Shown: piece by piece, positions 1 through 28,387 of the stretch | Layout: every line of letters starts with the position of its first letter | Numbering within the stretch: position 1 is the first letter of the stretch | From: a virus | Taxonomy: Duplodnaviria; Caudoviricetes | Length of the DNA: 28,387 bases | IMG/VR virus record: IMGVR_UViG_3300047562_000517 | Span: 1-28,387 of that record | Reading direction: 5' to 3' (one strand) | Position numbers and translations under genes: made by a program | The notes under the pieces: model-generated | The model's input: the letters and a program-made list of their open reading frames with translations, nothing else | Told to the model about the DNA's origin: nothing | The model's database searches: none

Positions 1-1
1 G

Positions 2-2080
2 CAGGTGTATAGCATACAGAATTTAAAAATAGCTTTACCACCTCAACCGTTGAAACTAGAAAAAGAAAATAACAAGTGGATCAAAAAAGATTATCCAAAA
101 GAGCTGAGTAGGATAAAAACAATATTTGACTGGAGAGATACCACCGACAATTTTAAGGAAAAGTGGGAGCCATACATTGAAGAGGAGTTTGAAAAAAGAG
201 AAAATGGTTTTTGGTTTTATAATAATAATGTTGCAACTTATGTCACCGGAACGCACTACATGTATCTTCAATGGAGTAAGATAGATGTTGGGGCGCCGGA
301 TTTTAGAGAAGCTAATAGATTGTTTTTTATATTCTGGGAAGCTTGCAAGGCTGATCAAAGATGCTACGGTATGTGTTATTTGAAAAACAGACGATCTGGT
401 TTTTCTTTTATGGCTTCAGCTGAAACCGTTAACATGGCTACTATATCGAGTGATAGTAGATTTGGTATACTATCAAAAACAGGCGCTGATGCTAAAAAGA
501 TGTTTACTGATAAAGTTGTGCCAATATCAGTTAACTATCCTTTCTTTTTTAGACCAATACAAGATGGTATGGATAGACCTAAAACAGAACTAGCTTATAG
601 AGTTCCTGCTTCTAAATTAACTAGAAAATCTATACAATCAACCGACAAAAAAGAACAATTAGAAGGTCTTGATACGACTATAGACTGGAAAAATACAGGG
701 GATAATAGTTATGATGGTGAAAAATTAAAACTGTTAGTGCATGATGAATCTGGCAAATGGGAGAAACCTGATAATATATTAAATAACTGGCGAGTTACAA
801 AAACCACTCTTAGACTAGGATCTAGAATAATTGGCAAGTGTATGATGGGTAGTACATCAAATGCTTTAGATAAAGGTGGTGAAAATTTTAAGAAATTATA
901 TTACTCTTCTGACGTTACAAAGCGAAACCGCAACGGACAGACTGCTTCGGGATTATATTCTTTGTTCATACCTATGGAATGGAATTACGAGGGATTCATT
1001 GATTCTTATGGAGCACCTGTATTTAATACACCTGAAACAGAAATTGAAGGACCGTACGGAGACATAATAGATATTGGTGTAATAGAACACTGGGAAAATG
1101 AAGCTGAAGGTTTAAAAAACGATCAAGATGCTTTAAATGAATATTATAGACAGTTTCCAAGAACTGAAGAACACGCTTTTAGAGATGAAACTAAAAATAG
1201 TATATTTAATATTGTTAAACTTTACGAACAAATAGATTACAATGAAGGTATAGGTTATGGAAATGTTGTTACAAAAGGAAACTTTCAATGGGAGAATGGT
1301 ATAAAAGATACTAGAGTGCTTTTTACACCAAATCCAAACGGAAGATTTAATATAACTTGGGTTCCAGAACCTTCTTTACAAAATAAACAAATTGTAAAAA
1401 ACGGTATTAAATACGCGGGTAATGAGCATATTGGTGCGTTTGGATGCGACTCTTATGATATATCCGGAACAACCGATGGAAAAGGATCAAAAGGATCTTT
1501 GCATGGACTAACTAAGTTTAGTATGGAAAATGCTCCATCTAATTCTTTTTTCTTAGAATACATAGCTAGGCCACAAACAGCTGAAATGTTTTTTGAAGAT
1601 GTTTTAATGGCTTTAGTGTTTTACGGAATGCCACTACTTGCTGAAAACAATAAACCTAGATTATTATATTATTTAAAGAGAAGAGGTTATAGAGGATACT
1701 CAATGAATAGACCTGATAAAATTTGGAATAAACTTTCAGTTACCGAAAAAGAAATAGGTGGTATACCAAATACTAGTGAAGATATTAAGCAGGCACACGC
1801 TGCAGCTATAGAGACATATATAGATAGATATGTTGGTCACTTAGGCGACGGTAACTATGGTGATATTTATTTTAACAAAACTTTAAATGATTGGATTAGA
1901 TTCGACATAAACAAAAGAACTAAATTTGACGCAACTATTAGTTCTGGTTTAGCGATAATGGCTTGTAATAGGCATTTATATAACCCAATGGCGTCTGTAG
2001 AAAAAAAATCAATAAATTTGAATATCGGAAGATATAAAAATAACGGAATAAGATCAAAATTAATAGAAAATTATGGCTGA
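2..2080 (+). CDS. terL: Terminase large subunit (5'-truncated by window edge)
   Basis: Frame is open from position 2. Walker A-like LKNRRSGFS, Walker B LLVHDESGKW, coupling motif GST, nuclease acidic motifs GCDSYD and FDATISSGLA. Directly upstream of the portal with an 8-nt overlap. Confidence 0.93.
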   Translation, partial: QVYSIQNLKIALPPQPLKLEKENNKWIKKDYPKELSRIKTIFDWRDTTDNFKEKWEPYIEEEFEKRENGFWFYNNNVATYVTGTHYMYLQWSKIDVGAPDFREANRLFFIFWEACKADQRCYGMCYLKNRRSGFSFMASAETVNMATISSDSRFGILSKTGADAKKMFTDKVVPISVNYPFFFRPIQDGMDRPKTELAYRVPASKLTRKSIQSTDKKEQLEGLDTTIDWKNTGDNSYDGEKLKLLVHDESGKWEKPDNILNNWRVTKTTLRLGSRIIGKCMMGSTSNALDKGGENFKKLYYSSDVTKRNRNGQTASGLYSLFIPMEWNYEGFIDSYGAPVFNTPETEIEGPYGDIIDIGVIEHWENEAEGLKNDQDALNEYYRQFPRTEEHAFRDETKNSIFNIVKLYEQIDYNEGIGYGNVVTKGNFQWENGIKDTRVLFTPNPNGRFNITWVPEPSLQNKQIVKNGIKYAGNEHIGAFGCDSYDISGTTDGKGSKGSLHGLTKFSMENAPSNSFFLEYIARPQTAEMFFEDVLMALVFYGMPLLAENNKPRLLYYLKRRGYRGYSMNRPDKIWNKLSVTEKEIGGIPNTSEDIKQAHAAAIETYIDRYVGHLGDGNYGDIYFNKTLNDWIRFDINKRTKFDATISSGLAIMACNRHLYNPMASVEKKSINLNIGRYKNNGIRSKLIENYG

Positions 2081-4499
2081 GTCAGTTGTAAAAAGTTATT
2101 TTCCTAGTCAAGTAGCTAGTGACTTAGAAAAAGTTACCCCAGAGTATGGGTTGAAAGTCGCTAAAGCTATAGAACATGAGTGGTTTAAAAGAGACTCAGG
2201 TACTAATAGGTTTTATAACAATCAAAACACGTTTCACAGAAGAAGGCTTTACGCTAGAGGTGAACAATCAATACAAAAGTATAAAGATGAATTGTCTATT
2301 AATGGTGATCTATCTTACTTAAACTTAGACTGGAAACCAGTTCCAATTATACCAAAATTTGTTGATATAGTTGTAAACGGTATAAGTGAAAGAACCTTTG
2401 ATATTAAAGCTTTCTCTCAAGATCCTTATGGTATTGAAAAAAGAACTGCTTACATGGAGTCTGTTTTAAGAGACATGCAAACAAAAGAGCTAAGTAATTT
2501 TGCAATGGAGGCTTTTGGCGTTAATCTCTTTGAAAATCCTCAAGACAAGATACCAGAGAATACAGAGGAACTCGAGTTACACATGCAGTTAAACTATAAG
2601 GAATCAGTTGAAATCGCAGAGGAACAAGCCATAAACACAATACTTGAATCCAATAGATACGAATTAATAAGAAAAAGAGTTAACTATGATTTAACTGTTT
2701 TAGGTATAGGTTGTGCAAAAACAACATTTAATAAATCAGAAGGCATAAAAGTAGAATATGTTGATCCTGCTGATATTATTTATTCGTATACAGATTCACC
2801 TTATTTTGAGGATATTTATTATGTCGGTGAAATAAAAACAATACCTATAAACGAGCTTAAAAAACAATTTCCACATCTAGACGAAGAGCAATTAGAAGAT
2901 CTAACCAAACAAGGTATTCAAAATACCGACTTTTATCATAGAACGATAAATGAAACAAATAATGTAGATAAAAACTCTGTTCAAATACTTTATTTTAATT
3001 ACAAAACATACGCTAACGAAGTTTATAAAGTAAAACAAACAGGAACTGGTGCTTCTAAAATATTAATAAAGGACGATACTTTTAATCCACCAGCAGAAAT
3101 ACTTGACGATAAATTTGAAAAAGTTTCTAGATCAATAGAGGTTTTATACGAAGGAGCTTTAGTCTTAGGGACAAATACATTGTTAAAATGGGAGTTGGCT
3201 AAAAACATGATGCGCCCAAAGAGTGATTCTACTAAGGTTAGAATGAATTATTCTATAGTAGCACCTAGAATGTACAAAGGACGTGTTGAATCATTAGTAA
3301 GTCGAATTGAAGGTTTTGCTGATATGATTCAAATAACACATTTAAAGCTACAACAGGTTTTATCTAGAATGGTTCCTGACGGAATATATTTGGATGCTGA
3401 TGGACTTGCGGAAATAGATTTAGGAAATGGTACTAATTATAATCCTCAGGAGGCGCTTAATATGTTCTTCCAAACTGGTTCTGTTATTGGTAGATCCTTT
3501 ACTTCTGAAGGAGATTTAAATCCAGGTAAAATACCTATTCAAGAAATAGCATCTGGATCTGGTAATAATAAGATAGCATCGTTAATAAACACGTACAACT
3601 ACTATCTGCAAATGATTAGAGACGTAACTGGATTAAACGAAGCTAGAGATGGTAGTATGCCTGACGCTAAAGCGTTAGTTGGTGTTCAAAAAATGGCGGC
3701 TGCTAACAGCAACACAGCTACTAGACACATACTACAAGGAGGATTATTTATAACAGCTGAGATAGCAGAGGCGTTATCTTTGAGAGTATCTGATATATTA
3801 GAGTATTCTCCAACTAGAGATGCCTTTGTCCAGCAAATAGGTATACACAATGTGTCTACGCTAGAAGACGTAGACCAATTGCATCTACACGATTTCGGTA
3901 TTTTTATAGAGTTAACACCTGATGATGAAGAAAAAGCTATGTTAGAGAACAATATACAGATGGCTATATCGCAAGGCACTATAGATCTAGAAGATGCAAT
4001 TGATGTTAGAGAAGTTAAAAATTTAAAGTTAGCTAATCAATTATTAAAGCTTAGAAGAAAGAAAAAGCTACAAAGAGATCAATTGATTCAGCAACAAAAC
4101 ATGCAAGCTCAAGCAGAGGCGAATATTCAAGCTCAGCAAGCAGCTGCCCAACTTGAAGTGCAAAAACAACAAGCATTAACTGGTTCTCAAATACAATTAG
4201 AGCAAGCGAAATCTTCTTTAAGCTCTCAAAGATTAAAAGAAGAGGCTAACTTAAAGAAAGAGTTAATGTCATATGAATTTCAAATAAACATGGCTTTAAA
4301 AGAAAAAGAGGCTGAAGTTTATAAATCTAAAGAAAGTTTTAAAGAAGACAGAAAAGACGATAGAACTAAAATACAAGCAAGTCAACAAAGTCAACTTATA
4401 GAGCAAAGACAAAAAAACACCGGACCAAAAGATTTTGAATCATCAGGAAATGATATATTGAGTGGTGATTTCGATTTAGGTTCTTTTGAACCCAGGTGA
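2073..4499 (+). CDS. Portal protein, crAss-like
   Basis: 808 aa, follows terL. Contains PIIPKFVDIVVNG and VTGLNEARDG segments typical of crAss-like portals, and a Gln/Ala-rich C-terminal coiled coil (barrel). Confidence 0.88.
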   Translation: MAESVVKSYFPSQVASDLEKVTPEYGLKVAKAIEHEWFKRDSGTNRFYNNQNTFHRRRLYARGEQSIQKYKDELSINGDLSYLNLDWKPVPIIPKFVDIVVNGISERTFDIKAFSQDPYGIEKRTAYMESVLRDMQTKELSNFAMEAFGVNLFENPQDKIPENTEELELHMQLNYKESVEIAEEQAINTILESNRYELIRKRVNYDLTVLGIGCAKTTFNKSEGIKVEYVDPADIIYSYTDSPYFEDIYYVGEIKTIPINELKKQFPHLDEEQLEDLTKQGIQNTDFYHRTINETNNVDKNSVQILYFNYKTYANEVYKVKQTGTGASKILIKDDTFNPPAEILDDKFEKVSRSIEVLYEGALVLGTNTLLKWELAKNMMRPKSDSTKVRMNYSIVAPRMYKGRVESLVSRIEGFADMIQITHLKLQQVLSRMVPDGIYLDADGLAEIDLGNGTNYNPQEALNMFFQTGSVIGRSFTSEGDLNPGKIPIQEIASGSGNNKIASLINTYNYYLQMIRDVTGLNEARDGSMPDAKALVGVQKMAAANSNTATRHILQGGLFITAEIAEALSLRVSDILEYSPTRDAFVQQIGIHNVSTLEDVDQLHLHDFGIFIELTPDDEEKAMLENNIQMAISQGTIDLEDAIDVREVKNLKLANQLLKLRRKKKLQRDQLIQQQNMQAQAEANIQAQQAAAQLEVQKQQALTGSQIQLEQAKSSLSSQRLKEEANLKKELMSYEFQINMALKEKEAEVYKSKESFKEDRKDDRTKIQASQQSQLIEQRQKNTGPKDFESSGNDILSGDFDLGSFEPR

Positions 4500-4533
4500 T
4501 AATAGTAAATGTATAATTATATAATATTTTATC

Positions 4534-5733
4534 ATGACAAAACAAGAAAAAGAAACTGTTTTAGACGAGGTTGTTGATCAGGAAACAGTAGAAAGTCAAG
4601 AAATAACAGAAAATCAACCTCAAGAAGAAGTTGTTGAACAAAAAACAACTACTATAGACGAAGATGGTACTATTAAGGTGGATTTAAGAAATTTAAATAA
4701 ACAACAAGAAGTTGCCGAGACCAATGAAGTGGAAGCCGTCAATCAACCAGATAACAATGTGGTTGAACAATTACCACAGCAAGAAGAAGTTCAAGAAATA
4801 GAAAAACAGATTGTTGAAGAGGTAACTGAAGAAGAATTTGAAGAACAAGCAGCAGAATTAGCTGAGGAAGTTCAAGAAGCTATCGCAGAGAAAGAGGAAA
4901 GCGGAGTACAACTCCCTGAAAACATTCAGAAGGTAGTAGATTTCATAAATGAAACAGGTGGTAGTCTAGAGGACTATGTGCGTTTAAATCAAGATTATTC
5001 TCAACTCAATGAAATGCAATTATTAAGAGAATATTACGAGAATACAAAACCACATTTAGACAAAGAAGATATTGACATCTTAATGGAAGATTTTTCTTTT
5101 GATGAGTCTTTGGATGACGAAAGAGATATTAGAAAAGCTAAAATAGCTTTTAAAGAAGAAGTAGCTAAAGCTAAAGGTTATTTAGAAGGACTAAAAGGCA
5201 AATACTACGAGCAAATTAAAGCTGGATCAAGATTAACACCTGAACAGCAAAAAGCAGTTGAATTTTTTAACCGCTATAACAAAGAAAACGAGGAGACATC
5301 TAAAATAGTAAAAAAACAATCTGAAATATTTTTGAATAAAACTAATAAGGTTTTTGACGATAAATTCAAAGGTTTTGAATATAATGTCGGTGAAAAAAGA
5401 TTTAGATTTAATGTAAAAAACGCCAACGAAGTTAAGCAAAGTCAAAGTGACATAAATAATTTTGTTAAAAAGTTTTTAGCAGAAGATAACACAATGAGTG
5501 ATGCTAAGGGTTATCATAAAGCGCTTTTTACAGCTATGAACGCAGATGCTATTGCTAATCATTTTTACGAACAAGGAAAAGCTGACGCTATTAAAGAAAG
5601 CATTTCTAGATCAAAAAACGTAGATATGAGTCCGAGAGGGGTTCACGAAAAAACTACGAATGTTGATGGTGTAAAATTTAGAGTAGTATCCGGAGATGAT
5701 TCTTCATCGCTTAGAATAAAAATGAGAAAATAA
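4534..5733 (+). CDS. Putative capsid scaffolding/assembly protein
   Basis: 399 aa with a very acidic Glu/Gln low-complexity N-half and a helical C-half. Lies between portal and MCP. Confidence 0.65.
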   Translation: MTKQEKETVLDEVVDQETVESQEITENQPQEEVVEQKTTTIDEDGTIKVDLRNLNKQQEVAETNEVEAVNQPDNNVVEQLPQQEEVQEIEKQIVEEVTEEEFEEQAAELAEEVQEAIAEKEESGVQLPENIQKVVDFINETGGSLEDYVRLNQDYSQLNEMQLLREYYENTKPHLDKEDIDILMEDFSFDESLDDERDIRKAKIAFKEEVAKAKGYLEGLKGKYYEQIKAGSRLTPEQQKAVEFFNRYNKENEETSKIVKKQSEIFLNKTNKVFDDKFKGFEYNVGEKRFRFNVKNANEVKQSQSDINNFVKKFLAEDNTMSDAKGYHKALFTAMNADAIANHFYEQGKADAIKESISRSKNVDMSPRGVHEKTTNVDGVKFRVVSGDDSSSLRIKMRK

Positions 5734-5752
5734 CTTTTAAAAATTTAAAAAA

Positions 5753-7213
5753 ATGAGTTTTGCATCACAAGGGGCTTACCCCGCTGGATTAACTCCTGCA
5801 CCTACTAAAACTTTATTTGACAAAAACTATTTGTCAATTAGTGGAGGAGATTTTGATTTTACAAAACAGTTTTTACCAGAAGTATACGAAAAAGAAGTTG
5901 AAAGATATGGAAACAGATCTGTATCTTCTTTTTTAAGAATGGTAGGAGCTGAAATGCCTATGGCTTCTGATGAAGTTGTATGGACAGAACAAGGAAGATT
6001 ACACGTTGCTTACGACAGTGCTAAAGTAAAAGTTGATAACACTGCTTCTGATAAAACGTTAGTTATTCTTGATTCTGCTGGAAACCCACAAGCTCACGCT
6101 ATTAGAGCTAATCAAACAATCATCGTTTCTAAAGGATTTGAAAGCGTAAAAGCTTTTGTTCAATCTGTAGACGCTGCTACTGGTGAGTTAGAGGCTTATC
6201 CTTTAACTTCTGCTAACTGGCCAGCTTCTTTCGTAGCTGTTGCTAACCCAACTGACCTTAAAGTATTTGTTTACGGTTCTGAGTTTGGTAAAGGATCTGC
6301 TGGAATGGACAAATCTATTGACGCTGGATTCCAAAAGTTTAGTAATTCACCAATTATCATTAAAGATAAATACAACATCAACGGTTCTGACACTGCTCAA
6401 ATCGGCTGGGTTGAGGTTACCTCTGAACTTGGGACTTCTGGTTATTTGTGGTATTTAAAATCTGAGCATGAAACAAGATTAAGATTCGAAGATTATCTAG
6501 AAATGACTATGGTTGAGGCTGAAAAAGCTACTCAAACTATCGACATTTTAGATAACGCTGGAGCTGATTCTGGTCAAGACGTTAGAGGTACTGAAGGTCT
6601 TTTTGCTGCTATCGAAAGCAGAGGTTTGGTTTTCAACGATCACGACTTTGATAACGGAACTGGACTTCAAGGTCTTGCTGAGTTTGACATTATCCTTAAA
6701 GAACTAGACAAACAAGGAGCTATCGAAGAAAATATGTTGTTCTTAGATAGAGGTACTTCTCTTTCTATCGATAACATGTTGGCTAGAGCTAATTCTTACG
6801 GAAGTGGTGGTACTTCTTATGGAGTATTTAACAACTCTGAAGATATGGCACTTAATCTAGGTTTCTCTGGTTTCAGAAGAGGTTCTTATGATTTCTACAA
6901 AACAGATTGGAAATATTTGAATGACGCTGCTACAAGAGGTCTTACTGATGACATCGACGGTGTACTTGTACCTGCTGGTGTTTCTACGGTTTATGATCAA
7001 ACTTTAGGTAAAAACATTCAAAGACCTTTCTTACATGTTAGATATAGAGCTAGCGAAGCTGATGATAGAAGAATGAAAACTTGGATCACAGGTTCTGTTG
7101 GTGGTAACTATACTTCTGACATCGATGAAATGAATGTTCACATGTTATCTGAAAGATGTTTATGTGTACAAGGTGCTAATAACTTTATCTTATTCAAAGA
7201 TACTGCTAACTAG
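5753..7213 (+). CDS. Major capsid protein (HK97 fold, crAss-like)
   Basis: 486 aa. Position after portal and scaffold, highly-expressed-type codon bias (GCT, TCT, AAC, ATC, TTC), GTEGLFAAIESRG segment, followed by a terminator. Confidence 0.88.
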   Translation: MSFASQGAYPAGLTPAPTKTLFDKNYLSISGGDFDFTKQFLPEVYEKEVERYGNRSVSSFLRMVGAEMPMASDEVVWTEQGRLHVAYDSAKVKVDNTASDKTLVILDSAGNPQAHAIRANQTIIVSKGFESVKAFVQSVDAATGELEAYPLTSANWPASFVAVANPTDLKVFVYGSEFGKGSAGMDKSIDAGFQKFSNSPIIIKDKYNINGSDTAQIGWVEVTSELGTSGYLWYLKSEHETRLRFEDYLEMTMVEAEKATQTIDILDNAGADSGQDVRGTEGLFAAIESRGLVFNDHDFDNGTGLQGLAEFDIILKELDKQGAIEENMLFLDRGTSLSIDNMLARANSYGSGGTSYGVFNNSEDMALNLGFSGFRRGSYDFYKTDWKYLNDAATRGLTDDIDGVLVPAGVSTVYDQTLGKNIQRPFLHVRYRASEADDRRMKTWITGSVGGNYTSDIDEMNVHMLSERCLCVQGANNFILFKDTAN

Positions 7214-7236
7214 TAATCATTTAACAAAAGTAATTA

Positions 7237-7268
7237 TTGCCCTCGTTTTATCGACGGGGGTAATTTTT
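7237..7268 (+). terminator. Intrinsic terminator after MCP
   Basis: TTGCCCTCGT (7237-7246) pairs with ACGGGGGTAA (7254-7263): 10 bp with two G-U pairs, 7-nt loop, followed by TTTTT. Confidence 0.75.
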
Positions 7269-7301
7269 ACACTTTTATCAACTTTTTAATTTTATTATAT
7301 T

Positions 7302-8123
7302 ATGGCTAAAAAAACAATAGCAGAAGAAACTATTGAGGTTGCGCCTCAGTCAACTGGTAACAAAACTGCACCAGTTCAAAAGAAACCAGAGTGGGAGATT
7401 AAAGATAGAGTTTATTTCTTAAAATCTAATAAAAAACCACTTATAACAACATTACCAGCAAAACACTCTAGAAAAAGACCATTATTATGGTTTGATGAAA
7501 ATACTGGGTTGCAAAGAGAACTTAGATACGCTACTAATCAAAACAGTCCGTTTGTTGATGAACAACAAGGCGAGGTTACTTTAGGGCAAATCGTATTTAG
7601 AGATGGTGTTTTGCAAGTGCCTAGACAACAACAAGCTTTACAAAAACTTTTGTCTCTTTATCATCCATTAAAAAATGGTTTATATTATGAGTTAGACACT
7701 GTTAGAGAAGCTGAAGATGATCTAGATTATATTGAAATGGAATTAGAAGCATTAAATGCCGCTAAAACACTAGACATTGATCAACTAGAAGCTATTTTAA
7801 GAGTTGAGGTTGGTAATAAGGTAAACAATATGACTAGTAAAGAAATAAAGAGAGATGTCATGTTGCTTGCTAAAAGAAATCCAGCTTTATTTTTAGATCT
7901 TGCTTCTGACGAAAATGTTCAACTTAGAAACTTTGGTATTAAAGCTGTGGAAGCTGGTATCATAAATCTATCACAAGATCAAAGAACATTCAACTGGGGA
8001 TCTAACGGTAGAAAATTAATGACTGTACCTTTTGACGAAAACCCATATTCAGCTTTAGCTGCTTGGTTTAAAACTGACGATGGCGTTGAAGTGTATAGCA
8101 ACATAGAAAAAAGACTAAATTAA
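7302..8123 (+). CDS. Conserved crAss-like virion-module protein downstream of MCP, function unknown
   Basis: 273-aa ORF with AT-rich initiation context TTTATTATATTATG, in the syntenic position after MCP. Confidence 0.6.
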   Translation: MAKKTIAEETIEVAPQSTGNKTAPVQKKPEWEIKDRVYFLKSNKKPLITTLPAKHSRKRPLLWFDENTGLQRELRYATNQNSPFVDEQQGEVTLGQIVFRDGVLQVPRQQQALQKLLSLYHPLKNGLYYELDTVREAEDDLDYIEMELEALNAAKTLDIDQLEAILRVEVGNKVNNMTSKEIKRDVMLLAKRNPALFLDLASDENVQLRNFGIKAVEAGIINLSQDQRTFNWGSNGRKLMTVPFDENPYSALAAWFKTDDGVEVYSNIEKRLN

Positions 8124-8129
8124 AGTCAC

Positions 8130-8172
8130 TTATAGCGGTTAGGCCGCTGTAATCGTGGCCTAATCACTATAA
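8130..8172 (+). promoter_or_regulatory. Long intergenic RNA hairpin with an alternative fold
   Basis: 8130-8147 pairs with 8155-8172 (18 positions, 1 mismatch, 2 G-U). Ends 9 nt before the ATG at 8182. No downstream U-tract. Confidence 0.7.
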
Positions 8173-8181
8173 AAAAATAAC

Positions 8182-8877
8182 ATGGCAGTAAGTATAGATA
8201 CAGTTTATCAAAGAGTTCTTGCGATACTAAACAAAGAGCAAAGAGGATACTTGACGCCTCAAGAGTTTAATCTGTTTGCGAATCAAGCGCAAATGGATAT
8301 TTTTGAACAATATTTTTATGATATAGAACAATTCGGTATGTTACACGGTAATGACACCGAATACTCTGATATGTTAAATATATTAAATGAAAAGATAAGT
8401 TTGTTTGAAAAAACAGAAACTTTAACTTATTCTAACAATTACTGGATTTTACCATCTGATTTATATAGACTTGGAACCATTATATATGGTGGAAACGAAG
8501 TAGAGAGGGTAAATAAAAACGAATACTTGTACATAACATCTTCACCAATAGCAGCTCCAACAGCTGAGTTCCCTATATATACCAAAGATATTAACGGAAT
8601 AAAAGCTTATGGGCTAACTGATATCGACGACTCTGTTGGATCTTTAAACTGTAACTACATTAAAAAACCAACAAAAGTTGAGTGGAAATACCAAGTGGTG
8701 TACGGTGAAGCATTGTATGACTCGACATATTCTATTAATTTTGAGCTGCATCCATCCGAGGAGGTTGAGTTAGTTATGAAAATATTATCACTAGCCGGGG
8801 TATTGATAAGAGATTTATCGGTATATCAACTAGCAGCGCAAGAAAACGCTATGAACATTCAACAACAAAAATCTTAA
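8182..8877 (+). CDS. Tail ring / head-tail adaptor protein (tail tubular type)
   Basis: 231 aa, N-terminal LNKEQRGYLTPQEFNLFANQAQ helix motif and YIKKP motif typical of crAss-like ring proteins; synteny. Confidence 0.65.
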   Translation: MAVSIDTVYQRVLAILNKEQRGYLTPQEFNLFANQAQMDIFEQYFYDIEQFGMLHGNDTEYSDMLNILNEKISLFEKTETLTYSNNYWILPSDLYRLGTIIYGGNEVERVNKNEYLYITSSPIAAPTAEFPIYTKDINGIKAYGLTDIDDSVGSLNCNYIKKPTKVEWKYQVVYGEALYDSTYSINFELHPSEEVELVMKILSLAGVLIRDLSVYQLAAQENAMNIQQQKS

Positions 8878-8880
8878 TAA

Positions 8881-9786
8881 ATGGGTTTATTCACTGGAAC
8901 ACAACAGCAATACTACGAAGGATCAGACGGAAATCAAGCTAGTAACATAAATGATTACGGTGGGTATCAATTTATAAACTTAAGAGATTTAGTTAACAAC
9001 TTCATCATAAATTATGTGGGTGAGGATAAGATTATAAGTAAGATAAAAAGAACAGATGTTGCATACCACGTTAGAAGAGGTATACAAGAATTTACATATG
9101 ATATTTTTAGATCTCAAAAGTCACAAGAAATAGAAATACCACCAAGTCTTCAAATGCCATTACCACATGATTATGTAAATTACGTAAAAGTAACTTGGGT
9201 AGATGATAGTGGTATTGAAAGAATAGTGTATCCAACTAGAAACACGAGTAACCCACTTCCTATAATTCAAGATAATAATTACGAATACACTTTCGATAAT
9301 AATGGCGAATTGTTAACAGCTAATGAATCTGAGACTTGGAAAAAATTTAAAAAAAGGCAACAAGATAATCAAGATGATTTAAATAATCTTGAAAACGATG
9401 CTAATCTAACACAGTTACTAGGTGGAAGATACGGTATTGATCCAGAATACGCTCAGTCAAATGGTGTGTTTTTTATAGACCCAATAAAAAACAAAATATT
9501 TTTTGACGCATCGTTAATGGGTAAGATTATAACGCTTAAATACATAAGTGACGGTTTGGCTACTGATGAAGAAATGATTGTGCATAAATTTGCAGAAGAA
9601 GCTGTGTATAAATATGTAGCATTATCTATTTTATCAGCTAGAGCAAATGTACCTGAGTATATAATTAATAGATTTAAAAAAGAAAAATTCGCAGCTGCTA
9701 GAACCGCTAAACTTAGATTATCTAATTTAAAAATAGAGGAGTTTACTCAGGTTATGAGAGGTAAGTCTAAGCAAATAAAACACTAA
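8881..9786 (+). CDS. Second tail ring / tubular protein
   Basis: 301 aa with LPHDYVNYVKV motif, resembling LPSDLYRLG of the upstream ring protein. Immediately precedes the muzzle gene. Confidence 0.6.
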   Translation: MGLFTGTQQQYYEGSDGNQASNINDYGGYQFINLRDLVNNFIINYVGEDKIISKIKRTDVAYHVRRGIQEFTYDIFRSQKSQEIEIPPSLQMPLPHDYVNYVKVTWVDDSGIERIVYPTRNTSNPLPIIQDNNYEYTFDNNGELLTANESETWKKFKKRQQDNQDDLNNLENDANLTQLLGGRYGIDPEYAQSNGVFFIDPIKNKIFFDASLMGKIITLKYISDGLATDEEMIVHKFAEEAVYKYVALSILSARANVPEYIINRFKKEKFAAARTAKLRLSNLKIEEFTQVMRGKSKQIKH

Positions 9787-9789
9787 AAC

Positions 9790-12700
9790 ATGCCAGAAAT
9801 AGTTAGAGGTTTTAGTCGAGGTAGGATGAATAAAGATCTCGATGAAAGAATTGTACCTAACGGCGAATATAGAGATGCTTTAAACTTAGAGATTTCAGCA
9901 TCAGAAAATTCAGATGTTGGAGCTTTTGAAAATATCAAAGGTAATGTTGAGTTAAAAAATAAAAGTTACAACTCAAGAACAGGTGTTTATCAAACTTGGG
10001 ACATTAGCAGTGGTGATTATATATCTAATCTAACTAACGTTAAATGTATAGGTTCTGTTAGAGACACGTCTGCAGAAAAAATATACTCGTTTATAACATC
10101 TAATGAAGCTGACGTTATTGCTGAGTATGATCAAGTTTCGGATTTAGTAAGACCGCTTGTCGTTGATACTAACAATGTTTTTGGGTTTTCAGAGGATTAC
10201 TTAATAACTGGTGTAAATGTTATTGAAAGCGTTATTTTTTGGACTGATAATAAAAATGAGCCTAAAAAAGTAATAATTAAAGATTGGCAAAATTCAACTA
10301 ACGATTTTTTAACACACTCTAAAATATATGAAAGAGATTTCATAGAACAAGATGTAACAGTTATAAAAAAATATCCTTTAAAAAGACCTTCTCTAACTAT
10401 GTCTGAGAGTGATAGAGATGGAAACATAAGGACGAACTTAAATTATGCTTTTGCTTCTTTAAACCAAAATGGTAATTACAATTCTTTGGATATTAACACA
10501 CCTCCATTTAATGTAACTTTTACAACATCTGTTGATTTTTTAGAAGGAGACACTCTTACTTTAGATCTTAACGATGACGCAAATGAATACAATGAACTTT
10601 TTTCTATAAGACTACAAGTTGTTGAGGTTATAAATATATACATATATAAAGTTAAAATACTTTCAATTCCAGACGAGATACCAACTGGAACACTTCCTTA
10701 TGACGTGGAACTTGATCTAGAAGATCCACTTTTTGAATATAAAATGCCTAGATTTTCTTATAGATATAAGTATTTAGACAATCAATATTCTACATTTGCT
10801 CCTTTCACCGAAGCAGCTTTTTTGCCTGGAGAACCATTTAAATACGATAGTTACCACGGTTACAACTTAGCAATGACCAATGTTGCTAGAATAATAAAAA
10901 TATCTAATTTTGTAACAAGCGATATACCACCTGATGTAAAAGAAATAGACATACTTTACAAAGAATCTAATAATAACTTGGTTTACAAGGTAGAATCTAT
11001 AGCTAAAAATTCTAATACATGGGTGGCTAATGAATATGTTATTGAAAGTGAAATAATTAGCTCTGTTATAGAGGCTAACCAAATATTGAGACCATGGGAT
11101 AATGTACCAAAAAAAGCTAAGTCTCAAGAACTTATAGGCAACAGACTTGTGTATGGTAATTATACACAGGGTTATGATATGACTAATAAGTTAGGTCAAG
11201 ATATAAACCATGATCTTCAAATACAGATTCAACACGATGAAGATACTTCTGACATTTCTATAGGAAATCCAAGTAAATCTATAAAGTCTCAAAGAACTTA
11301 TCAACTAGGTGTTTCTTATATAGATAAATTTGGTAGACAAACACCTGTTTTTACATCATCAAAAGCAACAAAGGCTTTGGCAAAAAGTTTTGCTCCTTTA
11401 AGAAATATAATAAAAGCTAAAGTAAACAACCTACCTCCATCTTGGGCAAAATATTTTAAATATTTTATAAAAGAAACATCGAATGAATATTATAATTTAG
11501 CGATGGATAGATGGTATGACGCTGAAGATGGTAATGTATGGCTGTCTTTTCCATCGTCAGACAGAAATAAAGTTTCAGAAGAAAGTTTTATAGAGTTAAA
11601 GAAAAAACACGCTTCAGACGTACCTGTAACTGAAAATGCTAAATATAAAATAATATCAATATCTAACGAAGCACCGACATTTATAAAAACAACTAAAAAG
11701 CTTAGAGGATCCGGAGAACACGATTGGTCGACAATACCCGGTCTTGTGGATGGGTTTCCATTACCAGGTAGAACTAATTTTTATATCAGAAACATTGTAT
11801 GGAAAAATCTTTTTTCTGGTTTAGAGAGTTCTAGTGGAAATTTATATGTAGCTATATCGTTTGGAAACAATACTTCTGACTATTTTGAAATAGCAAATAT
11901 AACAACATTAGGTAATCCTGATGACAATAATTCTATAGTTAAAATTGATTTAATTGAACCAATGGATGATACTATCGCTTTTACTTCAACAGATAGTACA
12001 TTCGCTGGAAGAATTTCTAATACTTTTGTAGTAACAATAAGAGAATCGGTAGAAGAAAACAAACCTGAATTTGATGGAAGATTTTTCGCTAAAATACACA
12101 AAGATGCTACTCTTCAACAAAATATAATAATAGAAGGTACTAATCCTAAATATGGTGTTATAAGATCTAAAAATGTATATGCTAGGAGTTCTAATAGAGA
12201 AAACGTTGTGCACTGGTGGTTTTTTGATTACGCTAGACCACATCCAATTAACGGACATAGTCCGGATTGGCATTATGAAAATCAAGGTTTAGTTTTTGAG
12301 CCACATGAATATGGTTGGGGTTGCGTTGCAGGACAAGATAAATTTGATATAACTTGGCATGGATTTGGGGAAACGCAATCACACGCGTTCTGTGATAGAC
12401 ATTGGTCTATATGGTCTAATTGGGACACTGATAATGCTAATGAAAGACCTCAAAAGGATTTTAGCGATGCGTTAAAAGCAGTTGGTACTTTATTTAGATT
12501 TGTTGGAGATCCTAATGAAGAGGTATACGAAATAAAAAAAGTGTTTAGAACTTTTTACACCAACTCTAATAGAAGTATAGATTGTTTTGGCTCAGGTAGG
12601 AAGTGGTATAGAAGATCTATACGATATAGTATAAAAGTTGACAGACCTATGACATGGGTGCCACCTATAGGTGTTGATAGCGGAAATAACTATGGAATAA

Positions 12701-14229
12701 TAGAGATATTGCAAAATGTAAACAACTTAGGTAACAAAGCAGAGTTTGCTACTGAAAATCCAGCAATATGGGAAACTGAACCAAAAGAATCTGCTGAGCT
12801 AGATATTTACTATGCTGCTAGCGATGTTTATGATATATCAGAATTAAACGATGAGAAGCAGTTAGAATGGCATAACTGCTGGAGTTTTGGAAATGGAGTT
12901 GAATCAAACAGAATAAGAGATGATTACAACGCGGTTTTATTAGATAAGAACCCAATTGTATCAGCTGTTTTAGAAGAACCATATCAAGAAGAACTAAAGG
13001 GCTCTGGTTTGATATATTCGAACATATTTAATTCAACATCGGGTATAAACGGCTTAAATCAATTTATACAAGCTGAAAAAATAACAAAAGATCTTAATCC
13101 TAGTTATGGTACAATCCAAAAACTACACGCTAGAGATACTGATCTAATTTGTTTAACGGAAGATAAATGTTTTAATATACTAGCTAACAAAGATGCACTT
13201 TATAATGCTGATGGTAATTCAAACGTAACTTCTAACTTTAACGTTTTAGGGCAAGTAACACCATATGTTGGAGAATTTGGTATATCTACAAATCCGGAAT
13301 CTTTTGCAACATACGGATTTAGATCTTATTTTTCTGACAGAAACAGAGGAACTGTTTTAAGGCTTTCTAGAGATGGCATAGAAGAGATAGCTGCAAAAGG
13401 TATGGGGGATTTCTTTTCTGACAATCTACCATACTCTAAATCAATTATAGGAAGTTATGACGACGTCAACAACTCTTACAATATAACTTTAAACGCGCTT
13501 TCTCCAGAATGGCAAAAAAAGTTAGAAACAGGAGTTTTTGATAGAACGAATTGTAATATACCTGATGACCAAAGCGATAATATTACAGCTACAACTTTAA
13601 CATTTAAAGAAGATGTAGATGGTTGGGAAAGTAGAAAATCTTTTATACAGGAAAGCGGTTTAAGTTTAAACGGAGAATATTATACTTTTAAAAATGGTAC
13701 AATATGGAAACATAGAGCTAATAATAATTATAATACATTTTATTGTATTAAATATGACAGCTCTTTAAACTTATTGTTTAATGAAGAATCTAATAATGTC
13801 AAGGTTTTTAAAACATTAAATTATACTGGATCAAAACCGCGTAATTATATATATAACGTTTCTGGAACAAAAAGATATTCATTAGCCGAAATACAAGCTG
13901 ATTCTTTAATTCCGACAAACGAGACTATCGAACCTGGTTGGTATACAAACTGGATAGCAACAGATTTGCAAGAAGGAAGTTTAAAAACTTTTGTAAATAA
14001 AGAAGGTAAATATTATAACTATATAAAAGGTTTATCAACATATTTTGATGACAATTGCGACAATAATATTGATTCCAATGAGTTTTCTGTACAGGGAATA
14101 GGTAGAGCGACGGTGACTGGCAATACGCGAAGCGGCTTTAATGTGCATTTATACATAGATAACACTTGTTTTATAAACAACTATAACGTTCACTTATATG
14201 TGAGCGCTGATTGTTCTGAAGTAGGGTAG
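9790..14229 (+). CDS. Tail stabilisation / muzzle (nozzle) protein
   Basis: 1479 aa, beta-rich. N-terminus GRMNKDLDERIVPNGEYRDALN, plus GNRLVYGNY, FGNGVESNRIRDD and GEFGISTNPES segments characteristic of crAss-like stabilisation proteins. Confidence 0.75.
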   Translation: MPEIVRGFSRGRMNKDLDERIVPNGEYRDALNLEISASENSDVGAFENIKGNVELKNKSYNSRTGVYQTWDISSGDYISNLTNVKCIGSVRDTSAEKIYSFITSNEADVIAEYDQVSDLVRPLVVDTNNVFGFSEDYLITGVNVIESVIFWTDNKNEPKKVIIKDWQNSTNDFLTHSKIYERDFIEQDVTVIKKYPLKRPSLTMSESDRDGNIRTNLNYAFASLNQNGNYNSLDINTPPFNVTFTTSVDFLEGDTLTLDLNDDANEYNELFSIRLQVVEVINIYIYKVKILSIPDEIPTGTLPYDVELDLEDPLFEYKMPRFSYRYKYLDNQYSTFAPFTEAAFLPGEPFKYDSYHGYNLAMTNVARIIKISNFVTSDIPPDVKEIDILYKESNNNLVYKVESIAKNSNTWVANEYVIESEIISSVIEANQILRPWDNVPKKAKSQELIGNRLVYGNYTQGYDMTNKLGQDINHDLQIQIQHDEDTSDISIGNPSKSIKSQRTYQLGVSYIDKFGRQTPVFTSSKATKALAKSFAPLRNIIKAKVNNLPPSWAKYFKYFIKETSNEYYNLAMDRWYDAEDGNVWLSFPSSDRNKVSEESFIELKKKHASDVPVTENAKYKIISISNEAPTFIKTTKKLRGSGEHDWSTIPGLVDGFPLPGRTNFYIRNIVWKNLFSGLESSSGNLYVAISFGNNTSDYFEIANITTLGNPDDNNSIVKIDLIEPMDDTIAFTSTDSTFAGRISNTFVVTIRESVEENKPEFDGRFFAKIHKDATLQQNIIIEGTNPKYGVIRSKNVYARSSNRENVVHWWFFDYARPHPINGHSPDWHYENQGLVFEPHEYGWGCVAGQDKFDITWHGFGETQSHAFCDRHWSIWSNWDTDNANERPQKDFSDALKAVGTLFRFVGDPNEEVYEIKKVFRTFYTNSNRSIDCFGSGRKWYRRSIRYSIKVDRPMTWVPPIGVDSGNNYGIIEILQNVNNLGNKAEFATENPAIWETEPKESAELDIYYAASDVYDISELNDEKQLEWHNCWSFGNGVESNRIRDDYNAVLLDKNPIVSAVLEEPYQEELKGSGLIYSNIFNSTSGINGLNQFIQAEKITKDLNPSYGTIQKLHARDTDLICLTEDKCFNILANKDALYNADGNSNVTSNFNVLGQVTPYVGEFGISTNPESFATYGFRSYFSDRNRGTVLRLSRDGIEEIAAKGMGDFFSDNLPYSKSIIGSYDDVNNSYNITLNALSPEWQKKLETGVFDRTNCNIPDDQSDNITATTLTFKEDVDGWESRKSFIQESGLSLNGEYYTFKNGTIWKHRANNNYNTFYCIKYDSSLNLLFNEESNNVKVFKTLNYTGSKPRNYIYNVSGTKRYSLAEIQADSLIPTNETIEPGWYTNWIATDLQEGSLKTFVNKEGKYYNYIKGLSTYFDDNCDNNIDSNEFSVQGIGRATVTGNTRSGFNVHLYIDNTCFINNYNVHLYVSADCSEVG

Positions 14230-14285
14230 GTTATCACACACTAGACAACTTGTATGTTTAAAAAAAATAAAGTAATAAAATAATA

Positions 14286-16961
14286 ATGAGTCATACAACA
14301 ACAATAGGTAATTTTTCAGTACAATCAATTGATTTTGAAGTACCACAAGGTGACACAATATCAAGTGTTCAGCCAATAGCGACGCTGATACTTGTGCCAG
14401 ATAGTGGCTATCAAATAGACGCTAATGATTTTTTTTACATATCTGGTCCTTCTCAAGTAGCAAGCGCTGTTTTTACTCAAAGCGGGAATAATGTTATATG
14501 TATTGTTACATTCGACACCAATTACGTGATGCCTGGTAACGATGTCGATATACCAATATGTATATCAGGAAATGCAACACCACTTCAATATAGTCTTTCT
14601 GGTGTTGTAGAATTAATAGCTGATTCTCACGTAACACCGCTATCTGGCAACACAGCTTATTCTGCTGCAGGTGGAAATGGAGAAATAGTTCAAGCTTTTA
14701 CTTTTACAGTTAGTGCTGATAGTGGTTATTTTTTCTCTTCAGCACCGCAAGGCGCTATAACAACTGGCGTTGTTGCCGATTATTCAATAACATCTTCAAA
14801 TGTTTATGATTCAAATGGTAACTTAACTTCAGTTACATTTACTGGAAATTATACTTTTGGAAGTAATAATGTTACAGGCAACGTGTTTACGGTTATAGCT
14901 AATGTTAAAGAAATACCTGTTTTAGTTAGAGAAATAACTTCTTACAGTATAAATACTAGTAATCTATCTGGAAACTTTAATACCACTAGAAACATGAAGA
15001 TCTACGGTAGTCCAGGTGCTTTATTCTCATTGACAGTCGTGAATGAAGACGGTACTAGCATTCTAGGTTCTACCTTATCAAACGTAGTAATACCACTAAG
15101 TGGTGTTTATTCGTTTAATATAACATTCCCAGCTGTTACCGACAACGATCATTACGACTTTGTTTTAACTGGTAATTTAGCGACAACCTTTGATACACCA
15201 TCTGGTCAACCATCAATATTTACTATAAATCAATACTTAGACATAACGGTTTCTTATGGATTAACATCTACGGATCCGAATCTTTCTTTACCTAGTAACA
15301 TATCTTACACGTATCACCCTCTCGAAGAGTTAGAGCCCGGTGATTCAAATTACGCTTTTCAATTAATATTTCAAGTTACTTCTGGTTCTGAGATAACAGT
15401 CGGTACTCCCCCATTGCCATCAGATTTTAGTAATACAGACCCACTTAACAACGGTGGGACCGACATAAATATAGAGTCTGTTATAACTGAATTGTCAGCC
15501 AACTCACAAATTCTAACTATAACGGTAGATGGTTTTGTGCTAGAGACAGGTGTAGATAACGTATTAAGTCAATTAAACTTAGATTCTTTTGTTCAAACAA
15601 ACAGACCTCCAACAGCTGCTAATGTAATAAAAACAATAGTTGAAGACGAGATTAATCCAAGCAATCTAGTAATACAACTTTTAGGTAGTGATTTAAATGG
15701 AGATTCTTTAGTTTACAGCATAACTTCACTACCACTAAATGGCGATATATATGCGCCTACGGATACAACTTTTCAAACACCATTGGGAACAGGGCTATTG
15801 TTAAGCGGTTGGAGTTCTGTTTTATATAAACCAGACGCTAACTTCGACGGTGTTGATGATTTCACATATAAAGTAAATGATGGTGAGGTTGATTCTAATG
15901 TAGCCTCTGTTTTTATAACAGTTACCCCTATTAACGATGCTCCAATTATAACGAGCACAGCGCCTCAGTTCATTGGTGTCGCGGGTGGAACATATATATA
16001 TAACTTTACATATTCAGACGTAGATCACACTTACCCAGAAGTTACAATAAGTACTCAATCTAGTCTTCCAGTTGGGTGGACGCTAACGGATAATCAAAAT
16101 GGTACCGGGACATTAACTGGTCCTGTTCCAGCTGGGTTAACAACAATAGTTTTAATTGCTACAGATCCCTTAGGTACATCTGACTCAGAAACGATAAACG
16201 TTAGCGCTGCTTACGACATTTTAACTAAAATGGAGTTCGTAGTTAGTTATAGAAGTACCCCTATAAGCGCATCAGTAGCTACTGGACAATCACCTAAAAC
16301 AACGTCTGCTATAAACTTATCAGCAAAACCGAGCGGAGTTGCTGGCCACAGTTGCAACGATGCTGATTTTATATTGCTAGCAGAAACTCAAGATTCAAAT
16401 AACAATACGATTAGATTTATAATAGGTAGATCAGCCTTGAACAACACCGGCACAACTCAAGCTAATTCAACTTCTTTCAACCTAACAGATGCGGCTTGGC
16501 AATTGGTAACTTTACCTTTGTTTTCGAACAGGACAACAAGTGGTTCTGATACTGTACCAAACAACTTTATTGACATAAACAGCGATGTGTATGATGAGAG
16601 CAATCTCGTACAATCACCTTACAGCGCTAGTAATCCACAAACATATTATGTTAGCGGGGCAATAAGTAATATTGATCGTAAAAATTATTTTACAATAAAT
16701 AATACATTAGCCGCGCAAATGGCAGCGGCGACCGCAACAGGTGTATTTACACTTAGACTTTCTTTAGACTCATTTAGTTTAGTATCAGGGACTTATTACG
16801 CGTGGGCACATGCGGAATCAGCTTGGTTACAAGTGTTTAAAGAAAATTCAGCCGGAACAAATCAAGAAGAGGTTTTAGATTCTAATGGTAATAGTTTTGG
16901 AGTAACGAGTGCTAGTAATGTTTCGATTAATATATTCACAGGCGCAGTAACAGTAACTTAA
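14286..16961 (+). CDS. Tail-associated adhesin/fibre-like protein with Ig-like (Big_9/cadherin-like) domains
   Basis: 891 aa, Ser/Thr/Gly/Asn-rich. NRPPTA...GSDLNGDSLVYSI...YKPDANFDGVDDFTYKVNDG...VTPINDAPII is a Big_9/tandem-95-type repeat. It is followed by a He_PIG/cadherin-like unit (SDVD...LPVGWTL...GTLTG...ATDPLG). Confidence 0.72.
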   Translation: MSHTTTIGNFSVQSIDFEVPQGDTISSVQPIATLILVPDSGYQIDANDFFYISGPSQVASAVFTQSGNNVICIVTFDTNYVMPGNDVDIPICISGNATPLQYSLSGVVELIADSHVTPLSGNTAYSAAGGNGEIVQAFTFTVSADSGYFFSSAPQGAITTGVVADYSITSSNVYDSNGNLTSVTFTGNYTFGSNNVTGNVFTVIANVKEIPVLVREITSYSINTSNLSGNFNTTRNMKIYGSPGALFSLTVVNEDGTSILGSTLSNVVIPLSGVYSFNITFPAVTDNDHYDFVLTGNLATTFDTPSGQPSIFTINQYLDITVSYGLTSTDPNLSLPSNISYTYHPLEELEPGDSNYAFQLIFQVTSGSEITVGTPPLPSDFSNTDPLNNGGTDINIESVITELSANSQILTITVDGFVLETGVDNVLSQLNLDSFVQTNRPPTAANVIKTIVEDEINPSNLVIQLLGSDLNGDSLVYSITSLPLNGDIYAPTDTTFQTPLGTGLLLSGWSSVLYKPDANFDGVDDFTYKVNDGEVDSNVASVFITVTPINDAPIITSTAPQFIGVAGGTYIYNFTYSDVDHTYPEVTISTQSSLPVGWTLTDNQNGTGTLTGPVPAGLTTIVLIATDPLGTSDSETINVSAAYDILTKMEFVVSYRSTPISASVATGQSPKTTSAINLSAKPSGVAGHSCNDADFILLAETQDSNNNTIRFIIGRSALNNTGTTQANSTSFNLTDAAWQLVTLPLFSNRTTSGSDTVPNNFIDINSDVYDESNLVQSPYSASNPQTYYVSGAISNIDRKNYFTINNTLAAQMAAATATGVFTLRLSLDSFSLVSGTYYAWAHAESAWLQVFKENSAGTNQEEVLDSNGNSFGVTSASNVSINIFTGAVTVT

Positions 16962-16962
16962 T

Positions 16963-17295
16963 ATGGCATCTATACAAAGCATAACACTTACATTCCCTAA
17001 TCCAATAAATGTTTCTGCTCAAATTGGAGACACCGTTTATTACACTAATGATGAAAATGGAGATGTTATTATAGAAATAGGTGTTATAACATCTATATCT
17101 ACATATACTATAGTGGCTAATATATCTAGCGCGACCCCAAGACCAGATAATAACAGTTTTATACTTTTTAGTAAAACAAACAAAGTGAACATTAGTGGGC
17201 TTAGGGGTTATTATGCAGAGGCTCAATTTAAAAATGATTCTTATGGAAAAATAGAATTATATTCTGTTGGATCTGAAATATTTATAAGTAGTTAA
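16963..17295 (+). CDS. Small tail protein, resembles the C-terminal module of muzzle proteins
   Basis: 110 aa, starts 1 nt after the upstream stop. Ends GLRGYYAEAQFKND...ELYSVGSEIFISS. Confidence 0.55.
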   Translation: MASIQSITLTFPNPINVSAQIGDTVYYTNDENGDVIIEIGVITSISTYTIVANISSATPRPDNNSFILFSKTNKVNISGLRGYYAEAQFKNDSYGKIELYSVGSEIFISS

Positions 17296-17350
17296 TATTT
17301 GGTGATAAAGTGTAATAATAATAATGATAATATAGTAAAAAAATAAAATT

Positions 17351-17959
17351 ATGATTCCAATTGGAGCAGCGTTACAAGGTATACAAGGCCTAGCTGGAAT
17401 AGCTGGAGGTATTATTGGCAGCGGTAAAAGAAAAAGAGAGCAACGTAAAGCACAAGAAGAGTATAACATGAACAAGCAAGCTTATATGGAGCTTGACACA
17501 TCTAATGTGTATAAAAACATGGAAAATGTTTACGAAGATCTTACTGTAAACACTCAAGCGGCAGATTTTGCAGCACAACAACAGCAACAAAGTTTGGCTA
17601 ACACCATGCAGGGGATGCAAGGCGCTGCTGGTGGATCTGGGATAGCAGCTTTAGCTCAAGCTATGGCCAGTCAACAATCTCAAAATCTACAGCAAGCATC
17701 GGCTAGTATCGCTGAGCAAGAGTCTGCTAATGAAATGGCTAAAGCTAATATGGCTGGCCAACTTCAAACCATGGAAGCTAAAGGAGAATTAATATCTAGA
17801 GCTCAAGAACAAGAGAAAACAGAAACACTTTTAGGTATGTCTCAACAAAGATTAGCAGCTGCTAACCAAGCTAGGCAACAAGCAACAGCTGGCATACTTG
17901 GTGGTGTTGGAGATGTTATAGGTGGGGCGGCTGGAATTTACGCTGAAATGGCTAGATAA
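17351..17959 (+). CDS. Putative ejection (internal virion) protein
   Basis: 202 aa, Ala/Gln/Gly-rich coiled coil with Gly-rich hydrophobic N- and C-termini, like podophage DNA-injection proteins. Follows the tail genes. Confidence 0.6.
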   Translation: MIPIGAALQGIQGLAGIAGGIIGSGKRKREQRKAQEEYNMNKQAYMELDTSNVYKNMENVYEDLTVNTQAADFAAQQQQQSLANTMQGMQGAAGGSGIAALAQAMASQQSQNLQQASASIAEQESANEMAKANMAGQLQTMEAKGELISRAQEQEKTETLLGMSQQRLAAANQARQQATAGILGGVGDVIGGAAGIYAEMAR

Positions 17960-17972
17960 AAAAAAATAAGAT

Positions 17973-19412
17973 ATGGCTAATAGAGATTTAATAGCACAAC
18001 AAGGTTTAATATATCAAAGTAGATATTATGATCCATCTCTTTCTTTTGAGCAACCTTTCGCAAGAGCACAGAGTATGGTTGATAATATTTTAGCTAGAAA
18101 AAAGAGAGAAAAAGCTTTAGTTGAATCTAAAGTGGCTAATTATATTGATAACATGGCCGAGCCATTAAACGTGGCTAAAATACCACCTAAATATAGAGAT
18201 TCTGTTAACAAGTTTTTGATACAAAAAAGAAATGAGTATGCTCAAGCCGCTAGAGTTGCTAGTAGATACAGTCCAACTTCGACAGCTTACATGGAGTCTG
18301 TTTCTAAAATGAATTCAATATCATCTTCTTTTGAACAACTAAATAATCAATTTGAGATATTTAAAAAGATGAAAGATGAAGATCTCCCTGATTTTACAGG
18401 TAGATTAGTTTCTGATGGTAATAAAAATAGTGATCTAAATATCTTAACAGATGTTCTAACAGATAAGTACGATATTAGTATAACTGATAATGGAAATATA
18501 TCTTTTTATACTGGTGAAATATCTGAAAACGGTGAAAATATTATAATTCAAAAAGAATTAAACGATCTTCCAAAATATTTTAACAAAGATTTTAAAACTG
18601 CTAATAAGATAGTAGAACTCAACAAAAAAATATACAATGGTGGTAATAAATTAGATGCTGCTAGTAGAGACTTTTATAAGCTTCAGTTAAAATCTATGTT
18701 GTCAGAAGGCGGTAGAGAGACGGTGGTTTCTCTAGCAACAGATGATTTTATTATAGATGGAGGTTTAGGTTTAGATCCAGCTCTTTTGGAAGACGAATCT
18801 AGACACGATGAGCTAACAAACATTGTTGTAGAACAATATTTAAACATGTTTGATAAAACAGCTTCTGCAGGATTTAAATCAGCAGAATACAAAAGAAAAA
18901 AACAGCTATTGGGTGACGGTGGCGATGATTTCAAGTTAACCCCTTCGGTTCAGCAAGAAATAACACTTGGTCAAGGTAGAGCTGGTAAAGCAAGAGAAAG
19001 TGCACTAGCATTTGTTAATGCTGCAAAAGCTGGCAACTGGGAGCAGGTTGCTAAAAAGTACATAAACTTTGTTAAAGCTAATTCTTCTGGAACAGCTCGT
19101 GAAATGATAACTAGAGGTGAACACTTTAAGTTGTATGCAAATCAATTCGAAGGAGTGAGTAGAGATAAATTGATCAAAGACTATAGAGAAATATATCCAA
19201 AAGATCAATATATGTTTATATTAAATAAAGGGCAGGTTGATCCAGAATTTGATGATAGTTGGTCTGGATTTAATCCTTTCTCAAATTTATCTGATCCAAA
19301 CGCTGTGTACCAAGAGTTACTTTATGACATAGGATTCTCTGACAATGCTGTTGGTTACTTTGTATCCGGAGGAGGCACTAGCTCTGACGAAGGGGTTTTA
19401 AACGTACAATAA
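17973..19412 (+). CDS. Putative ejection/cargo protein
   Basis: 479 aa with a helical N-half, located between the small ejection protein and the giant protein. No recognisable catalytic motif. Confidence 0.45.
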   Translation: MANRDLIAQQGLIYQSRYYDPSLSFEQPFARAQSMVDNILARKKREKALVESKVANYIDNMAEPLNVAKIPPKYRDSVNKFLIQKRNEYAQAARVASRYSPTSTAYMESVSKMNSISSSFEQLNNQFEIFKKMKDEDLPDFTGRLVSDGNKNSDLNILTDVLTDKYDISITDNGNISFYTGEISENGENIIIQKELNDLPKYFNKDFKTANKIVELNKKIYNGGNKLDAASRDFYKLQLKSMLSEGGRETVVSLATDDFIIDGGLGLDPALLEDESRHDELTNIVVEQYLNMFDKTASAGFKSAEYKRKKQLLGDGGDDFKLTPSVQQEITLGQGRAGKARESALAFVNAAKAGNWEQVAKKYINFVKANSSGTAREMITRGEHFKLYANQFEGVSRDKLIKDYREIYPKDQYMFILNKGQVDPEFDDSWSGFNPFSNLSDPNAVYQELLYDIGFSDNAVGYFVSGGGTSSDEGVLNVQ

Positions 19413-19426
19413 TAAAATAAAATATC

Positions 19427-19728
19427 ATGCTAGAAAAGCTTTATCAAGTACTTTACGATAAAAAACTATTTACTCAAGATTTTGCTAAATTTAAAAATGC
19501 TTGGCAAGATGAAGAATACAAGAAAAAAGTATTCAACGTAGTGAGTGAGAAAAAACTCTTCACGCAAGATTACGAAACATTTGTAAATTCTTATATAGAG
19601 GGAAAGCAACAAGGCGATGTTGCAACGGATGCAGCGACATCGTCTCAAAAAGATTCGGCATCCAACTCGGATCTATATTCATCGGATTGGATTATAGACC
19701 CAAAAACAGGAAAGTTTGTAGAAAATAA
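19427..19728 (+). CDS. Predicted 100-aa -1 frameshift product of the giant gene
   Basis: First 60 codons of the giant ORF, then -1 frame ATRRCCNGCSDIVSKRFGIQLGSIFIGLDYRPKNRKVCRK to TAA at 19726-19728. Confidence 0.6.
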
Positions 19729-22700
19729 AACACCTATAGACCAAACTAACGAATTCCAATTAGGTCCGACGCTGACCGAAAAATCCACGTATACAGACAA
19801 AGATAAACCTATTGATCCTGACTATTACGAAAGTTCTGGTTTAGGTTTTGGTGATCCAAGAACATACGAACAACAAGTTAAAGACTATGCTGAGGCTATG
19901 GACAAAGTCTTATCAGGTAAAGGGCAATGGGAGTCGATACTGAATAAAACTGTAGAGGAAAGATATAAAATAGCTTCTAAATTAATAAAAGCTCCAGTTG
20001 GATCACCATCTGATATCAGTGATTCTTATTACGATTACTGGAGACAGATAAATGTAGATGGATTTAAAGATTCTAAAAAAATACTTGAACCTTTGTTTTT
20101 AGATAAAAGATCGCTAAAAGATGATTATCTAGAAAGAAAAGTAGGCAATAAGTTATTTGAAAAAGATTTTAAACAAAGAATACAAGAAGGATTAACAGAA
20201 GACGATCTTATAACTCAAGCTGATAAAATCATTGGTGACATGATTCACGAAAGTGACTATATGTCAAAAGAATTTTTACCTTATTTTTATTCTAAAAACG
20301 AAGAGTTGTTTTATAATAAACAACTTGAAATGATAAACGCTATAGAGGGCGATTTTGTTAGCGATGCTGATCTATTGAATATAGAAGAAAAAATGAACAA
20401 GTTTCAATTAGATCTTTTAGAGGAAGAACTAAAAAAAGATAGAGGATATAATGAACTTGTAGCATCTATATTGCAGGTTGTTGGTGAGGATTTAAGTGTT
20501 GACATAAGAAAGTTTAATAAGTCGAAATTATTACCAGATTGGATAGAGGGTAATGCTATTTTAGAAGGTGTATTTAAAACAACAAAGGCTTTTGAATTGG
20601 GTTGGGTAAACACTGAAATGTTGCATAGATCTAAAGATTTTGCTAATATTAAAAACTTTTTAAAAGCAGTAGAGAGTGGCGAATTAAATGAACCTCAATT
20701 AATTGCTTTAGCTAAAGAGACTTTAGACGAGGCTGATATTATAAAGTTATATCCAAGACACTCTATGTCAATGAAAGAAGCGTTTGCTAGAGATGAAGCA
20801 TCTAATTATTTATCAGAGGGAGAATACGAGAATCTTTGGATTGGTGAAGATCCGATACCTTATTTGAAAAACAAAATAAAAGAGCACAATAAGTATTTCT
20901 TAAATCAATTATCTAATAGCCAGAGGTTACAAAAAGAATTAGACATTCTTGATAGCGCTAGATTATTTGACGAAAATGGCGTTACTTTTAAAGATATAAA
21001 ATTAATGGTTGGTGAACAGCTTCCACAAATGGTTGCTGCTATTGCGACTTTTGGCGGTAGTACTTATTTACAAGAAGCTGGTGGTGTTTATATAGAATCA
21101 TTATATAGAATAGCTGAGCATAAACACGGTATGGCTTTTGCATCTGCTAGCGATAAAGAAAAGCAACAAATGCTTTTTGATATTATAGATGCTGGTGAAG
21201 ATGATCCAGATACTGCTATTACTGTTGGTGTGGTAAATGCTGGTTTGGATTTTGCGTCAAATATATTTGTCGTAACAAAAGGCGCTAAAGTTATACCAAA
21301 ACAAGCTTGGAGAGCTTTATTAAGAGGGGAATTTAAAAAAGCAGTAAATAAAGTAGGTGTAAAAAACATGGCTGTTGATGCGTTAAAAATATCTACAGCA
21401 GAATCTATAACTGAGAGTTTACAAGAAATAAACTCTATGGTTGGCGCTAATGTTAGCACTGGTATTTATAAATTTGATCCAACTAGAGTAAAAGAAGGTG
21501 GCGCACAAGGGTTTTTAAGTAGCCTTATATTTTTTGGACTTGGTAAAGGTAGATCTTTGATAAACTTTACCGGAGAACAAATAGCTTTGAAAACTAGGTG
21601 GACTAGTAAAGATCATGTTCTATCTATGATAAAAGCTGAAAAGGCTAGGGTCAAAAGAGATTTAAAAGATGGTAAAATAAACAAAAAAGAAGCTGAAGAG
21701 CAAATTAGTAACATTAACGATGCTACTGATGTCTTGATAGACGAAGGTCTATATCAAGTTGGCCCTGAAAATCAAACAGCTGCAATAGATAAAGCGAATG
21801 ATTATGTTTCTAAAAAACGAGCAGTTCAAAAGAAAGAACAGGATTTAAAAGAGGCTAAAGAAAACAAGTCTTCAACAGAAGAAGATATTAAATATAGAGA
21901 AGAGCAACTTGAAGTAGCGTTAAATGACTTAGCAGATTCAAAATACGAGATGCAAAAAGTTCAAATTGAAGACTCTTATACAAAGAACAAAGGAAAAGCA
22001 GCTCGTAGAGTTAATGAGTCTACAGAAGGACCAATGGCTAACAAAAGAGTTTTTACTTTTAAAACCAGAAAAGAAGCCGCTGCATTTGTTAAGAGATATA
22101 AAATAACCGTAGACGATCAAATTCAAGCCATGCTTGATGGTAAAGCTAACGGTGTAGCTTTACAGTCTGGTATAAAATACAAGGGTAAAGACGTAATACC
22201 AGCATTGATCGTTGATCAAAATATCAAAGAAAATATACGGAATAGTAGTAGAAAAAAAGATGGTGCTTTAATCTCAGCATTCGCTGAAAGTCACGAGGTA
22301 ACACATTTTATATTAGACTCTATAGATCCAAAGATAGTTTCTGATATGGTTAATCAGTTGAAAGCTGATTTAAAAAACTCAGGCGACTTGAAGACATCGC
22401 TAATGCTTGATTTTATAAATCAAACACAAGCTAACTATAAGTCTAGAGGCGTTGATCAACAAACACTAAATCAAGAGTTTTTAACAGCTATGAGCGATTA
22501 CCTTCAAGTACAACAAGCCCTTGATGTTAAATCACCACTAGCAGACGCTTTTTCTAGAATGGGTAAAGCTATAAACAAAGCTATATTTGGCGCTACTGGT
22601 GCTGAGATTGACCTTTCAACTCCCTCAGCAGTCTTTAGTTTCTTAAAAAACTGGAACAAGTTTTTAAATAGCAAAGGTACTATAAAAGTAAGGGGAGCTG

Positions 22701-25700
22701 TTGAAGTAGATGAAGTTACCGGTGAAACAAAATCACGAGCGCAAATAACCCTTGAAGAACAAAAACAAGCTATTATTGCTGAGCAAAAAGCATTGATTTC
22801 ATCTAAAGATGATCCTGCTATTGCTAAGCAAATGCAAGAAAATATAGAAAAAATAAAAGAGCTTAATAAGGCTATACAACTAGAGAGAGACTTGGCTGAT
22901 CAAGGTAAGTTTCCAACTGGTATATCTCAAAAAGCAAAAGACATTACTAGAAAAAACAAGTTGATAGTAGATGAGGCTTATGATCCAAAAACATCTCCAG
23001 AAGTTAAAAGACAAAAGTTCAAAGAGCTTTACGATTTAAACAGAGGTATAATAGAAGGCACTGTAAATAAACAGTTTAATCCAAACATCGAGAGTAATTT
23101 AACTTTAGAGGATTTTAGACAAGCATATAATCTTGAGTTCTTTAACATACTTGAAAACCAATACGATCCATCTAAAGGCCCTCTAGGTGCTTATATGAAT
23201 ACATATTTACCATTAAGACAAGGTAATATATTAAGAGAGTTGATCGGATCTAGAGAAATGATGTTTACCGAGGACGCAACATCCGCTGTTGGTAACAAGC
23301 AAATAGGTTATACGCCTGATTATGGCAACTTTACACAAGAAGAGTATGTACAGCAAATGGTTAACACTATGGAGACTCTTGGTTTTACACCAGAGCTTCA
23401 AAACGTAGTTAAAGAAGCTGTTGTTAAAATTCTTGGTGGTAGACTGGATATATCTTCAAGAAACTTCAAAACAGAACTATCTCAGTCGTTAATGACTATG
23501 TTAAAAAGTGAGATACAAACTAAAGTACTTGGTAGTAAACTTAAAAATAACTTTTTGGGCATGAAATACCCAGATTTTATGGCTAAACACTGGGAGGATA
23601 TATACGCTATAATGCCTATTGATGCTATAAATAAAAGGTTTTCTACTCAAACAAAGCAAGAAAAGGCTAATAATGTACCACATCCTTTTATATATAAATT
23701 CACAGATGAATCTGGTAAACAAATTAGAGATACTAGGATAGAAGATAATACTGGAGTTGGTAGAGGTAAGACAAAAAAGAGAGTTGTAACTCAACAAGAA
23801 TTCTTAGATTTCTTCTTTGGAGACAACGTAGGCGGTAGTACGCAGGGTACTAGAAAGGATACATTAGCTGAGATGATTGCTGAGCAGGCTGGCTTTGACG
23901 TGTTTAGTTATCTTTTAACTAATGATCCTGAAGTAACCGAGTTGTTTAGAGGTAGACAAGAATTATTTGGTGAAATTGTAACAGAAGACACTATAGATAG
24001 ACTTCAAAGAGAAATAAACAGACATGACGGATCTAGAAACGCTAGTTCTAGAGCTCAAATTGTTATAGACTCAGCAAACTATCACGGTTTAACTATAGAA
24101 TATATTAACACTATATTTGACGACGTTAAAAAAGGTGAGATTATAGATTACAAATCTAAATCAATTAACATGTTTAGAAACGACCTTTTAGATGTTTTAA
24201 GATTAGATGACGCGGTAGTTGATGTTGACTTGTATTTTAATACTTATAATTCTAGAGTTTCTGAGGACTTTGAGATTAGAGGTTTTAATTTAGAGCTTGG
24301 TGATAAAAACGCTATGATTACCGTTGCTGAAAAAGACGGTAGAAAAAATCCATATCAAAACAATTTTAAAACAAAGTTAAACCTAGACAGAGCAATACTT
24401 ATACCTGGTCAGTACGCTGATGGATTAATAGAAAGACAGGGTGCTATAGATATAAGCATAGACTTGATGAAAGATTACAGTTGGTTTGATAAACCTTCTG
24501 TTACTACTAAGTATTTAGGAAAATTTTTCCAAGAAGAAGGATATATAACTCAATCAGAATTAGAAAACAATTATAGCGCAGAAGCATTAAGATCTTTGTT
24601 GGTTAAAAAAGGTTATGATCATTTAAGCTTTTTTGATGAATCAACCGAAACTGAAAGATTTATAATCTTGAATAAAGAAGCTATAAGTAGAGCTAGTGAA
24701 ATAGCTTTTAATGCTAAATTAGATGAACTTATAAATCCTAGTAGAGCTCAGTTGTCTTTAGAAGGAACTATGGGTAATATCATAGAACAAAAAACAAAAG
24801 GTAAAATAAAATCCAAAGAACAAATTACAGCGGCAGCTGCTAACGTAATGCAAAAAGATAGATCTTTTATATCTAAAATAACAGGTACATTTAACTATTT
24901 ACCTTATAACGCTGAAGACTTTATAGGATTGACTAGAGTTTTCACGCCTGCTGGAAAAGATGGTGACGCGGCTATAAAATTTATAGAAGAAAGACTTTTA
25001 GAACCATATTATCAAGGTCAACAACAGTTTAGAACTTGGAAGCAAAATCTAAATATTCAATATAATAGGTTTTTTGATAGAGCTGAATATGTTAAAAAAA
25101 TAGATTCTAAAGGTATGCCTAGCTTAAGCAAGCAGACTGTAGAAGGTGAAATTACTATTAGAGCAAAAAGATCTAAAATAGCCATGGTAGAAGAACTTGT
25201 TAAAAGTAAATCTATAACTAGAACGGAAGCCGACGCTATGATAGCTGATATAAATAGGTTTAAATTTAAAAAATCAAGTTTACAACAACCAGTAAACGTA
25301 AAAGGTAAAACTTTTACCGCGGAACAAGCTGTTAGAGTGTATTTGTTTTATTCTGCTGGAGAAGATATTGATCCTTCTTTGATATCAGTAGAAGAAGTCA
25401 AAGGTCTTGTTGATTTCGTTAAAGATCCAAATAACGTGGAATTTTTATTGTTTGCTAGTTCTTTAAGAGGCTTAGTTGGTAGAACAAGATCAAAATCTAC
25501 TGGTGATTACTATATTAAATATAATGACGATATAATTAATAACACGGTAAGTCACGATATATACAATCACGCTGAAAGCGAACGCAAAGTGTTTTTTGAG
25601 AAATTTAAAAATAACTTCGAAAACATATTCACAAATAAGAACATGTTAAAGCTTGAAGCACTTTACGGTAGTAACTATATAAAAGAGCTTAATAGTTCTT

Positions 25701-27196
25701 TTAGAAGAATGTATACTGGTAAAAACGAAACAACTAGAGCAGCTAATCCAGTTGAAACAGCTATAATGGGTTGGACAAATGCTTCTGTTAACTCTATAAT
25801 GTTCTTAAACTTCAAGTCCGCTGCGCTTCAGTTAATATCGTTTGCTAACTTTATAAACTGGACTGATAACAATATTGTTTCTGCTAGTAAAACACTTGCT
25901 AACCCAAAACAGTTTGCTCAAGACTTCGCTATGTTATATAACAGTAGGTATTTGACAAATAGAAGAGGTGGTTTACAGTTTGATATAGAATCTTCAGCTG
26001 TTGAAAAACTTCTTAGAGAATCTATGGCTGGTGAAAAAGATACGTTCTCGGCTTTTAAAAGATTTTACGCTCAACTAGTTAAGTTTGGTTATTTACCAAC
26101 TAGAACAGCTGACTCTATTGCAATAGCTTTTGGAGGCGCTACTTTTTATAGAAATAGATTAAATACATATATAAGTCAAGGACTAACAGAAACTCAAGCT
26201 ATCGAAAAGACAATGATAGACTTTGAGAGATTAGCTGAGGAGAGCCAACAGTCTAGTGATCCATCTAGAATATCTAGTATTCAAATAGGACCTTATGGTA
26301 GATTAGCCTTTGCATTCATGAACACTCCGTTCCAGTATGCTAGATTATCAAAAAGAGCTGCTTTAGATTTAATAAACGGAAGAGGTGATAGAAAAACAAA
26401 TTTATCTAAACTAACATATTATACTTTTGTTCAGTCTATATTCTTCTCTGCAGCTCAAAACTTGTTAAACGTATTTGATTTAATACCTTTATTCAAAGAC
26501 GATGATGAGGAAGAAGAGTTGACACCAGAAGAAAAAACATCTTACTTCTATGCCTTGAACTCTTGGATAGATGGTCAAATAAAAATGTTTGGTATTCCAG
26601 GACTTGGAGCTACAGTTATCAAAAACATGAAACTGTCTGATTATCAAGATGAATTGTTTAGAAATAAAGAAACCGGTGGATTTATAAAACCAAAAAGAAA
26701 AGAAGAAAACCAAATAATTAAAGATCTATTATCTTTTTCTCCACCTATTAGTTCAAAAGCACAACAGTTATCTAGCATAGATAAACTTAAAAAGTGGAAT
26801 ATAAACAAACAGAGAGCTGCTTATTATGGATTAGATGATTTCTGGTATTTATATCCTCAAGATCCTATTTGGGAAATTAGAGCAAGACAAGCTAACGTTT
26901 TTTTTAATATACCGCTAGATAGATTACATAGAAAACTAGAAAATATTTCTTTAGCACTAGATGAAGAAACCAAATTACACACTGATTTGCTGTTGCTTAT
27001 GGGTTATAGTAAATATGTTCAATTGCCGAAAGAAAAATGGGATTTACCTTATCCTGAAACAAAAACTAGGGACTTTAGAATGTTCTTAAAAAGATTAGAA
27101 AGAGAGAAGAAGAAAAATTCAAAATCTAGGGCTGGTAGAAAAAAATTCCAATCAAAGCAAGAATATTTAAACTATTTAAACGAAAAACGTAAATAA
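19427..27196 (+). CDS. Giant multidomain (polyvalent) virion ejection protein: hydrophobic helices, zincin, sigma region-2-like, ART-like, helical C-terminal domain
   Basis: 2589-aa ORF in the position of the large ejection proteins of podophages. HEVTH at 22292-22306, ELYDLN...EDFRQ...YDPSKG at 23006-23239, KKGYDH...ETERFIIL at about 24605-24670. Confidence 0.7.
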   Translation: MLEKLYQVLYDKKLFTQDFAKFKNAWQDEEYKKKVFNVVSEKKLFTQDYETFVNSYIEGKQQGDVATDAATSSQKDSASNSDLYSSDWIIDPKTGKFVENKTPIDQTNEFQLGPTLTEKSTYTDKDKPIDPDYYESSGLGFGDPRTYEQQVKDYAEAMDKVLSGKGQWESILNKTVEERYKIASKLIKAPVGSPSDISDSYYDYWRQINVDGFKDSKKILEPLFLDKRSLKDDYLERKVGNKLFEKDFKQRIQEGLTEDDLITQADKIIGDMIHESDYMSKEFLPYFYSKNEELFYNKQLEMINAIEGDFVSDADLLNIEEKMNKFQLDLLEEELKKDRGYNELVASILQVVGEDLSVDIRKFNKSKLLPDWIEGNAILEGVFKTTKAFELGWVNTEMLHRSKDFANIKNFLKAVESGELNEPQLIALAKETLDEADIIKLYPRHSMSMKEAFARDEASNYLSEGEYENLWIGEDPIPYLKNKIKEHNKYFLNQLSNSQRLQKELDILDSARLFDENGVTFKDIKLMVGEQLPQMVAAIATFGGSTYLQEAGGVYIESLYRIAEHKHGMAFASASDKEKQQMLFDIIDAGEDDPDTAITVGVVNAGLDFASNIFVVTKGAKVIPKQAWRALLRGEFKKAVNKVGVKNMAVDALKISTAESITESLQEINSMVGANVSTGIYKFDPTRVKEGGAQGFLSSLIFFGLGKGRSLINFTGEQIALKTRWTSKDHVLSMIKAEKARVKRDLKDGKINKKEAEEQISNINDATDVLIDEGLYQVGPENQTAAIDKANDYVSKKRAVQKKEQDLKEAKENKSSTEEDIKYREEQLEVALNDLADSKYEMQKVQIEDSYTKNKGKAARRVNESTEGPMANKRVFTFKTRKEAAAFVKRYKITVDDQIQAMLDGKANGVALQSGIKYKGKDVIPALIVDQNIKENIRNSSRKKDGALISAFAESHEVTHFILDSIDPKIVSDMVNQLKADLKNSGDLKTSLMLDFINQTQANYKSRGVDQQTLNQEFLTAMSDYLQVQQALDVKSPLADAFSRMGKAINKAIFGATGAEIDLSTPSAVFSFLKNWNKFLNSKGTIKVRGAVEVDEVTGETKSRAQITLEEQKQAIIAEQKALISSKDDPAIAKQMQENIEKIKELNKAIQLERDLADQGKFPTGISQKAKDITRKNKLIVDEAYDPKTSPEVKRQKFKELYDLNRGIIEGTVNKQFNPNIESNLTLEDFRQAYNLEFFNILENQYDPSKGPLGAYMNTYLPLRQGNILRELIGSREMMFTEDATSAVGNKQIGYTPDYGNFTQEEYVQQMVNTMETLGFTPELQNVVKEAVVKILGGRLDISSRNFKTELSQSLMTMLKSEIQTKVLGSKLKNNFLGMKYPDFMAKHWEDIYAIMPIDAINKRFSTQTKQEKANNVPHPFIYKFTDESGKQIRDTRIEDNTGVGRGKTKKRVVTQQEFLDFFFGDNVGGSTQGTRKDTLAEMIAEQAGFDVFSYLLTNDPEVTELFRGRQELFGEIVTEDTIDRLQREINRHDGSRNASSRAQIVIDSANYHGLTIEYINTIFDDVKKGEIIDYKSKSINMFRNDLLDVLRLDDAVVDVDLYFNTYNSRVSEDFEIRGFNLELGDKNAMITVAEKDGRKNPYQNNFKTKLNLDRAILIPGQYADGLIERQGAIDISIDLMKDYSWFDKPSVTTKYLGKFFQEEGYITQSELENNYSAEALRSLLVKKGYDHLSFFDESTETERFIILNKEAISRASEIAFNAKLDELINPSRAQLSLEGTMGNIIEQKTKGKIKSKEQITAAAANVMQKDRSFISKITGTFNYLPYNAEDFIGLTRVFTPAGKDGDAAIKFIEERLLEPYYQGQQQFRTWKQNLNIQYNRFFDRAEYVKKIDSKGMPSLSKQTVEGEITIRAKRSKIAMVEELVKSKSITRTEADAMIADINRFKFKKSSLQQPVNVKGKTFTAEQAVRVYLFYSAGEDIDPSLISVEEVKGLVDFVKDPNNVEFLLFASSLRGLVGRTRSKSTGDYYIKYNDDIINNTVSHDIYNHAESERKVFFEKFKNNFENIFTNKNMLKLEALYGSNYIKELNSSFRRMYTGKNETTRAANPVETAIMGWTNASVNSIMFLNFKSAALQLISFANFINWTDNNIVSASKTLANPKQFAQDFAMLYNSRYLTNRRGGLQFDIESSAVEKLLRESMAGEKDTFSAFKRFYAQLVKFGYLPTRTADSIAIAFGGATFYRNRLNTYISQGLTETQAIEKTMIDFERLAEESQQSSDPSRISSIQIGPYGRLAFAFMNTPFQYARLSKRAALDLINGRGDRKTNLSKLTYYTFVQSIFFSAAQNLLNVFDLIPLFKDDDEEEELTPEEKTSYFYALNSWIDGQIKMFGIPGLGATVIKNMKLSDYQDELFRNKETGGFIKPKRKEENQIIKDLLSFSPPISSKAQQLSSIDKLKKWNINKQRAAYYGLDDFWYLYPQDPIWEIRARQANVFFNIPLDRLHRKLENISLALDEETKLHTDLLLLMGYSKYVQLPKEKWDLPYPETKTRDFRMFLKRLEREKKKNSKSRAGRKKFQSKQEYLNYLNEKRK
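19460..19570 (+). repeat. Tandem 30-aa-period protein repeat (KKLFTQD x2)
   Basis: KKLFTQDFAKF at 19460 and KKLFTQDYETF at 19550, exactly 90 nt apart. Confidence 0.8.
19600..19663 (+). promoter_or_regulatory. Predicted -1 programmed ribosomal frameshift signal (slippery heptamer plus H-type pseudoknot)
   Basis: In-phase G GGA AAG (19600-19606), 5-nt spacer, stem 1 19612-19623/19634-19645 (12 bp), stem 2 GGATGC 19627-19632 / GCATCC 19658-19663. Confidence 0.78.
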
Positions 27197-27218
27197 ATAT
27201 TTAAAAAAAAATAAAAAA

Positions 27219-27449
27219 ATGAAAAGCTCTTTAAAGAAAGGTTGTGGACCTGGTAATCTAGGGAGTCCATTAAAGTTGGATCCTATGACTGGTCTTTTGG
27301 TTAGTAAAGTAGTTGGTAAAGTTGTTGATAAAGCTTTAGATAAATCACCTATGAAAAAGAAAGAACCATGTTGGTCTAATTATGAAATGGTTGGTATGAA
27401 AAATAAAAACGGCAAAAAAGTACCTAACTGTGTGCCAAAAAATAAATAG
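27219..27449 (+). CDS. Small basic protein with CWxxY...GKKVPNCV motif
   Basis: 76 aa, Lys-rich, SPLK and SPMK motifs, C-terminal CWSNYEMVGMKNKNGKKVPNCVP. A-rich initiation context. Confidence 0.65.
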   Translation: MKSSLKKGCGPGNLGSPLKLDPMTGLLVSKVVGKVVDKALDKSPMKKKEPCWSNYEMVGMKNKNGKKVPNCVPKNK

Positions 27450-27471
27450 TTAAATTTACAAAAATAAAAAA

Positions 27472-27642
27472 ATGAGCCTTTCAGAAATTAGATTGTACAT
27501 TATTAACTTAAGTACATTAGGTATTACTACATTTACAAAAATAGAAATGACCTTAAAGATATTACTATTGCTCGTCACTATTGGTTATACCGTGACAAAA
27601 TGGATAGATCTTAAAAATGATAAAAATGGCGGAGCTGAGTGA
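27472..27642 (+). CDS. Small membrane protein, putative holin (not in ORF track)
   Basis: My translation, 56 aa: MSLSEIRLYIINLSTLGITTFTKIEMTLKILLLLVTIGYTVTKWIDLKNDKNGGAE. One clear and one weaker hydrophobic helix, charged tail, A-rich upstream context, lies in front of an endolysin. Confidence 0.6.
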   Translation: MSLSEIRLYIINLSTLGITTFTKIEMTLKILLLLVTIGYTVTKWIDLKNDKNGGAE

Positions 27643-27958
27643 AAACACAAAGTTTAACGTTAATGTAAAAACAATTATAGCTATTTGTGCTGGGTTACTC
27701 TCTGTGGCGGGTGTGTACTTTACATTGATAGCTGAAATACAGCAACTACGTATTGATGTAATGCGTATGGAATCTGAGCTTGATATGAATTCTGAGTTTA
27801 GAATCAAATGGCCGCGTGGAGAGCTTGGAGCTTTGCCGGATGACGCGGAACAAAATATGAGATTATTATATTTAGAAAAATATCAGGAAAAAGCAGTTAA
27901 CGACATTGATGAGTTAAAACTTAAAGTAAAAGAAATTGAAGGCTGCATAAACGAATAA
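27626..27958 (+). CDS. Single-TM membrane protein with coiled coil, possible lysis accessory (spanin/holin-like)
   Basis: Probable start MAELSEN at 27626 (track start 27617). TM segment TIIAICAGLLSVAGVYFTLI followed by a coiled coil. Lies between the holin-like gene and the endolysin. Confidence 0.55.
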   Translation: MAELSENTKFNVNVKTIIAICAGLLSVAGVYFTLIAEIQQLRIDVMRMESELDMNSEFRIKWPRGELGALPDDAEQNMRLLYLEKYQEKAVNDIDELKLKVKEIEGCINE

Positions 27959-27968
27959 ATTTAATTAA

Positions 27969-28387
27969 ATGAATAAAATTAGCAAACATATAAGCTTACG
28001 TGAAGCAACTGAATCTTACACAGCAAAAAGAAAAGGCATAGAAAATATACCAAGCGAATATCAACTTACCAATATGGTTGGTGTGGCTGAAAATATATTT
28101 GAACCACTGCGAAAATGGGTTGGTGGCCCTATAAAAATTAATTCATTTTTTAGAAGTGAAGAACTTAATAAAGCTATAGGGGGAAGTAAAACCTCGCAAC
28201 ATTGCCAAGGTAGAGCGATGGATATTGATGACGTATACGGCTATAAAACAAATGCTGAAATGTACAACTACATTAAAAACAATTTAGATTTTGATCAACT
28301 TATATGGGAATTTGGAACTGATGATAATCCAGATTGGGTGCATGTAAGCTATGTGTCCCCAGATGAAAATCGTATGCGATGTTTAAA
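27969..28387 (+). CDS. Peptidase M15 family endolysin (3'-truncated; not in ORF track)
   Basis: My translation MNKISKHISLREATES...INSFFRSEELNKAIGGSKTSQHCQGRAMDID...FDQLIWEF...WVHVSY has the SxH, AxD and WxHxS zinc-ligand motifs of M15A peptidases. Runs off the window. Confidence 0.88.
   Translation, partial: MNKISKHISLREATESYTAKRKGIENIPSEYQLTNMVGVAENIFEPLRKWVGGPIKINSFFRSEELNKAIGGSKTSQHCQGRAMDIDDVYGYKTNAEMYNYIKNNLDFDQLIWEFGTDDNPDWVHVSYVSPDENRMRCL

Follow-up and report, generated by a model that had tools for sequence, protein, structure and literature searches.

The window considered here is the whole of a 28.4-kb virus record, about 47% complete, that holds a terminase-portal-capsid-muzzle module. 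Close to the start of a giant gene in this module lies a candidate signal for -1 ribosomal frameshifting, and the locus raises the question of whether a single gene gives rise to two proteins with a common N-terminus. Judged by comparison with homologous genes, the site is quite probably a conserved recoding cassette that yields a 100-aa protein beside the 2589-aa virion protein, and recoding in the window is itself very probable.

The giant gene and placement of the phage

The genes of the window that bear on this question, together with the domain that precedes the site, are the following.

5753-7213, plus strand: major capsid protein (phrog_13704), used for placement of the phage
17351-19412, plus strand: two genes, of 202 and 479 aa, upstream of the giant gene
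19427-27196, plus strand: giant virion-module gene of 2589 aa, the last of three genes (202, 479 and 2589 aa)
19427-19597, plus strand: N-terminal domain of ~57 aa with two tandem repeats, common to the long product and the predicted short one

The three genes likely encode an ejected core of which the 202- and 479-aa proteins are the smaller members; we take the trio to resemble the gp14/15/16 core of T7. The status of the giant gene product as an ejection protein is suggested by gene position, and the gene is likewise the last and largest of the virion module in phi38:1, phi18:3, Elemovirus, Panino and MW202828. In phi18:3, the positional counterparts of the 202- and 479-aa genes are annotated as MS/MS-detected in virions, and gp123, the positional counterpart of the giant gene, also carries an MS/MS-detected annotation. 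A tblastn search of the named phages with the N-terminus and with the whole giant protein gave no match. The C-terminal third of the protein falls near the LPD38/LPD39 clusters, which is a lead only. The N-terminal domain matched no PDB entry and no Pfam family at the cut-off, and PHROGs and Atlas likewise held no family for this domain or for the short product.

The capsid protein is 51% identical to that of MW202828, 47% to that of Panino, 44.5% to that of Elemovirus, 37% to those of phi38:1 and Calle, and 21% to that of phi18:3; with this homologous capsid and the same virion gene order, the phage falls within the group of Pervagoviridae, Pachyviridae and Elemovirus. No tape-measure or tail-tube gene was recognised in the module of the window. 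The 202-aa gene and the giant gene each have a run of nine A's at their end or immediately beyond it, at positions 17958 and 27203. A 76-aa ORF 3' of the giant gene (27219-27449) has a short C-terminal segment with two Cys, to which five PHROG families, all of unknown function, have matches.

Structure of the predicted frameshift site

The elements of the site are arranged along the plus strand as follows.

19600-19606, plus strand: slippery heptamer G GGA AAG in the -1 phase, at codons 58-60 (GAG GGA AAG) of the ORF 19427-27196
19607-19611, plus strand: spacer of 5 nt, checked directly in the sequence
19612-19623 with 19634-19645, plus strand: predicted pseudoknot stem 1, 12 bp, two of them G-U
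19627-19632 with 19658-19663, plus strand: predicted pseudoknot stem 2, exactly complementary
19606-19728, plus strand: -1 frame tail of 40 codons, followed by TAA at 19726-19728
19651-19686, plus strand: core of the -1 tail, R-F-G-I-x-L-G-x-I-F-I-G (family form about RYGIxIGRWFIG)

The predicted pseudoknot is of the H type, with loops of 3, 1 and 12 nt, and the predicted shifted product has 60 + 40 = 100 aa. The original prediction had described the heptamer, the spacer, both stems, the loop lengths and the 40-codon -1 frame, and every one of these coordinates was confirmed in the sequence. The GC-rich island that it placed in an AT-rich gene is also present: about 50% of the 60 nt that follow the heptamer are G or C, whereas 500-nt windows along the rest of the giant gene have a GC content of about 29-36%.

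Stem 1 alone folds with z = -4.65, and none of 200 shuffles folds as well; the wider stretch 19607-19670 reaches only z = -1.92 in a folder restricted to nested structures. The H-type pseudoknot scored -34.7 on a simple stacking score of our own, which is not a validated folder, and surpassed all 200 dinucleotide shuffles (mean -14.3, best -27.0), which marks the structure as more than chance. For stem 2 by itself, shuffling confined to the sequence 3' of stem 1 gives p = 0.03. A further hairpin is predicted directly 3' of the pseudoknot, at 19667-19700, in a 111-nt fold.

Compared with canonical -1 signals, the site has a conserved X XXY YYZ heptamer in phase and a predicted 3' structure at the usual distance of 5-9 nt downstream, and its new frame is under selection across the family, although weakly in pairs that include the window. 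GGGAAAG occurs only once more on the plus strand of the window, in the muzzle gene (13625-13631) and out of the -1 phase. The window's site contains no run of at least eight A or T, and hence no run for transcriptional slippage; visual inspection of the 25 nt preceding its heptamer shows no evident Shine-Dalgarno-like stimulator, and no indel was seen among the assembled contigs that cover it. One contig from an RNA library spans the site, which does not amount to a demonstration of transcription. A minus-strand gene at the site was considered and rejected, its ORF not being kept in locus L092.

Conservation among close relatives

The closest set comprises eight sequences, the window and seven viral contigs that match the N-terminus of the giant gene. 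The heptamer G GGA AAG is invariant in all eight, the -1 frame is open and alike in all eight (one ends at the end of its contig), and third codon positions freeze 3' of the heptamer. Covariation of the stems, which had been proposed as a check, gave a divided result. Pairing is kept, with 91% of cells paired in the named structure as opposed to 28-59% when the structure is slid along the alignment; in stem 1, 86.9% of cells are paired and two pairs are changed on both sides among seven distinct sequences, and stem 2 is paired in 100% of cells, yet is nearly invariant. Changes on both sides are no rarer in shuffles, 252 of 500 of which reach the same count of two pairs (the covariation score is reached by 3 of 500). 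By itself, the covariation evidence from the window's clade is modest.

Selection on the -1 frame is likewise weak at this range. Synonymous -1 changes over the overlap number 0 of 19 between the window and L002 (all 19 being non-synonymous) and 5 of 14 between the window and L003. The last 13 residues of the window's tail differ among close relatives where the 0 frame stays similar, and they appear unconstrained in the -1 frame.

Homologues and selection on the -1 frame

A profile search with the ~57-aa N-domain found 205 homologues (150 of them listed), mostly N-terminal in position and many of them in giant proteins. A further 160 loci (the best 80 of 105 and the best 80 of 267) were fetched with a pattern of the domain only, blind to the site. 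With the window and the first seven relatives these make 168 records, reduced to 94 representatives and, after removal of three with a broken 0 frame, to 91 non-redundant homologues.

A strong in-phase heptamer lies within 165 nt of the domain end in 86 of these 91 homologues and in 56 of 617 background windows. A motif of Gly and aromatic residues is present in the -1 frame of 46 of the 91 (1 of 370 background windows), in the 0 frame of one and in the +1 frame of none. The -1 frame is open for a median of 29 codons, and tails range from about 17 to about 50 aa. These comparisons show that phages related to Pervagoviridae, Pachyviridae and Elemovirus have the predicted cassette just behind the short N-domain of their giant virion gene. 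The original prediction had named loss of the heptamer or pseudoknot, or early -1 stops, in homologues as what would count against it; the outcome is in its favour, and the homologues support a conserved -1 signal that predicts a short protein with the N-terminal 60 aa in common. Four of the 91 (L060, L067, L089 and L091; G069-G072) have a giant gene with the N-domain, lack both site and tail and hold no second copy of the domain in their partial contigs, which indicates that the product is not universally needed.

Substitution patterns were compared in 41 disjoint pairs. Difference rates at the successive codon positions of the 0 frame are 0.093/0.065/0.277 in the N-domain, 0.152/0.211/0.195 in the overlap and 0.242/0.212/0.339 downstream, so that variability in the overlap moves from position 3 towards position 2. 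The synonymous share of -1 changes is 84 of 322 (26%) in the overlap, compared with 55 of 694 (8%) in the domain and 78 of 914 (8.5%) downstream, and TCG makes up 116 of 416 Ser codons in overlaps versus 93 of 2122 elsewhere. A profile built solely from the tails of relatives with an A-run at the site (see below) was run on 383 alternative-frame segments of the window's giant gene and ranked the window's core segment first, with E = 1.1e-4 against 0.19 for the next. The comparisons show selection of its own on the putative -1 coding frame across the family; the expectation of such selection is borne out at that level, and falls short in the window's own pairs and over its last 13 residues.

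Tails have a mean net charge of +5.0 and are 21% aromatic, whereas the 0 frame of that stretch has a charge of -4.6; the 0-frame linker is itself recognisably conserved and acidic (about SEDGSS). The +1 frame after the A-run is often open for 25-60 codons (L016-L175), carries the motif in 0 of 91 homologues and is possibly a by-product of the acidic linker. A search with P0070 matched only four cyanophage records (E 0.3), and one with P0007 found no locus. Bacteroides phage BKO1-TP3 (L217:5630-6200) carries a related N-domain, on a giant protein with the annotation DarB-like, and the first 600 nt of that gene hold no cassette.

Two types of putative recoding signal

The pseudoknot is not the family's general signal: most homologues have an unstructured run of ten A's. 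A run of at least nine A or T is found at the site in 153 of the 168 records, and it consists of exactly ten A's in 145, nine in four and eleven in four. The A10 run sits in two codon phases. Runs of at least nine number three in 271 kb of flanks, and the A-run is the only run of at least eight in phi38:1 (32.5 kb) and Panino (41 kb). The A-run type includes the cultured phi38:1, Calle and Elemovirus. All nine named records examined (phi38:1, Calle, Elemovirus, counted once, Maribacter phage Panino, phi18:3, phi19:3, phi46:3, phi13:2 and MW202828) have a run of nine to eleven A's at the same place, followed by a basic alternative-frame tail that contains the Gly/aromatic motif in all but MW202828. 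Thus phi38:1 and Calle (Pervagoviridae), Elemovirus, Panino and the Pachyviridae (phi18:3, 19:3, 46:3, 13:2) carry an A-run, whereas the window carries a heptamer and a predicted pseudoknot. The annotations of the named phage records examined make no mention of a frameshift.

A predicted pseudoknot scores better than each of 20 shuffles in 18 of 23 GGGAAAG loci, in 1 of 17 and 0 of 38 controls, and in only 5 of 80 A-run loci. Stem 2 is significant alone in 13 of the 23 versus 1 of 40 (the first 40 of the 80 A-run loci), and in distant members its sequences differ and their complementarity is kept. A search for GGGAAAG with the downstream motif found 33 loci, 30 of them in the single correct phase; one of these in-phase loci was put down to chance and the three out of phase were dropped, and the 23 loci are the in-phase set without redundancy plus five domain-fetched cases.

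A third set of 136 loci was fetched by the downstream motif alone, its second scan covering 48 of 64 parts. Removal of two short loci, duplicates and three unrelated sequences left 89, of which 41 have an A-run and 48 do not. In 39 of the 48, the best pseudoknot within 100 nt, chosen blindly, begins 3-10 nt after an in-phase slippery word, and in 33 of the 48 the spacer is 5-7 nt. G GGA AAG is the commonest slippery word of this class (21 of 39), the others being shift-prone forms such as GTA AAG, A AAT TTT, G GAA AAG and G GGA AAC. Because the pattern-fetched sets overlap and were selected for the tail, they serve as a test of phase, spacer and structure but not of the tail; many motif-fetched loci were retrieved through the 0-frame linker sequence itself. 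One subgroup (L177, L182, L222, L243 and L253) has GGGAAAG with a 5-bp hairpin, no clear pseudoknot and a tail free of Cys.

The emphasis on a "Cys-rich" protein does not survive this comparison. Tails average 2.39 Cys in 36 non-A-run cases and 0.34 in 41 A-run cases, and the Cys codons of the window's tail fall within the stems. With Cys common only in non-A-run tails and its codons in stems, it is probably a by-product of the stems, though it may have a use within the pseudoknot clade; the conserved core is the Gly/aromatic motif.

In five records, listed below, nine A's replace ten, and the annotation splits the N-domain from the giant ORF.

L213:25310-25650: A9 run of phi18:3
L215:6004-6330: A9 run of phi19:3
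L216:7004-7330: A9 run of phi46:3
L218:4119-4400: A9 run of phi13:2
L209:31594-31800: A9 run of Panino

Either the sequencing missed one A of the homopolymer, or the A9 is a true allele whose full protein would require slippage. Other records read through the A-run with one A more or fewer (P0012, P0013, P0015, P0028, P0050 and P0090, and further P0115, P0126, P0143, P0145 and P0152, with loci L050, L137 and L148); they may represent sequencing errors or DNA-level slippage, and those with one A more spell the predicted short product. The Elemovirus record MT497078 (L210:1-200) opens inside the giant gene, at about codon 28, which leaves about 90 nt in front of its A10 run. Many Elemovirus records have the same capsid coordinate, and assemblies or genome ends may fall there.

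Evolutionary history of the signal and the N-domain

A capsid gene was found in all 37 pseudoknot records and in 29 of the 35 others. A FastTree phylogeny of 63 capsids was built from the window, the best 30 of the 37 pseudoknot records, 23 A-run phages, 4 cassette-less phages and 5 named phages, leaving out two partial rows; phi18:3, on a long branch, served as the root. All 31 sampled pseudoknot capsids form one clade (support 99) that includes three cassette-less phages, and the A-run phages lie outside it, the A-run being the older state when phi18:3 is the root. The nesting of the pseudoknot clade among A-run phages suggests a single switch of signal, and it is reasonably likely that one change from probable polymerase slippage on A10 to ribosomal -1 frameshifting occurred in the window's clade. 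With three cassette-less phages in the pseudoknot clade and one among the A-run phages, the losses were probably independent.

The N-domain has a different history. Dozens of unrelated N-domains precede the same cassette, three N-domain clusters occur with both signal types, and phi13:2 and phi18:3 have different N-domains with a near-identical cassette behind them. The comparisons show a domain that has evidently been exchangeable between lineages and does not track descent. Repeated switching of signal types, at which the common N-domains hinted, was rejected on the upstream gene and the capsid tree, which indicate that the signal follows the lineage and the N-domain moves.

Comparison with known recoding systems

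The slippery word G GGA AAG is the one used by lambda itself. In the part of PMC5009743 available, the same word is listed for HCTV-5 g-t, and lambda gpG and gpGT are described as two products with a common N-terminus and a set ratio, the shifted tail binding a second partner. The window resembles gpG/gpGT in that a phage morphogenesis gene is predicted to give two products with a common N-terminus, by way of a heptamer known from tail-chaperone shifts. The gpG/gpGT shift lies near the end of its gene, extends the protein and is found upstream of the tape-measure gene in long-tailed phages. In contrast, the window's predicted shift at codon 60 of 2589 would truncate the protein, ending it at 100 aa, with no extension past the 0-frame stop; its site does not lie between recognised tail tube and tape-measure genes.

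Truncating recoding is known from dnaX, whose new frame adds almost nothing in length in E. coli and which has an upstream Shine-Dalgarno-like stimulator. The accessible text of PMC5009743 describes stops close to the site in the new frame of dnaX, with tau and gamma arising by ribosomal -1 frameshifting in E. coli and by transcriptional slippage on a 9-base run in Thermus thermophilus. The family described here would be like dnaX in reaching the same truncated outcome through the ribosome or the polymerase in different lineages, and differs in that its gene is a structural gene of phages and the tail specified by the new frame, about 17-50 aa long, is under selection.

The signal of E. coli copA consists of a heptamer and a pseudoknot, and its product of about 70 aa is essentially the N-domain alone. 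As given in the available part of PMC9548414, an efficient -1 shift near the start of copA releases this N-domain, a copper chaperone. The window is similar in that a -1 shift near the gene start is predicted to give a small N-terminal product of a large protein. Unlike in copA, a cellular transporter, the tail is the conserved part here and the N-domain is exchangeable. A shorter product with a common N-terminus, as in dnaX and copA, is predicted for the window; a near-immediate stop is lacking.

No report of the cassette was found in the open literature covered, at the level of listings and opening lines of abstracts. In the available text of PMC8776804, the terms frameshift and slippage have 0 matches, and that of PMC7886860 has a single mention, concerning RNA polymerase genes of another group. 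The site is very probably a real, family-wide recoding cassette, apparently one without an earlier report.

Proposed mechanism and alternative explanations

In the window, a share of ribosomes, stalled by the predicted pseudoknot, would slip one base back on G GGA AAG, tRNA-Gly and tRNA-Lys moving from GGA AAG to GGG AAA. In the A10 phages, RNA polymerase would slip and add an A. Either route would produce a protein composed of the N-domain and the basic-aromatic tail beside the giant protein. According to the available part of PMC5009743, G_GGA_AAG is shift-prone in E. coli, and runs of nine A (or T) slip efficiently.

That no recoding takes place, the hairpin serving in termination, in processing or as a signal in the DNA, and the -1 peptide being a shadow of the acidic 0-frame linker, is improbable. 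The linker is indeed recognisably conserved, and its sequence fetched many of the motif loci by itself. Such a shadow does not account for the rare TCG codons and the variability at 0-frame position 2, both of which -1 coding predicts, nor for a slippery word that stands in phase 5-7 nt before the stem whatever its sequence, nor for the single correct phase of 30 of the 33 GGGAAAG-plus-motif loci; moreover, the window has no U-tract after stem 1, and an Rfam search of the site returned chance matches only. It is a less remote, if still doubtful, alternative that the A10 relatives also shift on the ribosome, at tandem A AAA AAA, or vary in their DNA, so that no mechanism was switched and the window's site would be ribosomal -1 all the same. 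A AAA AAA fits X XXY YYZ, the giant frame is broken at the run in 3 of 168 records, and five cultured records have A9. Yet downstream structure is absent from A-run loci (present in just the 5 of 80 mentioned above), the number of A's stays at ten in either of the two codon phases of the run, and decoding of the run uses AAA codons, A AAA AAG being the final heptamer in 0 of 91 homologues.

The replacement of the signal while the tail was kept suggests that the product, and not the signal, is conserved. What this product does can be proposed only tentatively. The short protein would be a ratio-fixed adaptor, its N-domain pairing with the identical domain of the giant protein and its conserved tail docking on a conserved partner inside the head, so that the giant protein is loaded for ejection; this would invert the gpG/gpGT scheme. 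A packaging adaptor of this kind is a possibility favoured by retention of the tail while the N-domain was swapped. About as likely is a role in which the short protein is itself ejected or structural and its tail binds membrane or DNA at entry; the charge and aromatic content of the tails and the location of the gene in the likely ejected core are consistent with this role, but swaps between unrelated N-domains are simpler to understand if the domain need only match the copy in the giant protein. It is unlikely that recoding mainly lowers the output of the giant protein, with the tail as a degradation or disposal tag. Truncation near the gene start would reduce output at little cost, four of 91 lineages do without the cassette, and tail length varies; however, an immediate stop would lower output equally, and phages of both signal types have retained the Gly/aromatic motif, in most cases several residues short of the C-terminus.

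Implications for phage biology

For this branch of Bacteroidota podophages, an as yet speculative picture is that of an unannotated morphogenesis protein, possibly a packaging adaptor, that combines a universal docking tail with a lineage-specific N-domain address and whose signal switched once from A10 to pseudoknot. The cassette explains the split annotation of the giant gene in five phage records and is a source of dozens of natural variants of the heptamer-plus-pseudoknot arrangement from Bacteroidota phages, as well as of a second natural case, after dnaX, in which two recoding mechanisms appear to replace each other. Since the group includes the culturable phi38:1, Calle, Elemovirus and phi18:3, the proposal can be tested at once. 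If made, the short protein adds a missing component to the virion module of widespread aquatic phages related to flavobacterial ones, and it opens a way to study how giant ejection proteins are loaded and dosed in podophages; if the adaptor proposal is true, a packaging adaptor for ejection proteins has been hidden in an overlapping frame.

Follow-up and report, generated by a model that had tools for sequence, protein, structure and literature searches.

A sigma-70 domain 2-like module in a giant cargo protein of flavobacterial phages, a candidate starter of early transcription at non-host promoters

The giant cargo protein of an uncultured marine flavobacterial phage contains a domain that is very probably homologous to sigma-70 domain 2, real but strongly diverged, with profile and fold in agreement. 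The domain was analysed in a window of 28,387 nucleotides, which is the whole linear virus record (completeness estimated at 47%), and in the genomes of relatives. For their first transcripts, phages are known to rely on promoters of the host type, on a polymerase carried in the particle (N4, crAss-like phages) or on packaged modifiers, T4 Alt being one. The best explanation, held tentatively, is that an injected, self-released sigma-like module starts phage early transcription via the host RNA polymerase at non-host promoters. With the same reserve, a large marine flavobacterial phage group may use a third early route beside host-like promoters and virion RNA polymerases, based on a phage-only promoter with an unusual 21-bp spacer. 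If true, this would explain how an abundant uncultured marine phage group transcribes from non-host promoters without a polymerase.

The original prediction placed a sigma-70 region-2-like stretch at 23006..23239, and translation of these positions gives exactly the 78 residues it quoted, aa 1194-1271 of the ORF at 19427-27196. The sigma-2 identity of the stretch is upheld by the family profile and the fold, but its extent had to be revised, as the domain is larger and starts ~25 residues earlier. Profile, model and structural search place a sigma-70 domain-2-like fold, composed of a region-1.2-like helix and regions 2.1-2.4, at 22928..23245 (+ strand, aa ~1168-1273). In the model, the region-1.2-like helix lies at aa 1168-1184 and the structurally aligned range spans about aa 1169-1279. 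The proposed comparison with Sigma70_r2 (PF04542) gave no match for the single sequence but did give matches within the family, 3 of 38 members matching with a best value of 1.4e-6. Searches of the single protein and the segment against Pfam (including Sigma70_r2), PHROG and the NCBIfam sigma models gave no sigma match and stayed below every curated cut-off; weak CotJA and SID matches were dismissed as short chance matches. Because the single sequence matches no sigma model, support for the sigma identity comes from the family profile and the fold.

A search of aa 1151-1350 against 1.84 billion proteins gave 19 matches, of which one (P0015) was discarded as a repeat artefact and 18, in proteins of 967-3281 aa, were retained; the stretch is thus no chance resemblance. 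The 18 relatives keep the pattern L..N.G.I...v...EDF....EF..li..YdP..g.pFGAY....Lp.R and have a block in common at aa ~1165-1535, plus a C-terminal block. The profile of a 38-segment family, compared with 177,635 solved sequences, ranked SigE (E 2.7e-4), SigK (7.5e-4), SigB (2.3e-3), SigF and RpoD at the top, with similarity to sigma-70 domain 2 across region 2.1 and the YdP..g..laaY stretch. The profile of the whole protein against the PDB was dominated by designed helical proteins, with RpoD at E 0.59. AlphaFold (AF2) modelling gave a pLDDT of 89.5 for the domain alone and 75.7 for aa 1131-1540. In a structural search (VIA) of the model against 48,161 chains, the best 24 matches were all sigma factors, led by SigB (Z 9.3, r.m.s.d. 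2.2, 90 residues) and including T4 gp55 (Z 8.1). Unrelated chains began at Z 6.9, and for a helical domain a Z of about 9 is a modest value. The closest solved structures, SigB (8x6g_H), SigK (8vjl_B), SigE (8b3z_A), SigA domain 2 (4x8k_A) and T4 gp55 (7d7d_F), have the same helical fold of regions 1.2 and 2.1-2.4 (Z 8.1-9.3, r.m.s.d. 2.2-3.2, 90-96 residues), but their identity to the cargo domain is only 7-16% and the cargo domain is embedded in a 2589-aa late-module protein. Foldseek returned no match at E<=0.001 in BFVD or the PDB; its best hit was an RpoS fragment with TM 0.60/0.72, but an E of 1.4.

The window carries terminase, portal, capsid-module and tail genes (PHROG matches), followed by genes of 202, 479 and 2589 aa. 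The capsid and portal proteins resemble those of Maribacter phage Panino, the elemo Flavobacterium phages and Cellulophaga phages (28-54%), the portal matches among the last being phi38:1 and phi13:2. This kinship is in line with the putative Flavobacteriaceae phages that PMC5332604 calls 'group 2', and the phage is of the phi38:1/elemo/Panino type of that group, not a crAss-like carrier of an RNA polymerase. GroEL (Cpn60 match) occurs in relatives, in the L098:380-2167 region and at L097:17450-18997 (G013), as reported for group 2 flavobacterial phages. A muzzle-type tail protein is encoded at 9790..14229 (+ strand; Pfam crAss_MUZ_C E 2.4e-7, above the cut-off; PHROG 14478) and marks a cargo-ejecting tail of the crAss-like podovirus type. 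The muzzle gene is separated from the cargo genes by a gene for an 891-aa Ig/cadherin-like (Big_9) protein (14286-16961), a probable surface adhesin.

The 202-aa and 479-aa genes (17351..19412, + strand) were assigned through synteny and weak phmmer matches within an 11-protein set, to phi38:1 gp99 (E 0.0012) and to phi13:2 gp124 (8.4e-4) and gp125 (0.0019), and their products are likely the two smaller ejection proteins. The 2589-aa gene (19427..27196, + strand) is the last large gene of the virion module and encodes a giant modular cargo protein of the ejection type. It occupies the same slot as the giants of phi38:1, phi13:2 and elemoA, in which a three-gene slot ends with a giant annotated as structural. 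Comparison with these three proteomics-annotated giants gave zero sequence match. Gene order and the crAss001 cargo model (PMC10172136) suggest that virions likely contain the 2589-aa protein and inject it.

The absence of an RNA polymerase catalytic motif, as originally predicted, was borne out: no DFDxD/DxDGD was found in the 2589-aa protein (by regular expression) or in its 479-aa neighbour (by eye). A search beyond the motif agreed, with no homologue of phi14:2 gp66 in the giant or in 25 long relatives (1983 ORFs); the best E values for gp66, gp65 and gp67 against this set were 0.65, 0.29 and 0.13. A DFDTD motif in G022 was rejected as a polymerase mark, as it belongs to the muzzle protein.

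Structural modelling and sequence comparison indicate a modular layout of the giant. The sigma-2 domain is separated by a disordered linker from a helical domain of ~250 aa (23312..24061, + strand), ordered from about aa 1311 in the model and kept in most relatives. This domain has no Pfam, PDB or Atlas match; it takes the place of a recognisable sigma-3/4 in sigma-70 factors and is the putative second half of a released module. Searches of the 250 aa after sigma-2 gave no region-4 match, although a region 4 may still lie there; the places in the VIA list were filled by sigma-2 chains. The highly conserved C-terminal domain that defines the cargo family lies at 25304..27136 (+ strand, aa ~1960-2570). 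An HExxH motif (HEVTH, aa 956-960; 22292..22306, + strand), identified by regular expression as a zincin-type metallopeptidase signature, is found at the same place in most relatives. Pfam gave no peptidase match in the cargo family, and none of the LPD, MPTase and ART models matched at E<=0.001; from the motif and from the polyvalent proteins of PMC5512222, the assignment as a zincin-like protease is putative.

The tetrapeptide SRAQ occurs three times in the giant (corrected p about 0.0075), and all three copies are retained in a 45%-identical relative. Linker 1 (aa 1103-1106; 22733..22744, + strand) and linker 2 (aa 1541-1544; 24047..24058, + strand), putative cleavage sites ahead of and past the sigma module, bracket a ~440-aa module just after the HExxH motif that consists of a coiled lead-in, sigma-2, the disordered stretch and the conserved ~250-aa domain. 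Linker 3 (aa 1772-1775; 24740..24751, + strand) closes a variable module of ~230 aa (24059-24739, aa 1545-1772). A GYDH motif in this variable module is reminiscent of polyvalent ADP-ribosyltransferases; that reading, based on the GYD motif, was set aside, with no match in Pfam and the motif missing from several close relatives. Among non-redundant cargos, 27 of 44 with HExxH have a linker-like peptide ahead of the sigma domain, vs. 0 of 18 without the motif (Fisher p 2.6e-6, background 13%, with the linker pattern chosen after inspection of the data). This association, together with the self-processing proposed in PMC5512222, suggests that the sigma module is probably released by the giant's own zincin-like protease at the SRAQ linkers.

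Another reading is a late role of the domain in the producing cell, as an extra late sigma or a transcription brake during assembly, with removal of the domain before packaging. Processing before packaging has a precedent in P1 DdrB (PMC5512222). However, the stand-alone sigma of these phages, described below, is already at hand for late genes, and the 18 relatives without HExxH and linker keep the domain fused, so that there it would travel with the cargo. A late role is considered quite improbable.

The cargo family is large. When viral contigs were scanned with the C-terminal block, 575 of 599 candidates were confirmed and 80 loci returned, which gives a family of at least 575 stretches, with about 1,400 stored stretches estimated in total. 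An iterated profile finds the sigma-2 segment in 48 of the 84 ORFs that bear the C-terminal block and in none of the reversed decoys. No cultured family member was found, and neither the module nor the C-terminal domain had a tblastn match in 50,697 phage records. Conservation was analysed in 25 relatives, whose records measure 56-72 kb and reach a completeness of 90% or more in 23 cases. The cargo sigma-2 is recognised by profile in 16 of these (15 and G022); one record ends before sigma-2, and the other eight have a similar stretch in the slot that is recognisable by eye and position only. A pooled profile of nine divergent segments had no significant match (E 0.28), and another pooled set of divergent segments was weakly significant (E 1.7e-5 over 36 columns). 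The mean identity is 21% for the cargo sigma-2 (24 genomes), a figure that carries the uncertain alignment of the divergent members, 60% for the cargo C-terminal domain (22 genomes) and 66% for the stand-alone sigma-2. The positions that correspond to those reading the -10 element in bacterial sigmas vary across the cargo family; only Y1246, Y1256 and R1264 are near-constant.

Core-binding positions are also poorly conserved in the cargo sigma-2 (D1229 44%, N1205 43%). Together with the lack of a single-sequence profile match, this favours a repurposed or decaying sigma-2 fold that has no role at RNA polymerase and serves as an anti-sigma decoy, a single-strand DNA binder at genome entry or a structural spacer. 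However, the domain holds its slot across a family of hundreds with a high-confidence fold, the linkers track the protease motif, and ECF sigmas are similarly diverse and yet are all known to bind core. Such a repurposed fold is considered unlikely.

The window has neither an early region nor a stand-alone sigma, and the evidence on promoters therefore comes entirely from the relatives. The labels early, late and promoter follow from position and denote motifs at the level of sequence. The early motif has the consensus tTACA-N6-AtACG-N10-GATAATAT, with 138 relaxed instances in 22 genomes; its short form is TACA-N21-GATAATAT, usually with the inner ACG block. It has 96 matches vs. 3 for the backwards control in 31 records and is present in 21 of the 23 near-complete genomes. 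Of 90 strict copies, 87 share the strand of the stand-alone sigma gene and precede it by no more than 20 kb; the genes that follow the copies are small. The motif is absent from G021 and G025, most likely as these records lack the early region, according to the gene map of G021 and the end of G025 just upstream of the sigma gene. In G020 the motif has TACA and GATAAT but no ACG, and in G006 it reads TACG-N19-20-GTGATATTA; since these variants dispense with the full consensus, the core consists of two blocks 21-22 bp apart. The G006 genome, whose stand-alone sigma is the most diverged (44%), carries 10 copies of the variant TACG/TTCG-N19-21-GTGATA at G006:C1:47506-62847 (+) and is a natural test case of specificity. 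At G012:C1:65735 (+), an ATG lies 7 nt past the GATAATATA block, a position that would fit a leaderless transcript.

The late-type motif GTRAYnATA stands before 45 of 280 larger genes of the relatives, compared with 5.45 in shuffled and 4 in antisense controls, and the window has 13 matches vs. 5.95 expected. One copy (17312..17320, + strand) heads the cargo genes and a second (4496-4504) precedes a 399-aa gene. The early and late-type motifs have a GATAATA-like core in common. Host-type signals of the form TTG-N19-21-TAnnTTTG, which contain the host primary-sigma consensus TAnnTTTG (PMC9723704), show no excess in the relatives (164 vs. 172 in the control), and TAnnTTTG is found in 1 of 67 early upstream regions. 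It exceeds the control in Panino (19 vs. 7) and in the Manatee Spring record (11 vs. 3) and is not above controls in phi38:1, phi13:2 and elemoA. All five of these phages lack the cargo domain and, with it, both the stand-alone sigma and the motif cluster. Identity of the early motif with the middle promoter of phi14:2 was rejected, as the phi14:2 promoters read are of the TAnnTTTG type.

A separate protein of ~250 aa with regions 2 and 4, the stand-alone sigma, is encoded in 23 of the 25 relatives, and its region 2.4 is near-invariant. Directly upstream of its gene, 13 relatives (G007, G008, G010-G013, G015-G019, G024 and G027) carry a gene for a helix-turn-helix (HTH) protein of ~205 aa. The HTH genes heading the sigma operon are preceded by the early motif in 0 of 13 cases and by a conserved signal of their own, with TGTGAY in 10 of 13, which may be an operator or represent a third promoter type.

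The non-host early promoter-like signals need a reader. Since the early motifs come before the sigma gene and host-type promoters show no excess, a factor acting at time zero is needed. The simplest candidate is a sigma-like module that is injected, because neither a phage polymerase nor a host-type promoter set was detected and a starter is needed before phage protein synthesis. In the proposed sequence of events, the giant would be packed in the virion and injected at infection, its own zincin-type protease would cut the SRAQ linkers, and the freed module of ~440 residues would dock on the beta' clamp of the host RNA polymerase. The module may then read the early class, with the ~250-aa domain substituting for sigma-3/4, and the stand-alone sigma would subsequently read the GTRAYnATA class.

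The original proposal of an injected sigma-like factor is thus partly supported, but the stand-alone sigma competes seriously with the module for the role of early reader. Neither this second sigma nor the release of the module by a protease formed part of that proposal. The main objection to the module as early reader is that the cargo sigma-2 has an identity of 21% while the -10-like block of the motif hardly varies. Furthermore, one conserved sigma could read both classes through their common GATAATA-like core, region 4 was not found in the module, eight of the 25 domains were recognised by eye, and the motif does not track residues. No covariation was seen between cargo residues and motif variants: G014, G027 and G028 differ strongly in regions 2.3-2.4 with the motif unchanged, and these three genomes also break a link tried between N1258 and the GATATTA motif variants of G006 and G022.

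These observations favour an injected sigma mimic that binds the clamp helices without reading promoters, and either displaces or blocks the host primary sigma (shut-off) or tethers cargo modules, leaving both promoter classes to the stand-alone sigma after a first transcription leak. Such a role would account for a cargo domain that diverges quickly although the motif is invariant and the stand-alone sigma conserved, and host-takeover effectors are typical of polyvalent cargos (PMC5512222). However, the mimic leaves the first round of transcription unexplained, as host-type promoters show no enrichment and the early motifs are situated upstream of the sigma gene. The late class has the upstream TACR block in only 1 of 40 cases, so the architectures of the two classes differ. 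This combination of mimic and stand-alone sigma is possible, though on the doubtful side. Even so, a mimic of this kind, injected to seize or block the core enzyme, would represent a new type of effector for host takeover.

The giant resembles the polyvalent proteins with a zincin-like MPTase described by Iyer et al. 2017 (PMC5512222), which are likewise giant and modular, encoded among virion genes, carry HExxH and have been proposed to process themselves, and the relatives of the giant have variable enzymatic inserts as those proteins do; they differ in that sigma is absent from the main text of that paper. The phage has a muzzle-type tail and giant cargo genes closing the virion module in common with phi14:2 (gp66; 10.1101/2020.03.07.982082) and crAss001 (PMC10172136), and early transcription via an injected protein is plausible in all of them. 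However, the cargo family has neither the DFDxD motif nor a homologue of gp65, gp66 or gp67. According to the phi14:2 study, gp66 early transcripts have no common upstream motif (10.1101/2020.03.07.982082), whereas the group studied here has a strict early motif; the host-read phi14:2 promoters examined carry TAnnTTTG.

Phage-encoded sigma factors are known from SPO1 (gp28/gp34). Another is T4 gp55, a minimal sigma whose fold the cargo domain matches, and like these factors the module would redirect the host core to phage promoters. The group's own ~250-aa sigma seems to be of the type that PMC5332604 notes in group 2 Flavobacteriaceae phages. All of these are made as free proteins after infection, whereas the cargo sigma would arrive pre-made. 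The accessible text of a jumbo-phage review (PMC7824862) describes only free phage sigmas, and no description of a packaged sigma domain was found in a literature search that had most subscription journals outside its reach. Thus, the parts (sigma-2, polyvalent cargo, injected transcription machinery) are already known, and their combination did not appear in the literature searched.

Cargo genes of the relatives also carry swapped-in modules, among them a zeta-toxin-like/AAA_33 kinase and a glycoside hydrolase 108 lysozyme (L056:1286-12178, L032:4223-15085). In G016, the cargo gene lies in two overlapping frames of 1781 aa and 565 aa (L040:7988-14939) and the sigma gene is split too, reflecting either a frameshift or an assembly error.
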